Source: a virus | Taxonomy: Duplodnaviria; Heunggongvirae; Uroviricota; Caudoviricetes | Reading direction: 5' to 3' (one strand) | Virus record (IMG/VR): IMGVR_UViG_3300045988_155182 | Length of the DNA: 64,000 bases | Part shown: positions 1-64,000 of the stretch, piece by piece | Position numbering within the stretch: position 1 is the first letter of the stretch | Layout of the letters: each line of letters opens with the position of its first letter | Program-made: the position numbers and the translations under genes | The notes under the pieces: model-generated | Database searches by the model: none | Told to the model about the DNA's origin: nothing | What the model saw: the letters and a program-made list of their open reading frames with translations, nothing else

Positions 1-83
1 TTAAACAACCTCTGTTCGCAATGCCCGGCAACACGCTGGGCATTTTCATATAGACACAATCCCTTCTGATTTACGCATACCCT

Positions 84-149
84 AAAACAATTTGTTTTCT
101 GCCTTTTGTTAATTGAGATAATAAGCCACATAAGAAAACAAATTGTTTC
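84..149 (+). promoter_or_regulatory. Two adjacent copies of the early operator palindrome (aaaacaatttgttttc at 84-99; agaaaacaaattgtttc at 133-149)
   Basis: Inverted repeat AAACAA-N-TTGTTT seen directly; the same motif recurs upstream of at least 10 genes in the window. Confidence 0.5.
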
Positions 150-161
150 GGAGTGGTTGAA

Positions 162-461
162 ATGTTGAACATTACCCAAGCCTACCAGGTGGCATTGATC
201 AGTTCATCTCATACATCAGAGGAAGATGCTCGTCGATTCATGATCGCAAGCAATGAGCTGGATTGGGTTTCGCAAATTGACGGCGGTTGTATTGTCCACG
301 CCGGGTTACAGGATGATGTCTGGAAAGACGACTTGCGTCGATATGGTATATCCGAAGGCGCGATTGCTAACATTCAGAAAGTACTTGATGTAGGCTTTGA
401 CTCTGTACATTTTGATTGTGGTGCGCCGGTCGTTGAAGGGCTTGAGTGCTGGAACTGGTAA
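162..461 (+). CDS. Hypothetical early protein (acidic, about 100 aa)
   Basis: ORF track 153..461; ATG at 162 has GGAG about 8 nt upstream; sits directly behind the operator palindrome. Confidence 0.5.
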   Translation: MLNITQAYQVALISSSHTSEEDARRFMIASNELDWVSQIDGGCIVHAGLQDDVWKDDLRRYGISEGAIANIQKVLDVGFDSVHFDCGAPVVEGLECWNW

Positions 462-506
462 CAGATATTAAAGCATTGGTAGTTTGTTTTTAGGATTATC
501 AAAGAA

Positions 507-1241
507 ATGAAAAAGTTGAAAAGTTTAGAAATCCCTGGGACTGGTTATAAATTCTTTATGGACAACGCGGAGTGTGCACCTAACGCGTTGGAAAAAATAC
601 AAAGTCTTATCAACAGCCTTACTGAAGAAGCGAAAGAACTGAAGAGCGAGGCGACAAAGGACAATACAGCTAAAATCCAATGCTTAAATCTCGTTTCTTA
701 TTGTTTATATCAAGTGTCCAAGACACTGATTAAAGGCAATATCTATTACGACGATGAAGACACCTCGACACCTGAAGAAAAAGATAGCGATGAAGAACTC
801 TATGAAGATATCTCTACTAGTGCGGGTCACGCTGCCTTCGATGCTATGGGTGAATCGTCAGGCATCAGATCATTTGTTGAACAGAACAATTCGACAATAA
901 TGATTGAGTACTGTGAACAAACAAGCTCCAAGGCCATACATGTTCTTCACGATGTTGCTGCAGGGGTTCGCTGTGAGGCTGAAGCGGTCAGAAAAGATGT
1001 ATTTGGTGCAGACAGTAATACCGTGAAAGCGTTCATCAACAGTGCTCTGCTAAATTCTTACTCAAACCTTATCGTCAATGCGGCACTATGCGCAAATTCT
1101 GGTGAAGAACACATTGTCATAACCGAAACCAAATATGAGCATCAACAGTCACCAACCATAGAAGAGGTAACTGCATTGGCTATCAAACAGGCGAGTGAAA
1201 TTAGTGATGAAATTCTCTCTCTGCTAAACAAAACTAAGTAA
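507..1241 (+). CDS. Hypothetical acidic protein (244 aa)
   Basis: ORF track; Asp/Glu-rich; no motif recognised. Confidence 0.5.
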   Translation: MKKLKSLEIPGTGYKFFMDNAECAPNALEKIQSLINSLTEEAKELKSEATKDNTAKIQCLNLVSYCLYQVSKTLIKGNIYYDDEDTSTPEEKDSDEELYEDISTSAGHAAFDAMGESSGIRSFVEQNNSTIMIEYCEQTSSKAIHVLHDVAAGVRCEAEAVRKDVFGADSNTVKAFINSALLNSYSNLIVNAALCANSGEEHIVITETKYEHQQSPTIEEVTALAIKQASEISDEILSLLNKTK

Positions 1242-1249
1242 AACATTGA

Positions 1250-2238
1250 TAATGGCGGTCACAATTTGATTCTTTTCTATAAGAATCCGTTGATCGCCAC
1301 TACTCCCCTTCCATACCCGCAATCACATCCTTAAATATCAATAAGTTATAGTTGTTTATACAATCAAGAAAACAACTGAATAACAGATCAACGAAACATC
1401 AACGCTTTCACCCGATTTGGTCTAAAAAATTGACGTTTTCACACATCACTGCTTATACCCGTAATTCTACGCAGCAGACAGCGCCACAGCGTCCAATTTT
1501 CACCACAGACGACCCAACACACTACCAACAAAAACACACGCTCAAAATCGCTCCCGTTGCGTTACACAACCATATAAACAACTTATTTTCAGGCATAACA
1601 AAACAACTAAATAACACACATGCCATTTCCAAAAACAACCAACCTCTTTATGGCAGGCTACCGAAAAGACCCACCTCTTCTCCCCAGGCTACCGGACAAC
1701 CAACCTAACTTTCACAGGCAATCCGAAAACATTCATACGCGCGATACCCACGACACGCCATTACCCAAACAGCGAAGAAACACCAGAATCACTGAACCCC
1801 CAACGAAGCCTGTAACCGCAAGGCTTCTCTCAATCCCAAAAGACACGAAACAGAACAATCACGGGAAACGCCATTACCCAACACACGAATAACTACAAAA
1901 GCCTTTCACACTCCAGACAAACAACTCAAACACAATAACGAAAGCAATCGCCCACCTGCCATTACTCCATACACGGAGAAGAACAATCACCAAAACGACG
2001 AGAACACCCCATAGAAGAACCACCGCAAAACGAACGAAACCACATACACCGACAGAGAGAACAACACACCCAATTCACCAACAGAATTAGTCGCCGTATA
2101 GAACGTTCTGGAAGGAGTGAGTATTAACGTCCATAGAGAGGTTGAGACAGATAAAACACGAATAAAACACAACATGTATAGCGAAGAAGCCAGGTATGTA
2201 TAAGTGGGGAGAGAAGGAGGGGTGTCGCCTCCTTTTTC
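1250..2238 (+). ncRNA. Candidate long non-coding transcript: strongly A+C-rich, G+T-poor tract ending at a rho-independent terminator
   Basis: Plus strand visibly dominated by A and C for about 0.8 kb; ORFs here give low-complexity T/P/Q/H/N peptides with no RBS; possible -35-like TTGATA near 1245 and an operator-like caagaaaacaa near 1365; hairpin plus T-run at 2215-2238. Confidence 0.3.
2215..2238 (+). terminator. Rho-independent terminator (aggagg-loop-cctcct + TTTTT)
   Basis: GC hairpin followed by T-run, seen directly. Confidence 0.55.
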
Positions 2239-2302
2239 GTATTTATTCAACTCCTGATTTTACCCCCCCCGTAACACCCCTACGGTCAGCCTTCGGTCCA
2301 TA

Positions 2303-2437
2303 CAGGGAAAAGGCTGCATCCCGCTACAGAAACGGCTGGGTTGCCTTCGGGGAACGGCTGGAGGTTTTCAGGGAAACGGTCGAGTTGCCTGTGTGGATTT
2401 CGGGAAAAGGCTCGATGCCGGTTCAGGAACGGTGGCG
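2303..2437. repeat. Iteron-like cluster 1: six direct repeats, consensus about cRGGRAAMGGYYG, starting near 2303, 2326, 2348, 2369, 2400, 2424
   Basis: Direct repeats at about 21-23 bp spacing (one 32 bp gap), i.e. roughly two helical turns; seen directly. Confidence 0.55.
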
Positions 2438-2745
2438 TACCGGTATAGCGAGAGGGAGAGTTGCGGCTACCCACCTGTAATGTGCGGGAAGAAGAGAGGC
2501 GCTCACGTGCAGGCGAACTTACTTACCGCTGGATTCCCTCTGAATGCCCAGCTACAGCGTAATTGTGCCAGACAGCCAACGGGTCACAATCGATTTCAGT
2601 AGGTTTTCGGGGAGATGATTATTCTGCCCACCAGCCACCTTCGGCCACTAAATCAGAATAATGTAAAAAGTGTACTCGGTACTGAACCTGAAAACTCACT
2701 GCCAAAACCACATTCACCGGAATAAAATCCTTTTTCGCCTGTGCG

Positions 2746-2786
2746 TTATTGCGATAATAACACCATCAAGAAAACAACATGTTTAA
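2746..2786 (+). promoter_or_regulatory. Conserved early promoter/operator cassette (gcgataat-aACACCatCAAGAAAACAAcaTGTTTA)
   Basis: Near-identical cassettes at about 4890-4923 and 5376-5409; GATAAT-like -10 followed by the operator palindrome. Confidence 0.5.
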
Positions 2787-2796
2787 GGATTGCTTT

Positions 2797-3126
2797 ATGT
2801 TTACAAATATCGACATCAACCAAATCAAGAAATTAACTCAAAAAGAGTTTGATCAGTTTTATGAGTTAGAAGGTTTGTCTTCCACTCTGATCAATTCAAG
2901 ATGGGTGCTGGAGCTGATGACTCGTGATGACGCACCTGCTTTGATGATTTGCGACATGGGTGAAGATGCTGACTTTATGGATATGAGCGAATTTTGTGTG
3001 GACACATACAACCGCAGCCAGAAGTACTACTTCACATGCGATAGCGAGAATGACGTTATTTCTAAGGTCTATCTTCACCTCGTCCAGCATTGGGACGTTC
3101 AGGAGTTTCTTGAAGTATTCGAGTAA
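2797..3126 (+). CDS. Hypothetical small acidic early protein
   Basis: ORF track 2779..3126; ATG at 2797 has AAGGA 7 nt upstream; Asp/Glu-rich. Confidence 0.5.
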   Translation: MFTNIDINQIKKLTQKEFDQFYELEGLSSTLINSRWVLELMTRDDAPALMICDMGEDADFMDMSEFCVDTYNRSQKYYFTCDSENDVISKVYLHLVQHWDVQEFLEVFE

Positions 3127-3251
3127 CCCCAACCAAAGCCAGCATTGCTGGCTTAATTTCTCTATAGCCGCAGGGAAGAACCTGCATATCGCTCATGCAC
3201 CTGATCAATATGCTTTGTAGCCGTTTTCTTACTGGTATTATTTACGCCATT

Positions 3252-3270
3252 GAGAAAACAAGTTGTTTAC
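3252..3270 (+). promoter_or_regulatory. Early operator palindrome (gagaaaacaagttgtttac)
   Basis: Motif family member immediately upstream of the 3280 gene. Confidence 0.45.
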
Positions 3271-3279
3271 GGAGTTGTG

Positions 3280-3591
3280 ATGAAAAAATCATTGGTTCTT
3301 GGTCTGGACAAAGACCAGAAGAGAAAAGAGAAGCCTGCGCTGGTTGCTCAATTAACTTTGCTGGACATCGTTGCCAATGGAACCTCTATTCGTCTGTTCC
3401 GTGAAACAGCGGTGTCTTTCGATAAAAACACCTTTACTCGTTATGTAATGAATGTTCGTCGCCAGCGTGGAAAAGGCTGGATGGCATTTCAAAGAATGTG
3501 GCCGGAACATCAGCTCGAACTGGCTTTGATGGAAGTTAACCGCGTGGCCCAGCAAGAAATTCAGAGAGCATCAGTGATGGCAATAGCCTGA
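3280..3591 (+). CDS. Hypothetical small basic early protein
   Basis: ORF track 3250..3591; internal ATG at 3280 preceded by GGAG. Confidence 0.5.
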   Translation: MKKSLVLGLDKDQKRKEKPALVAQLTLLDIVANGTSIRLFRETAVSFDKNTFTRYVMNVRRQRGKGWMAFQRMWPEHQLELALMEVNRVAQQEIQRASVMAIA

Positions 3592-3625
3592 TAATGTGCA
3601 AGTGGTAATTAGTCGACAGTACGAC

Positions 3626-3654
3626 AGCCCCGCCATCCTTACGGGGCTTTTTTG
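3626..3654 (+). terminator. Rho-independent terminator (agccccg-loop-cggggct + TTTTTT)
   Basis: Seen directly after the 3280..3591 gene. Confidence 0.6.
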
Positions 3655-3658
3655 TATT

Positions 3659-3674
3659 GTAAGTACATACTTAC
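3659..3674. repeat. GTAAGTA-N2-TACTTAC palindrome (first of at least 16 copies)
   Basis: gtaagtacatacttac; family recurs upstream of many genes across the window. Confidence 0.55.
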
Positions 3675-3717
3675 TATCATAGAATATAAAAATAACCAAA
3701 ACACTACGGAGAGTGAA

Positions 3718-4113
3718 ATGACCGTTAAACGCGAAAAACTGACAGTTGATGTTTACTATGCCTCTGAAACCGCCGAAGGTAAGAATGTGGCAAAAATCAC
3801 CGTTGTTACGTACAACACCGAAACTGGTGCCGAAGTCCAGGCCAGTACGATCGTGCGTAAAGGTGATGCCTCCGACGGCGAGTACGCGACTCAATACCAG
3901 TCTATTTTCGATGCAACTGACCCGCTGCTGCTGAAAATCGAGAACTACTTCCGCCAGGTTGATGAAGAGGTGTTTGAAACCATGATGAATATGGTTAACA
4001 CCGTATTCGCCTCCAACCTGAATACCAACACTGCCTGGATTGGTCAGTACGGCCTGCGCATTACCTCTGGCATTCCTGCCGACACCTTAATCCCTGAAAG
4101 CGTATTCGCTTAA
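3718..4113 (+). CDS. Hypothetical protein (132 aa)
   Basis: ORF track 3652..4113; ATG at 3718 preceded by GGAGAG; lies between a terminator and the next terminator. Confidence 0.5.
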   Translation: MTVKREKLTVDVYYASETAEGKNVAKITVVTYNTETGAEVQASTIVRKGDASDGEYATQYQSIFDATDPLLLKIENYFRQVDEEVFETMMNMVNTVFASNLNTNTAWIGQYGLRITSGIPADTLIPESVFA

Positions 4114-4121
4114 TCCTCTTT

Positions 4122-4150
4122 AAATGGCGCGTAAACCGCGCCATTTTATT
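4122..4150 (+). terminator. Rho-independent terminator (atggcgcg-taaac-cgcgccat + TTTT)
   Basis: Seen directly. Confidence 0.6.
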
Positions 4151-4157
4151 AAGCCCG

Positions 4158-4175
4158 ATAACAATTTGTTTTCTG
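4158..4175 (+). promoter_or_regulatory. Early operator palindrome (ataacaatttgttttctg)
   Basis: Motif family member upstream of the 4231 gene. Confidence 0.45.
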
Positions 4176-4230
4176 CCTTATCTGATTTGTGAAAATGATT
4201 TCACTGAAGCAACTTAATAAGGAAACCATC

Positions 4231-4605
4231 ATGGGACTTGATATCTATATCGAGACACAGCCTAAAAACGATCTGAATAACGAGGCATCCAGAAAGCAGG
4301 TTGCTTACTTCCGTAAGTTCAATGCGCTCGTTGGGTGGATGGAGCGCAACGTAGGTGAAGTCGAAAATTGTGAGCTTTTAGAATTAACGATGAATGACAT
4401 TTGTTTTCTGAAGGCTCATTTGATGCACATAAACGAAAGTAATTGCGAAGAGTACTTGCCTACCCGGGAAGGTTTTTTCTTCGGCAGTCAGGAGTACGAT
4501 GAAGGTTACTGGCATGATGTGGGGCAGTTGAAAGAGCTTGTGGAAGATCTGATTAAGAACCACGACTTTCACAATAACAGACTGACCTTCTGCGCCTGGT
4601 GGTAA
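4231..4605 (+). CDS. Hypothetical early protein
   Basis: ORF track 4189..4605; ATG at 4231 has AAGGA 7 nt upstream (the 4189 start is also possible). Confidence 0.45.
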   Translation: MGLDIYIETQPKNDLNNEASRKQVAYFRKFNALVGWMERNVGEVENCELLELTMNDICFLKAHLMHINESNCEEYLPTREGFFFGSQEYDEGYWHDVGQLKELVEDLIKNHDFHNNRLTFCAWW

Positions 4606-4607
4606 AT

Positions 4608-4751
4608 ATGGGCGATTTCAAGAAACGCCTGAAGGAAAGAGCCGAGATGGTCAGAAAGCAAAACGCCTCTTCTGTCATCAGATACGCAAGGCAGTTTAGT
4701 CGCAACAACAAATCAGTTGAGGAAAAGATCCTTAGCGTAATCGGGCGATAA
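4608..4751 (+). CDS. Small basic protein (47 aa), translationally coupled to the upstream gene
   Basis: ATG 3 nt after the upstream stop, open to TAA at 4749-4751; below the ORF-track size cutoff. Confidence 0.3.
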   Translation: MGDFKKRLKERAEMVRKQNASSVIRYARQFSRNNKSVEEKILSVIGR

Positions 4752-4756
4752 TTATT

Positions 4757-4780
4757 AAGGCCACCAGCATTGGTGGTCTT
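4757..4780 (+). terminator. Hairpin aaggccaccagcattggtggtctt (copy 1 of a repeated hairpin element)
   Basis: Near-identical hairpin at 5228-5251; no clear T-run, so it may be a processing or REP-like element rather than a terminator. Confidence 0.4.
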
Positions 4781-4889
4781 AAATGACTTTTAATAACCGA
4801 AGGTTAGTTTGAAACCTGGCTATCAACTTCCAGAACCTTTCTTGTGTATTCAGCCTGTATTAACTTCTTTTATGCCTTATCTACACTGC

Positions 4890-4923
4890 GATAATTACAC
4901 CAACAAGAAAACAACATGTTTAC
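4890..4923 (+). promoter_or_regulatory. Conserved early promoter/operator cassette (copy 2)
   Basis: cgataattacaccaacaagaaaacaacatgtttac. Confidence 0.5.
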
Positions 4924-4940
4924 GCAGTGAGGATATGCTC

Positions 4941-5222
4941 ATGACTGATTTCACCATTACCCCTAAAGCACAAAATGTATTCCTTGAATCATGGCTGGAC
5001 TTGCCGGAAACAGAACAGCAAGAAATGGATCATGTGGATTATGACGAGCAGGTAAGCACGCGATTCTTCCACTTTGAGGGATGCGTTTACGACATTGCCG
5101 ACTTCATGCGAGATGACCGCTTCCCTGAATGGCACGCAAGCTATCCACTAAACGCCTTTGCCATGCTGATGATCCGTGTGGATGATTCAGGGGATACCAT
5201 CGACATCGGTCTGCTCCACTAA
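4941..5222 (+). CDS. Hypothetical small acidic early protein (94 aa)
   Basis: ORF track 4809..5222; ATG at 4941 has GAGGA about 8 nt upstream; the upstream part of the track ORF overlaps the promoter cassette. Confidence 0.5.
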   Translation: MTDFTITPKAQNVFLESWLDLPETEQQEMDHVDYDEQVSTRFFHFEGCVYDIADFMRDDRFPEWHASYPLNAFAMLMIRVDDSGDTIDIGLLH

Positions 5223-5227
5223 AGATT

Positions 5228-5251
5228 AAGGCCACCAATGCTGGTGGCCTT
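5228..5251 (+). terminator. Hairpin aaggccaccaatgctggtggcctt (copy 2)
   Basis: Seen directly. Confidence 0.4.
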
Positions 5252-5375
5252 AAATGACCATCCTGTTTCCCGCAGGCTAAAAACACCAACCTCTTACCTC
5301 CAGGCAACCGACAAACCCACCTGTTCCCGTCCGGCTACCTCAACTTTCCACTTTGACGCCTTATTCATACAACGA

Positions 5376-5409
5376 TAATTAACACCAACAAGAAAACAAT
5401 TTGTTATTT
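5376..5409 (+). promoter_or_regulatory. Conserved early promoter/operator cassette (copy 3)
   Basis: cgataattaacaccaacaagaaaacaatttgttattt. Confidence 0.5.
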
Positions 5410-5426
5410 ACGATAAGGAATTAATC

Positions 5427-5909
5427 ATGAATTTTATCGCTACTGTAAACGCACCCGCACATGGCAATATCGCTGTAACGTTCTCTGACATTGAAAAACG
5501 AGTACTTGGTGCATGGCGCGACAATGAGACGGTAGAACTGTCAGCACAAGAAAAATGCATTATTGCACGCGACATCATTGGCAATCGTCGTTACTCGCGG
5601 GTATTTGAGAAAGCGTATGTGGTAAATTCTGGGTTCGGAACGTTCGTCTTTCCGGTGCGCTCAGGGCGATTCTGCCAGTCCAAGCTGATTGAGTTCGCTA
5701 CGCAGATTTCTGTCTGGATTAAAACTCAATCGTCGTTCAAATTTTCCGACGATGAAGCAGTATCGCAGGGGATGCGGATCGCCAACAATGCGATTAAATG
5801 CAAAAACATTACGTATACCGCTGGCGTTGATACATGGAAACTGTTTTGCGCTAACTTTATGCTGAATGTATACGCAAGCAACCGCATCCACATCCTTGAT
5901 GGCGTGTAA
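5427..5909 (+). CDS. Hypothetical protein (160 aa)
   Basis: ORF track; AAGGA upstream of the ATG. Confidence 0.55.
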   Translation: MNFIATVNAPAHGNIAVTFSDIEKRVLGAWRDNETVELSAQEKCIIARDIIGNRRYSRVFEKAYVVNSGFGTFVFPVRSGRFCQSKLIEFATQISVWIKTQSSFKFSDDEAVSQGMRIANNAIKCKNITYTAGVDTWKLFCANFMLNVYASNRIHILDGV

Positions 5910-5915
5910 CTGAGA

Positions 5916-5939
5916 AGAGGGCCAGAAACGGCCCTTTCT
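5916..5939 (+). terminator. Hairpin gagggcc-agaaac-ggccctttct
   Basis: Seen directly after the 5427..5909 gene. Confidence 0.5.
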
Positions 5940-5958
5940 CTATAGCCACCAGCTGCCG

Positions 5959-6039
5959 CAGGGAAATTTTCAGAAACGGCGAGGAACGCATTCATGAGCC
6001 GACGGGGAACGGCCAGGATTTTTTCGGGAAACGGCTGCA
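5959..6039. repeat. Iteron-like cluster 2 (cagggaaatttt, cagaaacggcgagg, cggggaacggccagg, tcgggaaacggctgc)
   Basis: Same repeat family as cluster 1; last two units about 22 bp apart. Confidence 0.5.
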
Positions 6040-6164
6040 TTCGCCTTTATATAGAAAAAACATCGGGAAGCTGGTGGAATCCAACCAGCGGTTGTCGGAC
6101 AGGTGAGCGGGGAAAATTATGATGACTTTCGTCGCCTGAGACATCCAGATTTCTTTCGTAGCGT

Positions 6165-6208
6165 AATCACATATGTGATTAAGTGGTGTGATTATGTGAA
6201 AAATCACG
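6165..6208. promoter_or_regulatory. Operator-like palindromes (aatcacatatgtgatt; tgtgattatgtgaaaaatcacg)
   Basis: Perfect 14 bp palindrome plus related half-sites in a large intergenic region; seen directly. Confidence 0.4.
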
Positions 6209-6494
6209 CGCACATAATACGCGAGCGGATACGGAACAAAACAAAATGCCGATCCGCGCCGACAATTAAACGCGGATCACATAGCAAGAATAAAAGCCAA
6301 TGATTAACCATACACCATAGCGCAATATAACGCGTTTTAAGCGCGTTAATGTGTTGAGTAATGGGTATGTACTGGTAAGGATATAAAAGCGCGTCTGTGG
6401 CGTTATTTTGGCGCTTATTTTATGTTGTTGGAGTGAGTCAAAGACAATAAAAAAGCGCCATCATTGGCGCGTTATGGTGGAAGTATTAGAAACG

Positions 6495-6529
6495 AAAAAA
6501 GCGCCCATAGTGGGCGCTCGATTTTATTT
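6495..6529. terminator. Bidirectional terminator (gcgcccatagtgggcgc flanked by A-run and T-run)
   Basis: Same 17 bp hairpin repeated at 6772-6788. Confidence 0.55.
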
Positions 6530-6754
6530 ATGTAAACTGATTTCAAATCCCATTTCTACAAACGCTTTTAACATTAAAAATATATCAGCGTCATTCACGT
6601 CTGCTTTTTTTCGCTCCTGGTCGCTCAATAAGTCAATTTTGCGCGTCGTTTCATCGATAAACTCGACTGCGCGCCCAGCGTAACCAGCGATCCCAGCGAT
6701 GCGATTAACAAAATATTCATTGCGCACGTTAACGCCAGCGATAAGAATAAACAT
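6524..6754 (-). CDS. Small hypothetical protein (76 aa) bracketed by two copies of one terminator hairpin
   Basis: ORF track; AAGGAG 7 nt upstream of the ATG on the minus strand. Confidence 0.35.
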   Translation of the reverse strand: MFILIAGVNVRNEYFVNRIAGIAGYAGRAVEFIDETTRKIDLLSDQERKKADVNDADIFLMLKAFVEMGFEISLHK

Positions 6755-6765
6755 GATTAAGCTCC

Positions 6766-6790
6766 TTAAAAGCGCCCATAGTGGGCGCCA
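6766..6790 (-). terminator. Terminator for the 6802..7452 gene (gcgcccatagtgggcgc + T-run on minus strand)
   Basis: Seen directly. Confidence 0.5.
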
Positions 6791-6801
6791 GATTCCATTA
6801 A

Positions 6802-7452
6802 TTACGCTTTGAAAGCATCAGCCAGATAGTTATAGAAATCATTTTTAATAAAGCGATATTGCTGCGTACCAGCTTTTGCGCTTCCCATTCCTTTGACTTT
6901 CTCAACAAGTCCAAGACGTTCGCAAAGATTGATAAGCTGGTTGGCTTGAGTGTATCCTGCGTCTAATTTTATTTCGTTGGCTTTTTTCGCTTCATTCATT
7001 AAATCGAAAACAGCGCCATTTGTGAACGTCTCGATCTCGTCGTTAATCATATCGATTAATGCGAATACACGAGATCCGGACATATCAGCGACGGAATAAA
7101 CACACTTTCCAGCTTTAATGGATTTAACCAGATAAACCAGTTTTTCCAGAGAATAACTGTTAGTCATTGCATCACGGAAAAAAACTTCTGGCGCTTGTTT
7201 GCTTGCTTTGATCGCATAGTAGAAAACAGAGCATAATTTTTCGTCTTCTACAGCGTTTACAACGTTGTTGATGAAGTAAGCAAGTTTAGTGGTCGCAGCT
7301 TGCATATTTGCTTTGTCTGCTTTAGTGTGCGTACCATTTTTATAATGTTCGTTATATGTTTGAGTTGCCAGATCTGCTTTTTCGCGCAGTTCATCGGATA
7401 CAATGGAAGCAGCTTCAATGATGGATTTTTTAGAAATGATAATGTTAGCCAT
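6802..7452 (-). CDS. Hypothetical protein (216 aa), AT-rich, own transcription unit
   Basis: ORF track; AT-rich upstream region 7453-7735 and terminators on both sides. Confidence 0.55.
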   Translation of the reverse strand: MANIIISKKSIIEAASIVSDELREKADLATQTYNEHYKNGTHTKADKANMQAATTKLAYFINNVVNAVEDEKLCSVFYYAIKASKQAPEVFFRDAMTNSYSLEKLVYLVKSIKAGKCVYSVADMSGSRVFALIDMINDEIETFTNGAVFDLMNEAKKANEIKLDAGYTQANQLINLCERLGLVEKVKGMGSAKAGTQQYRFIKNDFYNYLADAFKA

Positions 7453-7735
7453 GATAATTTTTCCTTATGTAAATTTAAAATTTATTGTCGTTAGCGTCTT
7501 CGCTTTCGACGAGTTCAATTATCGATATGCGAAAAAAGATTGCAAGTGTTTTTTTAAATTTTTTTGCAGGGATGAAAGTCCTAGAAATAAAAGCGAGATC
7601 GTCGAAGGTGTTCCCTAAATAAATAATCGATTCCGGCTTTAGACCTTATATATATTTAGGTTATTTGATTTATAGATATAAAGAAGTGATGTGAAAAATA
7701 ATAACCGGACTTAGCCGGTTATTAACCTTATAGAT

Positions 7736-8044
7736 TTATTGAACAGACTCTACAGCCTTACGATTGGTGTCAAATAGCGCATCAACGAACTGTGCCGATG
7801 ACTCGCTAGATTCGCAATCCAACATTGCCCGTTCTTCATTTGCCACTTTCTTACACAGTTCCACACTCTCACCTATCGCTTTTCCTGCTTTTACGGCTGC
7901 CGAAAATTGATACATGCAAACTGATACATTCTGAGACGTTGAGCACACGTCATTCATCAGCGACTGAATGACAGGCTTATAGTCCATTGCATTTGCCGCA
8001 ACTGAGCAAAGTAAAAATAATGGTGGTAACAATATCGATTTCAT
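7736..8044 (-). CDS. Secreted/periplasmic small protein with N-terminal signal peptide (MKSILLPPLFLLCSVAANA)
   Basis: ORF track; hydrophobic N-terminus with ANA cleavage-like site; several Cys residues. Confidence 0.5.
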   Translation of the reverse strand: MKSILLPPLFLLCSVAANAMDYKPVIQSLMNDVCSTSQNVSVCMYQFSAAVKAGKAIGESVELCKKVANEERAMLDCESSESSAQFVDALFDTNRKAVESVQ

Positions 8045-8047
8045 AAC

Positions 8048-8572
8048 TCAAAAAGGCAAAATTCGTTCAACCCAATCGAACAAAACAACTATTTTTCTAC
8101 CGTTCTCGACACGTAGTGTAACCTGACAAGCATCTGCGCCTGCTGACACCCCCTCAATTTCACGGCCATCCGCCATGTACACCCTTATAGATTTGTTTGC
8201 TTTGTAGGCTTGGTTGCAAATTGCAAAAAAATCGCGGCGTGATGGCCGATTATCGACATAATCAGGGTGAACTGTTAGTCGACCTTTGAAATCGTGAGCG
8301 ATACTGTCAAACACACCTGATTCAATGGTACTAATGCGTTCAAGTGGGAGCCTTATACGATTTTCTTTGTCAAAAGGGGCTGGGCAAAGGTCAACTTTGT
8401 TACGAGATGGCATGAGGCCATAAACGTACATGCAAAACGCCTGACCATCTTCGAGAGTGACCCTTACAGGAATTTGTTCTCTGCGCCAGAACATCAGTAG
8501 TTTTTCAACGTTAGTGTAATCTCGCGGCCAGAGTTCAGCTTGGATACCGTAGGTAATATCTTTGGTTGTCAT
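8048..8572 (-). CDS. Hypothetical protein
   Basis: ORF track 8048..8608; internal Met gives start/stop coupling with the upstream lipoprotein gene. Confidence 0.45.
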   Translation of the reverse strand: MTTKDITYGIQAELWPRDYTNVEKLLMFWRREQIPVRVTLEDGQAFCMYVYGLMPSRNKVDLCPAPFDKENRIRLPLERISTIESGVFDSIAHDFKGRLTVHPDYVDNRPSRRDFFAICNQAYKANKSIRVYMADGREIEGVSAGADACQVTLRVENGRKIVVLFDWVERILPF

Positions 8573-8576
8573 GTCA

Positions 8577-9041
8577 TCACAGAGTTGTTGGCAGAATGTC
8601 GATGTCACCAGAATTGCTGGTGAACACCCTGAATGCTTTTGTGTCTCTATTCTTCAGAGTCGTTTCTCGCTCTTGACGAGCGGGGTTTAGAGCACATAAA
8701 CCTGCACCTTCAAGAGATGCACCCACAATTAATTCTCCGGCATTTAAATGGAAAGTCGCTTTTTCGCCTGTAGCCAGTTTTGCGACAGTTTCGCCGTTGA
8801 TGAAAATGGAAGCATCACATCCAGCTCCTACAAAACCTGTGTCTCTCATTACCACCAACGTAGCTGGCGCTGCGCTTTGATACTTGAACACTTTGGCCTG
8901 CGGTGCTGGTTTGGCGTCATGGATTGATATTGGGCGTGATTGGCACGCGGTAAGCATCAACACTGGTAACGTTAGTAGAGGGAGAAGCGAGTATTTCATG
9001 ATAGTTTTAGAACAGAAAGTGAACAGTATGGGAGACTTCAT
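8577..9041 (-). CDS. Putative lipoprotein (lipobox LTAC); candidate superinfection-exclusion protein
   Basis: ORF track; hydrophobic segment followed by L-T-A-C; start ambiguous (9041 has GGGAGA RBS; Met at 8999 gives a shorter, more typical signal peptide). Confidence 0.5.
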   Translation of the reverse strand: MKSPILFTFCSKTIMKYSLLPLLTLPVLMLTACQSRPISIHDAKPAPQAKVFKYQSAAPATLVVMRDTGFVGAGCDASIFINGETVAKLATGEKATFHLNAGELIVGASLEGAGLCALNPARQERETTLKNRDTKAFRVFTSNSGDIDILPTTL

Positions 9042-9067
9042 CTTTGTCTCCCTAATTGATAGCGTGA

Positions 9068-9346
9068 TTATTTTAATCTGCTTAATAGCGTTTCGAGATC
9101 TTCCTTTGTCATATTAGAGTTCTCATAGATACGCATGATTTTCTCACGAGTCTTAGCGGAAGCCCCGACAGAAGATATAACCTTGTCAAAGTCGGCCATT
9201 GTCAATTGTTCCAGAATGGTATTTATGACTTCAGCCTTAGACATTTTGATATTTTTTTCTTTTAGTTTCACTTGAAACTTTCCAAGTTTGTCATTGGCCT
9301 TATCAGACAATGCTACCTGACAGTAAGTTGTTTTCTTTTCACTCAT
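9068..9346 (-). CDS. Hypothetical small protein (92 aa)
   Basis: ORF track; coupled to the upstream helicase gene. Confidence 0.45.
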   Translation of the reverse strand: MSEKKTTYCQVALSDKANDKLGKFQVKLKEKNIKMSKAEVINTILEQLTMADFDKVISSVGASAKTREKIMRIYENSNMTKEDLETLLSRLK

Positions 9347-9348
9347 AA

Positions 9349-10908
9349 CTAATCTCGTTTCAGAACTCCAAAATCGAATGCTCCATCAATAGGCAATACA
9401 CCTTCTGCAAAGCCAGGTGTGGTGTCGATGATGTGTTTTCGCTCATAAGAGTGAGACAACAGGTATTTGTTGCTAATGTCAATGAAATCAGTGATAAAAC
9501 ACACGTTTGCCTGATTTTTTTTGGCTCGTAAGCCACGACCGACACGCTGTCTCATTTCAACTTCTGCTTTCCCACCACCAGCAAGAATGACCGCACCAAC
9601 GCTTGGCACATCAACACCAACATCCAGAATAGTCGAGCCTATTAAAACATCTATTTCACCAGACGCTAAACTATTCAGCTTTGCTTGCCTTGTCGTCTGG
9701 TTAGATTCCCCATAGATGAAATCAACTTTAAGACCTGACTCCTTCATCATCTCCATCAGGATTTGCCCGTGGCGTTTAAGACGAACCAGAGTCATGCAGT
9801 TGAGTGAATGTTGCTTATAAAGCAATGCCTCGCGCACTATGGCCTCGTTACGTCCCAAATTATACACGATCCCCAACTGATAAGCCTTTTGGTAGGCGGT
9901 GCTCATACCAACTCTAAAATTAAGGTGTTTGTTGGCAAGTTCCGCCTTGATTCTGACCTCGTCTGGCTTGTAAGCAACTTTATGATAAAGGAAGTACGGT
10001 TTTGCCAGAATGCCTCGATCAATCAGGTACTTTTCTGTGACTTTAATTTCAATTCGACCGGCCACAGCCATCAGACGCATGTTGGCTTCTGTAGAATCCT
10101 TCATGAACGGCGTGGCCGTAAGCGCCAGACGATAGTCTGCGTTCACACATAATCTGGCAATGTCATAGAAATTAGAGCCTGAAGACTCATGCGCTTCTTC
10201 CAGAATAAGCAGAGACACACTTGAAAGGAAGCGTTTCACTAGCTCCCGACGTTTGAGGTGGTAGCTCTTTTTATCTGGTGTTGCATCGCGTGGTGGTTCT
10301 TCAAGGAAACTTGCCAGAGTTTGAACTGTAGCGACGTTGATATGTCGTGATACCTGGAACTCACCCGAGCCAATGACTCCAACCTTTTGGTCTTTTAACC
10401 ACGGTTCGCCATTTTCGGCGCGGTAGTCGATGGATCTCTGGAAGTTTTCGGCCATTTGAAACATCAGAACAGAGCGGGTTGTTAAAAATAATGTCATTCG
10501 ACCGATACGTGCAGCTGCTTTGCAGGCAACGTTAGATTTCCCGCCACCAGTAGCGATCTGCGCAATCATCATTCCCTCTCGAACCAGTGTTTCCACAGTC
10601 TGATCCTGATACGCATAATCAGGATTGTATGGGAATGGGTTAACCGCCGGATTTGGTTTACCAAGCGCCGGGGCTTTGTCTTTGCGGATATGAACACATT
10701 TGATGCCCGCCTTGTTCAAGTTCGCCGCTACAGGCTTGGCAAAGCCAGCAGGGAACGAGTTTTTACTCCAGTTGAACATCGTGCTTGTGCCCTTCCAGTC
10801 GCCAGTCTCGACTTCGTAGCTCAACATTTGCTGCACCAGTTGCTTTACCTTGTCATCTGCGCCAGAAATAAGCGCATTTACTGCGTTAGATACAATCCGA
10901 ACAGTCAT
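9349..10908 (-). CDS. Superfamily 2 DEAD/DEAH-type helicase (519 aa)
   Basis: Motif I ATGGGKS, motif II LILEEAHE, motif III LTATP, motif VI QRVGRGLR in the translation. Confidence 0.75.
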   Translation of the reverse strand: MTVRIVSNAVNALISGADDKVKQLVQQMLSYEVETGDWKGTSTMFNWSKNSFPAGFAKPVAANLNKAGIKCVHIRKDKAPALGKPNPAVNPFPYNPDYAYQDQTVETLVREGMMIAQIATGGGKSNVACKAAARIGRMTLFLTTRSVLMFQMAENFQRSIDYRAENGEPWLKDQKVGVIGSGEFQVSRHINVATVQTLASFLEEPPRDATPDKKSYHLKRRELVKRFLSSVSLLILEEAHESSGSNFYDIARLCVNADYRLALTATPFMKDSTEANMRLMAVAGRIEIKVTEKYLIDRGILAKPYFLYHKVAYKPDEVRIKAELANKHLNFRVGMSTAYQKAYQLGIVYNLGRNEAIVREALLYKQHSLNCMTLVRLKRHGQILMEMMKESGLKVDFIYGESNQTTRQAKLNSLASGEIDVLIGSTILDVGVDVPSVGAVILAGGGKAEVEMRQRVGRGLRAKKNQANVCFITDFIDISNKYLLSHSYERKHIIDTTPGFAEGVLPIDGAFDFGVLKRD

Positions 10909-10952
10909 AAACCTCTTTCCTTAGTGCCTTTTGTATGTTATTTGGCTATTAT

Positions 10953-10972
10953 AATAAGTAAGTGATTACTTA
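10953..10972. repeat. TAAGTA palindrome variant (ataagtaagtgattacttag) in divergent promoter region
   Basis: Seen directly. Confidence 0.45.
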
Positions 10973-11671
10973 GTGGATTGTAGCAATAAAATGGATGTAA
11001 AAATCACGATTTTGCAGGTTGATGTTGCCAACCTTCGCCCGAATACCTGGAACACCAATTCGGTTGGTGCGCAGAATTTTGAAAAACTGAAAGGTTCTAT
11101 CGAAAAATTGGGCTTTTTTAAGCCAATTTTGGCTCGTGAACTTGAAGATGGATTTTTTGAAATCCTCGGCGGCGAACATCGCTGGCGTGCTGCTATTGAG
11201 CAAGGAATTTCAACGGTTCCGGTGCTTTCTGTGGGCAAAATTAGCGATGTCGTAGCTAAACAGATGTCACTGGTGGACAACGAGCGATACGGTGAAGACG
11301 ATCAAATCGCATTGCAACGCTTCATTGAAGAAATTCAGTCAGAACTTGACTATCAACTGTCTGAAATCGCCCCGTATGACGACGAAATCTCGATGGTTTT
11401 AGCAAAAGAGGCGGCAATCGACCTTGAAGCACTGGAGGCATTGTCTCGTGGTAGTGATGAGCCTGTCGATACCGACAAACGAGAGAAAACCGAACGTGTG
11501 GGTGCGGAACATCAGACCATGCGCTTCAAAGTAACCTTCGATGCGTCAGATCGTGTTGCAGAAACCATAAAAAACATCATCAAAGAGCAGGCTATTAACA
11601 CCGGTAATGAAATGGAGAACGCTGGTGAGGCTCTGGTGTGGCTGGTCGACTACTACAAGGAGCGTATGTAA
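10973..11671 (+). CDS. ParB/Srx N-terminal-domain protein 1
   Basis: GGEHRWRAA matches the ParB GxxRxxA box. Confidence 0.7.
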   Translation: MDCSNKMDVKITILQVDVANLRPNTWNTNSVGAQNFEKLKGSIEKLGFFKPILARELEDGFFEILGGEHRWRAAIEQGISTVPVLSVGKISDVVAKQMSLVDNERYGEDDQIALQRFIEEIQSELDYQLSEIAPYDDEISMVLAKEAAIDLEALEALSRGSDEPVDTDKREKTERVGAEHQTMRFKVTFDASDRVAETIKNIIKEQAINTGNEMENAGEALVWLVDYYKERM

Positions 11672-12339
11672 TGACCAAAAAGTTTGAAATCGTATATCGC
11701 GACCCGGCAGATCTTATTCCCTATGAGATGAATGCCAAAAAGCATGATGAACAGCAGATCCGAGATCTGGCCGCAGCCATTAAAAAGCGCGGATTTGACC
11801 AGCCAATTACGGTCGATAAGAACGACGTAATTATTACTGGCCACGGCCGCCGTGAGGCTGCAATTTTTGCTGGACTTGAGCGCGTACCGGTTATTGTTCG
11901 CGATGATCTCAGTGATGACGAGGTTCGTGCGAAGCGCCTTGAAGATAACCGACTTGCCAGCATTGATTACGATGCAATTAAGCTACAGAAAGAGCTTGAG
12001 TCGCTTGTTCTGGACGATATCGAGGTTTTCGGCTTTGAAGAGCGGGAGTTGAATGTTCTCGTTGGCAGCATGACAGAAGAAATGGACACCGACTCGCTAG
12101 TTATCGATCTGGGCGAAGAAACTAAACGACAGAAGGATGAACACACCGAGATCAGTCGTGAAGTTGCAGCGGAAGAAGTACGTGTTGTCGACGTATTGGG
12201 CTTTAAAACGCTCCCTGCTGGCTCTGCCATTGTTGTTGGTGATTTGCTTGCCCATATGGAAGAAATGACGGGAGAAAGCGGGGTAGACGCATTTGTGGCA
12301 TATGCGGAGAAGATCTCTTCCGGGGAGATGGCTGCATGA
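11671..12339 (+). CDS. ParB/Srx N-terminal-domain protein 2
   Basis: TGHGRREAA box; ATG overlaps the upstream stop (TAATG); ORF track 11638..12339. Confidence 0.7.
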   Translation: MTKKFEIVYRDPADLIPYEMNAKKHDEQQIRDLAAAIKKRGFDQPITVDKNDVIITGHGRREAAIFAGLERVPVIVRDDLSDDEVRAKRLEDNRLASIDYDAIKLQKELESLVLDDIEVFGFEERELNVLVGSMTEEMDTDSLVIDLGEETKRQKDEHTEISREVAAEEVRVVDVLGFKTLPAGSAIVVGDLLAHMEEMTGESGVDAFVAYAEKISSGEMAA

Positions 12340-13001
12340 ACAAATACATCATCAACATATCGTTTCAGACACGCGTAAATAAAACCACGCGCACGTTGGA
12401 AATCGCTGAGTCGTTCGGGCTTGGCCTGGACGAAAAAGAGTGGACGCTTTACGACAATCTGGAGCTGGAAGTGAAGCAGGGCGATGTGGTGTACATCACC
12501 GGCCAATCCGGTTCCGGCAAATCCGTTGTGCTGCGCGAGTTGCAACGACAGATGAAGGATGAAGGGCTGTCTGTAGCCTCCATCGATGATTTTACCTTCG
12601 ATAATGAGGTTAACGTCATCGATCAGTTGGGCAAAACGACCAGTGATGCGCTTGGGTTGTTATCTATGGCTGGTCTGAACGATGCATATCTGTTTGTTCG
12701 CAAGCCTTCTGAAATGTCAGACGGCCAGAAATATCGTCTCAAGATTGCCAAACTGATTGAGTCAGGCGCTAAAGTGTGGGCTGCTGACGAGTTCGGCGCT
12801 GTTCTCGACCGTGTAACCGCTCAGGTTGTGGCGTCTAACCTCCAGCGTGCCGCGCGAAAGGTTGGTGCGACGGTAATGGTGGCGACGACTCACGAAGACC
12901 TGAAGAACGCGCTGCGCCCGGATATGCAGATCACCAAGCACTACAAAGAACGCGTGAAGGTGGAATATCACAATGGTAGTCATGATGAGGTCCCTTCATG
13001 A
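12336..13001 (+). CDS. P-loop ATPase, ABC-like (Walker A GQSGSGKS, signature-like SDGQKYR, Walker B VWAADEF)
   Basis: Motifs in the translation; ATGA overlap with the upstream gene. Confidence 0.6.
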   Translation: MNKYIINISFQTRVNKTTRTLEIAESFGLGLDEKEWTLYDNLELEVKQGDVVYITGQSGSGKSVVLRELQRQMKDEGLSVASIDDFTFDNEVNVIDQLGKTTSDALGLLSMAGLNDAYLFVRKPSEMSDGQKYRLKIAKLIESGAKVWAADEFGAVLDRVTAQVVASNLQRAARKVGATVMVATTHEDLKNALRPDMQITKHYKERVKVEYHNGSHDEVPS

Positions 13002-13888
13002 CGGACATCATCATTAAACGCTACCGCCCTGAAGAGTTTCCGCGTCATCTGGACTTTCTGGAGCGAATGACTGTTACAAAGGGAACTGTAGAGGACTGGC
13101 ACGCTCTTAAGTCGCTTCACTACAAAACAGACGGCAAACCTTTCGCGCCAACTTACTATCGCTGCGAACTTGATGACCGTCTGGTGGGCGTCGTGGTTAT
13201 GGCTTACCCGAAACTACTGTTGGCACCTCGCCACCGCATGTTTCCTAAGTTGAAACCAACCACTAATACCACCGTGGCTAACCAGTACTGGGGTCGGTAC
13301 GTGAATAACAACTTTGCGGTGATCAGTCGCTCAGTTGTGGATACTCAGTATCGTGGCGTAGGCGTCTCTTATCGAATGATTAACCTGGTTAGCAGGATGC
13401 ATGACCGGCCAATCATTGAGATCCAGTCCTCGATGAGCAAATACAATCCCTTCGCCATGAAAGCAGGGTTTAAGTTCATCCGCCCTGAGCGACCGAAGAG
13501 CTATGAAAGTGCACTGCGTGTATTCCAGCGCCATTTTCGTTCCGACCCGGGTGATAACGAGGCGATCGTTAAAGAGTTGTTCGCTATGAGCGAGTCTCGT
13601 CGTCGCCGTGCACTGCGTGATCTGGTGGCGGACTACCACAAGAACAGTTCCCTGGCAAAAGCTGGGCGGAATCGTGGCACGACGATTCAGGACATTGCCG
13701 ACAGTCTGGTGGACGAGGCCAGCATTGTGAAGCTGCTCAAGGACATTCACAACCTGAGCTTTACGTCTCCGTTGTATGGTGTGTATCGAAACCCTGACTT
13801 TGGTCGTCGACTGCCTGACACGCTGCCACTGCTGGCATTCGACAAACAACCTTTGGATAAACCGTTAGAAATTGCTTTACCGGCATAA
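12998..13888 (+). CDS. Hypothetical protein with possible GNAT-like acetyltransferase core (YRGVGVS)
   Basis: Weak motif resemblance only. Confidence 0.4.
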   Translation: MTDIIIKRYRPEEFPRHLDFLERMTVTKGTVEDWHALKSLHYKTDGKPFAPTYYRCELDDRLVGVVVMAYPKLLLAPRHRMFPKLKPTTNTTVANQYWGRYVNNNFAVISRSVVDTQYRGVGVSYRMINLVSRMHDRPIIEIQSSMSKYNPFAMKAGFKFIRPERPKSYESALRVFQRHFRSDPGDNEAIVKELFAMSESRRRRALRDLVADYHKNSSLAKAGRNRGTTIQDIADSLVDEASIVKLLKDIHNLSFTSPLYGVYRNPDFGRRLPDTLPLLAFDKQPLDKPLEIALPA

Positions 13889-13897
13889 GGATTTGCC

Positions 13898-14164
13898 ATG
13901 ACGTTAACCGACAAACAAAAGGACATCATCAAAACGCTCAATCTCGGTTATGAGCGAGGTCATCTACTTGACCTGGACGAATTGCTTGAAGTTTTGCCGT
14001 ACAAGACAACCAAGCAAAGTATCCAGTTCTCAATTCGCGCTCTGATAAAAAAGGGGCTGGTGGAGAAAGGGCATACGCGCCAACGCAGTGACAATCGCTA
14101 TCACCGCCGGACTCTTGGGTTAACCACTTTAGGTCGAGCCAAAGCGAAGTTACTGGTGATGTAA
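13898..14164 (+). CDS. Small basic protein, possible winged-helix DNA-binding protein
   Basis: ORF track; composition only. Confidence 0.35.
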   Translation: MTLTDKQKDIIKTLNLGYERGHLLDLDELLEVLPYKTTKQSIQFSIRALIKKGLVEKGHTRQRSDNRYHRRTLGLTTLGRAKAKLLVM

Positions 14165-14188
14165 TCGGTCTGGGAGCTTATTTAAAGA

Positions 14189-14245
14189 CCTGCATCTGTA
14201 TATATAAATAATAAGTAACTTATTAAATATATACGGAAGCAGGCT
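14189..14245. repeat. Long imperfect palindrome (cctgcatctgtatatat...ataagtaacttat...atatatacggaagcagg) centred on a TAAGTA motif
   Basis: Near-copy at 48427-48480; seen directly. Confidence 0.55.
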
Positions 14246-14278
14246 TCGTAAGACATGCCAGACCTAATTAAACACCCC

Positions 14279-14322
14279 AGAAAACAAGTTGGTTAGCAGA
14301 TGCAGTAAACAAGTTGTTTTAG
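14279..14322 (+). promoter_or_regulatory. Double early operator (agaaaacaagttggtt ... taaacaagttgttttag)
   Basis: Motif family member upstream of the terminase small subunit gene. Confidence 0.45.
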
Positions 14323-14359
14323 AGCGCATGGACGCGCTCTGTGTGTTTTAGAGGGATCT

Positions 14360-14992
14360 ATGACGGTCGAAAAAGACGAGGTAAAAACTCGCCTGACACC
14401 AGCGGAGTGGGCCGAAGCTGAAGCCAAATGGACGTCAGGCGAATATACACTCTCAAAGCTGGAGGAAGAGTACGGCATTCGTCGTGAAACACTCTCCAGA
14501 CATTTCAAAAAGCGAGGATTAGAGAAAGGCGCGGACTCTGTTGGGAAGATGGTTCGTGAGTCTCTTAAATCTGACGCAGAGCTTCGCGCTAAAGCCCGTG
14601 CGGAAAAGATAGAAGAACGTCGTACACGTTATGACGGCTGGGCGTATGCGTTGGGGCAGATGGTGATGGTCGAAGTCACTACGGCCAAACGTGAGGGTAA
14701 GCCTTTAGGGGCGATTGAGGATTCTCTCAAGAGCTTACAGAGAGCCAGTAATACCCTTGCAAAATGCTTTGAAGTTTCGTCCAAAGCATTGGGTATGGAT
14801 CATGCGGAAAATGACGAGGAAGAAATTCCGAATCTGGTATTTGGTGAGCTTACGCCTTCCCAGGTGGCGAAATTACGTCAGGAAGACGACGAGCCTGAAA
14901 TCATCGATGACGAATTGCTTGAGACGTTGGAAGAAGAAGCTCTAAGCGAATTTGATGCGACAGATGATGGAAGTGAAGGGGAGGACGAATAA
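14360..14992 (+). CDS. Terminase small subunit (N-terminal HTH, acidic C-terminus)
   Basis: Position directly upstream of terminase large; HTH-like YTLSKLEEEYGIRRETLSRHF. Confidence 0.6.
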   Translation: MTVEKDEVKTRLTPAEWAEAEAKWTSGEYTLSKLEEEYGIRRETLSRHFKKRGLEKGADSVGKMVRESLKSDAELRAKARAEKIEERRTRYDGWAYALGQMVMVEVTTAKREGKPLGAIEDSLKSLQRASNTLAKCFEVSSKALGMDHAENDEEEIPNLVFGELTPSQVAKLRQEDDEPEIIDDELLETLEEEALSEFDATDDGSEGEDE

Positions 14993-16248
14993 TGGCAATC
15001 CCGTCCTCGCTCAGTCTTGTGCAACTGCATTCTGGACAGATGAAAGTCTTCCAGTCTCCGCATCGATTTAAAGTTGTTTGTGCTGGTCGACGCTGGGGAA
15101 AATCCCGGTTGTCGATCTCCACTATTATTCGTGCGGCGGCAAAGGAAAAAAAGCAAAGAGTCTGGTATGTCGCTCCTACTTACCAGATGGCTCGCCAGAT
15201 TTTGTGGGACGATCTACAGGAAGTTCTGCCTCGTAAGTGGGTTAGGAAAAAGAACGACACCACGATGACAATCGTGTTGAAGAACGGTTCGGAGATCGCC
15301 CTCAAAGGTGCTGATAAGCCTGACACTCTGCGCGGCGTAGCGTTGCATTTTGTAGTGCTTGATGAATTTCAGGATATGAAGGCTGACACCTGGTACAAGG
15401 TGTTACGACCTACTCTTTCATCGACACGCGGCGGTGCACTGATCATTGGTACGCCAAAAGGCTTCTCGGAATTTCACAAACTGTGGACTATAGGCCAGAA
15501 CGTAGAGCTGCAAAGAAAGGGACAGTGGAAGAGCTGGCAGTTTGTAACTGCCGATTCTCCGTTTGTACCTACGGCGGAAATTGAAGCTGCTAAGAACGAT
15601 ATGGACCCGAAATCGTTCGCTCAGGAGTACCTGGCGAGCTTTGAGAACATGTCCGGGCGCGTTTACTACCCGTTCGATCGTAACGTGCATGTAAAACCGC
15701 TTCAGTTCAACCCTCGGTTGCCTATATGGGTAGGGCAGGACTTCAACATTGACCCGATGTCTTCAGTAATTTTGCAACCTCAGCCAAATGGTGAGCTATG
15801 GGCAATTGATGAATTGGTGCTCTTTTCCTCTAACACGGCAGAGGTTTGTGATGAGCTTGAGAGACGCTTCTGGCGCTGGAAATCACAGATAACGGTATTT
15901 CCAGATCCGGCAGGTGCTTATCGCCAACATGCTCGCGGGGAGTCTGACGTCGACATATTCAAAGAGAAGGGATTCTTACGTGTCGATTATTCGAAAAAGC
16001 ACCCGCCAATTGCGGATCGTGTTAATGCTGTTAACCGAATGCTGATGACCGCATCTGGAGATATCCGGCTGTATATCGATCCGAAGTGCAAGCATTTGAT
16101 TGATTCACTGGAAAAAGTCATCTACAAGCCTGGAACACGAGATATGGATAAGACAGGTGGCATTGAGCATAGTGCAGACGCATTGGGCTATCCAGTACAT
16201 CGTAGGTATCCAGTCAAAAACCGTGTTATTCTTGGTGGTTCTCGATAG
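14992..16248 (+). CDS. Terminase large subunit
   Basis: Walker A-like VVCAGRRWGKS, Walker B VVLDEF; gene order. Confidence 0.8.
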   Translation: MAIPSSLSLVQLHSGQMKVFQSPHRFKVVCAGRRWGKSRLSISTIIRAAAKEKKQRVWYVAPTYQMARQILWDDLQEVLPRKWVRKKNDTTMTIVLKNGSEIALKGADKPDTLRGVALHFVVLDEFQDMKADTWYKVLRPTLSSTRGGALIIGTPKGFSEFHKLWTIGQNVELQRKGQWKSWQFVTADSPFVPTAEIEAAKNDMDPKSFAQEYLASFENMSGRVYYPFDRNVHVKPLQFNPRLPIWVGQDFNIDPMSSVILQPQPNGELWAIDELVLFSSNTAEVCDELERRFWRWKSQITVFPDPAGAYRQHARGESDVDIFKEKGFLRVDYSKKHPPIADRVNAVNRMLMTASGDIRLYIDPKCKHLIDSLEKVIYKPGTRDMDKTGGIEHSADALGYPVHRRYPVKNRVILGGSR

Positions 16249-16267
16249 GTAAGTAATTATCTAAGGT
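16245..16267. repeat. TAAGTA palindrome variant (gataggtaagtaattatctaagg)
   Basis: Seen directly. Confidence 0.45.
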
Positions 16268-16274
16268 TATTCAA

Positions 16275-17849
16275 ATGGAATTGAACGACAAACAAATTAA
16301 GGATCTGGTGGCGCGACGCCACCCGGAATACGAAAAGAAAAAAGAACATTGGGACTTCCTCGCCAGCACTTACGCTGGCGGGCGTGGTTGGTTTACAGAC
16401 AATATCTTTCGTTACTTTAAAGAGGGAGATCAGGAGTTTAAGGAGCGAGTTGAACGTGCTTATCGCTTCAACCACACTCGTGAGGTGGTAAACCTCATCA
16501 ACAAATATCTCTTTAAAGAAGACATTCATAGAAATATCGAAGAGGCACCAGAGCAGATCCGCAATTTCTGGAAACGTGCGACTCGCCAGAATGCCTCTAT
16601 TGACTCATTTATGGCCGCTATTGATTTGCAGTCGTCTATTTACGGTCGCATATGGGTTGTTGTCGATAGCACGATGAGTGGTGATGTTGAGTCAGTAGCT
16701 GACGAGAAAAAGAAAGATGCTCGCGCCTACGCCTACTGGATTTCACCTCAGCAAATGCTGGATGTGGCATGGGACGACGACGGGAATATGTTGTGGGCGT
16801 TAATTGTGGAAGTCGCTCGTGATGACGCAGATCCTTTTACTTCTACAGGTCAGGAATACCAACGTTATCGTCTGTGGACACAAAACGAGTGGTATCTGTT
16901 CCGTGAGGAAGTGAAGAAGGGCGCTGGTGGAGCAGGTCGCCGTCAGGCAAAAGTTATTTTAGAGGATAGCGGTGAGCATAATCTCGGCGTAGTTCCTGTG
17001 TTTCCTGTTGATTGTATTGGAGAAAGTGAATCACCGTATTTCAGCCCATCGTTGATCGATGATATCGCTTATCTTGATCGTGCGGTTGCAAACTATCTGT
17101 CAAACCTTGATGCCATTATTCAGGATCAGACATTTAGCCAGTTGGCTATACCGGTACAGTCGCTTTTACCTGGTGATGAAAACCACACTAAAGTGCTTGA
17201 AATGGGCACAAAGCGAGTCTTCACCTACGATTCTGAAGGTGGAAACCAGCCGTTTTATCTGTCACCAGACCCGAAACAAGCTCAGATGATCATCACTACG
17301 ATTAAGACGGTGATTAACGAAATCTACCATTCAGTTGGTGTAGCTGGTGAGCGAACGAAGCAGGACAACGCACAGGGAATCGATAATTCATCTGGTGCCG
17401 CAAAAATGTATGACTTCCAGCGTGTAAATAGCTTGCTTGTCACAAAAGCAGAGCGTCTGGAAAGGGCTGAACGCCAAATCATGCTACTGGTTGCGAAATG
17501 GATGGGGGTAGATCTGGACGAAGACCACTCTTTAATTGCATATCCAGAAAGTTTCGATATTCGTGGCCTTACTGATGAATTTTCTGTTGCCGAGAAACTG
17601 TCATTACTTCAGGCACCGGACTCTGTACGTCGTCACCAGATGGAAATGCTTATTGAGAAGATTTTCCCGAACATTACTGAGGCGATGAAAAAGGAATTTG
17701 ATAAAGATCTCTTGAATTTTCCTCCAAAAAATGATCTAAATACCCTTGAAAATAAGTCAGTACTTACTTATGATCGTGGTGCAGCCCAAGAAAGCGGGCA
17801 AGATCAACCCCGAGGGAATGGGGACTCATCTACTCAAGAGAACGAGTGA
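16275..17849 (+). CDS. Portal protein (524 aa)
   Basis: Size and position directly after terminase large. Confidence 0.7.
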   Translation: MELNDKQIKDLVARRHPEYEKKKEHWDFLASTYAGGRGWFTDNIFRYFKEGDQEFKERVERAYRFNHTREVVNLINKYLFKEDIHRNIEEAPEQIRNFWKRATRQNASIDSFMAAIDLQSSIYGRIWVVVDSTMSGDVESVADEKKKDARAYAYWISPQQMLDVAWDDDGNMLWALIVEVARDDADPFTSTGQEYQRYRLWTQNEWYLFREEVKKGAGGAGRRQAKVILEDSGEHNLGVVPVFPVDCIGESESPYFSPSLIDDIAYLDRAVANYLSNLDAIIQDQTFSQLAIPVQSLLPGDENHTKVLEMGTKRVFTYDSEGGNQPFYLSPDPKQAQMIITTIKTVINEIYHSVGVAGERTKQDNAQGIDNSSGAAKMYDFQRVNSLLVTKAERLERAERQIMLLVAKWMGVDLDEDHSLIAYPESFDIRGLTDEFSVAEKLSLLQAPDSVRRHQMEMLIEKIFPNITEAMKKEFDKDLLNFPPKNDLNTLENKSVLTYDRGAAQESGQDQPRGNGDSSTQENE

Positions 17850-17870
17850 TAAGTAACAAAAGGAATTTTT

Positions 17871-18758
17871 ATGAATCTGTGGCAAATGCTTTTGGCCCGT
17901 CGTGGTCTGATGGATGTCGCTGAAGCGCATGAGCGTGGAGGCGCTGGCGGTGTAGCTGCTGATAATGAGCAGAGTACACAAGATCCTGACAAACAGGGTG
18001 AACAAAAAGAGCAGCCGAAGGGCGATGACGAATACGCTGGCATGACTCAGGAAGAGTTACTGGCCGAACTTCGTAAAACCAAGAAAGCTGGTGCTGAACT
18101 GCTGAAGGAGAACATGAAGCGCAAAGAGAAAGAGCGCACATTGGCCGATCAGCTTGCTCAGTACGGTGATATCGATCCGGCTCGTGCTCGCCAGCTTTTA
18201 GAAGCTGAACAGGCCGCAGAAAACGCACGTCGTGAGGCGGAGCAAGCTGAACTGGAGCGTCGTGGTGAGTTCGATGCTGTTAAAAAACAGATGATCGAAG
18301 CACACCAGGCAGAGCTGGCACAGCGTGACGAACGTTATGCAGCACTGGAAAGTGAAAACGCATCACTGAAATCTCAATTAGTCGAGATGACCGTGGGCGC
18401 TTCCTTCAGTAACTCTCTCTTCCTACGTGACAAAGTTCTGATGACCCCGGCAAAAGCCCGCGTGATCTACGGTTCTCATTTTGAAGTGGGTGAAGACGGT
18501 AGCGTAGTGGGTTATGACAAACCGGCAGGTCACAAAGAACGAGCTGTTCTGGTTGACGGTGAAGGTAAGCCGTTGCCGTTTGAATCCGCGATTGAACGCA
18601 TTGTGCGGGCAGATCCGGAAGCTGACGCATTGATGCGTAGCGAAGCCAAGCAGGGTGTAGGCTCACATTCCAAATCGACCTACACAATATCCCAACCGAA
18701 GAACAAGTCGACTATGGATAAGTTGGCCTCCGGTCTGGGGAAAATTGGACTTAAGTAA
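17871..18758 (+). CDS. Head scaffolding protein (charged, coiled-coil-like)
   Basis: Position between portal and capsid; E/K/A/R-rich helical composition. Confidence 0.55.
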   Translation: MNLWQMLLARRGLMDVAEAHERGGAGGVAADNEQSTQDPDKQGEQKEQPKGDDEYAGMTQEELLAELRKTKKAGAELLKENMKRKEKERTLADQLAQYGDIDPARARQLLEAEQAAENARREAEQAELERRGEFDAVKKQMIEAHQAELAQRDERYAALESENASLKSQLVEMTVGASFSNSLFLRDKVLMTPAKARVIYGSHFEVGEDGSVVGYDKPAGHKERAVLVDGEGKPLPFESAIERIVRADPEADALMRSEAKQGVGSHSKSTYTISQPKNKSTMDKLASGLGKIGLK

Positions 18759-18783
18759 CATCTAAATCAAAGGGAATTGATAG

Positions 18784-19659
18784 ATGCCATTACTGCGTGA
18801 AGAAGCTGAAAAGCTGTCTAACAACGAACTTGAACAGGGTGTGATCGAAACTATCATCGATCGCGATGACCTGTTTGCCATCCTGCCTTTTATGAAAATT
18901 AATTCAAAGGCATATCTGTACAACCGTGAAAAAACGCTGAGTGAAGCTACCTTCATCGACGTTAACGACACCATCCCTGAAGGTGCAGCAACCTTCGAAG
19001 AATGCGTTGCGAAACTGCGTATTCTGGCTGGTGACGTAGACGTTGATAAATTCCTGGCGACCACTATGGCCGACACCAACAACCAGTTGGCTATTCAGGT
19101 TCGTCAGAAAGTTAAAGGTCTGGCTCGTGCGTTCCGTCGCAACCTGATTTTGGGTGACTCCAGCTCCAACAACAAGGCGTTTGACGGCATTCCACGCCTG
19201 ATGCACGCAGATCAGAAGATCGATATCGCCGGTGCATCTATGACTTTCTCTATGTTCGACGAACTGGTCGATGCGGTGAAAGATCTTGGTGCTGACTGCA
19301 TCATGATGCGTTCAGAGCACCTGCGTGCTTACCGTGCGCTGCTGCGTACAGTAAACGTAGGTCCGTCTGAAATCATGATGGAGAACTTCGGTCGTCCGAT
19401 GCTGTGTCATAACGGCGTTCCGTTCATCATCAACGACTTCATCCCGACCGATTCTGGCAAAGCAAGCATCTACTGCCTGCATCTGTCAGAAGAGAACGGC
19501 GTTACTGGTCTGTATGGCGGCGACAACGCAGGTATCGTTGTTGAAAACATTGGTACTGTACAGAACAAAGACGCAGTACGTACCCGTGTGAAGTGGTACT
19601 GCTCTCTGGCGAATAAGCACGATAAGGCTATCGCTGCACTGACCAATGTAAAAATTTAA
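18784..19659 (+). CDS. Major capsid protein (291 aa)
   Basis: Position; followed by a strong terminator. Confidence 0.7.
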   Translation: MPLLREEAEKLSNNELEQGVIETIIDRDDLFAILPFMKINSKAYLYNREKTLSEATFIDVNDTIPEGAATFEECVAKLRILAGDVDVDKFLATTMADTNNQLAIQVRQKVKGLARAFRRNLILGDSSSNNKAFDGIPRLMHADQKIDIAGASMTFSMFDELVDAVKDLGADCIMMRSEHLRAYRALLRTVNVGPSEIMMENFGRPMLCHNGVPFIINDFIPTDSGKASIYCLHLSEENGVTGLYGGDNAGIVVENIGTVQNKDAVRTRVKWYCSLANKHDKAIAALTNVKI

Positions 19660-19669
19660 TCAGTGAAGT

Positions 19670-19685
19670 AGATAAGTAATTATCT
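19670..19685. repeat. AGATAAGTAATTATCT palindrome
   Basis: Seen directly. Confidence 0.5.
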
Positions 19686-19693
19686 ATGTTAAA

Positions 19694-19720
19694 GGGTGGG
19701 CTATACGCCCACCCTTTTTG
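19694..19720 (+). terminator. Rho-independent terminator (gggtgggc-tatac-gcccaccc + TTTTT)
   Basis: Perfect 8 bp GC stem plus T-run after the capsid gene. Confidence 0.7.
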
Positions 19721-19732
19721 TAGGAGCGAGAA

Positions 19733-20653
19733 ATGCCAGAACAAAAGATGAAGATTACGGAAGAGGCATTTTCGGATTTTACGGGGCATATGTGCCGTGC
19801 CGGATTTACCAATTCTATCTCCGATGAACCTTTAACCGAGCGACAACAAAGTCAGCTATCTGCTTGTTTGCAGGCGGTTCCCTTCTCCCAATCCGTAAAC
19901 ATAACCCCGGCTTCACCGTCAGTTTTGGTTGGGAAAACTGTTCAACTTAGTGCAGGTATTACTATGGGTAAGAGTGCCAGTTCATTCACCTGGAAGTCAG
20001 CCAATGACCAAATTGCAACCGTTAACGGCACTGGATTAGTAACTGGCGTAGCACCAGGCAAAGTAAAAATTACTGCAACTGATCAGGAAACCCAGCTTTC
20101 CGCTTCAGTGGAAGTCACCGTAAATCCGGTAGCCGTTCAATCCGTAACGGTAACGCCAGAATCAACGTCTGTTGAGAAAGGGAAATCAGTCAGTCTGAAA
20201 GCGAATGTTCAGCCGTCAAATGCGACGAATAAGGCTGTTACCTGGTCTTCCAAAAATGAAGATAAGGCAACGGTAGACCAGAGCGGGAACGTTACTGGTG
20301 TAGAAGTTGGCACTGCGACGATTGAGATCGTTTCCCAAGATGGCAGCAAAAAGGGAACTGCAACGGTGGAAGTAACTGCGCCTGTTGTGGCTGTTACCGG
20401 CGTCGAAATCGACCCAAATAGCACAACCGTTGAGGCAAACAAAACTGTTCAGCTGACCGCAAATGTCGAGCCGGCAGGAGCAACAAATAAAACCGTTACT
20501 TGGGAATCCAAAAATACCGAGTTTGCAACGGTGGATAGCGAAACCGGTGTTGTAACTGGCGTTGCGGCTGGTACTGCCACAATCGAGGTTACTACCCAAG
20601 ATGGTAGCCACAAAGCGACAGCGACCGTAGAAGTCACTGCTGCACAGGAATAA
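19733..20653 (+). CDS. Ig-like (BIG2-type) repeat protein, probable head decoration/surface protein
   Basis: Three repeats of about 90 aa with the TVQL..A.V.P..AT.K.VTW.S.....ATVD..G.VTGV..GTATI pattern. Confidence 0.65.
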   Translation: MPEQKMKITEEAFSDFTGHMCRAGFTNSISDEPLTERQQSQLSACLQAVPFSQSVNITPASPSVLVGKTVQLSAGITMGKSASSFTWKSANDQIATVNGTGLVTGVAPGKVKITATDQETQLSASVEVTVNPVAVQSVTVTPESTSVEKGKSVSLKANVQPSNATNKAVTWSSKNEDKATVDQSGNVTGVEVGTATIEIVSQDGSKKGTATVEVTAPVVAVTGVEIDPNSTTVEANKTVQLTANVEPAGATNKTVTWESKNTEFATVDSETGVVTGVAAGTATIEVTTQDGSHKATATVEVTAAQE

Positions 20654-20697
20654 TCAATATTGGGCGGCGAAAGCCGCCCATGTAGAGAGAATGCGTT

Positions 20698-21132
20698 ATG
20701 AAACCAGCAAAAATTGTTTTATTAGAACCGCAATTTTCCGGTTATTCGGGAATGTTGTGCGGCGTTCAGTTCGAGAACGGGGTGTCCGTAGCGGAGTTGC
20801 CTTTTATCGATCAGCAAAGGATTTGTGCCTCAATGCGAGCATCAACAGTCGAGGGCAAAAATGTTTCTCCGTCTGCCGCATACAGTGATCGTGGCGAGCT
20901 GACCGCAGACCTGATTACCGAGCCAGCAGCACCTGACATTGTGCCAATGAAACGTGGGACACCAGATGAACCGGCCAAACAGATCCAGACTTTCACACGA
21001 GAAGAGTTGGAGTCAATTGCAGACAATGAAGGCATTGCCGGTCTACGTGTGATTGGTAATCAGGTTGGTGTCAAAGCGAAAGGAATTGTCGAGATGATTG
21101 AAGGCATCCTGAAAGCACAAGGCGGTGAGTAA
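20698..21132 (+). CDS. Hypothetical head-associated protein (144 aa)
   Basis: ORF track; position. Confidence 0.45.
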   Translation: MKPAKIVLLEPQFSGYSGMLCGVQFENGVSVAELPFIDQQRICASMRASTVEGKNVSPSAAYSDRGELTADLITEPAAPDIVPMKRGTPDEPAKQIQTFTREELESIADNEGIAGLRVIGNQVGVKAKGIVEMIEGILKAQGGE

Positions 21133-21965
21133 TGGCGCAGATCGACTCGTATCGTAGCGGTGAAGCTGTTTCCCTTTCATTTGCCTTCAACGTGCTGGAT
21201 ATCGAATCTGCTACCTACACAGTAAAGGACAGCACCGGGGCTATTCTCGTTGATGGCGAGCCGCTAGAAATTACCAGCGGTCAAATGTCGATTCCGGTTG
21301 TCGTGTCGGCTGAATATAACCAGCTCTCTGAGAAAGAACGCGATCTGCGGTACGTCATTGTGAAGGCTGTTGCATCGGGTCTGACGCATGAAGAGCGGCA
21401 AATGTATGTTCTGCTGAATAGTTTTGAACTGTCGATACCAGAACAGTCGTTTGCAACTGTCGCTGATGCTCAAATGCAGGCGATCGATATGCTGAATGGG
21501 GACACTTTGCTGTCGGATGGTGAAGGCTTAATGCGCAAGCGTCTCATTGAGGCTACCAGACGAATTAAAACTTTACCGTTCTCAATCCGCAAAATTCTAC
21601 GTATCGACTTTGACCGATACGATCGCCCTCAAAATATGCTGAATGTGTATGACATTCCGTGGGGAGCAGATGGAGCGTACCGGCATGATTTAGTCGATTG
21701 GGAAAAGATGACGCAGGAGAAGTTTGAAGAGTTCCCTGACTACTTCAAAGAAGCGTTGATGCTTGCCGTTGTCAACGAAGCGTGTGAGATCGCAAATGGC
21801 AATGATGTTGCCGCAGCACGAGAGGATGGCATTTTGTCAGAGTCAATCGGTGAAACAACCAACATGTACCGTACCGGTAAAGCTGCAAACGTTCATGTGG
21901 CTCGCAGTACCTGGCGCTTGCTGGTCAGTTACATCAACAACCGTATGATTGTTCGCCGTGCGTAA
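21132..21965 (+). CDS. Hypothetical structural protein (277 aa)
   Basis: ORF track; ATG overlaps the upstream stop. Confidence 0.45.
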   Translation: MAQIDSYRSGEAVSLSFAFNVLDIESATYTVKDSTGAILVDGEPLEITSGQMSIPVVVSAEYNQLSEKERDLRYVIVKAVASGLTHEERQMYVLLNSFELSIPEQSFATVADAQMQAIDMLNGDTLLSDGEGLMRKRLIEATRRIKTLPFSIRKILRIDFDRYDRPQNMLNVYDIPWGADGAYRHDLVDWEKMTQEKFEEFPDYFKEALMLAVVNEACEIANGNDVAAAREDGILSESIGETTNMYRTGKAANVHVARSTWRLLVSYINNRMIVRRA

Positions 21966-22044
21966 CGCCAGTCGCATTATTTACTTTTGGTCGAAAGGGT
22001 TTTTGGCCAGTAATGAGAGCGACCGACAACAACAGAGAGAGAGC

Positions 22045-22389
22045 ATGAATATTTCGTGGCAAACAGAAATTGCGATCTACCGCTTTGGCGCAAAGAACGT
22101 TTACGGCGAGGCGCAATTACAATTCGTCAGGAAGACGAATGTCGGCGTGGTTAAGTTCGAACAGAGTAATGAGAAATCGTCAGTTCGTGCTGATAGCTCT
22201 GGTAGTCGTGGTAAGGCGAGTCTGGAGCTGTTTGATGCTGTGTTAGTTGTCCCTTTAGAAGCGGCTGTACAACTTGATGATGTGCTGATCCTTGAAGGTC
22301 AAAAATTAAAGGTGTCCAGTGTTCATCGCCGCTGGGGGCTACGAGGAAGACCTGGGCATCTTGAAGTAGGGGCGAATATATGGGTCTGA
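22045..22389 (+). CDS. Hypothetical head-tail joining protein
   Basis: ORF track 21949..22389; internal ATG at 22045 avoids a long overlap with the upstream gene. Confidence 0.4.
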   Translation: MNISWQTEIAIYRFGAKNVYGEAQLQFVRKTNVGVVKFEQSNEKSSVRADSSGSRGKASLELFDAVLVVPLEAAVQLDDVLILEGQKLKVSSVHRRWGLRGRPGHLEVGANIWV

Positions 22390-22853
22390 AATACGATGCG
22401 CATCAGTTCAAACGTGCGGGGAATCGACTCAACAACAGCCAGAAAGCATTTAAGCGATATCTTATCCGGGACATGGAAAAGCTGGCGCGTTTGGTTGAGC
22501 GTCTCAGCCGTGCAATGGCCCCGCTGGAAACCGGATCTCTGGAGACAGCCATCTTTGCCAGAGTGATTAAAGAAGGTTATTCAGGGCTGCGTATTGAGCT
22601 TTCTGTGTCTGGAGCAAAACCACGTCAGGGGCATCCGGGCGTAGAAGTAGGTGACTATGCTAAGTACATGGAGCTGGGTAAATACCGACTCGGTTATCTT
22701 TCTCGAATGAAGAACGTGACAAACCCACCAATTGCCGGTGTTAAACCCCGTGTTGGGCCACACTTTCTGGAAAGAGCGGTGGAAATTAGCGAGAAGCAGT
22801 TCTCAGAAGCGATTCTTGAGGCTGCCAGAAAAGCCGGATTTACGAGAGGTTAA
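22380..22853 (+). CDS. Hypothetical tail completion-type protein (157 aa)
   Basis: ORF track; position. Confidence 0.45.
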   Translation: MGLKYDAHQFKRAGNRLNNSQKAFKRYLIRDMEKLARLVERLSRAMAPLETGSLETAIFARVIKEGYSGLRIELSVSGAKPRQGHPGVEVGDYAKYMELGKYRLGYLSRMKNVTNPPIAGVKPRVGPHFLERAVEISEKQFSEAILEAARKAGFTRG

Positions 22854-22854
22854 T

Positions 22855-23238
22855 GTGTTTATTGAAGCGTTTGCAAGTTTGATGCAGAAGGCAAAGATTG
22901 GCACGGTCGGGACTGACATTTTCTGTCACTACTTGCCTGCCAATGTGAAATCTGGCGTCCTGCTTATTAACCCAAATACCGGCATCAGCATCGATCATGA
23001 GCTACAGGGCTTTTATCACGAATCATTCACAATCATTGTGCGTGGTTCGTCAATTACTACAACGGTTGAGAAAGCCAATAAAATCATTGAGATGTTTCCA
23101 GTAGAGGAAACGGAATCTGGTGGTGTTTATTTTCGACTTGTACGACCGATGGCGATGCCAATCATTTATCCCAAAAATGATGGGGCATTAATAGAAGCAG
23201 GCATTCCTGTTGAATTTGCTGGCTATTTATTGAATTAA
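22855..23238 (+). CDS. Hypothetical structural protein (about 127 aa)
   Basis: ORF track 22732..23238; GTG at 22855 follows GAGAGG and the upstream stop. Confidence 0.4.
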   Translation: MFIEAFASLMQKAKIGTVGTDIFCHYLPANVKSGVLLINPNTGISIDHELQGFYHESFTIIVRGSSITTTVEKANKIIEMFPVEETESGGVYFRLVRPMAMPIIYPKNDGALIEAGIPVEFAGYLLN

Positions 23239-23245
23239 CTCAATT

Positions 23246-23262
23246 GGTAAGTATATACTTAC
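23246..23262. repeat. GTAAGTA-TA-TACTTAC perfect palindrome
   Basis: ggtaagtatatacttac. Confidence 0.55.
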
Positions 23263-23312
23263 TATTAGCGCAATGAATGCGTAGAATTAACGGAAAAAGG
23301 AGTTTTCCATCA

Positions 23313-24059
23313 ATGTCTAATACCCATGTAAAAAACATCAAACTTGGTGCCTGTAAGGTGTCGTTTGGTGGTGTGGATTTGGGTTACACCAAAGGTGGTG
23401 TTCAGGTTGAAGTAGCCACTGAAACGCTGAAAGTCACCGTCGATCAGTTGGGGCAGACCGTAATTTCCGAATTAGTTCAGGGGCGCAACATTACCATCAC
23501 CGCGCCTCTGGCTGAGTCTGTACTCCAAAACATGGTTGACCTGATGCCTGGTTCTACTCTGAGCGAAGATGACAACTCTGTCACGATCACATCTGCACAG
23601 GGCGTTAACCTGATTGATGTGGCGAAGGAGCTGGTTCTGACTCCGCAGGACACCACCGACTATGTGTTGACCATCCCGAAAGCGGCAACCGCGGGCAACT
23701 TCACTATGACCTACCAGTCTGATGATGTTCGTGTGTTCTCTGTTCAGTTCAGCGCATACCCGGATGATGAAGGCGTTCTGGGCAAAATGAGCGGTCCTAA
23801 ACCGGTAAAAACTGTGTCGATCTCACCGGAATCTCCAACCGTAAAAGCTGGAGAAACTGTGCAACTGACAGCCGAAATCACTCCAGCTGATGCCGCAGAC
23901 AAAACCGGTGTTTGGGAATCCGAAGACCAGGAAAAGGCCACGGTAGATCAAACGGGTCTGGTACGTGGTGTGGCGCAGGGTTCTACAAATATCTCCTTCA
24001 CCAGCAATAGCGGTGGTAAGAAGGCAACTAAGTCAGTAACGATTAACCCCGCAGATTAA
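23313..24059 (+). CDS. Major tail tube protein with C-terminal Ig-like domain (lambda gpV-like organisation)
   Basis: ORF track 23277..24059; ATG at 23313 behind AAAAAGGAG; C-terminal BIG2-like segment. Confidence 0.65.
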   Translation: MSNTHVKNIKLGACKVSFGGVDLGYTKGGVQVEVATETLKVTVDQLGQTVISELVQGRNITITAPLAESVLQNMVDLMPGSTLSEDDNSVTITSAQGVNLIDVAKELVLTPQDTTDYVLTIPKAATAGNFTMTYQSDDVRVFSVQFSAYPDDEGVLGKMSGPKPVKTVSISPESPTVKAGETVQLTAEITPADAADKTGVWESEDQEKATVDQTGLVRGVAQGSTNISFTSNSGGKKATKSVTINPAD

Positions 24060-24072
24060 TCAGTAATTAAGC

Positions 24073-24100
24073 AGAGGCTCAGGATGGGCCTCTCTTTTAA
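24073..24100 (+). terminator. Rho-independent terminator (agaggc-loop-gcctct + CTTTTAAAA)
   Basis: Seen directly. Confidence 0.55.
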
Positions 24101-24114
24101 AAGGATTTTAACCA

Positions 24115-24432
24115 ATGACCAAATTACTCGATCTCGATTCCATTCTGCCTCCGAAGAAAAGCATCAAATTTGGCGGTCAGGAATATCCCATCGTTGAAAT
24201 GACGGTAGGTCTGTTCGTTTCCATCAAGCAGATGGAAGGCAAAGATCTCATGAACATGTCTCCTGTTGAGCAAGTGACAGCTTATGCAGATCTGGTTCGT
24301 AAGGTTATCCCTTCAGTACCTGACGAAGTTCTTGAAAAACTGACTGTTCCGCAACTCCAGCAGATCTTCACCTTCGCTATGGAAGTGATTGATGAAGAAA
24401 ACGAAAAAGCGGCTGGCGAAGGGGCAAAGTAA
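24115..24432 (+). CDS. Tail assembly chaperone (gpG-like)
   Basis: Small acidic protein immediately upstream of the tape measure gene. Confidence 0.6.
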   Translation: MTKLLDLDSILPPKKSIKFGGQEYPIVEMTVGLFVSIKQMEGKDLMNMSPVEQVTAYADLVRKVIPSVPDEVLEKLTVPQLQQIFTFAMEVIDEENEKAAGEGAK

Positions 24433-24782
24433 TTTCCCGCGATGAATCCGGGACAAGGACCGTCTCAATAGATCTCGGATTCTATTTCAGTCGTGTAGTT
24501 GCTCACTACGCCGTGTCGCCATTAGAGCTACTGAACGTTCCTCTCACGATGTTCTGGATGCTCAGTCGCAATATAGACCGTCTGCGTGCGGAAGAGGATG
24601 TCCGCAACTTACAAGTCGCTCGTGCGTCCCAGGCGGATGGCGAGGCTGTGAAGGCGTTCATGGAGGGTTTGCAACTCAGGATTGGAAGACCAGTCGTAAC
24701 AGATAAAGTCTACGATCCAAGCCAGGATAAGGCAGACCCTGACGCCAAAGAGCAACTGATGCAAATATTTGGCAGAGGATGA
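24396..24782 (+). CDS. Probable -1 frameshift extension of the tail chaperone (gpGT-like)
   Basis: The -1 frame is open from 24396 to 24782 and overlaps the last 12 codons of the G-like ORF; A-run GAAAAAG at 24403-24409 is a candidate slip site. Confidence 0.4.
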   Translation, partial: RKRKSGWRRGKVISRDESGTRTVSIDLGFYFSRVVAHYAVSPLELLNVPLTMFWMLSRNIDRLRAEEDVRNLQVARASQADGEAVKAFMEGLQLRIGRPVVTDKVYDPSQDKADPDAKEQLMQIFGRG

Positions 24783-24789
24783 CAAGGGA

Positions 24790-27700
24790 ATGTCACAAAA
24801 CGTAGAGTTTATCCTGTCGCTGGAAGACAAACAGTTTACAGCGTCAATCGATCGTGCGGGGAAACTGCTTACTCGATTTGGTGAGCAGGTAACAAAGCCT
24901 GCTCAAAAAATCCAAACCTTTGAACGCTCTTTGGGTTCGGTCGCCCGTATCATTGGCGTTCTGGAAAGCAAGCTCGATTCTACGGCAGATAAACTACAGG
25001 ATGTAGCTGCCGGTTTTGAGCTTGCTTCAGATGCTACGCGTAAAATGCGTGGCAACATCACCAGCCTCAATTCTGGTCTTAAAGCCCTGATTGAGCGCGT
25101 CGATACGACAACTTCTTCAGTAGATAAACTCACCGCGTCATTACGTAAAGTGCAATCAGAGCTAAATGATTTCTCTGATTGGGCGACCTATGCAAGCAAA
25201 AGCGCAAGCCGCTTTGGTACGGAGGTCAAAGAAGCCTCTGCGTCCGTGAGTGGCATGAATACGCGCCTTAATACCACGACGAAGCGACTCAGTAATTGGG
25301 GTGTCACAACGAGTCAGGCTGCCGAGGGACTGAAAAAGGTTCGTGAGCAGATGGACGAAGTTATCGGACGTCAGCAACTGATTAGCAAGCCGGTACGCGT
25401 TCGTACATCTGGAAGTGGCGATGGTGGTAGCGGGCGGCGTAGCGGCGCTTCTGGCCATAGCGGTAAAAGTAACGAAGGAGGTATGTTCTCTGGCCTTCGT
25501 GGCAACATTTTCCTGCTTGGCGAGATCGGAGATGCAGCCAGAACGGTTACTGACATCATGTTTGGGTGGCAGAAGCCTATTGTTGAAGCTGCGGCCGAAA
25601 TGGAACGTATGCGGGTGATGCTTCGAGGGTTGAATAAGGAGAAGTCCAACCCGGGCCAGGCTGCCGCTGATGATATGAAGTACATCGTAGACATGGCGCA
25701 AAATGCGCCGTTCGCGATGCAGGCGTTAACAGATTCCTTCGTGAAGTTTCGTTCTGCTGGCTTAGATCCAACCGATGGTTCTCTGAAGGCGCTGGTGGAC
25801 TCCGTTGCTCGTTTTGGTGGTGATAGTGAGCTGTTGAAACGTGCGGCTGTGGCCGTTCAGCAGATGTCCGGTAAGGGCGTTGTGTCAATGGAAGAGCTAC
25901 GTCAGCAATTAGGTGAAGCCGTTCCTAACGCGATGCAGGCAATGGCAGACGCAGCAGGCATCACTATGGGGGAACTGACTAAAGCCGTTGCCAGCGGTAC
26001 GGTTGAGGCAAAACAGGCGTTGTCTCTGATGTTTGTTGGTCTGCGTGCGGAGAATGAGAACGCAGCGAAAGACATGATGCAAACCTACACAGGTGCGCTG
26101 GCGCAACTTCAGACGTCATTCACGTTATTTGCTGATCGGGTTGGTCAGGCCGGATATCTGGATTCTCTATCGAAGGGGATGAAAGAACTGGCTTCAATCA
26201 TGAATAGCGCCGAAGGGATTTCGTTTGCCAATTCTTTAGGCTCGGGGTTAACGACGGCAATCGATGGGTTGCGTCAGCTTGCTCAATGGTTAGCAAAGAA
26301 CCAAGAGCTGGTAATTAATCTCGGTAAGGTCGTGGCCGCGATGGTTGCGTTCAAACTGATGCGAGCAGGGATCATGGGGGTAGTTGGCGCAGGCAGCCAG
26401 ATGGTTAGCACCTTTGCCACGATGGCGACCGCCATACAGACTCCATTTAACCTCGGCGCTACAGCAGTAACCCGATTCAATCGTGCGGCACGTATGGGGC
26501 TGGCTCCGATCCCCTCTCTTATTTTCGCCATCCGTGGGGCGATTACGGGGCTTAAAGGCGCTTTTGCTGGATTAACGGCGTTCATTGCGGCAAACCCTAT
26601 AGGGGCAGCATTTACAGTCGCCACTGTAGCTGTTGCTGGCCTAATCACGTACATGACCATGCTCCGCAGCGAAACTTCAAAGGTCGTTGACGAGATTAGG
26701 AAAATACCAGAGGCGATGACGGCGGCCAAACGTGCACAAATGGCCGACCGCGCAGAAAAGCTCGAAAAGCAGATTCTTGCTGATCAACGAGCATTAAAAA
26801 CTGGTGAGGGTGTTAATTACGTATCTAACTCTGCCGGTGTTATTACTCACAAAGAGTCGAAGGCTGACATCGAAGCACGCCTGAAAAAAAATCAGGAAGA
26901 GTATCAAAAGATAACCGGCACGATAGCTCTTGGTGACGGCGCTGTAGCAAAGCGTTTGGCTAAAGAGGCTGCCGAATCTCAGATTGAGAAAATTCGAGCG
27001 GAAAACCAGATTTTCGCGGCAACATTCGTGAAAGCCCGGCAGGAGGCTCTGGATAAGATCCAGAAAATCAATGATGACGGTTCACTTTCAGATGACGAAA
27101 AGAACAAGCTATTGGCACCGTTACGTGAAACGGTAAACAAAAGCTATCTGGAGCCTGCGCAAAAACTGGTTGATTCACTTTCTTCTCGTAAGAATGCGAC
27201 CGAGAAGCAAATTGCGACTCTTAATGATCAGCTTGAAAAAGCCAAAAAGGATGGAAATACCGAGCAGATCCAGAAACTGCAAGGCAGTATTCGTGGTTAT
27301 CAGGAGCATTTGGAAGCCGTTGCTCAGGAGCTGACTCAGGCAGAGTTCGAGAGAGATAACGCGGCCAAAACTGGTAAGGGCGTAATGTCAAACCAGGGGA
27401 CTGTTCTTGGGTTAGGTACAACTGATAAAGCTGCTCAGAAGGCGCTGGCGCAATATATGCGAAACCAGATGGATTCTGCGACTTATCAGCGTACTTTGCC
27501 TGACGGCACTCCGATGATGGACTTCGAAGGTAAGCCGATTATTGGGCCTAAACAACTCAAGACGCAGCTTAATTTGCAGAAAGCATCCAGTGCCAGCTCT
27601 CTGGAGAAAATGAGCGATGAAGAGCGTGCCGCAGCCATTGCTGCACTGACTAAAGCTCGTGAACAGGATGCAGCAGCTGCCGAGAAAGCAGCCCAACGAT

Positions 27701-29361
27701 CAGCTAACGCCTCGCAGCGTGCGGCCAAGAAGGAACAGGCAGCGCAACAGAAACTGGCAGCCGGATACCAGAAGGCTCTGGACAAAGCCGATCAGCTTAT
27801 GGGGCAAATGGGTGAAAGCTCTAAGGCTACGGTATCGTTTGATCAGTCTCTTCGCGATACAACGAAATCGCTGACAGATTTGGCTAATGCGGTTCCTAAC
27901 GAGTTCATCACTCAAGAGATGATCGACAAGGCGAAAAAACGTCTTGAAGACCTCAAAAATGCGACACCTGAATATCGTGAGATGTTTAATCGCCGCAATG
28001 TTGAGCAGATGATCTCCACTTGGGCACCGGAGGCGGATTCCATTATTAGTGCTGGCTATACGCCGTCTCGCGAAGAGAAAGTTGCTGATTTCGAAGACAC
28101 CTACAACCGCAATCTCAAAGCGTTGATAGAACTTCGTGATAAGGCGTCTGATCCTAAAGTTGTGGCGCTTTATACAAAGAAAATCAATCAACTGATTGCT
28201 GCTGGCAATACCGCGCTTATTAAAGAGACGGGGACTGCGACGCAGAAGTTGGCACTGGAATACGAAAATCTGGCAGAGCAGATCGAAAGCACCTGGACTG
28301 ATTTGTTTAGTGGCTTAACTGATGTCCTGACTGATTTCGTTATTAACGGGAAGATGAGCTTCTCCAGCCTATCTCAGTCCATTTTGAAAGATATCACCAA
28401 TATGGTCGTGAAGTCGCAGATCACGCTGCCTCTAATGAACATGTTGGGGATGGGAACCACCGCAGCTGGTAGTTCACAGAGTGGTAATTTGCTCACCGGG
28501 GTTGCTTCCGCAGTTGCCAATCAAGGTGTGCGCATAAGCAACACTGTTAATGGCGACAAGTCGGTAGGAGAAGCCACGAAGGAGACGTCCAGTTCGGTAA
28601 CTGGATTGGGGCAAACGACACAGCAGACCACCAGCGCAATTGGCACAGCAACAAATGCGATTGGTAGCTGGGTATCAGGGCTATTTAATAGCACCGAAGC
28701 CAAAGATGCTGAGACAAAAGCAGTGAAGGACTCCATCTTCTCGATGCAGAACCTCAGCTCTGTTACCGGCGCTCTGTCTGCCGCGTTTGCAATGCTTGGA
28801 GCTAATGCTTCCGGCTCTGGTAATAAGTGGTTGAATTTCGGCGCGACAGTTGCATCTGGTTTGGTTTCAGTATGGGCTGGTGGTGGATTCGATGGATTGA
28901 TGTCCGGTTCTTCTGGCTCAACTTCCGGGTTCAACAATCTGACCAGTTCTGCTGCCGATGGCACGAATGGTATTCCTGCAATTCCGAAGTTTGCAAATGG
29001 TGGCATATTCGGAAAAGACGGCGTGATCCCGCTCCGGGCATACCAGAAAGGCGGTATCGCCAACTCACCTCAATTGGCGTTGTTTGGGGAAGGCGATATG
29101 AATGAGGCGTATGTTCCATTGCCTGATGGTCGAACAATCCCTGTAACGCTCAGTACCGATGGTATGAGTGGAGGAGGAAATGTTCTTTCTCCGGTATCAA
29201 TTGAGATCAACGTCCATAGTGACGGTAGCACAACTGAATCCGGCGATACAGAAAGCATATGGAACAATGCCGCTCAACGGATGAAAGCAATCGCGCTTGA
29301 GACTATCGCTCAAGAGAAACGCCCTGGCGGATCACTCAACCCAAACACTCAACGTAACTAA
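24790..29361 (+). CDS. Tail tape measure protein (about 1520 aa)
   Basis: Size, helical/Ala-rich composition, position; ORF track 24769..29361 begins at TTG, ATG at 24790 preferred. Confidence 0.85.
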   Translation: MSQNVEFILSLEDKQFTASIDRAGKLLTRFGEQVTKPAQKIQTFERSLGSVARIIGVLESKLDSTADKLQDVAAGFELASDATRKMRGNITSLNSGLKALIERVDTTTSSVDKLTASLRKVQSELNDFSDWATYASKSASRFGTEVKEASASVSGMNTRLNTTTKRLSNWGVTTSQAAEGLKKVREQMDEVIGRQQLISKPVRVRTSGSGDGGSGRRSGASGHSGKSNEGGMFSGLRGNIFLLGEIGDAARTVTDIMFGWQKPIVEAAAEMERMRVMLRGLNKEKSNPGQAAADDMKYIVDMAQNAPFAMQALTDSFVKFRSAGLDPTDGSLKALVDSVARFGGDSELLKRAAVAVQQMSGKGVVSMEELRQQLGEAVPNAMQAMADAAGITMGELTKAVASGTVEAKQALSLMFVGLRAENENAAKDMMQTYTGALAQLQTSFTLFADRVGQAGYLDSLSKGMKELASIMNSAEGISFANSLGSGLTTAIDGLRQLAQWLAKNQELVINLGKVVAAMVAFKLMRAGIMGVVGAGSQMVSTFATMATAIQTPFNLGATAVTRFNRAARMGLAPIPSLIFAIRGAITGLKGAFAGLTAFIAANPIGAAFTVATVAVAGLITYMTMLRSETSKVVDEIRKIPEAMTAAKRAQMADRAEKLEKQILADQRALKTGEGVNYVSNSAGVITHKESKADIEARLKKNQEEYQKITGTIALGDGAVAKRLAKEAAESQIEKIRAENQIFAATFVKARQEALDKIQKINDDGSLSDDEKNKLLAPLRETVNKSYLEPAQKLVDSLSSRKNATEKQIATLNDQLEKAKKDGNTEQIQKLQGSIRGYQEHLEAVAQELTQAEFERDNAAKTGKGVMSNQGTVLGLGTTDKAAQKALAQYMRNQMDSATYQRTLPDGTPMMDFEGKPIIGPKQLKTQLNLQKASSASSLEKMSDEERAAAIAALTKAREQDAAAAEKAAQRSANASQRAAKKEQAAQQKLAAGYQKALDKADQLMGQMGESSKATVSFDQSLRDTTKSLTDLANAVPNEFITQEMIDKAKKRLEDLKNATPEYREMFNRRNVEQMISTWAPEADSIISAGYTPSREEKVADFEDTYNRNLKALIELRDKASDPKVVALYTKKINQLIAAGNTALIKETGTATQKLALEYENLAEQIESTWTDLFSGLTDVLTDFVINGKMSFSSLSQSILKDITNMVVKSQITLPLMNMLGMGTTAAGSSQSGNLLTGVASAVANQGVRISNTVNGDKSVGEATKETSSSVTGLGQTTQQTTSAIGTATNAIGSWVSGLFNSTEAKDAETKAVKDSIFSMQNLSSVTGALSAAFAMLGANASGSGNKWLNFGATVASGLVSVWAGGGFDGLMSGSSGSTSGFNNLTSSAADGTNGIPAIPKFANGGIFGKDGVIPLRAYQKGGIANSPQLALFGEGDMNEAYVPLPDGRTIPVTLSTDGMSGGGNVLSPVSIEINVHSDGSTTESGDTESIWNNAAQRMKAIALETIAQEKRPGGSLNPNTQRN

Positions 29362-29403
29362 CTATCGACTGCCCCGACCGTGGCAGTCTCACAAGGATGT
29401 GAG

Positions 29404-29739
29404 ATGGAAAGACAAACGTTTAATTGGTATCCAGATTACGAATCTGAAAAAAGCGTAAAACCGAATGTAACGGTACTTAATTTTGGTGATGACTACGAGC
29501 AGCGACAGGCTCAAGGTCTTAATCGTATTAAAGAAGAATGGTCGTTAACCTTTACCAGATCATACAACGAAATTAATGCAATCGATGACTTCCTGACTGA
29601 GCGAGCAGGCGTTGAGTCGTTCTATTGGGTTAATCCAAGAGGAAAACGGATTGTAGTTGTATGTGACAGTCATACGGTCAAGCGATATCAGGGGTACTGT
29701 GTCTTAACTGCTACATTCAGACAAGTATTTGAGGCTTAA
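29404..29739 (+). CDS. Minor tail protein, lambda gpM-like
   Basis: ORF track 29380..29739; position after tape measure; size. Confidence 0.7.
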   Translation: MERQTFNWYPDYESEKSVKPNVTVLNFGDDYEQRQAQGLNRIKEEWSLTFTRSYNEINAIDDFLTERAGVESFYWVNPRGKRIVVVCDSHTVKRYQGYCVLTATFRQVFEA

Positions 29740-29744
29740 GTATC

Positions 29745-29770
29745 TGGATAAGTAAGTACTAATTTACTAT
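29745..29770. repeat. TAAGTA palindrome variant (ggataagtaagtactaatttactatc)
   Basis: Seen directly. Confidence 0.45.
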
Positions 29771-29821
29771 CATTGTGGCGCTGACAGGATGTTAGCGCCT
29801 ACTTATTTCAAGGATGAAACA

Positions 29822-30520
29822 ATGGGAATTAAAGCTGATATTCAGAGCTTATCTCCCTCTGCACTCATTGAGTTGTTCGTACTGGATATGTCGAACACAA
29901 CTTCAGGGGGGAAGTTATTCTTCCACGCCGGAACAAACGAACTGATGCAACCTGTCGTCTGGCAAGGAGTGACATACGAGCCGTGGCCAATCAAAGCATC
30001 AGGCTTTGACAAAACTGGCCAGGGAACGTTGCCACGTCCAAAAATTCAGGTATCGAACTTTGCCGGAACCGTCTCTGCGGAAGTTCAGGCGAACGACGAT
30101 CTTGTTGGCTGCCGCATTATTCGCAAGATGACGCTGGCTCGCTTCCTCGATGCCGTTAATTTTAAAGACGGCAACCCAACAGCAGATCCAAACCAACATT
30201 TCCCGGATGAAATGTGGTTTATCGAACAGAAAACTCTCGAAACTCATCAGGTTGTCGAGTTTGAATTGTCCAGTGTGTTCGATTTGATGGGGGTGCAACT
30301 GCCGTATCGTCAGATCATTAAAAACACCTGCCCGTGGAAATACCGAGGGCCAGAATGCGGCTATACCGGTCCATATTTCGACAAAAATAACCAGCAGACG
30401 TCTATGTCTGGTGCTGATTACTGCACAAAACGTTATGACGCCTGTAATGCGCGTCGGAATTATTTTGCCAACGGAGTGATCCATTTTGGCGGGTTTATTG
30501 GAGCTACGCGATATGGGTAA
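29822..30520 (+). CDS. Minor tail protein, lambda gpL-like
   Basis: TCPWKYRGPECGYTGP and RFLDAVNF match remembered lambda gpL segments. Confidence 0.8.
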   Translation: MGIKADIQSLSPSALIELFVLDMSNTTSGGKLFFHAGTNELMQPVVWQGVTYEPWPIKASGFDKTGQGTLPRPKIQVSNFAGTVSAEVQANDDLVGCRIIRKMTLARFLDAVNFKDGNPTADPNQHFPDEMWFIEQKTLETHQVVEFELSSVFDLMGVQLPYRQIIKNTCPWKYRGPECGYTGPYFDKNNQQTSMSGADYCTKRYDACNARRNYFANGVIHFGGFIGATRYG

Positions 30521-31310
30521 TAAAGCAATCCCTGAGCTTGGCTCTGATGTTATGCAGCAAATCTATCTCTGCGCCATAAATCGCTACCCTAATGAAGCGT
30601 GTGGCTTTCTGGTGAGAACTAATGGCGACAAATATCGCTTTATGGAAGCGCGAAATGTTTCGGAGAACCCGCAGAACACTTTTGTAATGCACGTTGACGA
30701 CATTATGGCGGCAGAGGATGCAGGTGACGTAATCGCAATCTGGCATTCACATACTGATGAATCAGCAGAAGCATCTGATGCCGATCGTGCAGGCTGTGAA
30801 GCGACGGAAGTTCCGTGGATGATTCTGGCTATTCGCAAGAATGTTGAGGGAGATGCCCCTTTCCATTTTAGCGAGATGAATGTGATCACACCTGATGGTT
30901 TCGAAATGCCATACCTGGGTAGACCGTATGTATTTGGCGTATTCGATTGCTGGATGTTGTGTCGGGACTATTTGAAGCGTGAGTTTAACGTCGAGCTTAA
31001 CCCGAACGCACACCTGCATATTCCATCGTGGTACACCGGCGATAACGACATTCTCGACCAGAACTACCGAAACGAGGGATTGGTACGGCTTGCACCTGGA
31101 ACAGAGCCTCAACGTGGGGACGTCTTCTTTATTCAATACGGGAAAATGCCAGATCACTGCGCGGTTTATATCGGCGATGGAATGATTCTTCATCACCAGA
31201 TCGACCGTCTTAGTTGTCGTGCTTATTACGGCGGAATGTATCAGAAACATACGACGCATCACTTGCGTCACAGAGACTTGCTCAAGGGAGATGAGACGTG
31301 TCTGAGTTAG
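30513..31310 (+). CDS. Tail tip assembly protein, lambda gpK-like (MPN/JAB + NlpC/P60)
   Basis: HSH..E JAB-like motif and NlpC/P60-like FDCWMLCRDY; ATG overlaps the L stop. Confidence 0.75.
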   Translation: MGNKAIPELGSDVMQQIYLCAINRYPNEACGFLVRTNGDKYRFMEARNVSENPQNTFVMHVDDIMAAEDAGDVIAIWHSHTDESAEASDADRAGCEATEVPWMILAIRKNVEGDAPFHFSEMNVITPDGFEMPYLGRPYVFGVFDCWMLCRDYLKREFNVELNPNAHLHIPSWYTGDNDILDQNYRNEGLVRLAPGTEPQRGDVFFIQYGKMPDHCAVYIGDGMILHHQIDRLSCRAYYGGMYQKHTTHHLRHRDLLKGDETCLS

Positions 31311-31891
31311 TTCATGTGCAGCTTGGCGGCCCTATGGCCAAACATTTTGGCCGCCACTGGCATCTAAAGGTGCGCAATACAAAACAGGCTCTGGATTTAA
31401 TTGAGGCCAACAAGCCTGGGTTTAAAGCATGGATGAAGCGCAATATCAAAACCTATGACCGTTACCACATCCAGATCACCAATAAACAGGGCCACAAGTG
31501 GTCTGTTGACGAAAGTGAATATCAGATGATGGGGCAGTCTGACAACATTGCCAAAATCCGCATTACACCTGTTCCGCGAGGAAGCGGTGGATCTGCTTTT
31601 GGGTGGTTTCAGACGGTAGTAGGGGCCGCTTTGTTGGTTGTATCGGCGGTAGTGATGCCTGCTTTAGCACCTCTCGGTTTGTCACTGATGATGGGCGGCA
31701 TATCACAAATCATATCGCCGCAAGCCACTAACGAAAGTGTGAGACAGGCAGATAACTCGAACTCTTATTATTTCGACGGCCCTCAAAATACAGAAAACCA
31801 GGGCAACCCAGTACAACTTATCTATGGCGAGGAAATTCTGGTTGGCTCACAGGTTGTGAGTTCTTCAATCACGATTGACCAGCTAATGTAA
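31298..31891 (+). CDS. Tail assembly protein, lambda gpI-like
   Basis: Position between K-like and J-like genes; size. Confidence 0.65.
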   Translation: MSELVHVQLGGPMAKHFGRHWHLKVRNTKQALDLIEANKPGFKAWMKRNIKTYDRYHIQITNKQGHKWSVDESEYQMMGQSDNIAKIRITPVPRGSGGSAFGWFQTVVGAALLVVSAVVMPALAPLGLSLMMGGISQIISPQATNESVRQADNSNSYYFDGPQNTENQGNPVQLIYGEEILVGSQVVSSSITIDQLM

Positions 31892-31902
31892 ACAAGGATT
31901 TT

Positions 31903-34900
31903 TTGAACATGGAACAGTTCAAGAAGAAAAAGCTACCGCTGTTTATTGCCGGTGCGGGTGGTAAAAAAAGCAGCAAAAGCTCCAGCCGTACACCTGTTGA
32001 AGCCGACGATACCGTAAATTCTCGTGCAATGGCCGCTATCCTCGATCTTCTTGGGGAAGGGGTAATTGGCGGCTTAGTAAATGGCGCAAGATCTATTTTT
32101 ATCGACGATCTGCCGATTGTAAATGAAGACGGTTCCTCCAACTTCAGCGGAATCACATGGGATTTTCGCGACGGTTCACAAGACCAGACTCCAATGTCTG
32201 GCTTTGATTTCGTTGAAACGCCTAAATCCGTCAATATCCAGTTAAAAAAAACACATTATGTAACGGTTTCAATCGATAACGATGAAGCTGATCGGGTTCG
32301 TGTCATCATGAAGTTTCCTTCTTTGCGAAGCATAGATAAAAAAACTGGTGACACGAACGGTACGACTGTTGAGTACAAGTTCCAGATAGCAAATGGCGAC
32401 TCAACATTTGTAGATGTGGTCGCTGAAGGTGAAAAAAGCGTTGGCATTAAGCTAACAGCAAAGAAGACCGGCGTTTATTACCGTAGCTATGAGCTGAAGC
32501 TGCCTAAGCCTGGACGAGCATACAAGGTTCGTGTGGTCCGTATTACCGATGATAACAGTAGCCAGTATCTCTATAACGATACATGGGTGGATTCAATCGG
32601 GGAAATTGTCGATACACCGATGAACTATCCAAACTCTGTTTTGGTTGGATTGAAGGTAAACTCTGAGCAATTCGGCAGCACCATGCCATCTCGCTCTTAT
32701 CTGGTGCGTGGCCTAAAAATTCGAGTACCTTCAAACTATAACGAGTCCAGTAACACTTACGCTGGGGTATGGGATGGCACTTTTAAGCTGTTGTCTTCTT
32801 CGAACCCCGCGTGGATTCTCTTTGATTTGCTGACCAATGCTCGATATGGCCTTGGTCAGTATGTGTCGGAATCTATGATTGACCTTGGCCAGTTGTACCA
32901 GATTGGTCGATATTGTGACGAAGAGGTCGATGATGGCTTTGGTGGCAAAGAGAAACGCTTTGCAATCAATACGCAGATCACCAGTCGACAGGACGCATAC
33001 CGGCTAATTCAGGATATTGCCGGAGCATTCCGCGGCATGGTGTTTTGGGCTGGTGGGATGGTTAACATCATGCAGGATAGCCCATCAGATCCGGTAATGA
33101 TGTTTACCAACTCTAACGTCAAAGATGGATTGTTTACCTATAAAGGTTCTGCGCGTAAAGATCGCCCATCCGTTGCGCTCGTAACCTACAACAACAAGGA
33201 GGACGGTTATAAGCAAAACATCGAGTACGTCGAAGATCAGGACGCAATGCGCCGTTATGGTGAGCGTAAAACAGAAGTCGTAGCATTTGGCTGTACAAGC
33301 CGAGGGCAGGCTCACCGAGTTGGTTTGTGGCTTTTATATACCGCCAGAATGGAGTCGGATGTAATTACATTTACTGCCGGCTTAGACGCGTCATTTCTGA
33401 TGCCTGGTGAAACCGTTCTGATTCAGAACAAATATCGCGCAGGCAAACGTAACTCAGGTCGAATTGTGGCGTTTACCAAAAACAGCGTCACACTCGATGC
33501 GCCTGTGTCGTTAGCCAAAGGCGGCTGCTTTATTCGAATACTGAATCAGGAAGGCAAAATCGTTGAACGCGATGTTCTTGAAACTGGCGAAAATATAACA
33601 AAAGTTACGTTTTCAAAAGCCCTGTCTTCGGCTGAAACGCCTGTTTTGAACGGCGTCTGGACTATTACAGAACCAGACCTCGAACCTATGCGCGTTCGCA
33701 TCGTTAACATCGCGCAGGGGGAAACGCCGGGTAGCTTTGACATCACCGCTGTTGAGAACAATCCGTCTAAATATGAGGCAATCGACAATGGTGCAACGCT
33801 GATCCCGCAGAATACGACGGTATTGGACCCAACTTACTCCAAGCCATCTAATCTGCAAATCACTGAAGGGACTTATCTCTCAAGCCCGGGCAACCTGTCA
33901 GTAAAACTGACTGCAACATGGGAAGGGAAATCTCCAGAGTATTGGATCAGTTGGCGACGTTCTGATGAAAACAATGTATCGAACTGGCAATCGGCGCGTG
34001 TAACCGAAGAGCAATACGAAATCGTTAATGTCGCGGAGAATGGACGCTACGACTTCCAGCTGTATGCGGTTTCATTCAACGGTAAAAAAACAGAGATTAT
34101 CAGTACCGTTTATCAGGTGTTGGGCACAATGACACCGCCGGATGCCCCAACGTCATTAACGGCCGTTGGAGACTATCGTAATGTGATACTGAATTGGGTT
34201 AATCCAGATTCGGTAGACCTTGATCACATTAATGTTTACGCATCCCAGACCAACAATCTGGATACGGCGAAACTGATCGCAGAGTCTGCAAGCACCACCT
34301 TTACACATGCTGGTCTTGGGGATAGCGAAACGTGGTATTACTGGGTTCGAGCATCGAACAAGCGAGGTATGTTAAGTCCTCCGAACTCAAACTTGGGTAC
34401 AGAGGCGACAACTCGCGATGTACTGTCGTTCCTGACTGGCAAAATTACATCTTCCGAGCTTGGTCAGGCTCTGCTTGAGGACATCAACAGCAAAGCCTCT
34501 CAAGAAGCAGTTGACGAGTTAAATGAGCATATCAACCAGAGCGTCGAATCTTTGGAGGGGGCGGTAAACGACGTTAAGGAAGATATAGCTGAATTAGATA
34601 AGCAGTTCAGCGATAACCTCGCGGATTTTGAAATAAAATTCAACGAGCGTAGCGATGCTTTGGAGAACGCACAAACCGAGCTTAAAGGTGAGGTTTCGGC
34701 AACGATCGACAAGGTCAATGAAGCGTTTGAAAAAATTGATGCTACTGATGCTGCAATTGTTGAAATCGAAAACACCGTATCTGAACACGATAAAGCTCTC
34801 GCTAATACAGTCGAGGCAATAAAGGCTGCAAGAGATGAAGCGGCGGCTCTTATTGCTAAGGAAAGCGAGGCTCGTGTTGAAGGCGATGCTGCAAACGCTA

Positions 34901-36636
34901 AACAACTGGAAGTGTTGCAGTCAACGGTAGAGGAAAGCTCCGCTGCCGTTGAAGAAATGAAAAAGACGGTTGCAGAGGTCGATCGTGCCAGTGCAGAACT
35001 GACTACGAACATTGAGGCGTTAGCCAAAACAAATATTGACCTGGCTCTTCGTCAAGATGAAGACCAGCACAAGCAGATGGTCAATAACGCGAAGATCGCA
35101 ACAACACAGAAAACCTTTGCTGATGATATGTCTGCAATGGCCACGAAGGTTGAGGAAATTCGCGTAGAAATTGGCGAAGACATTAAGGCCAGTATTCTGG
35201 AAGAGTCCACCGCTCGTGCCGATGGCGATGAAGCGTTGGCAAAGCGTGTCACTCAGCTGCAATCTAAGTTTGAAGGAGATATCAGCGCGGCGATTAGTAC
35301 AGAGCAGGAGGCTCGTACATCTGCCGATGAAGCTCTGACGACACAGATCACTCAGCTTGAGTCGAAAGTAAGCAACGATATCGTCGCAGCCATTAAGGAA
35401 GAGCAAGAAGCCCGAGCAACGGAAGATTCGGCTCTGGCAAGCCAGATCACCCAACTTCAGGCAAAGGTTGATGATGATATTTCTGCTGCAATACGTAGTG
35501 AGCAGGAGGCCCGAGCAAGCGGGGACTCTGCGTTAGCCAAACAAATAAACCAGCTTCAGTCAAAGGTTGACGGTGATATATCCGCTGCCATCACTCAGGA
35601 GCAGGAGGCCAGAGCAAGTGCTGACCAGGCGCTCTCACGAGAAATTAACAGCCTGCGAGCACAAACCGGAACTGATATTGCCGCAGCGGTTGCTGTAGAG
35701 ACAAAAGCAAGGACTGATGCCGATAGTGCATTGTCTACCCAGATTACGTCTCTTACAGCAAAAGCTAATGATCTCGAGGCGTCTCTTGCCAGAGAAACAA
35801 CGGCTCGTGCAGATGGTGATACCGCTTTAACAAAAGAGGTTTCAAATTTAAAAGCACAGACAGCGAAAGATATTAGTGCGGCCGTTGCAGTTGAAACGCA
35901 GGCTCGAACTGATGCTGACTCGGCGTTGTCGTCTCAGATCACCAAGCTGACCTCTCAATACAAAGAGGATATTAAAGCGGCTGTAGCAACCGAAACGAAA
36001 ACGCGTACAGAGCAAGATGCTGCATTGGCGACTCAAATCACAAACTTAGAGTCTCAAACGGCAGCCAACATTTCCGCGGCGGTAACAACTGAAACGACAG
36101 CGAGAACGCAGGCAGATAATGCTCTGAGTGGGCGAATCGATACTCTGAAAGCAGAGGTGGATGGAAATACCGCGACAATTCAACAGCAGGCAACAGCTAT
36201 TGCTGATACCAACAAAAAAGTATCAACCGCGTGGACGTTGAAAATGGAGACTTCAACGAGCGGAGGGCAGAAGTATGTTGCCGGTATTGCGCTTGGTATT
36301 GACACCACTGGGCTATCTCAGTTTTTGGTTCAGGCGGACAGGTTTGGTTTGGTCAACTCTGTTAACGGGAAGATCACAACGCCATTTGTTATCGAAAACA
36401 GTATCGCCTATATGAATGGAGCGTATATCAAGGATGGCACAATCACCAATGCAAAAGTAGGCGATCTGCAATCTACCAATTTTGTTAGCGGTAGATCTGG
36501 ATGGCGGTTCGGCAAAAATGGAACGCTTGAGATCAACGGTAATAGCGGCGGCAATGGGCGATTGGTTATAAATGGTCAGCGGATTGACGTTTATGACGAT
36601 AACAACGTCCTACGAGTAAGAATTGGCCGTCTGTGA
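31903..36636 (+). CDS. Central tail tip protein, lambda gpJ-like, with expanded coiled-coil repeat region
   Basis: N-terminal two-thirds match remembered lambda J segments (NSEQFGS, VPSNYN, IWDGTFK, FGCTSRGQAHR.GLWL, KYVAGI..G); at least nine tandem 33-aa repeats. Confidence 0.85.
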   Translation: MNMEQFKKKKLPLFIAGAGGKKSSKSSSRTPVEADDTVNSRAMAAILDLLGEGVIGGLVNGARSIFIDDLPIVNEDGSSNFSGITWDFRDGSQDQTPMSGFDFVETPKSVNIQLKKTHYVTVSIDNDEADRVRVIMKFPSLRSIDKKTGDTNGTTVEYKFQIANGDSTFVDVVAEGEKSVGIKLTAKKTGVYYRSYELKLPKPGRAYKVRVVRITDDNSSQYLYNDTWVDSIGEIVDTPMNYPNSVLVGLKVNSEQFGSTMPSRSYLVRGLKIRVPSNYNESSNTYAGVWDGTFKLLSSSNPAWILFDLLTNARYGLGQYVSESMIDLGQLYQIGRYCDEEVDDGFGGKEKRFAINTQITSRQDAYRLIQDIAGAFRGMVFWAGGMVNIMQDSPSDPVMMFTNSNVKDGLFTYKGSARKDRPSVALVTYNNKEDGYKQNIEYVEDQDAMRRYGERKTEVVAFGCTSRGQAHRVGLWLLYTARMESDVITFTAGLDASFLMPGETVLIQNKYRAGKRNSGRIVAFTKNSVTLDAPVSLAKGGCFIRILNQEGKIVERDVLETGENITKVTFSKALSSAETPVLNGVWTITEPDLEPMRVRIVNIAQGETPGSFDITAVENNPSKYEAIDNGATLIPQNTTVLDPTYSKPSNLQITEGTYLSSPGNLSVKLTATWEGKSPEYWISWRRSDENNVSNWQSARVTEEQYEIVNVAENGRYDFQLYAVSFNGKKTEIISTVYQVLGTMTPPDAPTSLTAVGDYRNVILNWVNPDSVDLDHINVYASQTNNLDTAKLIAESASTTFTHAGLGDSETWYYWVRASNKRGMLSPPNSNLGTEATTRDVLSFLTGKITSSELGQALLEDINSKASQEAVDELNEHINQSVESLEGAVNDVKEDIAELDKQFSDNLADFEIKFNERSDALENAQTELKGEVSATIDKVNEAFEKIDATDAAIVEIENTVSEHDKALANTVEAIKAARDEAAALIAKESEARVEGDAANAKQLEVLQSTVEESSAAVEEMKKTVAEVDRASAELTTNIEALAKTNIDLALRQDEDQHKQMVNNAKIATTQKTFADDMSAMATKVEEIRVEIGEDIKASILEESTARADGDEALAKRVTQLQSKFEGDISAAISTEQEARTSADEALTTQITQLESKVSNDIVAAIKEEQEARATEDSALASQITQLQAKVDDDISAAIRSEQEARASGDSALAKQINQLQSKVDGDISAAITQEQEARASADQALSREINSLRAQTGTDIAAAVAVETKARTDADSALSTQITSLTAKANDLEASLARETTARADGDTALTKEVSNLKAQTAKDISAAVAVETQARTDADSALSSQITKLTSQYKEDIKAAVATETKTRTEQDAALATQITNLESQTAANISAAVTTETTARTQADNALSGRIDTLKAEVDGNTATIQQQATAIADTNKKVSTAWTLKMETSTSGGQKYVAGIALGIDTTGLSQFLVQADRFGLVNSVNGKITTPFVIENSIAYMNGAYIKDGTITNAKVGDLQSTNFVSGRSGWRFGKNGTLEINGNSGGNGRLVINGQRIDVYDDNNVLRVRIGRL
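35170..36150 (+). repeat. Tandem 99 bp (33-aa) coiled-coil repeats inside the J-like gene
   Basis: Repeated DISAAI..EQEARASADSAL..QITQLQSKVDG units in the translation. Confidence 0.7.
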
Positions 36637-36669
36637 TGGTGGAAAAAAAATTTTATATCGGTAAAAATA

Positions 36670-36686
36670 GGTAAGTATTTACTTAA
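36670..36686. repeat. GGTAAGTA-TT-TACTTAA palindrome
   Basis: Seen directly. Confidence 0.5.
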
Positions 36687-36729
36687 TGGCGGGCAAGGAT
36701 AACCCGCCAAATCAAGGAGCATATTCAAC

Positions 36730-39700
36730 ATGTGGTACAGGGAAGGTACTATCACATTTACACAGGGTAGCAATACTCTGGTTGGGGCAGGGACAGCCTG
36801 GAACGTAACAGCTAATGGTGTGTTGCCGGGGATGATCGTCATTGGCCCCGACAATAAGCTGTATGAGATCAAGCGCGTAATAAGCGATACGAATATTGTT
36901 CTCTCAGAACCTTATACCGGCGAAACTCAGTCTGAGGTTCCGTGCCGAATCATTACGACCTATGAAGGCGACTTAACACAGTTTAGCGCGCGCTTTACTG
37001 CGCTAATGTCGCGTATGTCGGCTGATTCCAAGTCCATGCGCAGTTGGTTGACTGCGCTGGATGAGGTGACAATCGAGCGTGAAGACGGTACAGAAGTAAC
37101 CGTTAAGCCGCTAATGCAGATCGTCAACGAGCACAACGAAAACGTTGAGTGGTATAAAAATAACACTGACGCGATTGATGCTGCTGGCGACAAAGCTCGT
37201 GAGGCGGCGGCCAGTGCTGCCGCAGCAGCAGAAAGCGCCAATACCGCTGGAGAAAAAGCCTCTCAAGCGTCTCAAAGTGCATCCGCTGCGGCATCCTCAC
37301 AAAGTGCCGCAAGTGCGAGTGCAACTGCTGCGAAAAAATCTGAAACGAATGCCGCAGCGTCACAACAATCAGCAGCCACTTCTGCATCCACCGCGACCAC
37401 GAAAGCGTCAGAAGCTGCCACCTCAGCCCGGGATGCGGCGGCCTCAAAAGAGGCAGCGAAATCATCAGAAACGAACGCATCCTTGAGCGCCAGTAGCGCA
37501 GCTTCCTCGGCAACGGCGGCAGGAAATTCCGCGAAGGCGGCAAAAACGTCCGAGACGAACGCCAGGTCTTCTGAGACGGCAGCGGGACAGAGCGCCTCAG
37601 CTGCGGCAGGCTCAAAAACAGCGGCTGCGTCGTCTGCCAGTGCCGCGTCAACAAGTGCCGGGCAGGCCTCAGCCAGTGCCACCGCCGCCGGAAAATCGGC
37701 AGAAAGTGCCGCATCGTCTGCTTCAACAGCCACAACGAAGGCTGGCGAAGCCACTGAACAGGCCAGCGCAGCAGCGAGGTCTGCTTCCGCAGCGAAGACA
37801 TCCGAAACGAACGCGAAAGCGTCGGAAACCAGCGCAGAATCCTCAAAAACGGCTGCCGCATCGTCCGCCAGTTCGGCGGCGTCATCGGCATCATCTGCGT
37901 CTGCTTCAAAAGATGAGGCGACCAGACAGGCGTCAGCAGCGAAGGGCAGTGCCACGACGGCATCCACGAAAGCAACAGAGGCGGCAGGCAGTGCGACGGC
38001 AGCATCTCAGAGCAAAACTGCTGCTGAATCCGCTGCGACCCGTGCGGAAGCTGCTGCTGATCGTGCTGAAGAGATTGCCGGTGCAGTTGCGATGGAAGAC
38101 GCAAGCCTTACAACTAAAGGTGTTGTGAAACTTAGCAGTGCTGTTGATAGCACCAGTGAATCGCTGGCCGCAACGCCAAAAGCAGTTAAAGCAGCCAATG
38201 ACAATGCGAATAGCAGGGTGCCATCTAACCGAAAAGTTAACGGAAAAGCACTGACTGCGGATATAACATTAACGCCGAAAGATATTGGTACTTTAAATTC
38301 AGTAACGATGTCTTTCTCTGGCGGGGCTGGGTGGTTCAAACTGGCTACGGTTACCATGCCACAAGCGAGTTCCATCGTTTACATCGCATTGATTGGTGGC
38401 GCTGGTTACAACGTCGGTTCCCCACATCAGGCAGGCATTTCAGAACTGGTTCTACGAGCAGGCAATGGAAACCCCAAAGGAATTACCGGGGCTTTGTGGA
38501 AGCGTACAGCCGTCGGATTAACGAATTTCGCCTGGATCAACACATCCGGCGATACATATGATATTTACGTTGAGATTGGCAATTATGCGACTCGTGTAAA
38601 TATCCATTGGGATTGTACTGCAAATGCGACAGTTTCTATTTATACATCGCCAACATATTCAGCGAGTAAGCCTTCCAGCGTTACCGATGGTGTTGTTTAT
38701 ACGATGTATAGCTCACATCAGAAACCGACGCCGTTAGATATTGGAGCACTGCCAACAACCGGAGGAACAGTTTCAGGTCCGTTGTCTGTTACAGGTGGAT
38801 TAACTGGTTCATTGAATGGTAATGCAAGTACAGCCACGAAATTGCAGACGGCAAGATCTATCGGTGGAGTTGTTTTCGACGGTTCTGCAAATATTAACCT
38901 TCCAGGTGTAAACACTACGGGTAATCAGAACACCACTGGTAATGCTGCAACTGCTACAAAACTTCAGACGGCAAGAACTATCGGCGGCGTGAGCTTTGAT
39001 GGTACTGCGAATATTAATTTGCCAGGTGTTAATACGACTGGTAATCAGAACACAACGGGCAACGCGGCTACTGCTACGAAGTTGCAGACTGCGCGTACTA
39101 TCAATGGGGTGTCGTTTGACGGCTCGGCAAATATTGCCTTGTCGCCAGCAAATATAGGTTGCCCGGCATCTCCTACTGGTTGGCTTGTAACAGGTGATAA
39201 TGGAGCTTCAATAACAACAGAGCAATTAGTGACTCTGCTACGAGATAATGGTGCTTTTAGTGTAAAGGCATGGATAGCGCGTTGTGCCTGGGCGTATGCA
39301 AATAGTGCATCCATACCAGACAGCGAAACAGGATGCGGCATTATTCCACTGGCTGGCGCAGTTATTGAGGTATTTAATAAAGGCAGTAGCTCAAACAATT
39401 ATACGATTCGTATAACAACGGCAACAACGACAGGTGTCTCTGGCGCACTCACTAATGCGGAGTTTGTCTATGTGTTTAATGGGACGACCTATTCACCAGG
39501 ATGGCGCAGAGCGTATAACACTAAAAACAAGCCTACTGCGGCTGATGTCGGAGCTTTACCACTATCTGGAGGGGCGTTAACTGGCGGATTAACTGCTGCT
39601 GGCGAGATAATTTCCAAATCGGCGAATGGTCTGCGCATTGCCTACGGAAACTACGGATTCTTTATCCGAAATGATGGATTGGACACATATTTCATGCTAA

Positions 39701-41181
39701 CAGCATCAGGAGACACATTAGGTTCATGGAACGGTTTGCGACCTATTACAATTAATAATACCAGCGGTTCTGTGTCCATTCGTAATGGACTCAATGTTAC
39801 TGGCGGCATCAATGGTAGTTTGAACGGTAATGCTGCAACTGCAACAAAACTGCAAACAGCACGCACAATAGGCGGAGTGTCATTCGATGGCTCCGCCAAT
39901 ATCAACCTGCCGGGTGTAAACATTGCTGGTAACCAGAACACTACCGGTAATGCAGCGACAGCGACCAAGTTGCAGACAGCATGTACTATCAACGGCGTCT
40001 CGTTTGATGGTTCTAAAGATATTGAACTTAACCCACGGTCTATAGGCACGATCAACTCCACAACAATGTCATTCAGCGGTGGTGCTGGTTGGTTCAAATT
40101 AGCAACGGTAACCATGCCACAGGCGAGTTCTGTTGTTTCAATTACGTTGATTGGTGGCTCGGGATTTAACGTGGGGTCACCTCAACAGGCAGGTATATCT
40201 GAACTTGTTTTGCGTGCAGGTAATGGTAATCCGAAGGGGATTACTGGTGCTTTATGGCAGCGCACATCGACAGGGTTTACAAATTTTGCCTGGGTCAATA
40301 CATCTGGTGATACTTACGATATTTACGTTGCAATCGGAAATTATGCGTGGCGTGTAAATATTCAATGGGATTATACCAGTAATGCCAGCGTGACGATTCA
40401 TACGTCACCAGCATATTCTGCTAATAAGCCGGAAGGGTTAACGGACGGTACAGTTTATTCACTCTATACGCCATCAGAGCAGTTTTATCCGCCTGGCGCA
40501 CCAATCCCGTGGCCATCAGATACCGTTCCGTCTGGTTATGCCCTGATGCAGGGGCAGACTTTTGACAAATCTGCCTACCCGAAACTTGCAGCCGCTTATC
40601 CGTCAGGCGTGATCCCTGATATGCGTGGCTGGACGATTAAGGGCAAACCCGCCAGTGGTCGTGCCGTATTGTCTCAGGAACAGGACGGCATTAAATCGCA
40701 CACCCACAGCGCCAGCGCATCCAGTACGGATTTGGGGACGAAAACCACATCGTCGTTTGATTACGGAACCAAATCCACGAATAACACCGGGGCGCATACC
40801 CATAGTATTAGCGGGACTGCAAATAGTGCAGGTGGGCACCAACACCATAGTTCTGGACCATATGCGAATTCTAATGATGGTGATCTCTTTCCTAACGGTT
40901 ATACCCAGGTTTCAGCCACAAACAAACCAGTTGTACCACGGCAAGGTGGCCAAGGTATGGCCCGTTTATCAGGGAAAACATCATCAGATGGAGCACATAC
41001 CCACTCGTTATCCGGTAGTGCCGCAAGCGCAGGTGCTCACGCACACACTGTTGGTATTGGTGCTCATACGCACTCCGTTGCGATTGGTTCACATGGACAC
41101 ACCATCACCGTTAACGCTGCTGGTAACGCGGAAAACACCGTCAAAAACATCGCATTTAACTATATTGTGAGGCTTGCATGA
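36730..41181 (+). CDS. Side tail fibre protein (Stf-like) with Ala/Ser-rich KTSETNA-type repeats, internal duplications and His-rich C-terminal tip
   Basis: [13 protein letters not shown] repeats; repeated [52 protein letters not shown] units; GAHTHS motifs near the C-terminus. Confidence 0.85.
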
Positions 41182-41978
41182 TTACGCTCATTCTTTCTGC
41201 ACCAGTAACAGAAATGGCTGAAGCATTTAAGCGGGTATTTGCAAACGCAGATAATGTGAATATTGTCGGAAAGCCATTTGAAACAATCAGAGAATTTGAC
41301 TGCATGGTAAGTGCGGCAAATAGTTTCGGCCTGATGGATGGCGGCGTTGATGCCGCCATTACCGCATTCTTCGGTACTCAGTTACAGTCCCGCGTTCAGA
41401 ATCATATTCTTCGTGAATATCTAGGCGAGCAGCCTGTAGGTTCTGCATTTGTTATTGAAACGGGGCATAATCATCACCCCTGGCTGGTACATGCGCCAAC
41501 AATGCGTGTTCCGCTGACAATTGACGGAACAGACTCTGTATATAACGCAACCTGGGCCGCTTTACTTGCCATCTTTCAGCACAATAAAAACGCAACGACA
41601 GACAGGAAAATAAAGACGGTGGTATTCCCTGCAATGGGGGCCGGATGTGGTCAGGTTCCGTTTGAAAGCGTTGCCCGGCAGATGAAGCAGGCGTGGGATA
41701 ACTTTAATAAAAAAACAGAAGCAATTAACTGGGAATATGCACAATCTCGCCAGTCGGCAGTATTTAGCACATATGCATACTGTCCAGGTAATTCTGTTTG
41801 CCGTTATGCGGATACTAAATATATTGGCTGTGGCGATTCCCGGACGTATTGCTCACGTTCAGGGCAGATCTGTATTAACCCTGAACATCAGGCTGATGAT
41901 GTACTGATACAACATCAGGCTAATAACCGGTTTCGCCCTGGTTCGCATATACACCGGATTAATCCGGAAAATACCTGA
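41178..41978 (+). CDS. Macro-domain protein (ADP-ribose binding/hydrolase fold) with Cys-rich C-terminal tail
   Basis: [18 protein letters not shown] and [22 protein letters not shown] correspond to the two macro-domain signature segments (NAAN..L.GGGGV..AI and FP.ISTGIYG.P). Confidence 0.7.
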
Positions 41979-42082
41979 GGCAATATCGCCACTGGCGCAT
42001 ATAATCACGGAAGGGGCATCACTGTTGGTGCTCACACCCATACACTCAATAAACAACATACTGTCTTTGATATTAAGTAGAG

Positions 42083-42670
42083 GTGAACATGGACTTCACA
42101 ATGAGTGAACAACCACGGACCATAAAAATTTATAATCTGTTGGCCGGAACCAATGAATTTATTGGTGAAGGTGATGCATATATTCCACCTCATACGGGGC
42201 TGCCAGCTTATTCTACGGATATAGCGCCACCGGATGTACCTGCTGGCTTCGTGGCCGTATTCAACAGCGAAAATAAATCATGGAGTCTCGTTGAAGACCA
42301 CAGGGGTAAAACGGTCTATGACGTGGAATCAGGGGACGCGTTGTTTATTTCTGAACTTGGGCCATTACCGGAAAATGTCACCTGGTTATCACCGGATGGG
42401 GAATATCAGAAGTGGGACGGCACATCCTGGGAGAAGGATGAGGAAACAGAAAAATTGTTTCAGGTACGGGAAGCGGAAGAAACAAAAAAAAGTCTGATGC
42501 AGGTAGCCAGCGAGCACATTGCGCCACTTCAGGATGCTGTAGATTTGGAGATTGCAACGGAGGAAGAAGCATCGTTGCTGACTGCATGGAAGAAGTATAG
42601 AGTTTTATTGAACCGCATTGACACATCAACGGCACCGGATATTGACTGGCCAACAATACCAGCAGAGTAA
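42083..42670 (+). CDS. Tail fibre assembly protein (Tfa)
   Basis: Size and C-terminal W.KYR.LLNRID....DWP..P pattern typical of lambda-type Tfa. Confidence 0.75.
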
Positions 42671-42718
42671 GGGGCAGATTATATCTGCATTATTAACAAC
42701 GATTAGTTTGCAAGATAT

Positions 42719-42742
42719 ATAGTAGGTAAGTACATACCTACT
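42719..42742. repeat. TAGTAGGTAAGTACATACCTACTA palindrome
   Basis: Seen directly. Confidence 0.5.
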
Positions 42743-42791
42743 ACAAATGGTTAAAATATGATATAAACACGCCATCCCGATTTGACTTTTC

Positions 42792-43127
42792 ATGGAGGAA
42801 AACATGTCGAACGAGATGGCGGGAGTCACAACTGAACAGGTTGAGCGCATCGCCTCAATCGTTGCTCGGGAAGTCGTAGGCAAATTAGGTAAAGAAATAC
42901 GCGAGGAAATTGGCCAGGAGGTCAACGACCAGCTCAAAACCTACTTTGGCGATATGACGCCTTCGCAACACAGCATTCAGCACTCCAACCTGGACAAACT
43001 ACTTAATCGGCTAGACGCCATCTCCAGCGGGTTCTTTGGCGGCATTATCTCAAAGATAACGTCGTTCCTGATTACCGCGCTGCTGCTGGGTCTGGCCGCT
43101 TATGGCGTGAAGAATGGACTGCAATAA
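42792..43127 (+). CDS. Membrane protein with single C-terminal TM, possible holin
   Basis: First gene of the apparent lysis cassette; hydrophobic ITSFLITALLLGLAAYGV. Confidence 0.35.
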   Translation: MEENMSNEMAGVTTEQVERIASIVAREVVGKLGKEIREEIGQEVNDQLKTYFGDMTPSQHSIQHSNLDKLLNRLDAISSGFFGGIISKITSFLITALLLGLAAYGVKNGLQ

Positions 43128-43140
43128 CAGGAGATCAAGG

Positions 43141-43833
43141 ATGAAAACTCCGAGAGGCATTCGTAATAACAACCCTGGCAACCTCGACAAAGGTTCGCCG
43201 TGGCAGGGGCTAATCGACAACCCTGCCGAACCGCGCTTTTGCACGTTTAAAGACCCTGTTTGGGGGATTCGTGCGCTGGCGGTGACTCTAATTACCTACC
43301 ACGATAAACGTCGCGCAAAAGACGGCACAAGTATCGATACCATTCGTGAAGTTATTGAACGCTGGGCACCGCCGAATGAAAACAATACTGACGCCTACAT
43401 TAATGAGGTGTCTAAAGCCGTTGGTGTAACCGCAGACATGATCATCGATCTGCATGATTACGACATCCTTCGACCTTTGGTTGAGGCAATCATTCGCCAT
43501 GAGAATGGGCGAGGTCCGCTAAAAACGCTGAACACCTGGTATGCGGCAGAAGTTATTGAGGAAGGTCTGCGTCGAGCTGGCGTCGTTAAGCCGGTGAAAA
43601 CCGTGAAGGCTGTTCCTGTAACTAAAGAAACCGCAGGCGCAACTGTCACAGCAGGTATTGGTCTGGCGCAGCTGGCCGATGTTATGCCGCAGGTTTCCGC
43701 TGCTATGGATAAAGCACAAGGTCATATCTCTAGCGGGGATACAGTACGCATCATCTTCGGCATTGCCACTATTTTTGTGGCCGGATTCATTGCCTGGTCG
43801 CAGGTAAGAAGACACCAGAAAGGGATGGTCTAA
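43141..43833 (+). CDS. Putative endolysin/cell-wall hydrolase (family not recognised) with C-terminal TM segment
   Basis: ORF track 43114..43833; ATG at 43141 behind AGGAG; position directly upstream of the spanin pair. Confidence 0.4.
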   Translation: MKTPRGIRNNNPGNLDKGSPWQGLIDNPAEPRFCTFKDPVWGIRALAVTLITYHDKRRAKDGTSIDTIREVIERWAPPNENNTDAYINEVSKAVGVTADMIIDLHDYDILRPLVEAIIRHENGRGPLKTLNTWYAAEVIEEGLRRAGVVKPVKTVKAVPVTKETAGATVTAGIGLAQLADVMPQVSAAMDKAQGHISSGDTVRIIFGIATIFVAGFIAWSQVRRHQKGMV

Positions 43834-43834
43834 T

Positions 43835-44086
43835 ATGCTAGGCAGCCTGATGACAAAGCTAAAAGTTGCTTTGATTACGCTGGCTGCCGTTCTTTTCGTT
43901 CTGGTCGGCGCTTACACGATGGGCGGAAATGCGGCGCGACGAGCAATGGAAGAGAAGGCAAAACAGGAAGACAGGAAACGACTTCAAAACACAGTGAAAG
44001 TGGTGAATGAGACGAGCAGTAAAATACGTCAGAAAGATGCTTCTGCCGTTCATCGTGAGTTGTATGATAAGTGGGTGCGTCATTAA
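43835..44086 (+). CDS. i-spanin (Rz-like): N-terminal TM plus charged coiled-coil
   Basis: LKVALITLAAVLFVLVGAY TM followed by K/E/R-rich segment. Confidence 0.6.
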   Translation: MLGSLMTKLKVALITLAAVLFVLVGAYTMGGNAARRAMEEKAKQEDRKRLQNTVKVVNETSSKIRQKDASAVHRELYDKWVRH

Positions 44087-44222
44087 ACCACAAACCACCA
44101 GCGTGTTGTTCTGCGATGGGGCTGAGCCTATCTATATCAGCAATAATGATGTAATGACTGAAGAAACCGAACGCCAAATCCTTTTTCACAATACGATGGG
44201 AGAGAGGGTTTGTGGTTGGTGA
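44007..44222 (+). CDS. o-spanin (Rz1-like lipoprotein) overlapping the 3' end of the i-spanin gene in another frame
   Basis: Signal peptide with lipobox ISGC; classic overlapped Rz/Rz1 arrangement. Confidence 0.55.
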   Translation: MRRAVKYVRKMLLPFIVSCMISGCVIKPQTTSVLFCDGAEPIYISNNDVMTEETERQILFHNTMGERVCGW

Positions 44223-44254
44223 TGTCGAAGTTCCCCTCAAATGAGGGGAACACA

Positions 44255-44776
44255 TTATTCTTCGAACAATTTTTCGATAGATTTTGTAGGATAGAACAAA
44301 GAACGCTCGTTGTTACCAACCAGCTGGATAAAGCCTAAACTTTTATAAAACGCCTTGGCTTTGTCATTTAACGCCTCAACGAAAAGTCCATGAATGCCTA
44401 CAGCAAGAGATGCATTGTACACAACGCGCATTGCATGTGTTACAAGCATTGAGCCAAATCCTTGACCTTGAAGGGACTTGTCCAAAGCCAGCCTACCCAA
44501 AGTAACACTTGGAACATTCCGATAAGGAACCTTCTTTTGTTTGCTTCTTGAAGGTAAGGACTCCTTTTCAAAACAACTACCTGACAAAGTGTAATATCCT
44601 AACACTTTTGGCCTTTCTTCTTGAGTGCAAAGCACATAAGCACGAAGAATTTTTCCCTCATGCTGCCTTTTTAAGTGGTTGGCTAAAAAGGCGTTTAGTG
44701 ACTCTTCGCCGCAATCAAAACCGTTTAGATCATAATCTTTCTCTCCAGAGAAAATCTCTATCGTTGTATTGCTCAC
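44255..44776 (-). CDS. GNAT-family acetyltransferase toxin (TacT/AtaT/KacT-like)
   Basis: GNAT motif RLALDKSLQGQGFG; about 170 aa; paired with upstream RHH gene. Confidence 0.75.
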   Translation of the reverse strand: MSNTTIEIFSGEKDYDLNGFDCGEESLNAFLANHLKRQHEGKILRAYVLCTQEERPKVLGYYTLSGSCFEKESLPSRSKQKKVPYRNVPSVTLGRLALDKSLQGQGFGSMLVTHAMRVVYNASLAVGIHGLFVEALNDKAKAFYKSLGFIQLVGNNERSLFYPTKSIEKLFEE

Positions 44777-44783
44777 GAGTAAA

Positions 44784-45053
44784 CTACTCCATGCTTTTCA
44801 GACGATCAGCAGCTCGTTTCAGCTTGTCGTTCGGTGCCGGAGGATTGCTTATAGCGTCCATAACCAGATTCCAGGATTCTTCATTCAGAACTAGTCTACG
44901 GTGTTGCTCTATAACTTTCACGGCACGTTCAGATGCACTGCTAACCATAAACTGAGTAATGCTCTGGTTAGACATTGCGGCAGCTTCCTCGATGATGCTT
45001 TTATCGTCATCGGTTAATCTCAAATCGATGCGCTGCTTTTTTAGTGCTGACAT
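44784..45053 (-). CDS. RHH antitoxin (TacA/DUF1778-like) of the GNAT toxin
   Basis: ORF track 44784..45092; small protein immediately upstream of and co-directional with the GNAT gene. Confidence 0.7.
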   Translation of the reverse strand: MSALKKQRIDLRLTDDDKSIIEEAAAMSNQSITQFMVSSASERAVKVIEQHRRLVLNEESWNLVMDAISNPPAPNDKLKRAADRLKSME

Positions 45054-45319
45054 GTATTCCTCCTGATGGCCGTGATGTAGGAAGGCCATCAATCTCCTCT
45101 GTTCAAACTGAGTTTTCGACTCAAAAATTACTTTAAAAGGCTATAGCCCATTACGTGTGCATTATCAAATTGTGTACGGCATAACACCGTACTTGTAATA
45201 TAGAGGTCATTGTTACTTTTTTCAACAGACAAATACAAGCTATGATTGCCAATTGTTAATCACAACCTACCATTTAACCTTTACACCGCAGCCGTAGGCA
45301 TTTAGGCTATATCACATAT

Positions 45320-45337
45320 AAGAAAACAAGTTGTTTC
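45320..45337 (+). promoter_or_regulatory. Early operator palindrome (agaaaacaagttgtttc) upstream of parA
   Basis: Motif family member. Confidence 0.45.
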
Positions 45338-45371
45338 AGACGATAATTATATACGCAAAGGGAACTCTCCA

Positions 45372-46040
45372 ATGACCAAGATCTTTGTGGTTGGCGGCAC
45401 AAAGGGCGGGCCTGGCAAATCCACCGTTGCCCAGCAAATTGCCGTTTGCCTGAAAGTCAAAAAGAAGAAGAAGGTTTATATTACCGATATAGATATTCAG
45501 CGCACGACAACGAGCTGGTGTGAAGACCGTCGACAGAACGAAGACCTTGAGCTGATTCCTTTTGCATACGTTCAGGATGACATCATTAAGCACCTAAAAT
45601 CGCTTCAGGGTAGAGCTGAGTTTGTAGTGGTAGATGCTGGTGGCTTCGACTCCGAAATTCAGCGACAAGCGATGCTGATGGCCGACGTTATCATTATCCC
45701 GCTTCGTCCTAAGCGTCGTGATTTGAAATCTCTGCGTGATATCGATCCTATTATCGACAATGTTCGTAATGTAAACGATAAAGTGAAGGTCCGCGCGGTC
45801 ATGAACCAGTGTCCGGCTTTGCCATCACAAGTGTCTCGCATTCTGGCGGCTAAAGAGATTGTTGAGACGTTTGGCATCGAGTCTGCGCCAGTCAATCTAT
45901 ATAACCGCAACGTCTATGATGATGCGGAAGAGTCTGGTCGTTCTATCTTTGAAATGACCGGTAGCGAGCGCGACAAAAAGGCGGAAGCCGAGTTTGAAGA
46001 ATTTGTAGATTATCTGTTGAGTCTGGAGGAAAAAGAATAA
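45372..46040 (+). CDS. parA: ParA partition ATPase (deviant Walker A)
   Basis: VVGGTKGGPGKST deviant Walker A typical of ParA/MinD/Soj. Confidence 0.8.
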   Translation: MTKIFVVGGTKGGPGKSTVAQQIAVCLKVKKKKKVYITDIDIQRTTTSWCEDRRQNEDLELIPFAYVQDDIIKHLKSLQGRAEFVVVDAGGFDSEIQRQAMLMADVIIIPLRPKRRDLKSLRDIDPIIDNVRNVNDKVKVRAVMNQCPALPSQVSRILAAKEIVETFGIESAPVNLYNRNVYDDAEESGRSIFEMTGSERDKKAEAEFEEFVDYLLSLEEKE

Positions 46041-46399
46041 TGTCCATGAAAATGGGTGACCTAGCAAAGCGCAAAGAGCCTGATGCACCGGCTAAGAACA
46101 CAACTCCTTTGCGCCAACCAGTCAGACCACAGGGACGCCCGACTCGTGGCAAAGAGAAAATTAAAAGCCGCACAATGTCACTGGAGGACGAATACTTCGA
46201 ACTGCTGGAGATGATGAAGTTCATCCCTCGCTTCGAGAAGTTCACTCGTTCTGACGTGATTCGTGCTGCTATTTTCCATCTTGCGGAGAAGACACCGCAG
46301 GAAATCGAGGACATCGTGAAACTTAACGAGGCGATCACCGCTGCCGATGTCACGATGCGTACCGATGAAATCAAACGCGAGTTGATGAAGAAAGGTTAA
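46040..46399 (+). CDS. Small partition partner, ParG/RHH-type centromere-binding protein (putative)
   Basis: ATGA overlap with parA; basic N-terminus and RHH-like C-terminus. Confidence 0.5.
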   Translation: MSMKMGDLAKRKEPDAPAKNTTPLRQPVRPQGRPTRGKEKIKSRTMSLEDEYFELLEMMKFIPRFEKFTRSDVIRAAIFHLAEKTPQEIEDIVKLNEAITAADVTMRTDEIKRELMKKG

Positions 46400-46406
46400 T
46401 TTTATT

Positions 46407-46432
46407 GAGGTGCTGCTTGGCACCTCTTTCTA
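46407..46432 (+). terminator. Rho-independent terminator after the partition operon (gaggtgc-loop-gcacctc + TTTCT)
   Basis: Seen directly. Confidence 0.5.
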
Positions 46433-46443
46433 TAGGTTCCCTA

Positions 46444-47163
46444 ATGCTCTACAAATATATTGGAAGTGAAGATTCGCAAAAAGTGTTACGTAACCTCAAA
46501 CGGTTTGTAGAGGACGGCACTATCTCTGCTAGCGCACCTTCTTCATTCAACGACCCATCAGAGTTCAAAGTTTCGATAACGATGGGAGGTACAGAAGTGG
46601 AGCGCCGGAAACACTTTGAAGACAATGGATGTAAGGATTTTTCCTTTGAAGACTGGGATGCTGTAGCTCCTGAAGCTGCAAAATCGTTGGCTGTGGATTT
46701 GCGGAAAGAATCATTAGGGGCTTTTGGTGTGGTGTGCTTGTCACCAAACGAAGATAACATCTTGATGTGGTCACATTACTCAGTGTCGCATAAAGGTTTC
46801 TGCATAGGCTTTGATGATGATTTTGTTACCTCTATTGAGGGGTATCACAGCTTTGATAATGTGAAATATATACCTTCTGTTCCCGTGTTCGATGAAGTTA
46901 CAGATGAGTTTAAGGTACTTTTTGATAAGCTCTTTTTCTACAAGCACGAATGCTGGAAATATGAGGAAGAACAAAGGGTTATTACTAAAAAAATAGGCGC
47001 TCAGGCATTTGATAAGAAATATATTAGAGAGATCATTCTTGGACATAACGTTTCTCCTGAAGTAGAAGAATATGCCCGGACACAGCTAGACACGAGCATC
47101 GAGGTTTACAAAATGAGTACACCTGATGATGGTTATCTTCTTGTCAAAGAAAAGCTGAAGTAG
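46444..47163 (+). CDS. Hypothetical protein, DUF2971-like (uncertain), AT-rich
   Basis: ORF track 46405..47163; starts MLYKY, has MWSHYS and GFCIGF segments that I associate with DUF2971 from memory; follows a terminator. Confidence 0.45.
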   Translation: MLYKYIGSEDSQKVLRNLKRFVEDGTISASAPSSFNDPSEFKVSITMGGTEVERRKHFEDNGCKDFSFEDWDAVAPEAAKSLAVDLRKESLGAFGVVCLSPNEDNILMWSHYSVSHKGFCIGFDDDFVTSIEGYHSFDNVKYIPSVPVFDEVTDEFKVLFDKLFFYKHECWKYEEEQRVITKKIGAQAFDKKYIREIILGHNVSPEVEEYARTQLDTSIEVYKMSTPDDGYLLVKEKLK

Positions 47164-47229
47164 CTCCAGACTTTCCTCAAATGATTATGTTGGGCGCTTT
47201 TCTTATTGAACTGGTTAGTGAGGCTAATA

Positions 47230-48402
47230 ATGGATTTGTTCTCAACCAAAATAGCAAAAAACAAGCTGCACGAATCTTTTAAACAGATTTATCAAGATAA
47301 TACATATGCTCCAGTAAGAGAAGTGATACAGTCGTGGGGGCGTGGGTTACTGGAGCGTAGCGGTGAGCAGACTAAATTCGTTAAAGAGTTTCAGACAACC
47401 TTCAATTCCGCCTTATGGGAATTGTATCTGAACGAAATGTTTATTCGTCTCGATTATTCTGTCGACTACACAAAAGACAGTCCCGATTTCTGTGTTACTA
47501 CACCGTCAGGCTACCAGTTTAACGTCGAAGCTGTGATATCAGATCGGCCACATAATCCACCTGCAGGTGTTCTTTTTAGCGAATCAAAATTCAAACATCA
47601 ATCAACGCTAAAATTAATCGGAAAAATCAAAGACAAACATGATCTTTTTACAGGAGTTAATGGCAAAAAATTCCCGTACTCTACGATGTCTCATGTAGTT
47701 AATAAGCCGTTTGTTCTGGCGCTTGCACCCTTTGACTCCGATTTATCATTGTCTCAAAATAACACAATCATCAATCGAGTGTTGTTTGGCATTGAGGAAC
47801 CTACCACCAGAAATTTGGTGACTGGCAGCCAAACTAAAGTTACCTCAATCAAAAAGAATGAAGACGTTGAAATTCCATTAGGTATATTTACTAACGACTC
47901 ATATAAAGAAATAAGTGCGGTTATTTTCTCCACCACCGGCACTTTTGGAAAAGCCGTGGTTCAAAGCGGTATCGGTAGATATGTAAGGTCAACACGATAT
48001 CGAGCCATTGATGTGAATGATTTTATCGCCAATGAAGGGATGAAAAACGAGGGAAAGCACACACAAAGGATAGGACCTGATCATTTCATCACTACATATC
48101 GGCATTTTTTAAATAACGAAGTCACTGGTGCGGATATTGTAGTTTGTCATTCCACTGCTCATGAAGAGACGCACTTTGACGGCCTTCATATTTACTACAA
48201 TCCTTTTGCGACAGTGCCACTGGACAGAAATATTTTCTTCCCCCCAGAGATAACTCATAATTTTTACGATATGGAAAAAGAACAGTCTGTTCAGAATCAT
48301 CCTGATGGAGCGCTGGTATCTAGACAGGTTTTTGAACCAACTAGAGCACATTTTAGGTATATCATGAAACATTGGTTTCCAGGCTTTCTAAAAGATGTTT
48401 AA
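47230..48402 (+). CDS. Hypothetical protein (390 aa), AT-rich, no recognised motif
   Basis: ORF track 47206..48402; ATG at 47230 behind GAGG. Confidence 0.5.
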   Translation: MDLFSTKIAKNKLHESFKQIYQDNTYAPVREVIQSWGRGLLERSGEQTKFVKEFQTTFNSALWELYLNEMFIRLDYSVDYTKDSPDFCVTTPSGYQFNVEAVISDRPHNPPAGVLFSESKFKHQSTLKLIGKIKDKHDLFTGVNGKKFPYSTMSHVVNKPFVLALAPFDSDLSLSQNNTIINRVLFGIEEPTTRNLVTGSQTKVTSIKKNEDVEIPLGIFTNDSYKEISAVIFSTTGTFGKAVVQSGIGRYVRSTRYRAIDVNDFIANEGMKNEGKHTQRIGPDHFITTYRHFLNNEVTGADIVVCHSTAHEETHFDGLHIYYNPFATVPLDRNIFFPPEITHNFYDMEKEQSVQNHPDGALVSRQVFEPTRAHFRYIMKHWFPGFLKDV

Positions 48403-48426
48403 GCATCCTGCTGGTTGAATTTGGAA

Positions 48427-48480
48427 CCTGCTTCTGTATATAAATACTAAGTTACTTATTATTATTTATACGGAAGCAGG
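48427..48480. repeat. Long imperfect palindrome (copy of the 14189-14245 element) centred on TAAGTTACTTA
   Basis: Both copies share the ctgtatat(a)taaata / tatacggaagcagg flanks around a central TAAGT(A/T)ACTTA core. Confidence 0.55.
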
Positions 48481-48566
48481 TCTTTTTCTATGCCAACTTC
48501 CCAGACACATTCCCTTCCGTTTCCACTTCCAAAAACTGCCACCAGTCGCTATCATCCGCTCATTGC

Positions 48567-48588
48567 AATAAGTAAGTAACTACCTATC
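48567..48588. repeat. TAAGTA palindrome variant (aataagtaagtaactacctatc)
   Basis: Seen directly. Confidence 0.45.
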
Positions 48589-48599
48589 TGGTGAGCCAC

Positions 48600-49340
48600 A
48601 TGAGCCAAATCTTTTTTGATACCATTGACAACGACCAGTACGACTTCATGACAGAGTGGAATACCGCTGTTATGGACAAGTGGGTCGCTGAAAACATTGG
48701 TTTGTCGCGCTGCAAAGACGAGGCTGAACTCTTCGAGACGAAGTGGTTTGATTACCGCGATATGCATCCTCTCATGGCCACCTGTCTGTTTACGGAGGCG
48801 TACAAACGTCAGTACTCAAATATCATGCTGACGCACGGTCGCGAACACTTTGAAACAGCTCCGTTCACCACCGGGTTAAAACGCCTGCCTTATCAGGAGT
48901 TGTCGACTGCCAATAAAACGTCGCTATGGAAAGCACGCCAGTTTGCTGATCGCTATTGCTGTTCATACGACTACTTTATCTCCACGGTTCTTTCCGCAGC
49001 TGCACGGCGTCTGTGGGACAAGTTGCCGCGCCCACAGCATTTATGGCAGCCAGAACTGATTGAGATATTCGAAGAGAAATTATCCAGACGCGCAACAACC
49101 CGTCTGGATGACTCTCTGGTTAGCTTTAAGCATATGGGAGACATGCAGTTCAACCCGATTCAGGAAAGCTATTTTGAGTGGATTCTGGAGCGTTTGCGCA
49201 CCATCCCTCGCAGCAAGCGCATACGCGCAATTTTCTCCGCTATCTGGCTAATGGAAATCGTTCCAGAGCGCCTTATTTCCGCCCACTTTCCAGAAGAACT
49301 GGAAGAAGCACGGCGGTTTATTGATCCCCTATCTAATTAA
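48600..49340 (+). CDS. Hypothetical protein (about 246 aa) at the head of the replication module
   Basis: ORF track 48591..49340. Confidence 0.5.
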   Translation: MSQIFFDTIDNDQYDFMTEWNTAVMDKWVAENIGLSRCKDEAELFETKWFDYRDMHPLMATCLFTEAYKRQYSNIMLTHGREHFETAPFTTGLKRLPYQELSTANKTSLWKARQFADRYCCSYDYFISTVLSAAARRLWDKLPRPQHLWQPELIEIFEEKLSRRATTRLDDSLVSFKHMGDMQFNPIQESYFEWILERLRTIPRSKRIRAIFSAIWLMEIVPERLISAHFPEELEEARRFIDPLSN

Positions 49341-49348
49341 CTAATACT

Positions 49349-49365
49349 AGAAAACAATTTGTTTA
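49349..49365 (+). promoter_or_regulatory. Early operator palindrome (agaaaacaatttgttta)
   Basis: Motif family member upstream of the helicase gene. Confidence 0.45.
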
Positions 49366-49383
49366 AAAAACAAAGGAAAGCAC

Positions 49384-50724
49384 ATGACCGAACTTTGCCA
49401 TACAGGACGCGGGCTGTCCGAAGAGTTTGATGAAGATTTTCAGAACAGATTGACGGCCTATTTTTGTCGTGATCACGAGTTTCTTACTCGTGCTGGAGAT
49501 CTGGTTGTACCTAGCCAATTTGCCAATGCGGCCAATGCCATATTGGTTAATATGGTTTCGGGCTATTACCGTATGTACAAGAGCGCGCCCTCTTCATCTG
49601 CGATTCTGGATATGCTTAAGCGTGCGAAACGCGATAAGACTATCCGTGAGGAACTATTCGCCGATGTTGTTGCTGCGTTTAAGCGCATCCTTGCAGAAAA
49701 ATTGTCTGATACCTCGTACATGGTTGACCAGGTATCAACCTTCGCAAAAAGCGTAGCGTTTGATGATGCTCTGATTAAGGCTGCTGAACTGAAAGAGAAG
49801 GGCGACTTTCAGGGGGCGATGGCAATCATGGCCAAGGTTCAGCAGATTGGATCGAACGAAGCGACCGGAATCTATGACTACTACACCTCCGCAAGTGAGC
49901 GATTGAAAGCGCGTGAATATGAGGCTTCAGAGGAGTATGTGCCAAACAGCATTACAACTGGACTCCCTCTGCTCGATAGGTTGCTGTACCAAAAAGGCTG
50001 GGCGAAGCGTGAAATGGTGCTCTTCATGGGGTTCGCTAAATCCGGTAAATCGACCGCAATGGGTGAGTTTTCCATAAACGCAACGCTTGCTGGCTACAAT
50101 GTTCTGTATCTCTCGCTGGAGGTTCACACCAACATTTTGTCCGACCGCTTTGATGCAAGATTGTCGGAGACGGAAATGTCCAAGCTGGTGGAACGGCGCG
50201 ATGAAGTTCATCGTAAGTTGGCAGAGTTGGGAGCCACTAAGGGGATTGGTAGTTTGTGGGTTGTTGAGCGTCCGTCAGGAAGTATGTCACCTGCAGATCT
50301 GGACCGTATGCTTAACAGTATGAAAGCCAATGGCATGGTGCCTGACATGGTTGTTGTCGACTACGCAGATTTGATGCGTGCCAGTTATGACCTTCGTGAT
50401 GATCGCGCCAATATTCGTAGTATCTACACCGATTTACGTGCTCTTTATGACAAGCATAACGTTGCTGGGATCACGGCATCGCAGACAAACCGTGAAGGTG
50501 GCGCGTCAGAAGTTGCCACAATGATGCACGCCGCCGATAACATCGAAAAAGTACGTATTGCTGACCTGGTAATAACGATCAACAAAACCGAAGAAGAAGA
50601 AGCGAAAGGAGAGGCTCGTCTCTACTTTGCTGGTTCACGTAACCAGCAGGGTGGGATCAGCATTCGCGTTAAACAAAACCTCGAACAAATGCGTTTCATT
50701 GAGCGAATCTTAGACGTTACCTAA
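49384..50724 (+). CDS. DnaB-like replicative helicase
   Basis: Walker A GFAKSGKST, Walker B VVVDYADLM; RecA-like C-terminal domain. Confidence 0.7.
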   Translation: MTELCHTGRGLSEEFDEDFQNRLTAYFCRDHEFLTRAGDLVVPSQFANAANAILVNMVSGYYRMYKSAPSSSAILDMLKRAKRDKTIREELFADVVAAFKRILAEKLSDTSYMVDQVSTFAKSVAFDDALIKAAELKEKGDFQGAMAIMAKVQQIGSNEATGIYDYYTSASERLKAREYEASEEYVPNSITTGLPLLDRLLYQKGWAKREMVLFMGFAKSGKSTAMGEFSINATLAGYNVLYLSLEVHTNILSDRFDARLSETEMSKLVERRDEVHRKLAELGATKGIGSLWVVERPSGSMSPADLDRMLNSMKANGMVPDMVVVDYADLMRASYDLRDDRANIRSIYTDLRALYDKHNVAGITASQTNREGGASEVATMMHAADNIEKVRIADLVITINKTEEEEAKGEARLYFAGSRNQQGGISIRVKQNLEQMRFIERILDVT

Positions 50725-50805
50725 AAAATAAGCGTGGAGAACACCTCCACGCTTGATTCATTTGTGAAACAACTTTTCTTTTGCCAAACCACAAAAGAAA
50801 AACAC

Positions 50806-51984
50806 ATGAGCCTTTATGTTATATCAACATTTAGGTTGGTCACAATATTGCCTGTTAAAAGTGGAATTATCGTGAGCGAGCTGAAAGAGCTAATTGCCGA
50901 ATTAGATTTTGAACAATGGTTGGATACTGAAGGTATCGTTTATCGACGTGGAGGCGTGAGTGCTCGCGGTCGTGAAGTGAATATCAAGGAATGTCCGGTA
51001 TGCGGCAGCTCCAACTGGAAGGTATATTTCAATCTGACCAGTGGCGTCGGCAAATGCTTTGCTGGTGATCATCCCGAAGAGATTCAGTTCAATAAGCTGG
51101 TCTTCCTCAAGCACTACAGCGGCAAATCACGACGACAGTTCGAGGAATATGTGCAGAACGCCCTTCTTTCCCAGGGGTGGGCACCAAAGAAAGAAGAGAT
51201 AGTGCTTGCAAGCACAGTCGAGTTAGAGGGACCACTTGCACTCCCTCGTCATTACGAACTTCCTATAGATGGCCGTCTTCCAGACTATCTGGTTGAACGA
51301 AACATATCGCCTGAAATGGCAAAGTATTTTGACCTACGATACTGCGTCGAAGGTAAGCACGCTTATGTAGATCCGTATACAGATCAGGTTAAAGGACAGA
51401 TATTCGATATGCGAATACTGATACCGGTTTACGATCTGGATGGGGTAATGAAGACATTTCAGGGACGAGACATTACCGGTACAGCAGAACGCCGCTACCT
51501 CTTTCCTATGCAGCTTCCAGCTTCAGGTAAATTTCTCTACAACGGCCATAATGCAGTCGGCAAACAGACTGTAGTTGTCTGTGAGGGTGCGTTCGATGTT
51601 ATGGGGGTCAAACGAGCTATTTTCGACGAAGAAACATTACGTGATTACGTGGAGCCAATAGGAACGTTCGGGATGCATCTATCTGGCAACACCACTCAGG
51701 ATGCAGAAGATCAGTTGGGCGCGTTCCTGACGCTCAAAGCGCGTGGATTACGTAATGTGATCATGATGTGGGATAGTGAAAAGCAAGCTATACGTAATAC
51801 GATGGCCGCAGCCAGGCGACTGACCAGTATTGGTCTTAATGTCAAAGTGGCGTGTTTGGGCGAGGAAGGACTCGACCCGGGCGATGCAACGCCAGAGCAA
51901 ATCATCAAAGCCTATTATCGGGCAAAACCGTATACCAAGCAGTTGGAGTTACAAAGCAAGGTTTTGGGCATTAAGGCTCTATGA
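50806..51984 (+). CDS. DNA primase (zinc-binding plus TOPRIM)
   Basis: CPVCGSSNWKV...C zinc-finger-like segment and TOPRIM-like VVVCEGAFDVMGV; start uncertain (track start 50734 lies inside a hairpin; 50806 ATG and 50872 GTG are alternatives). Confidence 0.7.
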   Translation: MSLYVISTFRLVTILPVKSGIIVSELKELIAELDFEQWLDTEGIVYRRGGVSARGREVNIKECPVCGSSNWKVYFNLTSGVGKCFAGDHPEEIQFNKLVFLKHYSGKSRRQFEEYVQNALLSQGWAPKKEEIVLASTVELEGPLALPRHYELPIDGRLPDYLVERNISPEMAKYFDLRYCVEGKHAYVDPYTDQVKGQIFDMRILIPVYDLDGVMKTFQGRDITGTAERRYLFPMQLPASGKFLYNGHNAVGKQTVVVCEGAFDVMGVKRAIFDEETLRDYVEPIGTFGMHLSGNTTQDAEDQLGAFLTLKARGLRNVIMMWDSEKQAIRNTMAAARRLTSIGLNVKVACLGEEGLDPGDATPEQIIKAYYRAKPYTKQLELQSKVLGIKAL

Positions 51985-52000
51985 TAACAATCACCTTTAA

Positions 52001-52022
52001 AATAAGTAGATGATTACTTATC
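52001..52022. repeat. GATAAGTA-N6-TACTTATC palindrome
   Basis: aataagtagatgattacttatc. Confidence 0.5.
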
Positions 52023-52062
52023 TTTCTGTGAGAATACTTTCATCTGTTAGCTAGGAGTTGGT

Positions 52063-52839
52063 ATGAAAGACGAAATTCAGAAATTAGCCTGCGACATCAT
52101 TGATAAAACTGGTTTAGAAATCAGCGAGAGCAATCGGCTAGACATCATTGAAAAAGCCGTAAAAACAGCAATGGATCATATCGCCACTCGTTTGGTCGAG
52201 ATCCCGCTACCAGGGCTACCTTATCTGAAAGTTGAGTTACACGTATGGGGTGAACCTTCTTGTTCACGGCGTTCTGCATTAGTTGTTTTTATTAGCAAAG
52301 AAAACCCGCTCAGTCTTAAAGTGCAGGTTGGTGCATGGATGGATGGAAAAGTGATCTACACAAATACCGTTTTTTGTCTTTCAAACGACGAAACTATTGA
52401 AGCGGCCATTCAAGAAGCAGTTCTAGCAATGCGCAGCAGCGGTTTGATGAAGAATAACTACGAAGAGTACTTGCGTTCGATAAGTGGTGAAAAGACATTA
52501 TCTCTGAAAGCAGATTTCGTTACCCCGAAAAATCTGTTGGAAGTCTTGCTTAATAAAGGGGCTAATGATGCCGTAAATGTAATCAGAGAGAGTGAGTATG
52601 CGTCTCTTTGCGACATGTGCAAAAGCCAGTTGGATCTGGTGCATATCGTTATTGATGCTGGGAAGGCATGTGATGGCGTAATGGCGGAATTTGCTTGGAA
52701 GGTGGTCAGGATTGCTAACGAATTACCGATGATAGAGCAAGAGGCCAAATCATACGCCACCAATCATGTCACAGAGCTTCTTGTCCCCTATCGCTTAGAA
52801 AGCAATCAGCGCAAGATGGTTAGCTGGGGAAGTTGGTAA
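52063..52839 (+). CDS. Hypothetical protein (258 aa)
   Basis: ORF track. Confidence 0.5.
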   Translation: MKDEIQKLACDIIDKTGLEISESNRLDIIEKAVKTAMDHIATRLVEIPLPGLPYLKVELHVWGEPSCSRRSALVVFISKENPLSLKVQVGAWMDGKVIYTNTVFCLSNDETIEAAIQEAVLAMRSSGLMKNNYEEYLRSISGEKTLSLKADFVTPKNLLEVLLNKGANDAVNVIRESEYASLCDMCKSQLDLVHIVIDAGKACDGVMAEFAWKVVRIANELPMIEQEAKSYATNHVTELLVPYRLESNQRKMVSWGSW

Positions 52840-52871
52840 TCTCTCCGCGCGTCGTTTTTTACGCAAATAAC

Positions 52872-52895
52872 GATAGGTAAGTACAAGATTATTTA
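52872..52895. repeat. TAAGTA palindrome variant (gataggtaagtacaagattattta)
   Basis: Seen directly. Confidence 0.4.
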
Positions 52896-53377
52896 TGGCG
52901 GTAGTTGTGAAAGCTGATTTGTCAAAAATCCCTTCTATTTCAGGAAATAACGGTTATTCACTTCGTTGTGAGGAAGTAAAGATAAACGGTGAGTCGGCAT
53001 ATTGCAGCTACTCCGTATGCCAGCACACCATTCTTGCCTTCAAAGAAAACCGTCTTCCTCGAACGTCTTTCCAGTCGTGCGCAACCGCTATTAAAGCAGG
53101 CAAATGCAAGGCGTTAAAAATGATGGTTGAAGAGATTCGTAAAGGAGAATCTCTGTATTTCGAAGATATGACCGCACTCATTAAGGAGGTTGAAGAACGG
53201 AATAAACAAGCCAGAACTATAAAACGAAAACGTGACAGTGTAACGATTAATAGCATGGTTAAGAAGAGCGCCACATCACAAACAGCGATCACTGACGTGT
53301 ATGCGGCGTTGATTGAAGAAACAACAAAAGAAACACATGAGCAAATCGATCAACATATGGAGGCAAAACAACAATGA
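52895..53377 (+). CDS. Hypothetical Cys-containing protein (160 aa)
   Basis: ORF track. Confidence 0.5.
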   Translation: MAVVVKADLSKIPSISGNNGYSLRCEEVKINGESAYCSYSVCQHTILAFKENRLPRTSFQSCATAIKAGKCKALKMMVEEIRKGESLYFEDMTALIKEVEERNKQARTIKRKRDSVTINSMVKKSATSQTAITDVYAALIEETTKETHEQIDQHMEAKQQ

Positions 53378-54696
53378 AAAAGTTGATCGCACTTAAGCAT
53401 AAGCTGGACGAAATGAAAGCTATGGGAACCAATGCAAAAAAAGAGGCATTGGCCAACATGGATGACTTCGAGCAAAGCATGGTTTCATTGATGCTCAACC
53501 CTTTCATCCGTTTTGGGGTAAAGAAATACAAAGTGGCAGAGCCGCTTAGTGAGTCCGTCCCAAGTGACGAAAAAGCCATTGATATACTGAATAAGCTGGC
53601 CTCTCGCGAGCTGACGGGGAACGCAGCAATAGCTGCTGTTGAGTCTATCGTGGCGTCAATGTGCGCCGATGGGCAGGACGTGTTCCGTCGTTTCCTCTTA
53701 AAAGATCCGAAAGCTGGCGTTGGGATTAGCCTATGCAACAAGGTTTTTGAAAATCCCATTCCGAAATTTGAGGTGCAGCTGGCGTCACCGTATAAAGAAA
53801 AAGGCGACAAATACCCCTTCAAGCCAAATCCTAAAGCCAAATGGCCGATGATTGGCAGCCTTAAGCTCGATGGTTTGCGAGTAATTTGTGAGGTTATTGT
53901 TGACGAGGAAGAGGTGAACTTCCTTTCTCGTACTGGTAATCCAATCACGTCTCTCGATCACCTAAAGCCAGCCATGCTCGAATTAGGCAAACTTTCAGGC
54001 CACAAACACATCTTCTTCGATGGTGAAGGAACAGCCGGTTCATTTAACCAGTCCGTATCTGCATTGCGCAAAAAGAACGTGCAGGCAATTGGCGCTATTT
54101 ATCATGTTTTCGACTTCTTCCTACCGGAATGGCGGGCACAGGCTAAATCCAAAGAGTATGCAAAGACAGGTATAAAGCTGAAAGAGCGCCTGGCTATGCT
54201 CGTGGCGTTGTTCAAAAACGATCGCAGTGAAGGCTACGCACAAGACATTCACCTGCATCCGTTCTACATCATCCATAGCCACGAAGACTTCATCGAACGC
54301 TTCATGAAACGCCTGGACGATAACGAAGAAGGGGAGATGGGCAAAGATCCGAACTCTGTTTACGAGTTTAAACGTACCCGCAGCTGGTGGAAGTTAAAAG
54401 ACGAAGATTCAGAAGATGGTGAAATTATCGATTTTGAGCCTGGCGACCCGGACTCTGGTTTTGCCAACACGCTTGGAAAAATTGTTATTCGTCTTGAAAA
54501 CGGCGTCATCGTTCGTGCGAGTGGCATTAAGCATAAATATCTGGACGAGATCTGGAACAACAAAGAGAAGTACCGTGGTCGTATTGTCGAGGTTCATTGT
54601 CACGAGAAAACACCTGATGGCAGCTTACGCCACCCACGACTGAAATGGCCGCGTTGCTTACGCGATACCGAAGATCGAATCGGAGATAAAGAATGA
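53374..54696 (+). CDS. ATP-dependent DNA ligase (putative)
   Basis: Nucleotidyltransferase motif I KLDGLR, motif III-like FFDGEG, motif V-like WWKLK. Confidence 0.6.
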   Translation: MKKLIALKHKLDEMKAMGTNAKKEALANMDDFEQSMVSLMLNPFIRFGVKKYKVAEPLSESVPSDEKAIDILNKLASRELTGNAAIAAVESIVASMCADGQDVFRRFLLKDPKAGVGISLCNKVFENPIPKFEVQLASPYKEKGDKYPFKPNPKAKWPMIGSLKLDGLRVICEVIVDEEEVNFLSRTGNPITSLDHLKPAMLELGKLSGHKHIFFDGEGTAGSFNQSVSALRKKNVQAIGAIYHVFDFFLPEWRAQAKSKEYAKTGIKLKERLAMLVALFKNDRSEGYAQDIHLHPFYIIHSHEDFIERFMKRLDDNEEGEMGKDPNSVYEFKRTRSWWKLKDEDSEDGEIIDFEPGDPDSGFANTLGKIVIRLENGVIVRASGIKHKYLDEIWNNKEKYRGRIVEVHCHEKTPDGSLRHPRLKWPRCLRDTEDRIGDKE

Positions 54697-54908
54697 TCGT
54701 ATTAAGTAAAAGGGAGAAAGAAACGCTTCATGAAATCAGTAAGTGGCCGGAGTTCCCTGAGTACTGGAAGCCTAAAACGCGAGCTAAGTTAGAGCGTTTA
54801 GGGTTGGTTGCAAACGTTTCTGAAACGTGGTGCTCGGCCAACTACCAGTTAACTGATAAAGGGAAAGTATTGCTACAGCAATTAGTAGAATCAGGAGTGT
54901 TAAAATGA
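54693..54908 (+). CDS. Small hypothetical protein (71 aa)
   Basis: ORF track; ATGA overlaps at both ends. Confidence 0.4.
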   Translation: MIVLSKREKETLHEISKWPEFPEYWKPKTRAKLERLGLVANVSETWCSANYQLTDKGKVLLQQLVESGVLK

Positions 54909-55057
54909 TTCCATACATCTCATTAGCTTTTATGGGTGGCTTCCTTGTCGGCTTCGGCATCTGTCGTGATTTAATTAAGCAGGAACTTAAAACCAAAACA
55001 CTGTGCATCGGAAAGCGTGTGTATCGGGTAGTTCATGAAACAAAGGTTAGAAAATGA
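54905..55057 (+). CDS. Small membrane protein (50 aa; starts MIPYI)
   Basis: ATG overlaps the upstream stop; one hydrophobic segment; below the ORF-track cutoff. Confidence 0.35.
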   Translation: MIPYISLAFMGGFLVGFGICRDLIKQELKTKTLCIGKRVYRVVHETKVRK

Positions 55058-55344
55058 GCAATTTAACTTCTTGGGACTGGTGGTTGGCCACCTATTTCTT
55101 AGCGGCCGGAGTCGCATTCGCCTTTTACGTAGGTCAGTTAGTCGTAAAACTGCTGCTGATTAAATTTGCCAGTCATAAACGTATCGATGATGGTCTGTGG
55201 CGTCTTGGCACCCTGGTGGAAACTCGCTACGGGCAACTTAAGGAGAACGAAACCATTACTATCCAAGCGAAACGATTCACTGCCACCATCACAAGAACAC
55301 CTAGTCGTAGAGTGGCCTTGATCAAAAAAGTCACAACCGAATAA
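55054..55344 (+). CDS. Membrane protein (96 aa)
   Basis: ORF track; N-terminal hydrophobic helix. Confidence 0.45.
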   Translation: MSNLTSWDWWLATYFLAAGVAFAFYVGQLVVKLLLIKFASHKRIDDGLWRLGTLVETRYGQLKENETITIQAKRFTATITRTPSRRVALIKKVTTE

Positions 55345-55353
55345 AATTACAAT

Positions 55354-55375
55354 GATAAGTATTTACTTACTTATC
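55354..55375. repeat. GATAAGTA-TTTACT-TACTTATC palindrome
   Basis: Seen directly. Confidence 0.5.
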
Positions 55376-56122
55376 TTTTATGTATAAGATGACTTTGTTT
55401 TCGTTGAGACGCGACTGTTTGAACTTAAATACAAGTGCAAACGAAGAAGTCTATCTGGCAGTAGCCTAATAAGCCAAACACCAGCGAGGTCAGTTTCCAG
55501 CCTCGTTACCGAAATGGGATACACTGAGCGAGTGTGATTACAGAACGCAGGAGGGAACATGAATGTTCCCTCCGATGAAGTAACAGAATGGGCGGTTGGT
55601 ATATTTTCAACTCCATATGACTCCCGGATTCTTAGCCACTGACCGCCCATCCTGTTACGTCATTTTGTTCAATTATGTCGTTTATACTGGGTTAAAAAGC
55701 GGCGACGTAGCCCGGCTGGTATGGTTAGCCAGCACACAACGTTGAGGCCATTACATTTTTATCAATTCTAAGGTTCTATTCACAGAGATACCGGCGAGCG
55801 TTGATATGTAACATGTTGGGCAAACATTCAATCGGAGTAGTGGCCTCAACGTTGTGAAGACAGGATTGTTGTGTAGGTTTAACCACTGTTGCCATTGGTG
55901 CCTGTTTTCACAACAAATGATTCCATACATCACATTGTATAAATTACAAAGTAGGTGCTGTCCTCAGAAACATCATCTACTTAAAGAGTTTGCCTTCTAC
56001 TATTGAGCGAAGTCGAAAGCGTCTGGCACTAACGAAAAGTGCAAGTAGCGGTGCGTTTCCTGGCAGAAACTAAACCGTCGCGATTGGCACTGTTGAGTAA
56101 TGAATACAGGCAGTGCTGAATT

Positions 56123-56197
56123 GATGGTGTAGCTCAGCGGTAGAGCAGTTGGCTGTTAACCAACTGGTCGGTGGTTCGAATCCACCCACCATCGCCA
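56123..56197 (+). tRNA. tRNA-Asn (anticodon GTT)
   Basis: Acceptor stem gatggtg/caccatc, anticodon loop cTGTTAa, T-loop GGTTCGAATCC, encoded CCA. Confidence 0.8.
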
Positions 56198-56199
56198 AT

Positions 56200-56275
56200 G
56201 CCGGTTTAGCTCAGTTGGTAGAGCGCCTGCCTTGTAAGCAGGATGTCAGCGGTTCGAGTCCGTTAACCGGCACCA
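56200..56275 (+). tRNA. tRNA-Thr (anticodon TGT)
   Basis: Acceptor stem gccggtt/aaccggc, anticodon loop cTTGTAa, T-loop GGTTCGAGTCC, encoded CCA. Confidence 0.8.
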
Positions 56276-56498
56276 ATACAACGATAAGATCATTACGGTT
56301 AATCGTCGTTCATGTGCACAATGACTGGTCGAAAGGTAGTGATCTTACCGTTGTGGTGGATTCGCAGACTGATGCGATAGCTTTCTTGGATGTTAGGGAA
56401 ATGCGGCCGCAAATCTTCCCTTTCGCGAGCGGTGATCGTCCGTAGTCCTAATTGGCTGCACCGTATGCCGGAGATTCAGTACCGGCCACCACAACGGC

Positions 56499-56585
56499 CG
56501 GAGAGTAGGGAGCATGGTGCTCAAGCGGTCTTGAAAACCGTCCCATTGCGCAAGCGATGATGGTTCGATTCCATTACTCTCCGCC
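56499..56585 (+). tRNA. tRNA-Ser (anticodon TGA), type II with long variable arm
   Basis: Acceptor stem ggagagt/actctcc, anticodon loop cTTGAAa, long variable arm, T-loop GGTTCGATTCC, encoded CCA. Confidence 0.7.
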
Positions 56586-56586
56586 A

Positions 56587-56665
56587 GACACAGCGTTGAG
56601 CGGTTTGGCCTTTTAATCAACTCGATTAAGACTCCGCTAACATAAACCAGACCGCTCAACGCTGT
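56587..56665. repeat. Perfect 16 bp inverted repeat (cacagcgttgagcggt ... accgctcaacgctgtg) with about 46 nt loop, directly after tRNA-Ser
   Basis: Seen directly. Confidence 0.6.
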
Positions 56666-56740
56666 GATAGACAATTACGGCAGACGTTCTTAACCATAGC
56701 TTGCTAACATCCTAGCAACACTTTTTTAAGCGCAAAATCC

Positions 56741-56766
56741 AAAGGGGCTTCGGCCCCTTTTTTGTT
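56741..56766. terminator. Bidirectional terminator (aaaggggc-ttcg-gccccttttttt)
   Basis: Seen directly; sits between the tRNA cluster and the convergent minus-strand gene. Confidence 0.6.
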
Positions 56767-57673
56767 AATGATTGCCTAGATATGATTTTAGTTCTTCTTT
56801 AATGATTAGTGAGTATTCTAAAATATCACTTAGTAAAAATTTTGCTCTGTTAAAATACCCACCAAAAGAACCTAAAATTTCAGATGGTCTTTCTAAGAGC
56901 ATCACAATATCATCTTCTTGCACTTTAGTAATGTAACTTCTAACAGCTCTTTCTCCAATAACTCTTTTCTTACCGTTTATTTCAGATTCATCTAAAACCT
57001 TATTTATAAATTTTTCTGTATCATTGAATCGTCCACTATTGTGTACTATTGTATGTCTTAGTAGTTCAATTAGCTTGATGTTAAAGCGATAGTTTTTGCC
57101 AATCTTGTTGTTTGTTTCTATCTCTTTGAAGCCAGGTATTTTATTTCTGAAAATTTTAGTTATTTTTTTCGATGGGTTACTTTTTGCTTTTAATAATCTG
57201 TAATAAACTTCCCTTTTCCCAATTTCATCATCTTCAACCTTACCAAAATCACTTGAGGACCATAAATCATTTCGAACACATACAGTATAGACATATATTG
57301 CCTCAATATAGTCTTCCAGTAACTCATAGGCTTCAGTAATAACCCACTGATATTGTTTATTTTTCAAAGTATTACACAATCTTATCTTTTCTTCTAAATC
57401 AATGGCGCTGTTACCTATCTCTAATGTTGAACCTGTATATGGGTTTGAACATAAATGGCGAGCTAACGTTGTGCCACACTTAATCTTAATAGTTTCATTA
57501 ATATTAATAATAGTATCTGGATTCTGTGCATACTCCACTTCTTTAAGAAGACGTTTTATATTTTTCTTTGTTGTATCATTTATCTGATTTAAATAGTCAA
57601 AAAGTAAAGATATTTCTTCTCTAAATTCGTTGTATTTATTTTCAATCAAAGAATCAGACAACTTACCAATCAT
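56765..57673 (-). CDS. HEPN-like / Abi-family candidate protein (302 aa), AT-rich
   Basis: Rx4H motif (LLRHTIVHNSG) in the C-terminal half; only minus-strand gene in this block; markedly AT-rich, Lys/Asn/Ile-rich. Confidence 0.45.
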   Translation of the reverse strand: MIGKLSDSLIENKYNEFREEISLLFDYLNQINDTTKKNIKRLLKEVEYAQNPDTIININETIKIKCGTTLARHLCSNPYTGSTLEIGNSAIDLEEKIRLCNTLKNKQYQWVITEAYELLEDYIEAIYVYTVCVRNDLWSSSDFGKVEDDEIGKREVYYRLLKAKSNPSKKITKIFRNKIPGFKEIETNNKIGKNYRFNIKLIELLRHTIVHNSGRFNDTEKFINKVLDESEINGKKRVIGERAVRSYITKVQEDDIVMLLERPSEILGSFGGYFNRAKFLLSDILEYSLIIKEELKSYLGNH

Positions 57674-57758
57674 TAAAACCTCTATAAAATGTACATTTCA
57701 AGGCAATCCTTACTGTAATCTATTGTCGTAATCACTTCAATTGTTTACTAGTCAATCA

Positions 57759-57780
57759 ATAAGTTACTACATACTTATCA
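57759..57780. repeat. TAAGTA palindrome variant (aataagttactacatacttatc)
   Basis: Seen directly. Confidence 0.45.
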
Positions 57781-57846
57781 AAAAAATCTGTTTGTAGTAT
57801 AGTCTGATATGTTCGAATCAATATTTATAAAGGTATTTGTTAAGTT

Positions 57847-58092
57847 ATGACGATCACTATCTACGGACGAGATAACTGCTCATACTGCAAACGTGCGGTC
57901 GAGCTGGCGAAGCAACTAAAGGGACATGGCTACGGTGATTATGAGTACATCGACATCACCACTGCCGGTATCGACAAGGAAAAACTAAGTGAAATTGTTG
58001 GTAAACCGGTAGAGACTATCCCCCAGGTGCTGATCGATGGCCAGCCGATTGGCGGATACACAGAACTGGCTGCATACGTCAGCACCCTCTGA
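57847..58092 (+). CDS. Glutaredoxin / NrdH-like redoxin (81 aa)
   Basis: CSYC active-site motif near the N-terminus; size. Confidence 0.7.
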   Translation: MTITIYGRDNCSYCKRAVELAKQLKGHGYGDYEYIDITTAGIDKEKLSEIVGKPVETIPQVLIDGQPIGGYTELAAYVSTL

Positions 58093-58096
58093 TTTT

Positions 58097-58125
58097 AACG
58101 GCTCACAGGAGCCGTTTTTATTCCC
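58097..58125 (+). terminator. Rho-independent terminator (aacggctc-acag-gagccgtt + TTTTT)
   Basis: Seen directly. Confidence 0.6.
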
Positions 58126-58172
58126 ACCAAACTCACTCCCATTTCCCTTAAAATTCAAAAAACAACGTCAAA

Positions 58173-58205
58173 ATGATTCCATACCTACTATGTATGGAAT
58201 CATTG
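58173..58205. repeat. Perfect palindrome aatgattccatac-ctactat-gtatggaatcatt; the 13-mer also occurs near 54903 and 55920
   Basis: Seen directly; about 100 bp upstream of the integrase gene. Confidence 0.55.
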
Positions 58206-58302
58206 CTGAAAATGAGTTACTTTTACTCTTGATCCTATAAGAATCTATGCCTAATATACTGTTTACTTATACAGTGCATCGGCGTAACTCGGTGATTGTC
58301 AT

Positions 58303-59406
58303 ATGAAAAATAGCTTTGACAGAGCACGCGCTGCGGAGAACACCTCAAAAGAGGCGATAGAGTATCTCGAAAGAGCATCTCAAATGCAGGCCGTTATGAT
58401 CTCCCAGGTCAGCAATGACATGAGATTCTCGGACGCATTCATGTTATTCACTCGCTTATCTCTGCTGATAACCAGACGTCGGCCAGAGATCGCTGTTCAT
58501 TGTATTTTGATACATGTTTTGCCGCACATTGCCGATGTAAAAGTAAGTGACATTAATAGGTTCATGGTGAACCAACTGGTCAACCCACTAATACTGGATG
58601 GCAAAATTGTTATGGGCCGCCGCGTTTTCTCTCTGATGAAGCAGTTCCTTAGCTGGTGCGCCTTCCAGGGGATGATAGACGTGTCACCGTTGAACGATAT
58701 GTCACTTAACAAAGTTGCCGGTGGCGCAAAGCCCACACCTCGCGAGCGGAAGCTGACCGACGCAGAGGTATGGGTGTTCTGGAATATATGGGACTACTTC
58801 AATGTGTGTGCTGGTACAAAATGGGCGGCCAGGCTATGTCTTGTATCCGCAAGACGACCTGACGAAGTACTGCGGGCTAAAAAAAGTGAGTTCAATCTTA
58901 AGCGTGGGGTTTGGAATCAAGGCAAGAGGAACAAATCTGCCCGTGAGCATTCTCTGCCTTTAAGCTCATTAATGCGCACTTGTATTGAAGAGTTGTTCGA
59001 ATATGGTAAAGACAGCCAGTGGCTCGTGCCTTCGAATAAAAAAATCGGGAAAGACCTTCCTATGTCTAAAGTGGCAATAGCCCAGGCATTACGTCGTATT
59101 CTGGAACGACCAGAACTGATGGAGCTTGAGCCATTTACACCCCGAGATTTGCGCCGTACTGCGCGTAGTTACTTCCCAGCATTAGGCATAAGCCAGGAGG
59201 TATCACGTAAAATCATGAACCACAGTCTTGAGGGGATAGATCGGGTCTACGACCGGCACGATTATATGGACGAGATGCGAGACGCCTTAGAAAGTTTCTC
59301 GACGTACATCGCATCAATCGTAGAGCAACCGGATTTAGACGAAATTGACCACAAATTTAAGGGAGATCGTCTATCAACAGAGCTTATTCGTGTAAATTTT
59401 TCATAG
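58303..59406 (+). CDS. int: Tyrosine-type integrase/recombinase
   Basis: C-terminal catalytic pattern (RDLRRTARSYF ... HSLEGIDRVYDRHDY) consistent with the R..H..R..Y tyrosine recombinase signature. Confidence 0.8.
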   Translation: MKNSFDRARAAENTSKEAIEYLERASQMQAVMISQVSNDMRFSDAFMLFTRLSLLITRRRPEIAVHCILIHVLPHIADVKVSDINRFMVNQLVNPLILDGKIVMGRRVFSLMKQFLSWCAFQGMIDVSPLNDMSLNKVAGGAKPTPRERKLTDAEVWVFWNIWDYFNVCAGTKWAARLCLVSARRPDEVLRAKKSEFNLKRGVWNQGKRNKSAREHSLPLSSLMRTCIEELFEYGKDSQWLVPSNKKIGKDLPMSKVAIAQALRRILERPELMELEPFTPRDLRRTARSYFPALGISQEVSRKIMNHSLEGIDRVYDRHDYMDEMRDALESFSTYIASIVEQPDLDEIDHKFKGDRLSTELIRVNFS

Positions 59407-59787
59407 AGACTTTATGGCCTCAACAACCTTTTGTGATGCGCCTTTCTCTTTACCGAATCGCTCGTTATATGCAGCAAGAACCTGTTTTTCGTCCTCGTTA
59501 AGAGGAGCAGTGCCTTCTTTGTATAAAAATGCTGCGAGTTCGGGTTGGCGTTCTTCCAGCACCATCATCATAAGACGACTTGGCTCAATGCCCAGTGCCA
59601 GCGCCAGCGGACGAACCTTATCGATAGGCAAAGGAATTTTGCCGCTTTTAATTAAAGAAAGGTTGTTGGCGTTTTTATACCCAATTGTTTTGGCTATCTG
59701 GGCCTGGCTCATAGGTGAGGATTCAATCAACCCTGCGATAAAAGCAGCGTAGCGACTTTCTATAAATTCAATCTTGTTATCAGACAT
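59401..59787 (-). CDS. XRE-family HTH transcriptional regulator (cI/Cro-like)
   Basis: HTH-like QAQIAKTIGYKNANNLSLIKSG; convergent with and overlapping the integrase 3' end. Confidence 0.65.
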   Translation of the reverse strand: MSDNKIEFIESRYAAFIAGLIESSPMSQAQIAKTIGYKNANNLSLIKSGKIPLPIDKVRPLALALGIEPSRLMMMVLEERQPELAAFLYKEGTAPLNEDEKQVLAAYNERFGKEKGASQKVVEAIKSL

Positions 59788-60038
59788 GGTTACAACCTTT
59801 GCGCGTTCAATTCTCTCTGGTAAGTGCTTACCGATATTACATCAAAGGTTAGGGTTGTAAAGCTATTATCATTTTTTTCGATAGGCACTTAAAAGACCGG
59901 TTAAAGGCCATTGCACGGAGAAAAATTAGCCCAAAACAGGTAAGAAAATCAACTTGCATATGATATGAATGTATTCAGTATTGATACAAATTTTAGTAGT
60001 ATTCCTTACCATAGTATAAGTTAGAATGGATTGATTGA

Positions 60039-60251
60039 ATGAACACCACTATTTCCAGCCTAATCGCTCTTGAGATCGGACACGTACAGAAATTAGCTGA
60101 TGAGTGTGTAGCTGACATCCTCACCGATCTACCGAATGAGCAGATTCAGGTTGGTGTGAATGACACAACTGGATTTATATTCGAACTTAACAACAAACGC
60201 TTCACGCTTCTCAATACCGGCTCCGGGTCTTTAGCCGTCAGAATCTGTTAA
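60039..60251 (+). CDS. Small hypothetical protein (70 aa)
   Basis: ORF track; followed by a GC hairpin. Confidence 0.4.
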   Translation: MNTTISSLIALEIGHVQKLADECVADILTDLPNEQIQVGVNDTTGFIFELNNKRFTLLNTGSGSLAVRIC

Positions 60252-60317
60252 CCCCTCTTCTCCCTGCGCGAATGGCTTAGTTCCCTGTTCGCGCAGTGCT
60301 ACATTAAACACACTAGT

Positions 60318-60332
60318 AAATAATTTGTTTTC
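60318..60332 (+). promoter_or_regulatory. Operator half-site variant (aaataatttgttttc)
   Basis: Motif family member upstream of the vWA gene. Confidence 0.35.
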
Positions 60333-60349
60333 ATAACAAAGGATTAGCC

Positions 60350-62458
60350 ATGTCTAAAAAACGTTCCATCAAAGAGGTTCAGGACTTCCGTGACAGTGTA
60401 AAACGAGTAGTCGCTCTCCTTTCAGGTAAAAACATCCCTGTTGCAGAACGAGGGGACGACGCTTATGTACGCTATAACGATGATGGAGAGCCAATTCTCG
60501 TAAACATCCCATCAATCCCGGATAACGCAACACCGGCATTGATGAATGCTGTGCGCGGATTTCTCGATCATGAGGTTGCTCACATTTTGTTTACCGATAT
60601 TCGTGTGTCCAACAAAATGAGAGAAAAAGGACGCGTTCCTTCCTGGTCGCTATGGAATGCCTTAGAAGACGTGTTCATCGAGCGAAAAATGGGTCAGGTC
60701 TTTAACGGAACAAGACGTAATCTGATGGCAACTCAGCGCCTTATAATCGAAAAAGTCTTTAAACCAAAGGCTTCAGAGGCTATTGCTTATTGTGGCAAAG
60801 ATCAGCGCGCGCTTTTTCTAAACTTCTTTCTCTGTCCGGTTGTAAGAGCCTGGGATGGCCAAGCACCGTTCGTAGACTTCATGGATGAATATTGGCCTGT
60901 CATTGAGAAACCAATTTCATTATTAAAAGAACATGGTATCGATGTGGCCGTGCGTAACATGTCTTGCACCGAGGATTGTGTAAAGGTGGCTGCGACCATA
61001 GCTAAGATCCTCAAAGACACTGAAAGTGAAAGCAAAGGTAAGGAGTCAGCTCCGGGAAAAACTTCCGATCCTTCAGACGCTGACCAGACGGATGCCTCTG
61101 GAGAAAACAATGAAGACAACGAAGATCATGAGACACCCTCATCGTTAGATAATCACAAATCTATTAAATCAGAGTCACATAGTAAGTACAAACATGATAA
61201 TAACGACAGTGATGACTCAGATAATCCTGAATCATCAGAAACAATATTCGATGATACAGAAAATGATAAAGCGGTATCAGATTCTGATGCTTCTGATAAC
61301 GCGGCGTCAGAATCATTAACCGCTGACCACGAAAAAAGAAAAACGACAGAAGACGGCTCTTCAGACATTCCAACTCCGTCAAAAATGAGTCTGGAAGAGG
61401 CTTTAGAGGAGTTGGATAGCATGGAAGATGAAGTCGGAGGCATGACAGAAGATGCGCTATCCGAAACGATTAAAAGCGAGTTAACAGAAAGCTCGAAAAG
61501 CGAATACAGGCCATACAATCGCTCATACGACTTCATCGGCTCGATTGATCAGGCAGAAGCCCATATCAAACGGCTTATTAAAACATTCTCCGATATTGAT
61601 TTAGGTGGATATCCAATCAGCCGTTATCGCATCGTTCCTGAAGGCAACCAACTCTTCGACAAATATATTGAAAAGCACCTTTCGTCAGGTGTTTCGTCGA
61701 CGCTGGCAAAAGACCTGGAACGTGCAATAGCAAGCAGAAACAGAGTTCAGTTTATACCTGGCCAGCGTCGGGGGCGCATTCATGGTTCAAGTATCTACAG
61801 ATTAACAATGAATGATGATCGCGTGTTTCGTAAAAAAGAAGAATCTAAAGCCGTTAACGCCTGTGTTCAACAAGTGATTGATTTATCGGGTTCAATGAGT
61901 GGCGAAACGATAAAACTAGCTCTTGCAAGTGCATATACCATCGCCGATGCACTTGATCGAATAAATGTTCCCAACATTATCACCGGCTTCACTACATTTG
62001 GCAGTCATATGGCAGCAGGAGAACTTAAGGCTATCAAATATGAGTTCTCTCGCTTTGAATCTTTAATGCTACCTATCATCAAAAATTGGAATGAAAAAGC
62101 AAATTCTCGCGAAGTTCGCTCACGTATGGGGTGCGTAGGCTACACATTCCCACTTCTTAATAACGTGGATGGTGAAAGCATAGCCAGCCTTGCATCGTTA
62201 TTTTCCGGTCGCTTGGAGGACAGGAAGATCATGCTTGTTCTGAGCGATGGCGCGCCGTGGGCTGTTGGGAGAGGTTTTGACGCCCATTTGCGGTCGGTTA
62301 CGAAGCAAATTGAAACGCAGACTGACATTGATTTGATGGCAATTGGCATCATGACTGATGCACCGGAGAGATTTTACGCAAATCATGCCCTGGTAACTAG
62401 TGTTGATAGTCTTGGTTCATCTGTAGTTACTGAACTATCTCGTATCATTTTGAAATAA
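60350..62458 (+). CDS. CobT-like protein: N-terminal domain, long acidic Asp/Glu/Ser-rich linker, C-terminal vWA domain
   Basis: MIDAS-like DLSGSMSG in the C-terminal third; very acidic low-complexity middle; paired with downstream AAA+ ATPase. Confidence 0.6.
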   Translation: MSKKRSIKEVQDFRDSVKRVVALLSGKNIPVAERGDDAYVRYNDDGEPILVNIPSIPDNATPALMNAVRGFLDHEVAHILFTDIRVSNKMREKGRVPSWSLWNALEDVFIERKMGQVFNGTRRNLMATQRLIIEKVFKPKASEAIAYCGKDQRALFLNFFLCPVVRAWDGQAPFVDFMDEYWPVIEKPISLLKEHGIDVAVRNMSCTEDCVKVAATIAKILKDTESESKGKESAPGKTSDPSDADQTDASGENNEDNEDHETPSSLDNHKSIKSESHSKYKHDNNDSDDSDNPESSETIFDDTENDKAVSDSDASDNAASESLTADHEKRKTTEDGSSDIPTPSKMSLEEALEELDSMEDEVGGMTEDALSETIKSELTESSKSEYRPYNRSYDFIGSIDQAEAHIKRLIKTFSDIDLGGYPISRYRIVPEGNQLFDKYIEKHLSSGVSSTLAKDLERAIASRNRVQFIPGQRRGRIHGSSIYRLTMNDDRVFRKKEESKAVNACVQQVIDLSGSMSGETIKLALASAYTIADALDRINVPNIITGFTTFGSHMAAGELKAIKYEFSRFESLMLPIIKNWNEKANSREVRSRMGCVGYTFPLLNNVDGESIASLASLFSGRLEDRKIMLVLSDGAPWAVGRGFDAHLRSVTKQIETQTDIDLMAIGIMTDAPERFYANHALVTSVDSLGSSVVTELSRIILK

Positions 62459-62473
62459 TTAAAACAGCCTTAA

Positions 62474-62493
62474 TGATAAGTAACTACTTATCA
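62474..62493. repeat. TGATAAGTA-AC-TACTTATCA perfect palindrome
   Basis: Seen directly. Confidence 0.55.
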
Positions 62494-62553
62494 TAGTTAA
62501 TGGTATATTTATATAAGAACTTGAACGCTCATTAGAGAACAAAGGAAAAGCGC

Positions 62554-63789
62554 ATGACTACTACTGCACTGCAAAATGATAAAAATCCTTCTGATTACCT
62601 TGTTTGCAAGTGGTGCGGCAAATCATTTCACTATTTTAAGTCCCATGTAGCCAATGGTAATTGCGAGGGCATTCCTGAGTCAGTAAAAAATGCCGATCCT
62701 GACACCGTACTGAAAATGTACACAACGCAGTTTCCAGATGAACCAACGCTATCGAAAAAGGCACTTGATGCAATTCAAGCTAAACGTGCCGAGCAAAAAA
62801 GCGAAATGGCGAAATCTTCTGGCTTGACCAGTAGCCCAGGCTACACAGGCACAGTTGAGTACAAGACAGATCTGGTCGCAGCTCACGAACTGCTAAACGT
62901 AACGGTGGAAGAACTCGGAACAAAACGTGGGACGCCGCTCATGGTTAGCGTCAACGTCAATACGCCGTATCCAGAGTTCGTTCCAGAAGTGAAGAAGGGC
63001 TACGTATATGGCGACTTCGAACTGATCAAAGATATTTTCATGATGCTTGAACTTGGCATACCTGGCTATTTGTGGGGTCATGCAGGAACAGGCAAATCGT
63101 CATTGCCTACACAGCTATGTGCTTTGCTCAATCGTCCGTTGATCCGTGCCCAACATACAGCATCAATGGAAGAGGCACATGTTACGGGGCAAATTCTGGC
63201 GCGTGATGGCTCTACGTATTTCGAGCCTGGCTTGCTTGCGCTCGCAATGAAGCATGGCTGGGTTTACCTCGCGGATGAATACGACTTTGCGTTTCCACAA
63301 ATTCTTGGCGTGTATCAGCCAGTGCTGGAAGGTGAGGCGTTGGTCATCAAAGAGGCAACTCCAGAATGGCGTCGCATTACTCCGCATGAACGGTTTGCTT
63401 TCATTGGCACTGGCAACACAAACGGTTCTGGTGATGAAACCGGCTTGTACCAGGGTACAAACATCCAGAACGCCGCGAACTTTTCGCGTTTTGGCATCGT
63501 TTCGAATGTGAAATACATGAGCAAAGAGGCAGAGATCAACATGTTGATAAATGCCGGTATCGTGGATGAATACGCAGAAAAGATGGTTAAGTTTGCCGGT
63601 ATCGTTCGCGATGGATACGAAGAACACCTTATCAGTCAGCCAATTGGCCCTCGTGAACTTTTGTTGTCGGCCAAGATTGGAATGATGCGAGGCGACTTTG
63701 TGACAGGTATTGAGCGTTCTTTCATTAACAAACTCCCTTCAGCTTCTGCACAAGCGGCTCGTGAAGTTGTTCAAAAAATATTTGGTTAA
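62554..63789 (+). CDS. CobS/MoxR-like AAA+ ATPase
   Basis: Walker A GHAGTGKS, Walker B YLADEYD. Confidence 0.7.
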   Translation: MTTTALQNDKNPSDYLVCKWCGKSFHYFKSHVANGNCEGIPESVKNADPDTVLKMYTTQFPDEPTLSKKALDAIQAKRAEQKSEMAKSSGLTSSPGYTGTVEYKTDLVAAHELLNVTVEELGTKRGTPLMVSVNVNTPYPEFVPEVKKGYVYGDFELIKDIFMMLELGIPGYLWGHAGTGKSSLPTQLCALLNRPLIRAQHTASMEEAHVTGQILARDGSTYFEPGLLALAMKHGWVYLADEYDFAFPQILGVYQPVLEGEALVIKEATPEWRRITPHERFAFIGTGNTNGSGDETGLYQGTNIQNAANFSRFGIVSNVKYMSKEAEINMLINAGIVDEYAEKMVKFAGIVRDGYEEHLISQPIGPRELLLSAKIGMMRGDFVTGIERSFINKLPSASAQAAREVVQKIFG

Positions 63790-63791
63790 TC

Positions 63792-64000
63792 GTGCGTAAA
63801 GGATGTTTCGGCTCTCTTATCGCTGCTTCTGAAACTGGCAAGGCTTGTCTGGGGTGTCCAGACAAGCCCGATTGTCACCAATCAGCAAAAGAAGTTGCGA
63901 TTTCGATGTATGGGAAGTTCGTAGGCTTCCCCAATGACAAAATCAAAAAAACCAGAAAGGTAAAAACACATGAAGGCACTGATGGTTCGAACTGACTTCT
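63792..64000 (+). CDS. Partial ORF running off the window end, Cys-containing
   Basis: ORF track 63792..63995; truncated by the window. Confidence 0.25.

What the first reader, a model, noticed from the sequence alone, without database searches (positions are those of the whole stretch)
56123..56585. Three phage-borne tRNAs (Asn-GTT, Thr-TGT, Ser-TGA) next to the HEPN-like gene
Phage tRNAs can compensate codon usage, but they can also replace host tRNAs cut by anticodon nucleases. tRNA-Asn is among the known targets of colicin E5-type nucleases. Their position directly beside a candidate RNase gene is notable.
Basis: partly seen in the sequence, partly recalled or inferred. Interest (0 to 1): 0.45.

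Follow-up and report, generated by a model that had tools for sequence, protein, structure and literature searches.

The report
Phage-plasmid tRNA operon, odd serine tRNA
Three real transfer-RNA genes on an E. coli phage-plasmid, one with an unusual "8/4" shape, most likely keep the element's protein synthesis supplied and perhaps buffered against a host tRNA-cutting defence, while the RNase-like gene next door looks like unrelated cargo in a defence-gene hotspot.

Summary
In detail: tRNA-Asn(GUU), tRNA-Thr(UGU) and tRNA-Ser(UGA) lie at 56123-56586 on an SSU5/pHCM2-like phage-plasmid. Asn and Thr are the P1 trnA/trnT type. "Ser" fails the general tRNA model and is a non-canonical 8/4 tRNA (8-bp acceptor, 4-bp T-stem), the same type as phage T5 tRNA-Ser1. 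It occurs in 331 of 5,426 complete E. coli genomes. The three genes end a unit: promoter-like site, ~780-nt conserved structured leader, Asn, Thr, hairpin, Ser, hairpin, terminator.

- The anticodon loops are identical to the host's, so the colicin-E5/loop-mutation idea finds no support.
- Codon usage fits Ser and Thr (TCT 2.1x, TCA 1.9x, ACA 1.6x) but hardly fits Asn.
- Thr(UGU) and Asn(GUU) are two of the three main targets of the PARIS nuclease AriB. Both window tRNAs lack U39, a base shown for tRNA-Lys to be needed for cleavage. Thr has the same site as T5's tRNA-Thr. No tRNA-Lys is present.
- The neighbour is HEPN-like (fold, invariant Rx4H). About 10% of elements with this tRNA carry it, and other elements hold AbiH or other genes in that slot. 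Coupling is not supported.

The parts
55318..55347 (+). sigma-70-like promoter candidate (TTGATC-18-TAAAAT) at the end of the upstream ORF; a possible start of the leader-tRNA transcript
   Evidence: Consensus scan only. Fewer such sites were found in the region than in shuffles, so this is weak.
55345..56122 (+). ~780-nt non-coding leader upstream of the tRNAs: a near-invariant block (~55390-55545) followed by three long hairpins (55550-55573, 55575-55663, 55735-55856)
   Evidence: No credible ORF. Homologous in 773 PLSDB plasmids of Klebsiella, Escherichia, Enterobacter, Yersinia, Salmonella, Citrobacter and Cronobacter. RNAalifold gives 119 pairs. 98.2% of cells pair, and 11 pairs show compensatory change against 3.4+-1.3 in shuffles. 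There are 167 G.U cells against 7 A.C cells, and paired columns are 92% identical against 72% for unpaired ones. Hairpin z-scores are -5.8 and -6.1. No Rfam match.
56123..56197 (+). tRNA-Asn(GUU), canonical cloverleaf, G73, encoded CCA. Positions 36-41 read UAACC|A, against host UAAUC|C
   Evidence: 75.5 bits.
56200..56275 (+). tRNA-Thr(UGU), canonical cloverleaf, A73, encoded CCA. Positions 36-41 read UAAGC|A, against host UAAUC|A; the hexamer is identical to that of phage T5 tRNA-Thr
   Evidence: 74.9 bits. Identical or nearly so in P1, P7 and D6.
56273..56359 (+). 24-bp hairpin starting within the encoded CCA of tRNA-Thr; its base carries the ACAACG...CGTTGT motif
   Evidence: I2; -33.7 kcal/mol, z -4.9; a counterpart with a different stem sequence is present in P7 and D6.
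56348..56497 (+). 126-nt spacer enclosed by perfect 12-nt inverted repeats (CCGTTGTGGTGG / CCACCACAACGG); function unknown
   Evidence: I11. The spacer is almost identical in P7 and D6 and absent from the Klebsiella relatives. Its fold is only weakly better than shuffles (z -2.4). No tRNA or Rfam call.
56500..56586 (+). Non-canonical (8/4) tRNA-Ser(UGA): 8-bp acceptor stem, 2-nt linker, 4-bp D-stem with an AUGGU loop, 5-bp anticodon stem, loop CUUGAAA, 6-bp variable arm, 4-bp T-stem, G73, encoded CCA
   Evidence: pair 8:85 is kept through 2 double changes, the alternative pair 69:85 breaks in exactly those sequences, and column 69 covaries with column 46. T5 tRNA-Ser1 has the same architecture.
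56589..56666 (+). 20-bp hairpin right after tRNA-Ser, sharing the CACA[A/G]CGTTGAG stem base with the leader hairpin at 55735-55856
   Evidence: I4, D6, D7; -41.2 kcal/mol, z -9.7. Identical in Klebsiella; replaced by a different, still self-complementary stem in P7 and D6.
56741..56760 (.). Intrinsic terminator (GGGGCTTCGGCCCC plus a T-run on the + strand, preceded by a run of A) between the tRNA unit and the convergent 302-aa gene; probably serves both
   Evidence: sequence; also conserved in a Klebsiella relative that lacks the 302-aa gene.
56765..57673 (-). 302-aa HEPN-like protein (neighbour, not part of the tRNA unit): AT-rich variable cargo in a defence-type hotspot

Best explanation
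The three genes form the 3' part of one transcription unit of an SSU5/pHCM2-like phage-plasmid: promoter-like site, ~780-nt structured leader, tRNA-Asn, tRNA-Thr, hairpin, spacer, tRNA-Ser, hairpin, terminator.

It is a mobile tRNA-supply module that P1-like and SSU5-like phage-plasmids exchange and reshuffle. All three genes have the features of chargeable, translating tRNAs.

What they probably supply:
- Ser(UGA) and Thr(UGU) supplement host decoders (serT, thrU) of codons the element uses 1.6-2.1 times more often than the host does.
- Thr(UGU) and Asn(GUU) are also cognates of host tRNAs that the PARIS effector AriB destroys. Both carry a non-U base at position 39, a determinant of AriB cleavage. 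They may therefore also keep translation running when such a tRNA-depleting defence fires.

The Ser gene is a phage-type 8/4 tRNA-Ser like T5 tRNA-Ser1. It is probably charged by host SerRS through its G73, its GGA acceptor start and its long variable arm.

The adjacent HEPN-like gene is independent cargo: one of many alternative abortive-infection-type genes inserted in the variable slot after the tRNA terminator.

Shown: gene calls, folds, covariation, distribution, codon counts, site sequences. Inferred: expression, charging, nuclease resistance and any benefit.
For: - tRNA calls and scores.
- Shared module: 98% identity to E. coli phage-plasmids; Asn-Thr 92-95% identical to P1, P7 and D6. 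Module compositions vary: Asn-Tyr-Thr-Ser in 23 loci, Asn-Ser in 19, Asn-Thr-Ser-Met(CAU) in 11, and Arg(UCU)-headed versions.
- In P1 and P7 the tRNAs lie downstream of the C1-controlled ban operator; the P7 record says it controls their expression.
- 8/4 fold. T5 tRNA-Ser1 is the same type, and the T5 record says its suppressor derivative works well in E. coli. Mukai et al. show that 8/4 tRNAs translate in E. coli (PMC5389517).
- Codon usage: TCT 2.12x, TCA 1.92x, ACA 1.61x, ACT 1.56x.
- AriB: the targets are Lys(UUU), Thr(UGU) and Asn(GUU); the cut is at 40|41; U39->A in tRNA-Lys abolishes cleavage (PMC12409363). Window Thr reads UAAGC|A, the same as T5 Thr; window Asn reads UAACC|A; host thrU and asnT keep U39. 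The window Thr is closer overall to thrU (80%) than to T5 Thr (68%), so the shared site is not explained by overall closeness to T5 Thr. G39 occurs in 58 of 63 Thr copies in the loci.
- Supply alone can defeat a tRNA-depleting defence (PMC11555353).
- Independence of the HEPN-like gene.
Against: - There are no expression, charging or cleavage data.
- tRNA-Lys(UUU), the primary AriB target, whose T5 variant was required for rescue, is absent from every phage-plasmid module seen. Asn plus Thr alone would therefore not neutralise the characterised PARIS system.
- Half of the Asn copies, including those of P1, SSU5 and Klebsiella, keep the fully cleavable-looking UAAUC|A.
- The 31:39 pair varies among tRNAs generally, so a non-U39 is weak evidence on its own. 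AriB also needs contacts elsewhere in the tRNA.
- Codon usage does not explain Asn (AAC 1.21x, AAT 1.04x; four host asn genes), although Asn is the most widely kept member of the module.
- More strongly enriched codons (AGA, AAG, AGG, CGA, ATA) have no tRNA here.
- Gene calls for the codon counts were crude ORFs, and the host sample was 69 genes.
Confidence: 0.55

Rival explanations
1. Pure codon-usage compensation. The tRNAs only top up decoders for codons the AT-richer element uses more than E. coli does. The position-39 differences and the 8/4 shape are neutral legacies of the tRNAs' foreign origin.
For: TCT, TCA, ACA and ACT are among the ten most enriched codons. The cognate host tRNA genes serT and thrU were found once each in the K-12 regions examined. 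The anticodon loops are identical to the host's. No tRNA-Lys is present. Half of the Asn copies keep U39.
Against: Asn codons are barely enriched and the host has four asn genes, yet Asn is the most conserved member of the module. The most enriched codons (AGA, AAG, AGG) have no tRNA here. Both AriB-target cognates deviate at exactly the tested determinant.
Confidence: 0.25
2. The HEPN-like protein is a tRNA-cutting RNase, and the neighbouring tRNAs are its resistant replacements, giving self-immunity or an addiction module.
For: HEPN-like fold and invariant Rx4H. In the enterobacterial elements where both positions were seen, the gene lies 180-240 bp from tRNA-Ser. Allo-tRNAs have been reported near toxin-antitoxin loci (PMC5389517).
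Against: About 90% of elements with the tRNAs lack any homologue. P7 and D6 carry Asn-Thr-Ser with TerB-family (tciA/terB) genes downstream instead. The same slot holds unrelated Abi-type genes in other elements. The protein family has 312 cluster representatives, and the one non-enterobacterial context examined showed only ordinary protein genes nearby, though it was not scanned for tRNAs. The genes are convergent and separated by a terminator.
Confidence: 0.05
3. Protection against colicin E5-type anticodon nucleases, which cut Tyr, His, Asn and Asp tRNAs in the anticodon.
For: tRNA-Asn is here and tRNA-Tyr is present in many relatives; both are E5 targets according to van den Berg et al. 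(PMC10264068). Extra supply alone could help.
Against: The loops of Asn (CUGUUAA) and of the relatives' Tyr (CUGUAAA) are identical to the host's, so there is no sign of resistance. Thr and Ser are not E5 targets.
Confidence: 0.03
4. Hitch-hiking or non-translational role. The tRNA genes persist as recombination scars or hotspots, or as processing or stability elements of the long leader transcript. The odd Ser RNA is a tRNA-like regulatory RNA rather than a decoder.
For: The module is mosaic, with repeated hairpins and remnants: D6 has a T-arm-like piece inside one hairpin. Transposons are reported to insert near these tRNA loci. Some allo-tRNAs are inactive in translation.
Against: All stems are maintained by compensatory change, and the identity elements and encoded CCA are intact. 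The T5 homologue is annotated as an efficient suppressor when its anticodon is changed. The module is retained in hundreds of plasmids.
Confidence: 0.07

Closest known systems
Phage P1, P7 and D6 tRNA genes trnA (Asn) and trnT (Thr), plus the D6/P7 Ser gene, in the C1-controlled ban operon
   Same: The Asn-Thr pair is 92-95% identical, in the same order and with 2-5 nt spacing. P7 and D6 also carry the same Ser gene and the same Thr-Ser spacer.
   Different: Here the module sits in an SSU5-like backbone behind a different, ~780-nt conserved leader, and it lacks the Ile2/Met(CAU) tRNA. The Asn has C39 instead of U39. The P7 record does not annotate the Ser gene, and the D6 record flags it as not callable by tRNAscan-SE.
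(8/4) tRNA-Ser / allo-tRNA class (Mukai et al. 2017, PMC5389517) and phage T5 tRNA-Ser1(UGA)
   Same: 8-bp acceptor plus 4-bp T-stem (12 bp in total), long variable arm, G73/U73, GG-Y in a short D-loop, and false-positive similarity to the tRNA-Sec model. Reported 'in bacteriophages, proteobacteria'.
   Different: The anticodon is a normal Ser anticodon, so no recoding is implied. The D-stem is 4 bp (5 at most) with a 5-nt (or 3-nt) loop, not the 5-6 bp stem plus tetraloop of typical allo-tRNAs. The anticodon stem is 5 bp. Whether this enterobacterial phage-plasmid tRNA was in the published set could not be checked, because the supplement is not held.
[quoted passage not shown] 2024, PMC11464382; Belukhina et al. 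2025, PMC12409363)
   Same: Cognates of two of the three main AriB targets are present. Both have a substitution at position 39 next to the 40|41 cut site. The Thr hexamer UAAGC|A is identical to T5's.
   Different: There is no tRNA-Lys(UUU). The carrier is a temperate phage-plasmid rather than a lytic phage. Resistance is untested, and many relatives' Asn copies keep the host-like UAAU motif.
HEPN-domain RNase toxins and abortive-infection proteins (HEPN-MNT toxins, Csm6/Csx1, the AbiA HEPN domain)
Hotspots of antiviral systems in P2 phages and P4 satellites (Rousset et al. 2022, PMC9122126)
   Same: A fixed slot between conserved flanks (the tRNA terminator on one side, phoH/grxA on the other) holds alternative single-gene cargo. 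That cargo includes AbiH (2.6e-62), a putAbiC-like protein and an HNH-effector-like protein.
   Different: The slot is in SSU5/P1-type phage-plasmids. Only part of the cargo is recognisable as defence, and no phenotype has been tested.
Long stable RNAs next to phage tRNAs: T5 RNAX (719 nt, directly upstream of tRNA-Arg); GOLLD and ROOL (from my own knowledge)
   Same: The layout is promoter, then a several-hundred-nucleotide structured non-coding RNA, then tRNA(s) on the same strand (for T5).
   Different: The leader has no sequence similarity to RNAX and no Rfam hit, GOLLD and ROOL included. It is dominated by three long near-perfect hairpins.

Membership tests
Canonical tRNA (Rfam RF00005) | Score at or above the gathering cut-off (29 bits) with a 7/5 cloverleaf | tested here: met
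   Asn 75.5 bits, Thr 74.9 bits.
Canonical tRNA (Rfam RF00005), the Ser gene | Score at or above the gathering cut-off with a 7/5 cloverleaf | tested here: not met
   No gathering-level hit for 56500-56586. The best clan member is tRNA-Sec at 46.6 bits. The 7/5 alternative loses its fifth T-stem pair wherever that column varies.
(8/4) tRNA-Ser / allo-tRNA (Mukai 2017) | 12-bp acceptor branch split as an 8-bp acceptor stem plus a 4-bp T-stem | tested here: met
   Pair 8:85 is AU in 22, GC in 1 and UA in 1, with none unpaired. Pair 70:84 is AU in 22, GC in 1 and UA in 1. The rival pair 69:85 is GU in 22 and broken in 2. Column 69 pairs with column 46 (CG 22, UA 1, UG 1). The distinction rests on 2-3 divergent sequences.
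(8/4) tRNA-Ser / allo-tRNA (Mukai 2017) | Long variable arm and discriminator G73 or U73 (SerRS identity elements) | tested here: met
   6-bp variable stem with covariation. G73 in the window; G or U in most relatives, A in two.
(8/4) tRNA-Ser / allo-tRNA (Mukai 2017) | tRNA-Sec-like D-arm (long stem, tetraloop) and a longer anticodon stem | tested here: inconclusive
   The D-stem has 4 covarying pairs plus a possible fifth A:U that is not conserved, and the loop is AUGGY. The T5 homologue has 5 bp plus a GUGG tetraloop. The anticodon stem is only 5 bp.
(8/4) tRNA-Ser / allo-tRNA (Mukai 2017) | Serylation by SerRS and activity in translation | not testable with these tools
   Indirect only. 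The T5 record states that an anticodon-changed tRNA-Ser1 is an effective amber suppressor. Allo-tRNAs insert Ser in E. coli.
tRNA-Sec (Rfam RF01852) | UCA anticodon, 13-bp acceptor branch (8/5 in bacteria), score >= 47 bits | tested here: not met
   The anticodon is UGA (it reads UCA codons), the branch is 8/4 = 12 bp, and the score is 46.6 bits.
Anticodon-nuclease-evading phage tRNAs (van den Berg 2023) | Anticodon-loop substitutions relative to the host cognate at nuclease recognition positions | tested here: not met
   Loops 32-38 are identical to asnT, thrU and serT (and, for the relatives' Tyr, to tyrU).
PARIS/AriB-neutralising phage tRNA set (T5) | Cognates of the AriB targets carrying substitutions at or around the 40|41 cut site (U39, A41) | tested here: met
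   Thr reads UAAGC|A and Asn reads UAACC|A, against host UAAUC|A and UAAUC|C. T5 has UAAGC|A and UAAGU|U.
PARIS/AriB-neutralising phage tRNA set (T5) | A resistant tRNA-Lys(UUU), required for rescue in every assay reported | tested here: not met
   There is no tRNA-Lys in the window or in any phage-plasmid module.
PARIS/AriB-neutralising phage tRNA set (T5) | Resistance to AriB cleavage and rescue of infection | not testable with these tools
   This needs in vitro cleavage and plating assays.
Codon-compensating phage tRNAs | Cognate codons over-represented in the element relative to the host | tested here: inconclusive
   Met for Ser (TCT 2.12x, TCA 1.92x) and Thr (ACA 1.61x, ACT 1.56x). Weak for Asn (1.21x and 1.04x). 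More strongly enriched codons have no tRNA here.
HEPN superfamily (neighbouring gene) | Rx4-6H catalytic motif in an all-alpha HEPN fold | tested here: met
HEPN superfamily (neighbouring gene) | Membership of a described HEPN sequence family; RNase activity | tested here: not met
   No significant Pfam hit for any of 40 members: the best HEPN hit is HEPN_RnaseLS at E = 0.033 in one member. No PADLOC hit and no relevant PDB sequence match, the best hit being an unrelated halogenase at E 0.0017. RNase activity cannot be tested here.
Phage/satellite defence hotspot | Conserved flanks with alternative, unrelated cargo that includes known defence genes | tested here: met
   Downstream of tRNA-Ser there are many unrelated protein clusters (24 by the crude clustering used). 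They include AbiH (PF14253, 2.6e-62), a putAbiC-like protein, a PDC-M68A/HNH-effector-like protein and a second protein with an Rx4H motif.

The most novel reading that the evidence does not exclude
The module is a counter-defence kit of temperate phage-plasmids. Thr(UGU) and Asn(GUU) would be AriB-resistant replacements or decoys, aimed at PARIS or related Toprim/OLD-type tRNases whose target sets differ from the one characterised. The optional Tyr would answer retron-Eco7-type tRNA-Tyr depletion. The 8/4 geometry of the Ser tRNA would let it escape an as yet unidentified nuclease that recognises the canonical tRNA-Ser body. In addition, the conserved ~780-nt leader would be a new class of large structured RNA, co-transcribed with tRNAs, that controls their processing or abundance.
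Probability: 0.15. Interest if true: 0.7.

Novelty: new member of a known kind. Interest (0 to 1): 0.4.

Why it matters
Phage-plasmids of the P1 and SSU5/pHCM2/pMT1 groups are common in clinical Enterobacteriaceae. The 8/4 tRNA-Ser alone is present in about 6% of complete E. coli genomes.

Three testable points follow:
1. A non-canonical tRNA that standard tools mis-score or label 'tRNA-OTHER' is a routine component of these elements and of phage T5.
2. The long-unexplained P1-type Asn-Thr pair matches two of the three main targets of the PARIS nuclease. In this window both tRNAs differ from the host at position 39, which was shown for tRNA-Lys to be critical for cleavage. Temperate elements may therefore use tRNAs against tRNA-depleting immunity, as T5 does.
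3. The slot beside the tRNAs is a hotspot that can be mined for new abortive-infection genes, including an uncharacterised HEPN-like family of about 300 cluster representatives.

None of this changes a paradigm. It extends known ideas to a new and medically frequent class of element.

Tried and rejected
- tRNA-Sec reading of the third gene. Rejected: wrong anticodon, a 12-bp rather than 13-bp branch, and a score just below the cut-off.
- 9/3 fold. Rejected by eye on alignment A1: the 70:84 pair switches to U-A in L017, where G9 would face A.
- Anticodon-loop comparison for nuclease evasion. The loops are identical to the host's. Only later reading of the AriB paper drew attention to stem position 39.
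- Pfam, PADLOC and PDB sequence searches of the 302-aa protein and of 40 relatives gave nothing. The afdb50 fold library was unavailable.
- 'Every tRNA is followed by a CACAACG hairpin'. A crude scan found the motif mainly after Ser (45 of 94) and rarely after the others, so the idea was dropped as a general rule.
- The island between tRNA-Asn and cobT as an integrase-borne insertion at the tRNA. No duplicated tRNA 3' end or att-like repeat was found.
- Leader against T5 RNAX: no similarity. Leader against Rfam (DicF, GOLLD and ROOL included): no hit.
- The P1 genome paper and the allo-tRNA supplement are not held. Whether this exact tRNA was already listed as 8/4 is therefore unknown.
- Whether PARIS restricts P1 was not found in the passages shown from Rousset et al..
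Full report
**1. Observation.** ARAGORN finds three tRNA genes in the whole window: Asn(gtt) 56123-56197, Thr(tgt) 56200-56275 and Ser(tga) 56500-56586, all on the + strand. Rfam's tRNA model scores Asn at 75.5 bits and Thr at 74.9 bits against a cut-off of 29. The Ser gene reaches no gathering score. In a permissive scan it aligns best to the tRNA-Sec model, at 46.6 bits against a cut-off of 47, with a long acceptor stem and a long D-stem. The stated neighbour is a 302-aa ORF on the - strand (56765-57673), lying in the most AT-rich kilobase of the window.

**2. What element this is.** The 1.4-kb tRNA region is 98% identical to Escherichia phage CMS-2020a and phage Cyrano, and at least 80% of it is found in 199 E. 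coli replicons, almost all of them plasmids. These are SSU5/pHCM2-type phage-plasmids. The surrounding genes fit this: ATP-dependent ligase, CobT/CobS-like proteins, ParB, helicase, glutaredoxin and a tyrosine recombinase.

The Asn-Thr pair is 92-95% identical to trnA/trnT of P1, P7 and D6. P7 and D6 also carry the same Ser gene. The D6 record notes that its amino acid was 'not called by tRNAscan-SE', the P7 record does not annotate it, and PGAP sometimes labels it 'tRNA-OTHER'. In P1 and P7 the tRNAs lie downstream of the C1-controlled ban operator.

The composition of the module varies between elements:
- Asn-Tyr-Thr-Ser in 23 loci
- Asn-Ser in 19
- Asn-Thr-Ser-Met(CAU) in 11
- Arg(UCU)-Tyr-Thr-Ser-Met in 7
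- Asn-Thr-Ser in 6, this window among them

Relative to its closest relatives, the window cleanly lacks a tRNA-Tyr between Asn and Thr. SSU5 itself has only Asn, followed directly by its CobT-like ('porphyrin biosynthetic') gene.

**3. The Ser gene is an 8/4 tRNA.** A pattern scan of viral contigs returned about 90 loci with the same architecture, comprising 24 distinct tRNA sequences. On their alignment, an 8-bp acceptor / 4-bp T-stem cloverleaf pairs in 97.2% of cells. Compensatory changes occur in 18 of 27 pairs; none of 500 shuffles reaches this, and slid controls give 5-9.

The pairs that separate 8/4 from the canonical 7/5 fold behave as follows:
- Pair 8:85 is kept through two double changes (to G-C and to U-A).
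- The alternative fifth T-stem pair 69:85 breaks in exactly those two sequences.
- Column 69 covaries instead with column 46, as the base of the variable-arm stem.

The base at -1 is not conserved, so the stem has 8 pairs followed by G73 and an encoded CCA. The acceptor start G1-C72, G2-C71, A3-U70, together with G73 and the long variable arm, are the serine identity elements (from my own knowledge).

This is the '(8/4) tRNA-Ser' described by Mukai et al. (PMC5389517) as occurring 'in bacteriophages, proteobacteria and rumen bacteria' and as a false positive of tRNA-Sec searches. Phage T5 tRNA-Ser1(UGA) has the same architecture, and the T5 record states that its anticodon-changed derivative is an effective amber suppressor. 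In some large phage tRNA arrays other Ser isoacceptors are also 8/4, while in others they are 7/5. The gene is present in 331 of 5,426 complete E. coli genomes and in 573 PLSDB plasmids.

**4. Test of the 'nuclease-resistant replacement' idea.** The 7-nt anticodon loops of Asn, Thr and Ser, and of the relatives' Tyr, are identical to those of E. coli asnT, thrU, serT and tyrU. The tRNA bodies are 66-80% identical.

The literature adds two points. First, over-supply of an unaltered tRNA can by itself overcome a tRNA-depleting defence (PMC11555353). [quoted passage not shown] It cuts between positions 40 and 41 of the anticodon stem, next to a U36-A-A-U39 motif. U39->A in tRNA-Lys abolishes cleavage and A41->C inhibits it. 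The T5 Lys, Thr and Asn variants, which all carry changes there, together neutralise PARIS (PMC12409363).

Positions 36-41 compare as follows:

| tRNA | Thr(UGU) | Asn(GUU) |
|---|---|---|
| E. coli host | UAAUC\|A | UAAUC\|C |
| Phage T5 | UAAGC\|A | UAAGU\|U |
| This window | UAAGC\|A | UAACC\|A |

Both window tRNAs therefore lack U39. The window Thr is closer overall to host thrU (80%) than to T5 Thr (68%), so the shared site is not explained by overall closeness to T5 Thr.

Points against this reading:
- No tRNA-Lys occurs in any phage-plasmid module, and the T5 tRNA-Lys was required for rescue.
- P1, SSU5 and Klebsiella Asn keep UAAUC|A; the loci split 35 with C39 against 35 with U39.
- AriB also needs contacts elsewhere in the tRNA.
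- The 31:39 pair varies among tRNAs generally.

I treat this as a specific, testable lead and not as a demonstrated function.

**5. Codon usage.** I compared 71 crude ORFs of the window with 69 annotated K-12 genes. TCT (2.12x), TCA (1.92x), ACA (1.61x) and ACT (1.56x) are among the ten most enriched codons. Their host decoders serT and thrU were found once each in the K-12 regions examined. Asn codons are barely enriched (AAC 1.21x, AAT 1.04x), and four asn genes lie in a single K-12 region. AGA, AAG, AGG, CGA and ATA are also strongly enriched (1.8-2.5x) but have no tRNA here. Codon compensation therefore fits Ser and Thr but does not explain Asn, which is the most widely retained member of the module.

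**7. Is it coupled to the tRNAs?** Of 96 loci with the 8/4 tRNA-Ser, 10 have a homologue. In PLSDB, 58 plasmids have any homologue against 573 with the tRNA. In complete E. coli genomes, 19 carry this allele against 331 with the tRNA. When present in enterobacterial elements, the gene always sits 180-240 bp beyond tRNA-Ser and is convergent with it. Its alleles are only 38-59% identical to one another.

In other elements the same slot holds AbiH (PF14253, 2.6e-62; PADLOC AbiH), a putAbiC-like protein, an HNH-effector-like PDC-M68A protein, another protein with an Rx4H motif, a sialate-esterase-like protein, or unknown proteins. In P1-type elements it holds TerB-family (tciA/terB) genes. This is the pattern of a cargo or defence hotspot (compare PMC9122126). 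The adjacency reflects where the slot lies, just after the tRNA terminator, and gives no evidence of a shared function.

**8. Anatomy around the tRNAs.** A strong intrinsic terminator at 56741-56760 closes the unit. Long hairpins follow Thr (56273-56359) and Ser (56589-666), with z-scores of -4.9 and -9.7. They share an ACA[A/G]CG...CG[T/C]TGT base with a hairpin in the leader. In P7 and D6 the corresponding stems have different but still self-complementary sequences.

Upstream, 55345-56122 has no credible ORF. It is homologous in 773 plasmids of seven genera, including Y. pestis pMT1-type plasmids. Ten divergent copies support a multi-hairpin structure:
- 119 pairs, with 98.2% of cells paired
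- 11 pairs with compensatory change, against 3.4+-1.3 in shuffles
- paired columns 92% identical, against 72% for unpaired columns
- 167 G.U cells against 7 A.C cells, so the structure fits the + strand transcript that also carries the tRNAs

Rfam has no match for it. T5 offers a precedent for this layout: promoter P16-17, then the 719-nt stable 'RNAX', then tRNA-Arg. There is no sequence similarity between the two. Divergence among the copies is modest, so the evidence for a structured RNA is suggestive and not conclusive.

**9. Verdict.** The tRNAs are real and are already annotated in many public records, and the class of each is known. What is added here:
- recognition that the Ser gene is a T5-type 8/4 tRNA, common in enterobacterial phage-plasmids;
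- the match of the Asn/Thr pair, and of position 39 in both, to the PARIS AriB specificity;
- the defence-type hotspot beside the operon;
- the conserved structured leader.

I rate the finding of moderate interest, as a new member of known kinds.

Noticed in passing
window 55345-56122: A ~780-nt non-coding leader upstream of the tRNAs is conserved in 773 plasmids of the SSU5/pHCM2/pMT1 supergroup. It has a near-invariant 150-nt block and three long hairpins kept by compensatory changes. The G.U bias shows that the + strand RNA is the structured form. There is no Rfam family for it.
   Followed up: partly
window 55735-55856, 56273-56359, 56589-56666: Three 20-24-bp hairpins share the stem-base motif ACA[A/G]CG...CG[T/C]TGT, and two of them follow a tRNA directly. 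In D6 the equivalent hairpin encloses a T-arm-like remnant (GGGTTCGAATCCC). They could be RNase III-type processing stems or cassette boundaries left by tRNA gain and loss.
   Followed up: partly
window 56348-56497: A 126-nt segment between Thr and Ser is enclosed by perfect 12-nt inverted repeats. The segment is almost identical in P7 and D6 and absent from Klebsiella relatives. It gives no tRNA or Rfam call and has no convincing ORF; its function is unknown.
   Followed up: partly
window 56197-56200 versus L001 4862-4948: Most close relatives carry an 87-nt tRNA-Tyr(GUA) between Asn and Thr, which this window cleanly lacks. tRNA-Tyr is the target of the retron-Eco7 effector PtuAB (PMC11555353), so its presence or absence could track defence pressure.
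   Followed up: partly
window 56765-57850 and the same slot in L006, L012, L019-L022, L024, L051, L055, L070: The slot after the tRNA terminator is a hotspot. Besides the HEPN-like gene it holds AbiH, a putAbiC-like protein, an HNH-effector-like protein (PDC-M68A), a second protein with an Rx4H motif, and several unannotated 350-510-aa proteins.
   Followed up: partly
L114 (phage T5, NC_005859) 30845-30934: T5 tRNA-Ser1(UGA) has the same 8/4 architecture (GGAAGGUA...UACCUUCC, T-stem AUGG/CCAU, U73). My pattern scan missed it because its T-loop differs by one base. T5 tRNA-Ser2 and tRNA-Ser3 look different.
   Followed up: partly
L111 (Y. pestis plasmid pG8786) 1001-2394: In this pMT1-type plasmid the conserved leader is followed directly by caf1R of the F1 capsule locus. 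The tRNA genes appear to have been replaced there.
   Followed up: no
window 42432-42630: There is a strong Rfam hit to IS009 (189.6 bits, E 1e-45). It lies inside a 195-aa ORF (42083-42670), so it may be a coding-sequence match and not an sRNA.
   Followed up: no
window 8048-8608 (-): This ORF matches Pfam Flag1_repress (the FljA repressor of phase-1 flagellin, 3.7e-84). An FljA-like regulator on a phage-plasmid is unexpected.
   Followed up: no
window 37001-38000 and 1001-2000: Two compositional outliers: 59% G+C with AT skew +0.32 at 37-38 kb, and GC skew -0.36 with AT skew +0.29 at 1-2 kb.
   Followed up: no
L101-L103 (Klebsiella SSU5-like contigs) 1-1243: A colicin M-domain gene and a microcin-like gene lie 3-4 kb from the tRNA/HEPN slot, next to a YafO-family toxin gene.
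   Followed up: no

Follow-up and report, generated by a model that had tools for sequence, protein, structure and literature searches.

A minus-strand gene encoding a 302-residue protein was found between a cluster of three tRNA genes and a glutaredoxin gene in the window, which is the whole 64,000-nucleotide stretch of viral DNA that was analysed. The reading frame is real, running from ATG to stop at positions 56765-57673, and its placement between the tRNA cluster and glutaredoxin agrees with what the initial annotation had described. The encoded protein is identical to WP_001755525.1, which RefSeq annotates as 'hypothetical protein', and is matched over its full length by phrog_35492, a near-self PHROG with no assigned function. 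The features of the locus are as follows.

56123-56586, plus strand: tRNA-Asn(GTT), tRNA-Thr(TGT) and tRNA-Ser(TGA)
56741-56760, no strand assigned: hairpin AAAGGGGCTTCGGCCCCTTT followed by a T-run, the backbone terminator behind the tRNA cluster
About 56763-57825, no strand assigned: exchangeable cargo cassette (gene and upstream region), with both junctions aligned across plasmids of differing cargo
56765-57673, minus strand: coding sequence of the 302-residue HEPN-like protein, an open reading frame from ATG to stop
57041-57058, minus strand: codons of R206-H207-T-I-V-H211, the candidate HEPN Rx4H motif, at the C-terminal end of predicted helix 195-212
57293-57373, minus strand: codons of residues 101-127 (N105, Q107, W110, Y116, invariant E117, E120 and Y127), within predicted helix 93-133
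57323-57325, minus strand: codon of E117, a candidate for the acidic residue that helix 2 contributes to a HEPN active site
57674-57825, minus strand: 5' regulatory region of the cassette, read from the sequence
57847-58092, plus strand: glutaredoxin (grx)
58303-59406, plus strand: tyrosine integrase
59401-59787, minus strand: repressor of 128 residues

The gene had also been described as the only one on the minus strand in its neighbourhood. It is the sole long one for more than 25 kb once the 128-residue repressor is excepted, as these two are the only non-overlapped long minus-strand reading frames found from about 29.8 kb to 64 kb. Its marked AT-richness was confirmed, with a GC content of 0.293 (GC3 0.228) against 0.42-0.50 (GC3 0.39-0.57) in the neighbouring genes; the flanks are about 45% GC and the whole window has a GC content of 0.461.

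A Shine-Dalgarno sequence, AGAGG, is located at 57679-57683, 5 nt before the ATG. Further upstream we infer a weak candidate sigma-70 promoter consisting of TTGAAG (57735-57740), a 17-nt spacer and TACAGT (57712-57717), which matches at 8 of 12 positions and scores under the threshold of the scanner. The initial annotation had the gene bracketed by terminators. This holds for the 3' side only, where the strong, GC-rich hairpin at 56741-56760 lies 4 nt past the stop codon, at the left junction of the cassette. On the 5' side there is a divergent promoter region of 173 nt and no terminator; the other terminator-like site, at 58097-58116, comes after grx. The 3' hairpin is part of the backbone and terminates the tRNA transcript, and it may act on transcription from the minus strand as well (GGGGCCGAAGCCCC, then TTTGGATTTT).

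The phage-plasmid and its cargo slot

Phage-plasmids of the SSU5/pHCM2 type are often found in clinical isolates of E. coli, Klebsiella and Salmonella, and resistance genes can be among their cargo. The window was found to match E. coli plasmids of about 110 kb as well as the 'Escherichia phages' CMS-2020a and Cyrano, and the DNA ligases of the element and of Salmonella phage SSU5 share 91% identity. In addition, the related plasmid pECAZ155_2 combines a full siphovirus structural module with ParB, RepB and replication genes. Taken together, these observations indicate that the host of the gene is an SSU5-type phage-plasmid, an extrachromosomal element of about 110 kb and not an integrated prophage, so that the term 'prophage-encoded' used in the earlier description has to be given up. 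SSU5 itself lacks the whole accessory segment.

Alignment of five states of the interval between tRNA-Ser and grx showed that the backbone is about 100% identical through the terminator of the tRNA cluster and breaks directly after the T-run. On the other side, homology returns about 25 nt ahead of the grx ATG, and the cassette is therefore placed at about 56763-57825. The upstream region at 57674-57825 diverges along with the gene and is wholly different in a plasmid with other cargo. At least six states of this slot were observed in related plasmids:

302-residue gene, minus strand
296-residue allele, minus strand
unrelated 420-residue gene, minus strand (occurs in p3PT)
two genes of 193 and 262 residues, plus strand
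Gp49-family gene, alone
in Klebsiella, a 304-residue allele, minus strand, together with PhoH and Gp49

The 420-residue gene, which occupies the same slot on the same strand in p3PT, was considered as a relative and rejected, having no homology to the 302-residue protein. The 262-residue occupant contains a nuclease domain common to defence effectors in PADLOC (PDC-M68A at E 6e-25, CBASS endonucleases and Shedu SduA). The adjacent slot between grx and the integrase was found to hold a YafO toxin and colicin M/microcin modules in relatives. No description of an SSU5-type slot downstream of the tRNA-cluster terminator was found in a limited literature search.

Positions 56600-57850 of the window are matched by 244 E. 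coli plasmids, 29 of which cover at least 80% of this interval; with a wider query 365 genomes were matched and the gene was present in the same 29. Carriage among related E. coli plasmids is thus about 8-12%. The PLSDB plasmids that encode the protein number 58 and are non-mobilizable (29 from Escherichia, 27 from Klebsiella and one each from Citrobacter and Pseudomonas), and the listed carriers are 104-126 kb in size save for the Pseudomonas plasmid of 189 kb. The alleles of these 58 plasmids are discrete, at about 100, 56-59, 43 and 38-42% identity. The one Klebsiella allele that was checked, in phage pJN2-26, lies in the same slot and in the same orientation.

In the comparison with pECAZ155_2, the slot protein is just 59% identical between flanking proteins that are 98.6-100% identical. 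The gene is therefore a horizontally exchanged cargo gene, or moron, in a hotspot with fixed junctions, and the earlier suggestion of horizontal acquisition is upheld by the bounded cassette, the polymorphic slot and this allelic difference. For the same plasmid pair, the tail genes were 74-89% identical or absent while the backbone was 98-100% identical. Co-variation of the allele with the tail module was considered as a rule and rejected, since carriers and non-carriers have the same tail-fibre type. The adjacent tRNAs were likewise rejected as a dedicated partner, since the same tRNA sets are found both in elements that have the gene and in elements that lack it.

Protein family, conserved residues and predicted fold

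A word-indexed search for relatives returned just 8 clusters, and an exhaustive HMMER profile search returned 453 representatives of 50%-identity clusters, 142 of them at E <= 1e-30. Nearly all of the 453 are stand-alone proteins of about 290-310 residues that match from end to end. In an alignment of 128 homologues with a mean column identity of 24%, residues E117, R206 and H211 were found to be invariant and H207 is kept in 97% of the sequences. N105, Q107, W110, Y127, W138, E186, N189, H207, V210 and G214 are conserved at 90% or above. Conservation is focused in two blocks, residues 101-120 and residues 201-214.

The members that were examined in context are solitary AT-rich insertions with a GC content of 28-32% whatever the host, in backgrounds of 39-58%. 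As examples, one relative forms a one-gene islet in the tam/uxaB interval of the E. coli chromosome, another adjoins int in a P2/186-like prophage, and a third lies on the opposite strand between tra genes of an ICE; further relatives were found at chromosomal sites in a Thermodesulfobacteriota genome and on another metagenome contig. Some copies of the E. coli islet consist of two ORFs, and truncated or split copies in the family would fit a costly gene and neutral decay alike. No neighbouring gene is common to the seven contexts (phage-plasmid, prophage, ICE and chromosomal). The genes next to the relatives, encoding 314 residues in the P2-like prophage, 562 in Thermodesulfobacteriota and 459, 211 and 130 elsewhere, are neither paralogues nor recognisable partners. 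The cassette itself gave no Rfam match and contains no tandem repeat and no small or antisense ORF that is conserved across alleles. The earlier remark that the gene has no obvious partner therefore stands, as none is conserved across the contexts of its relatives.

Profile searches, which the initial annotation had proposed as a check on its HEPN assignment, were negative against Pfam, NCBIfam, PADLOC and PDB and in a profile-profile alignment with DUF3644. When the 302-residue protein alone was searched against Pfam, the best HEPN family was DUF3644 at E 2.9 over residues 182-223. Across the 128 members, DUF3644 was matched in three (best E 0.0065) and HEPN_Apea in one (E 0.022), which is at the level of noise. 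PADLOC-DB 2.0 gave no match for the query and scattered noise for the 128 members (Csx1/Csm6 in two at 0.0033 and Cas13a in one at 0.013), and NCBIfam gave no real match for the protein. Searches of PDB by single sequence and by profile retrieved no HEPN protein, and the sequence matches to CmlS and SNAP-25 were judged to be spurious. A PHROGs match to 'anti-restriction nuclease' (E 0.0027, residues 20-60) is coiled-coil-like and was judged to be noise. A DUF3644 profile of 44 sequences was built from its prototype, EC042_2821 of E. coli 042. Comparison of the family with this profile in hhalign gave a probability of 2.8%, and a single-sequence hhalign run placed RDQAVH of EC042_2821 on the RHxIVH of the family. 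HEPN families are known to be mutually undetectable by simple profile searches, and HHpred probabilities were just 75-98% in the study that defined them (PMC3710099). At the sequence level, the 302-residue protein is the founder of a previously undescribed family for which Pfam, NCBIfam and PADLOC have no entry, and these comparisons place it outside every curated HEPN family. A limited literature search found no mention of WP_001755525.1, of the accession of the 296-residue allele or of the PHROG identifier.

The initial annotation had based its HEPN proposal on the Rx4H motif RHTIVH. This motif is present at residues 206-211 and is the sole Rx4-6H in the protein. Taken alone, it is evidence at the level of chance, as 17 of the 48 long ORFs in the window have an Rx4H and 0.21 would be expected from the composition of the protein itself. 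It is therefore the invariance of the motif in the family that gives it meaning.

An AlphaFold model of the protein was obtained with a pLDDT of 94.5 and a pTM of 0.90. A core of four helices is predicted (residues 2-50, 93-133, 195-212 and 276-300), and the up-down bundle that they form in the model resembles solved HEPN domains. The entire 302 residues make up one bundle with inserts in this model, with no C-terminal restriction-endonuclease domain. The three inserts are a beta-hairpin (69-91), a helical segment (134-194) and an alpha/beta segment (213-275), and on the basis of the model they could serve to sense or to regulate. The second core helix carries E117 and the third ends with R206-H207-x3-H211, while residues 134-194 form four short helices between these two conserved helices.

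Under the rules described for HEPN domains, helix 3 ends with the Rx4-6H motif, which extends into the loop that leads to helix 4; a polar residue (N, D or H) comes right behind the conserved arginine, an insert separates helices 2 and 3, and helix 2 has an upstream acidic residue that is typically found as Ex3[KR] (PMC3710099). In the model, the motif sits at the end of helix 195-212 and H207 provides the polar residue. E117 is invariant in helix 93-133, where the position at +4 is D/E and the typical Ex3[KR] form is absent.

The structural check that had been proposed alongside the profile searches gave a divided result. Foldseek against PDB returned generic helical bundles alone, none of them at E <= 0.001. 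In a structure comparison with two independent models, HEPN structures ranked 1-2 and made up roughly one fifth or more of the 60 best matches. This share is far above that of HEPN structures in PDB and thus supports a HEPN fold. The further HEPN structures, about a dozen or more in the top 60 for each model, include AF0298, YutE, TT1696, sacsin, SO_3166, AbiA and KNTase; the first model alone brought Csm6, Csx1, MtlR and HepS into the top 60, and the second alone LAS1L. From the model and the conservation pattern, we consider that the 302-residue protein probably represents a new family at the level of the HEPN superfamily.

Proposed function and alternative explanations

The function that we favour, with confidence little better than even, is that of a stand-alone HEPN-superfamily RNase acting as a single-gene exclusion or abortive-infection system. 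This assignment draws on the predicted fold, the conserved residues and analogy with known HEPN proteins. An abortive-infection gene protects the population from phage at the expense of the infected cell. Solitary carriage on four kinds of mobile element, residence in a hotspot, allelic replacement, AT-richness and the occasional disrupted copies all fit a conflict gene, and the defence-type nuclease and toxin modules seen in this slot and the adjacent one, as well as the precedent of HepS, count in favour of this reading. We infer that, as long as the phage-plasmid resides in the cell, the weak promoter of the gene would sustain low expression of the protein. By analogy with HepS and other HEPN enzymes, whose metal-independent cleavage leaves 2',3'-cyclic phosphate, a dimer or oligomer would build a composite, metal-independent RNase site from E117, R206, H207 and H211. 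It would stay inactive until a cue from an invading phage or rival element acts on one of the variable inserts, and the active protein would then cleave RNA (tRNA, mRNA or rRNA), arrest translation and abort the replication of the competitor.

The fold itself allows for a different reading, since H207 and H211, spaced i and i+4, might just as well make up a metal site together with E117. The protein would then be a non-HEPN helical bundle, such as a metal-dependent hydrolase or a regulator with H207-x3-H211 and E117, whose likeness to HEPN domains is convergent or generic. We regard this as rather unlikely. With both models, HEPN structures come first and second and account for roughly one fifth or more of the 60 best matches, and it is hard to see what the invariant arginine, a hallmark of HEPN, would do in a His/Glu metal site. 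The positional features of HEPN domains also occur jointly in the model, albeit with D/E and not K/R at the +4 position from E117. The negative profile searches weigh less here, given that HEPN families escape one another in such searches (PMC3710099). If the fold is indeed that of a HEPN domain, the RNase might still serve the element itself through counter-defence, lytic take-over of the host or processing of the adjacent tRNA precursor; counter-defence could, for example, consist of degrading cyclic-oligonucleotide signals or host defence RNAs. Cyrano, Esc10, p3PT, F8111, P1, P7 and D6 have the same tRNAs but lack the gene, which is therefore not needed for them. A lytic or tRNA-related role is also hard to square with homologues outside phages, in an ICE and in chromosomal islets of E. 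coli and Thermodesulfobacteriota. Furthermore, the gene is oriented opposite to all lytic and replication genes and has its own promoter region, as is typical of morons expressed during lysogeny. A self-serving role of this kind is accordingly judged to be quite unlikely.

A further alternative is addiction, in which the protein would be the toxin of a TA-like module that stabilises the plasmid state. The antitoxin would then be an unrecognised small protein or antisense RNA, or else an autoinhibitory segment within the same polypeptide. We consider this very unlikely, because none of the seven contexts has a conserved partner, MNT or otherwise, and neither an Rfam match, a tandem repeat nor a small ORF conserved across alleles was found. 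The one-gene islets in chromosomes would need no addiction, and with only about 8-12% of the related E. coli plasmids carrying it, the gene is not a core maintenance function. A more specific form of the exclusion hypothesis can be drawn from analogy with HepS, which makes such a distinction by way of tail-tip variants, namely that the locus is a polymorphic determinant of self and non-self. Its alleles would spare their own element, detect a component of rival phages or sister phage-plasmids and then cut tRNA anticodon loops; this is speculative and likewise judged to be very unlikely. Under such a scheme, the adjacent tRNA-Asn, tRNA-Thr and tRNA-Ser might buffer the damage, and the series of alleles at 100, 59, 43 and 38% identity would set incompatibility groups.

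The factors that govern competition among SSU5-type phage-plasmids, and between them and other phages, are poorly known. What is gained here is a compact family of 453 cluster representatives, for which there is a high-confidence model and in which three candidate catalytic residues are invariant. In addition, a cargo slot with precise bounds has been located downstream of the tRNA cluster in SSU5-type elements. Should the favoured function, a one-gene sensor and effector RNase, be true, the HEPN defence repertoire would gain a family, and the natural allelic series, set in a backbone that is otherwise isogenic, would help to map the specificity of the trigger. If the protein is not an RNase, the invariant E...RHxxVH site on a helical bundle would mark an unknown class of mobile-element enzyme.

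Comparison with known HEPN systems and defence hotspots

Single-gene HEPN abortive-infection proteins on temperate elements are already known (AbiD/F, AbiJ, AbiU2, AbiV, ApeA and HepS), and to a specialist the present family would be plausible rather than surprising. For the lactococcal and other Abi proteins of this kind, AbiD/AbiF (Abi_2), AbiJ, AbiU2, AbiV and ApeA, no convincing Pfam or PADLOC match was found in the query or in the 128 members. The minimal HEPN toxins are those of the MNT-HEPN pairs (HepT/MntA, type VII TA), as represented by HI0074 (1jog), 8xdj, 7ae2 and SO_3166 (5yep). HepT/MntA has an adjacent MNT antitoxin, whereas the 302-residue family has no MNT neighbour in any context examined. 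The 302-residue protein is also more than twice the length of HepT, lacks the RX4HXY signature and has no Pfam HEPN or DUF86 match.

Among Pfam families, DUF3644 (PF12358; Anantharaman et al. 2013) alone gave recurrent weak matches, and these lie over the motif region. Its prototype EC042_2821 is, like the gene studied here, a cargo gene, in its case of an integrase-associated island. However, EC042_2821 has a C-terminal restriction-endonuclease domain and a restriction-modification context, and the 302-residue protein has neither.

HepS of the Salmonella prophage Gifsy-1 is a single-protein prophage HEPN that acts as an abortive-infection anticodon nuclease, both sensing and killing (PMC13043305). 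[quoted passage not shown] There is no detectable sequence relationship between HepS and the 302-residue protein, and HepS is not in the top 60 of the better model. HepS has 218 residues, while the 302-residue protein is longer and carries three large inserts. The residue after the arginine of the motif is N in HepS and H in the 302-residue protein.

The slot itself can be compared with the anti-phage hotspots of P2 and P4 (Rousset et al. 2022, PMC9122126). Unlike those hotspots, it sits in SSU5-type phage-plasmids past the terminator of a tRNA cluster, and the function of its cargo is mostly unassigned. As in P2 and P4, the position is fixed and bounded, it accommodates alternative and unrelated AT-rich cargo, and one of the cargoes is a defence-type nuclease.

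Mosaic tail genes and a second opposite-strand patch

The tail-tip and tail-fibre region was found to be mosaic, and the 1483-aa fibre open reading frame within it reached at least 80% coverage in no PLSDB plasmid, the best matches covering 62-63% of it at about 90% identity. The related plasmid pECAZ155_2, which carries a 59% identical allele of the 302-aa HEPN-like protein, is without this fibre gene; in its stead there is one tail-tip fibre gene of 4052 aa. A second patch of opposite-strand cargo is located between the tail-fibre genes and an AAA ATPase. The features of both regions are as follows:

31903-42670 (+), mosaic tail-tip and tail-fibre region
36730-41181 (+), 1483-aa fibre open reading frame
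43875-45092 (-), second opposite-strand cargo patch, which includes a 126-aa uncharacterised gene
44255-44776 (-), GNAT acetyltransferase
44784-45092 (-), TacA-like antitoxin (PF08681, E 9e-26)

The acetyltransferase is probably a TacT-type toxin that acetylates tRNA. No match to the TacA-like and GNAT genes was observed in pECAZ155_2, where the 126-aa gene is just 41% identical.

The tRNA cluster and the segment behind it

The content of the tRNA cluster (window 56123-56586) differs among near-identical plasmids. Both pGD31-F25 and Esc10 have a tRNA-Tyr that the window, Cyrano, p3PT and pECAZ155_2 lack, and tRNA-Asn is the sole annotated tRNA in SSU5 and Klebsiella pJN2-26. Relatives also vary in the distance that separates tRNA-Thr from tRNA-Ser. 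Directly 3' of tRNA-Ser lies a backbone segment which was examined by RNA folding:

56587-56765 (+), backbone segment 3' of tRNA-Ser

As RNA this segment is strongly structured, with a minimum free energy of -64.2 kcal/mol (z = -7.55 against shuffles), and its fold comprises a 20-bp stem (56589-56608 with 56647-56666), a second hairpin and the terminator. Its sequence is conserved at about 100% across all slot states, and no Rfam match was found. The segment could be an element for tRNA-transcript processing or termination, or a recombination site that sets the cargo junction.

A chromosomal homologue in E. coli

A homologue of the 302-aa protein, 32% identical, was observed on the E. coli chromosome as a one-gene islet of 31% GC flanked by tam on one side and uxaB on the other:

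L012 (E. coli chromosomal locus) 7001-7927, homologue of the 302-aa protein

In several genomes the cluster members are split into two open reading frames (156 and 128 aa, or 196 and 121 aa), which suggests that inactivation of the chromosomal copy has recurred.

Cargo on both sides of grx

The window has no cargo in the intergenic slot that separates grx from the integrase (58093-58302). In relatives (loci L001, 6589-7617, and L008, 443-2718) this slot holds a 202-aa gene and a YafO toxin, or these two together with colicin M-like and microcin-related genes, and it is a second cargo hotspot adjoining the tRNA-Ser to grx slot. The latter slot has further occupants in two other plasmids:

L020 (plasmid p3PT-111kb) 6380-7642 (-), 420-aa gene, WP_112915089.1
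L021 (plasmid NZ_CP024271.1) 6403-7804, alternative cargo, two genes (193 aa and 262 aa)

The 420-aa gene is AT-rich (31% GC), takes up precisely the position of the 302-aa gene and runs in the same direction. Its product had no match in Pfam or PADLOC and is unrelated to the 302-aa protein family. In the hotspot of the 302-aa gene, the 193-aa and 262-aa pair represents a candidate defence system, because the N-terminal nuclease domain of the 262-aa protein matches PADLOC PDC-M68A (E 6e-25) as well as SduA and endonuclease effectors of CBASS.

Follow-up and report, generated by a model that had tools for sequence, protein, structure and literature searches.

The analysed window was a stretch of 64,000 nucleotides from an SSU5-like phage-plasmid. 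A gene encoding a CobT-like von Willebrand factor A (vWA) protein was followed by a gene encoding a CobS/MoxR-like AAA+ ATPase; such a pair had been proposed from the letters alone, and both ORFs were found on the + strand at exactly 60350..62458 and 62554..63789, with Pfam and PDB matches in agreement. The features of the locus are as follows.

59401..59787, − strand: HTH repressor-like gene, 128 aa (Pfam HTH_19 and phrog_8 transcriptional regulator), a context gene that points away from the operon of the pair
60039..60251, + strand: small ORF, 70 aa, phrog_2627, opening the rightward operon
60350..62458, + strand: CobT-like adaptor, 702 aa (phrog_1576, E 5e-301), with zincin-like N-domain, acidic linker, shaft segment and vWA/MIDAS
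60350..61012, + strand: N-domain of the adaptor, aa 1-221, with a putative M48-like gluzincin fold; HExxH at aa 74-78 (nt 60569-60583)
61013..61504, + strand: acidic low-complexity linker, aa 222-385, net charge about -35
61736..61855, + strand: shaft-aligned segment, aa 463-502 (residue-level alignment to 9uka_G, Brucella Q373-R413)
61823..62452, + strand: CobT_C vWA domain, aa 492-701; MIDAS D511-x-S513-x-S515 (nt 61880-61894) and D633 in an SDGAP motif
62554..63789, + strand: CobS-like AAA+ ATPase, 411 aa (phrog_249, E 2e-106; AAA_5)
62584..62754, + strand: predicted Ros/MucR-type zinc-finger domain, aa ~11-67; C18-x2-C21-x9-H31 with H26 and C37 near, then Y56, P61 and S67
62977..63786, + strand: AAA+ module, aa 142-411; Walker A G175-S182 (nt 63076-63099) and Walker B D241-E242 (nt 63274-63279)
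within 62977..63786, + strand: further motifs of the AAA+ module, namely sensor 1 N288, Arg finger R312 and sensor 2 R367
63792..63995, + strand: small Cys-rich ORF, 67 aa, phrog_6337, starting 3 nt past the stop codon of the CobS-like gene
from ~63970, leaving the window: dnaE (DNA Pol III alpha), its position inferred by collinearity with the records of Cyrano and of RefSeq plasmids

The CobT-like and CobS-like genes were separated by 95 nt and headed a conserved operon, CobT-CobS-DnaE-gp32-exonuclease-RecA, directed away from the repressor gene. No terminator-like sites were found on the + strand between the genes, which is weak evidence. In Cyrano and in RefSeq plasmids, the 70-aa phrog_2627 ORF carries the label 'hypothetical protein'. 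The order CobT, CobS, up to three small genes or a sigma factor, then DnaE was found in all eight SSU5-supergroup loci at identities down to 37%, and a divergent HTH regulator gene lay upstream of the pair in five of them (the window, Cyrano, Acinetobacter p5626, L172, and L173). Common descent rather than function may be the cause of this synteny. Outside the supergroup, primase, helicase, and Pol A genes lay directly downstream of the pair in phage ICP2, and relatives of the pair sat within an ssb-bet-exo cluster on IncC plasmids. In contrast, Roseobacter phage CRP-810 and Gordonia phages had the order CobS-CobT among small early genes, in a polymerase-free neighbourhood.

A MoxR/vWA-type pair of this kind has already been described in phages. 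In group 2.2 jumbo phages, which can be likened to the present locus by their described architecture, a MoxR-type ATPase lies beside a vWA protein with an N-terminal metallopeptidase, and a role in virion assembly has been proposed, with the MoxR-vWA tail-assembly system of the archaeal virus ATV cited as precedent (Iyer et al., 2021; PMC7824862). That proposal favors a virion-assembly chaperone and processing protease for structural proteins, but for the pair studied here such a function appears improbable: it belongs to a replication/recombination operon far from the structural module of the element, the synteny is the same in all eight related loci, relatives are found on IncC plasmids, conjugative elements that form no virions, and the ATPase has a DNA-binding-type finger.

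The pair was present at an identity of at least 95% in 219 of 5426 complete E. coli genomes (~4%), and was plasmid-borne every time. The family comprised 81 phage records, 1850 plasmid records, and 5048 cluster representatives, in line with the earlier remark that such pairs recur in phages and phage-plasmids without a defined role. The CobT-like protein matched Pfam CobT (PF06213; aa 9-292, E 6e-27, 95.2 bits against a gathering cut-off of 26.1) and CobT_C (PF11775, vWA; aa 492-701, E 6e-83, 278.3 bits against 21), and the CobS-like protein matched AAA_5 (aa 173-293, E 2e-15, 57.4 bits against 22). The E-values of these family-level matches were so low that chance is not an issue. The nearest solved structures were Brucella CobS (9ujv, E 1.8e-25) for the ATPase and CobT (E 4e-17) for the adaptor, which together with the above-cut-off domain matches places both proteins in the CobS/CobT superfamily. 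Other MoxR-vWA relatives were far more distant (CbbQ, E 4.7e-6; NorD, E 2.7e-4; NorQ, E 1.5e-3), and Midasin was also far behind. The profile comparison of CobS/CobT with MoxR/vWA families, suggested by the sequence-only reading, thus led to the CobS/CobT branch, and the clear metabolic orthology that would have spoken against that reading was not seen. The pair is a separate mobile-element lineage of the CobS/CobT family.

Within the N-domain of the adaptor, the residues H74-E75-x-x-H78 lie on helix 62-81, and the long helix that follows (99-117) bears E106, D107, and E111. This arrangement, HExxH on an active-site helix with a Glu ligand on the following helix, corresponds to the gluzincin (M48-like) motif. 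HExxH and the downstream acidic residues were invariant or nearly so in relatives; the HExxH...E signature was found in 142 of 146 clade representatives (97%), and was lost in three bona fide CobT proteins. Such near-universal retention argues for selection on a candidate catalytic site, and since the site is intact here, in contrast to true CobT, the adaptor may also cleave its client. However, the HExxH histidines were lost in Pseudomonas phage nickie, an Acinetobacter phage-plasmid, and 4 of the 146 representatives with synteny unchanged, so that some lineages seem to do without catalysis, and the core activity may lie elsewhere.

The ATPase and vWA motifs were complete. Walker A GHAGTGKS (175-182), D241-E242, N288, R312, and R367 aligned to Brucella CobS G71-S78, D141-E142, N186, R210, and R271 (positions from bioRxiv 10.64898/2026.07.21.739949), and all ATPase motifs were invariant in alignments A3 and A4. 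MIDAS residues D511, S513, S515, and D633 aligned to Brucella D422, S424, S426, and D546, and were invariant in 50 relatives. A complete AAA+ site adjoining a vWA protein with intact MIDAS is what characterizes a MoxR/vWA pair. The net charge of the shaft tip was +1 to +6 in 55 mobile-element sequences, as opposed to -2 to -3 in three true CobT proteins, and E206, E207, and F247 of the ATPase pore occupied positions aligned to Brucella S102, R103, and R147. The reversed shaft-tip charge and changed pore residues suggest a private, co-evolved pairing of ATPase and adaptor.

Likeness to the Brucella melitensis CobSTN machine (cryo-EM, 9ujv/9uka) extended to a CobS-branch AAA+ with all nucleotide-site residues, and to an adaptor with a putatively M48-like N-domain, disordered acidic linker, shaft segment, and MIDAS-bearing vWA. 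Nevertheless, the ATPase was only ~27-30% identical to true CobS, a single-sequence search with true CobT aligned only the C-terminal half of the adaptor, and the gene order was T then S, whereas it is S then T in metabolic loci. Against the NCBIfam equivalog models, which require 759 bits (TIGR01651, CobT) and 558.55 bits (TIGR01650, CobS) over the whole protein, the adaptor scored 68.8 bits with only aa 297-697 aligned, and the ATPase scored 84.8 bits. No cobN, cob, or cbi gene was found in the fully annotated 109-kb relative NZ_CP034066.1, which is 99.7% identical over the pair and encodes a B12-independent class Ia ribonucleotide reductase (NrdAB). Because the equivalog cut-offs were missed widely and the chelatase context was absent, the pair is not an orthologue of the metabolic chelatase, and a metabolic cobaltochelatase was rejected. 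In addition, the phage CobS-like proteins stop where true CobS has reached about residue 315 in the alignment, and do not have alpha10, the C-terminal CobS helix that binds CobT_N (Brucella A322-V326); the element has no CobN partner, and a predicted N-terminal Ros/MucR finger has been added.

Clusters of viral cobST in tailed phages and archaeal viruses, of the same family and with the same adjacency, have been proposed to boost cobalamin synthesis via host CobN, and the frequent annotation of viral cobT as a peptidase was taken there as an error (Liu et al., 2021; PMC8651126). The SSU5-supergroup version differs from these clusters in its added zinc finger and its linkage to DnaE, and HExxH...E is conserved here, contrary to that reading of the annotation. 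To our knowledge, the host also lacks CobN, the aerobic CobN route being absent from E. coli, Shigella, Yersinia, V. cholerae, and A. baumannii. An auxiliary metabolic gene pair that commandeers a host CobN or ChlH-type subunit so that more cobalamin is made would accord with the published proposal, with the best PDB matches being CobS and CobT while Midasin, CbbQ, NorQ, and NorD trail, and with the presence of MIDAS, shaft, and linker. We nonetheless consider it very improbable, given the equivalog scores, the B12-independent reductase on an element without cobN, cob, or cbi genes, the hosts concerned, the missing CobT_N-binding helix, the opposite shaft charge, the retained HExxH, and the relatives beside ssb-bet-exo on IncC conjugative plasmids.

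The architecture of an AAA_5 ring with a client-gripping MIDAS adaptor is also shared with NorQ/NorD, CbbQ/CbbO, CoxD/CoxE, RavA/ViaA, and Midasin, none of which has the CobT N-domain. By analogy with NorQ/NorD, CoxD/CoxE, and CbbQ/CbbO, the pair could be a chaperone for metal-cofactor insertion, for example into the NrdB di-iron center or the PHP metal site of DnaE, with the zincin being only structural or regulatory. This would suit the general role of MoxR-vWA pairs (summarized in PMC7159879), the detection of NorQ, NorD, and CbbQ as remote relatives, the PHP-domain DnaE directly downstream in the SSU5 supergroup, and the loss of HExxH in some lineages, which fits a non-proteolytic core. 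We regard it as quite unlikely, since no candidate client is common to all carriers: ICP2 has Pol A instead of DnaE, the 18-kb IncC region inspected contained no polymerase or ribonucleotide reductase, the contexts in Gordonia phages and CRP-810 differ, and HExxH...E is kept in 97% of representatives.

Searches of the defence families in PADLOC-DB v2 gave no match for the ATPase, and for the adaptor only DrmE (16 bits, E 7e-4) over aa 340-533, a region that begins in the low-complexity linker and extends into the C-terminal domain. An anti-defence or host-takeover protease would degrade a host restriction or defence factor, or an H-NS-like silencer, upon entry or induction. It overlaps with the explanation favored below, the sole difference being that the host client is named. 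Such a role seems unlikely, because neither PADLOC nor other defence-related profiles matched, no anti-defence literature on the pair was found, fold similarities were close to noise level, and proteolysis is apparently dispensable in some lineages.

The acidic linker (aa 222-385, nt 61013-61504) contained 50 D/E, 15 K/R, 44 S/T, and 18 hydrophobic residues among its 164 aa, with a D/E share of 30% compared to 12% in the rest of the CobT-like protein. The sequence-only reading had placed it at about 61000-61400 and suggested that it could mimic nucleic acid; the stretch is real and somewhat longer, while the mimicry was not supported, as the linker of bona fide CobT is alike. Linker identity was 38%, compared to 76-77% in the flanking domains, its length was variable, and no repeat array was found in it. 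A homologous disordered acidic linker of ~90 aa is present in Brucella CobT, and an acidic linker was common to nearly all relatives examined. By this comparison, the linker is an ancestral CobT trait, and its fast divergence and variable length are those expected of a flexible tether, not a shaped mimic. Mimicry therefore gains no support from the linker. The known DNA mimics are proteins that fold and display their charges in a fixed array. Despite the dense negative charge, a decoy for DNA-binding proteins is thus extremely improbable, also considering the poor conservation of the linker, its counterpart in bona fide CobT, and the description of charged linkers as a generic feature of MoxR-vWA systems (PMC7159879).

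The CobS-like ATPase was ~80 aa longer at its N-terminus than true CobS. This extension showed profile-level homology to the zinc-finger/DNA-binding part of Ros/MucR (PF05443). Alignment to six annotated MucR proteins using hhalign gave 94.8% and E 5.5e-8 over 44 columns; among homologues, ROS_MUCR matches were above the gathering cut-off in three, and 12 of 59 matched at E <= 0.01. The C-x2-C-x9-H spacing followed by a Y...P...P...S/A helix region resembles Ros/MucR (Ros87, 2jsp), but the predicted finger forms part of an AAA+ ATPase and comes without the N-terminal oligomerization domain of MucR. The ATPase of the window, taken alone, had neither the full C-x2-C-x9-H-x4-H ligand set nor a Pfam hit of its own, the last His being replaced (N36, with C37 adjacent). 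In Ros/MucR proteins, the zinc finger binds DNA. The versions from ICP2, IncC plasmids, and Gordonia phages had no such finger; tethering to DNA would therefore not be a trait of the whole family.

Further likeness was found on IncC and related conjugative plasmids, which carry a cluster of AAA ATPase, ssb, bet, exo, DUF3150, and VWA protein genes. In this VWA protein, an HExxH-containing N-domain of the CobT type (33% identity over aa 1-187) is accompanied by a MIDAS-like motif, and the ATPase in the same cluster is of the AAA_5/CbbQ_C type. In contrast to the present locus, the two genes are non-adjacent, and acidic linker, zinc finger, and nearby polymerase are absent.

We tentatively favor, at somewhat less than even confidence, a CobN-independent MoxR/vWA remodeller, possibly proteolytic, whose client is associated with DNA. 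Going by the solved structure of the homologous Brucella CobST complex, the CobS-like protein would form an ATP-hydrolysing hexameric ring, onto which the CobT-like protein would dock with its shaft segment inserted into the pore; the function of the shaft is taken from the CobST machine (bioRxiv 10.64898/2026.07.21.739949). The MIDAS-bearing vWA domain would grip a client protein, to which ATP hydrolysis would be relayed via the shaft and the long acidic tether, and the adaptor might also cleave the client through its zincin site. Because the pair appears to be transcribed with replisome and recombination genes from a repressor-facing region, we infer that it would act on this client soon after induction or infection. 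The client may be a replication protein of phage or host origin, or else a nucleoid or defence protein of the host that has bound the element DNA. The intact ATPase and MIDAS motifs and the shaft alignable to Brucella CobT are consistent with this remodeller, while the loss of HExxH in some lineages, the absence of the finger in ICP2, IncC, and Gordonia versions, and the differing contexts of CRP-810 and Gordonia phages are counterpoints. The sequence-only reading had not noted the intact HExxH zincin motif, the Ros/MucR-type finger, or the place of the pair at the head of a replication operon.

A more specific version, to which we assign a low probability, is a DNA-tethered, ATP-driven protein stripper and protease of mobile elements. 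The Ros/MucR finger would put the CobS-like ring on AT-rich element DNA, and the MIDAS would grip a DNA-bound host protein, such as an H-NS-like silencer, a restriction or defence complex, or a stalled replication protein. The ring and zincin domain would then extract and cleave the bound protein so that the element replisome can start. If true, prokaryotic mobile elements would have a counterpart to the Cdc48-Wss1/Spartan logic, and the conservation of 'CobS/CobT' in phages, phage-plasmids, and conjugative elements of hosts without the aerobic B12 route would be explained.

Few 'auxiliary metabolic genes' of tailed viruses are as widely conserved as the CobS/CobT-like genes, which occur also in archaeal viruses, actinophages, and phage-plasmids, and are routinely tallied as vitamin B12 metabolism in virome studies. 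The core genome of T4-like cyanophages includes cobS and 'peptidase' genes (PMC8651126). Public annotations of the pair are inconsistent ('porphyrin biosynthesis protein', 'cobalamin biosynthesis protein CobT'), and one case is an error: the Cyrano labels 'dimethylbenzimidazole phosphoribosyltransferase' and 'cobalamin synthetase' result from a name collision with the unrelated Salmonella CobT and CobS. For this mobile-element lineage, the B12 annotation is probably wrong, to judge from the conservation of the zincin site, the finger of DNA-binding type, and the close linkage of the pair to replisome genes. The present instance lies in a genetically tractable E. coli phage-plasmid, where point mutants and assays could lead toward the real function.

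The window was part of an SSU5-like phage-plasmid of E. coli. Over the 4 kb holding the pair, identity was 99.7% to many plasmids of ~110 kb, 97-98% to phages Cyrano, CMS-2020a, and PhiR41_1, and 74% to Salmonella phage SSU5. At ≥95% identity, the pair was detected in 219 of 5426 complete E. coli genomes, on a plasmid every time and never on the chromosome. The pair and the surrounding features are listed below.

Features of the window around the pair
56123-56586: tRNA-Asn(GTT), tRNA-Thr(TGT), and tRNA-Ser(TGA) cluster
Between the tRNA cluster and the integrase gene: glutaredoxin gene
58303-59406: integrase gene
59401-59787, minus strand: HTH repressor-like gene
Rightward genes: 70-aa ORF, CobT-like, CobS-like, 67-aa Cys-rich ORF, and dnaE, which exits the window
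60350-62458, plus strand: CobT-like ORF, 702 aa; phrog_1576 (function unknown), E 5e-301
61013-61504, plus strand: acidic linker of the CobT-like protein, aa 222-385, 164 residues
62554-63789, plus strand: CobS-like ORF, 411 aa; phrog_249 ("porphyrin biosynthesis"), E 2e-106

Promoter- and terminator-like sites were no more numerous than in shuffled sequence, and therefore no promoter is claimed. Short repeats in the intergenic region between the repressor and the operon were unremarkable. A 302-aa ORF (56765-57673, minus strand), located in a low-GC patch (56001-58000; 38% GC vs ~45-48% elsewhere), matched phrog_35492 only (function unknown, E 3e-211) and had no counterpart in Pfam or PADLOC. 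Other genes (Gp49-family protein or hypothetical) occupy this position in Cyrano and a Shigella plasmid, so that the stretch from the tRNA cluster to the glutaredoxin gene appears to be a slot for variable cargo. The gap between tRNA-Thr and tRNA-Ser was 224 nt in the window vs 8 nt in Cyrano (OV696614.1, 16312-16482), suggesting a small insertion or rearrangement. The 67-aa Cys-rich ORF (63792-63995, plus strand; phrog_6337, E 3e-46; motif C..x13..CxxC..x5..CH) starts 3 nt past the stop codon of the CobS-like gene and overlaps the inferred dnaE start (~63970). Its translation may be coupled, and its product could bind zinc as a small partner of either the pair or DnaE.

Both ORFs were confirmed on the plus strand where the sequence-only reading had placed a CobT/CobS-like pair. 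The CobT-like protein had Pfam matches to CobT at aa 9-292 (E 6e-27) and to CobT_C, the CobT vWA domain, at aa 492-701 (E 6e-83), and the CobS-like protein matched AAA_5. Among all solved structures, the nearest relatives were Brucella melitensis cobaltochelatase CobS (E 1.8e-25) and CobT (E 4e-17), with Midasin, CbbQ, and NorQ much weaker, which bears out the resemblance drawn earlier. In Brucella CobSTN, CobS forms a hexameric ring, and CobT consists of an M48C-peptidase-like N-domain, a disordered ~90-aa linker, a shaft (Q373-R413) that enters the ring pore, and a vWA domain whose metal site (MIDAS) faces CobN (bioRxiv 10.64898/2026.07.21.739949). In residue-level alignments to the Brucella proteins, all nucleotide-site residues of the ATPase were kept (Walker A GHAGTGKS 175-182, Walker B D241-E242, sensor 1 N288, Arg finger R312, and sensor 2 R367), as were D511, S513, S515, and D633 of the adaptor MIDAS, and adaptor aa 463-502 aligned to the shaft. 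The earlier reading had also raised defence-associated families, none of which was found by a PADLOC search. A 16-bit PADLOC match of the CobT-like protein to DrmE, beginning in the low-complexity linker, was treated as spurious. An anti-defence or host-takeover protease would be the remodeller proposed below with a host client specified; no defence-related profile or paper backs it so far.

The pair is distinct from the metabolic chelatase. The NCBIfam equivalog cut-offs were missed widely by both the CobT-like protein (68.8 bits vs 759 for CobT) and the CobS-like protein (84.8 bits vs 558.55 for CobS). The full annotation of the 109-kb relative NZ_CP034066.1, which is 99.7% identical across the pair, lists neither cobN nor any further cob or cbi gene; clear orthology to the metabolic cobaltochelatase, which the sequence-only reading had named as an outcome that would overturn it, was thus not found. 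The nucleotide genes of this relative (class Ia NrdAB, thymidylate synthase, and DHFR) encode no enzyme that needs B12. E. coli is not known to have the aerobic CobN route. These points, together with the differences from true CobS and CobT in zincin site, finger, interface, and gene order, make it unlikely that the pair serves auxiliary B12 metabolism by taking over a host CobN (Liu et al. 2021). The RefSeq label of the CobT-like protein is "cobaltochelatase CobT-related protein." In Cyrano (OV696614.1, 20351-23790), the pair is labelled "dimethylbenzimidazole phosphoribosyltransferase" and "cobalamin synthetase," a public misannotation from a name collision with the unrelated CobT and CobS of Salmonella nomenclature. 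As for gene order, cobT precedes cobS in the window, whereas cobS precedes cobT in three metabolic loci (S. meliloti, Cereibacter azotoformans, and Pandoraea oxalativorans). A general rule that mobile elements carry cobT first was rejected because cobS comes first in Roseobacter phage CRP-810 and in Gordonia phages.

The N-domain of the CobT-like protein carries a zincin-type (HExxH...E metallopeptidase-type) site. Across 50 diverse aligned relatives (27-47% identity), the pattern GFLDHEVAHxLF ... NxxEDxxIE was invariant or nearly so at D73, H74, E75, H78, E106, D107, and E111. HExxH was retained by 142 of the 146 full-length cluster representatives and by all 120 close homologues. In contrast, HExxH occurred nowhere in three bona fide CobT proteins, chosen from cobS-cobT loci of S. 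meliloti, Cereibacter azotoformans, and Pandoraea oxalativorans, in which the stretch aligned to it reads GLGDSMALRKACHD. An AF2 model of aa 1-230 (pLDDT 93.3) showed strands 39-42 and 48-52 followed by helices 62-81 and 99-117, with HExxH on the former helix and the Glu residues on the latter. A Foldseek search of the CobT_N model against the PDB returned nothing at E <1 (top, ArdC, E 1.8), and a single-sequence PDB search with the N-domain gave only chance matches to HLA and SOD. The HExxH histidines were missing in Pseudomonas phage nickie and Acinetobacter phage-plasmid p5626 despite the same gene order, so that catalysis cannot be a universal requirement. A metal-insertion chaperone on the model of NorQD and CoxDE would suit the lineages without HExxH, but this explanation lacks a client shared by all carriers.

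The N-terminus of the CobS-like protein is ~80 residues longer than that of true CobS and contains an invariant pattern, C18-x2-C21 ... H31 ... Y56 ... P61 ... S67; the consensus of the clade was C-x2-C-x9-H-x4-H. Pfam ROS_MUCR exceeded the gathering cut-off in 3 homologues and reached E ≤ 0.01 in 12 of 59. Profile-profile comparison of the N-terminal segments (window sequence first) with a profile of six annotated MucR genes from alphaproteobacterial plasmids gave 94.8% probability and E 5.5e-8 over the finger. The window ATPase by itself had no significant Pfam finger match; Asn, adjoined by C37, takes the place of the last His. The finger is missing from true CobS and from the ATPases of podovirus ICP2 and IncC plasmids.

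The linker of the CobT-like protein contains 50 D/E, 15 K/R, 44 S/T, and only 18 hydrophobic residues out of 164. Because acidic linkers also occur in CobT of Brucella (~226-320), S. meliloti, Cereibacter, and Pandoraea, this is a family trait. The linker was only 38% identical to that of a homologue whose flanking domains were 76-77% identical, the HExxH-to-MIDAS distance ranged from 296 to 585 residues across representatives, and no tandem-repeat array was found in it (sole unit, 9 nt in 2.6 copies). Such fast divergence and variable length are the behaviour of a flexible tether; the earlier suggestion of nucleic-acid mimicry gained no support. At the predicted ATPase-adaptor interface, the C-terminal helix by which true CobS binds CobT_N is absent from the window ATPase, and the shaft tip was basic in mobile-element proteins (+1 to +6, median +3, n = 55) and acidic in true CobT (-2 to -3). 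Pore differences from true CobS were local substitutions only, at E206, E207, and F247, which align to Brucella S102, R103, and R147. The basic shaft tip and these substitutions suggest a private pairing of the two window proteins. The charge co-variation argument is mainly shaft-sided, because the net charge of the pore region was not clearly different from that of true CobS (median -2 vs -2 to 0).

The CobT-like family comprised 5048 representatives of 50%-identity clusters at E ≤ 1e-3 and 514 at E ≤ 1e-30. A viral-contig scan matched at least 600 stretches, and 479 confirmed relatives were among those listed. The best 80 matches kept from a search for related loci, whether with a single protein or with an alignment, were close SSU5-like relatives only; diversity was sampled by tblastn of phage and plasmid records and by the representative search. 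The recurrence in phages and phage-plasmids noted earlier was borne out by tblastn matches in 81 phage records (SSU5-like, Klebsiella, Rhizobium, Pseudomonas, Stenotrophomonas, Roseobacter, Vibrio ICP2, Gordonia, and Tsukamurella) and 1850 plasmid records, 831 of them conjugative. The conjugative plasmids sampled with a match through the N-domain only were of IncC type.

The order CobT-like, CobS-like, zero to three small genes or a sigma factor, and DnaE was conserved at all eight SSU5-supergroup loci examined, down to 37% identity: the window, Cyrano, p5626, Rhizobium phage RHEph10, nickie, and three metagenomic or genomic contigs with distant relatives (L171, L172, L173). A divergent upstream HTH regulator gene was present in five (window, Cyrano, p5626, L172, L173), and a gp32 SSB gene followed DnaE in four (Cyrano, L171, L172, L173), with 5'-3' exonuclease and RecA genes after gp32 in Cyrano, L172, and L173; the L171 contig ends earlier. 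In ICP2, the pair lies directly upstream of primase, helicase, and Pol A, and IncC plasmids encode a CobT_N-HExxH-vWA protein and an AAA_5/CbbQ_C ATPase within an ssb-bet-exo-DUF3150 cluster. Thus, in most carriers, the pair was located among DNA-metabolism or "early" genes, and in none of the elements inspected was it inside the structural module. Virion assembly and processing by a MoxR + metallopeptidase-vWA pair (Iyer et al. 2021) fits the architecture but not this context, nor the occurrence of relatives on conjugative plasmids.

Several further features were seen at these loci. The DnaE downstream of the pair in the distant relatives (L171:10845-14237, L172:10657-14013, L173:11387-14809) had a C-terminal uracil-DNA glycosylase (UDG) match; p5626 has a UDG-family gene apart from DnaE, and the annotation of the RHEph10 polymerase likewise mentions uracil-DNA glycosylase-like. 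The RecA gene of the element, outside the window, has ~780 codons and the RefSeq label LAGLIDADG homing endonuclease (Cyrano, 32279-34618; Shigella plasmid L083, 41503-43842), which suggests an intein. The L172 module (Photobacterium ganghwense PYMI01000002.1, 5514-17976) reads repressor, CobT-like, CobS-like, DnaE, gp32, exonuclease, and RecA; it is located on a 1.05-Mb contig and not on a ~110-kb plasmid, which makes it an integrated relative or else a copy carried by a chromid. In IncC plasmid pNDM102337 (NC_019045.2, 2804-10797), the order is AAA_5/CbbQ_C ATPase, hypothetical, ssb, bet, exo, DUF3150, and vWA protein; in the CobT-type N-domain of the last, HExxH reads AHEAAH.

Our reading is grounded in what was established: the architecture, the intact motifs, the lack of equivalence to the metabolic enzyme, the absence of CobN from the element, and the synteny. 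In its general part, the pair is very probably a non-chelatase MoxR/vWA machine. The full mechanism, a CobN-independent MoxR-class remodeller placed on DNA and acting on a DNA-associated client, is proposed tentatively, at somewhat less than even chances. ATP would drive the CobS-like ring, with which the CobT-like adaptor would form a complex by docking via its shaft. The MIDAS domain of the adaptor would hold the client, and the acidic tether would give the zincin domain, with its putative proteolysis, reach to it. In this clade, DNA binding by the Ros/MucR finger would set the machine on DNA. From the gene context, we infer timing and client together: the latter is probably a DNA-associated protein relevant to the start of element replication after induction or entry.

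Viral cobST clusters (PMC8651126) and phage MoxR + metallopeptidase-vWA pairs (PMC7824862) have already been described, and this exact pair is present in hundreds of sequenced plasmids. In the literature searched, we found no functional work on SSU5 cobT/cobS, SXT cobS/bet/exo, the IncC von Willebrand protein, cyanophage cobS expression timing, or MucR with MoxR/CobS; the function of the IncC vWA/ATPase relative also appears unstudied. Nor did we find descriptions of HExxH conserved in the mobile-element clade vs lost in metabolic CobT, of a Ros/MucR-type finger on a CobS-like ATPase, or of the reversed shaft charge. These three are refinements and not a new category. With this pair, an old question, namely what viral CobS and CobT do, can be approached in a tractable E. 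coli system.
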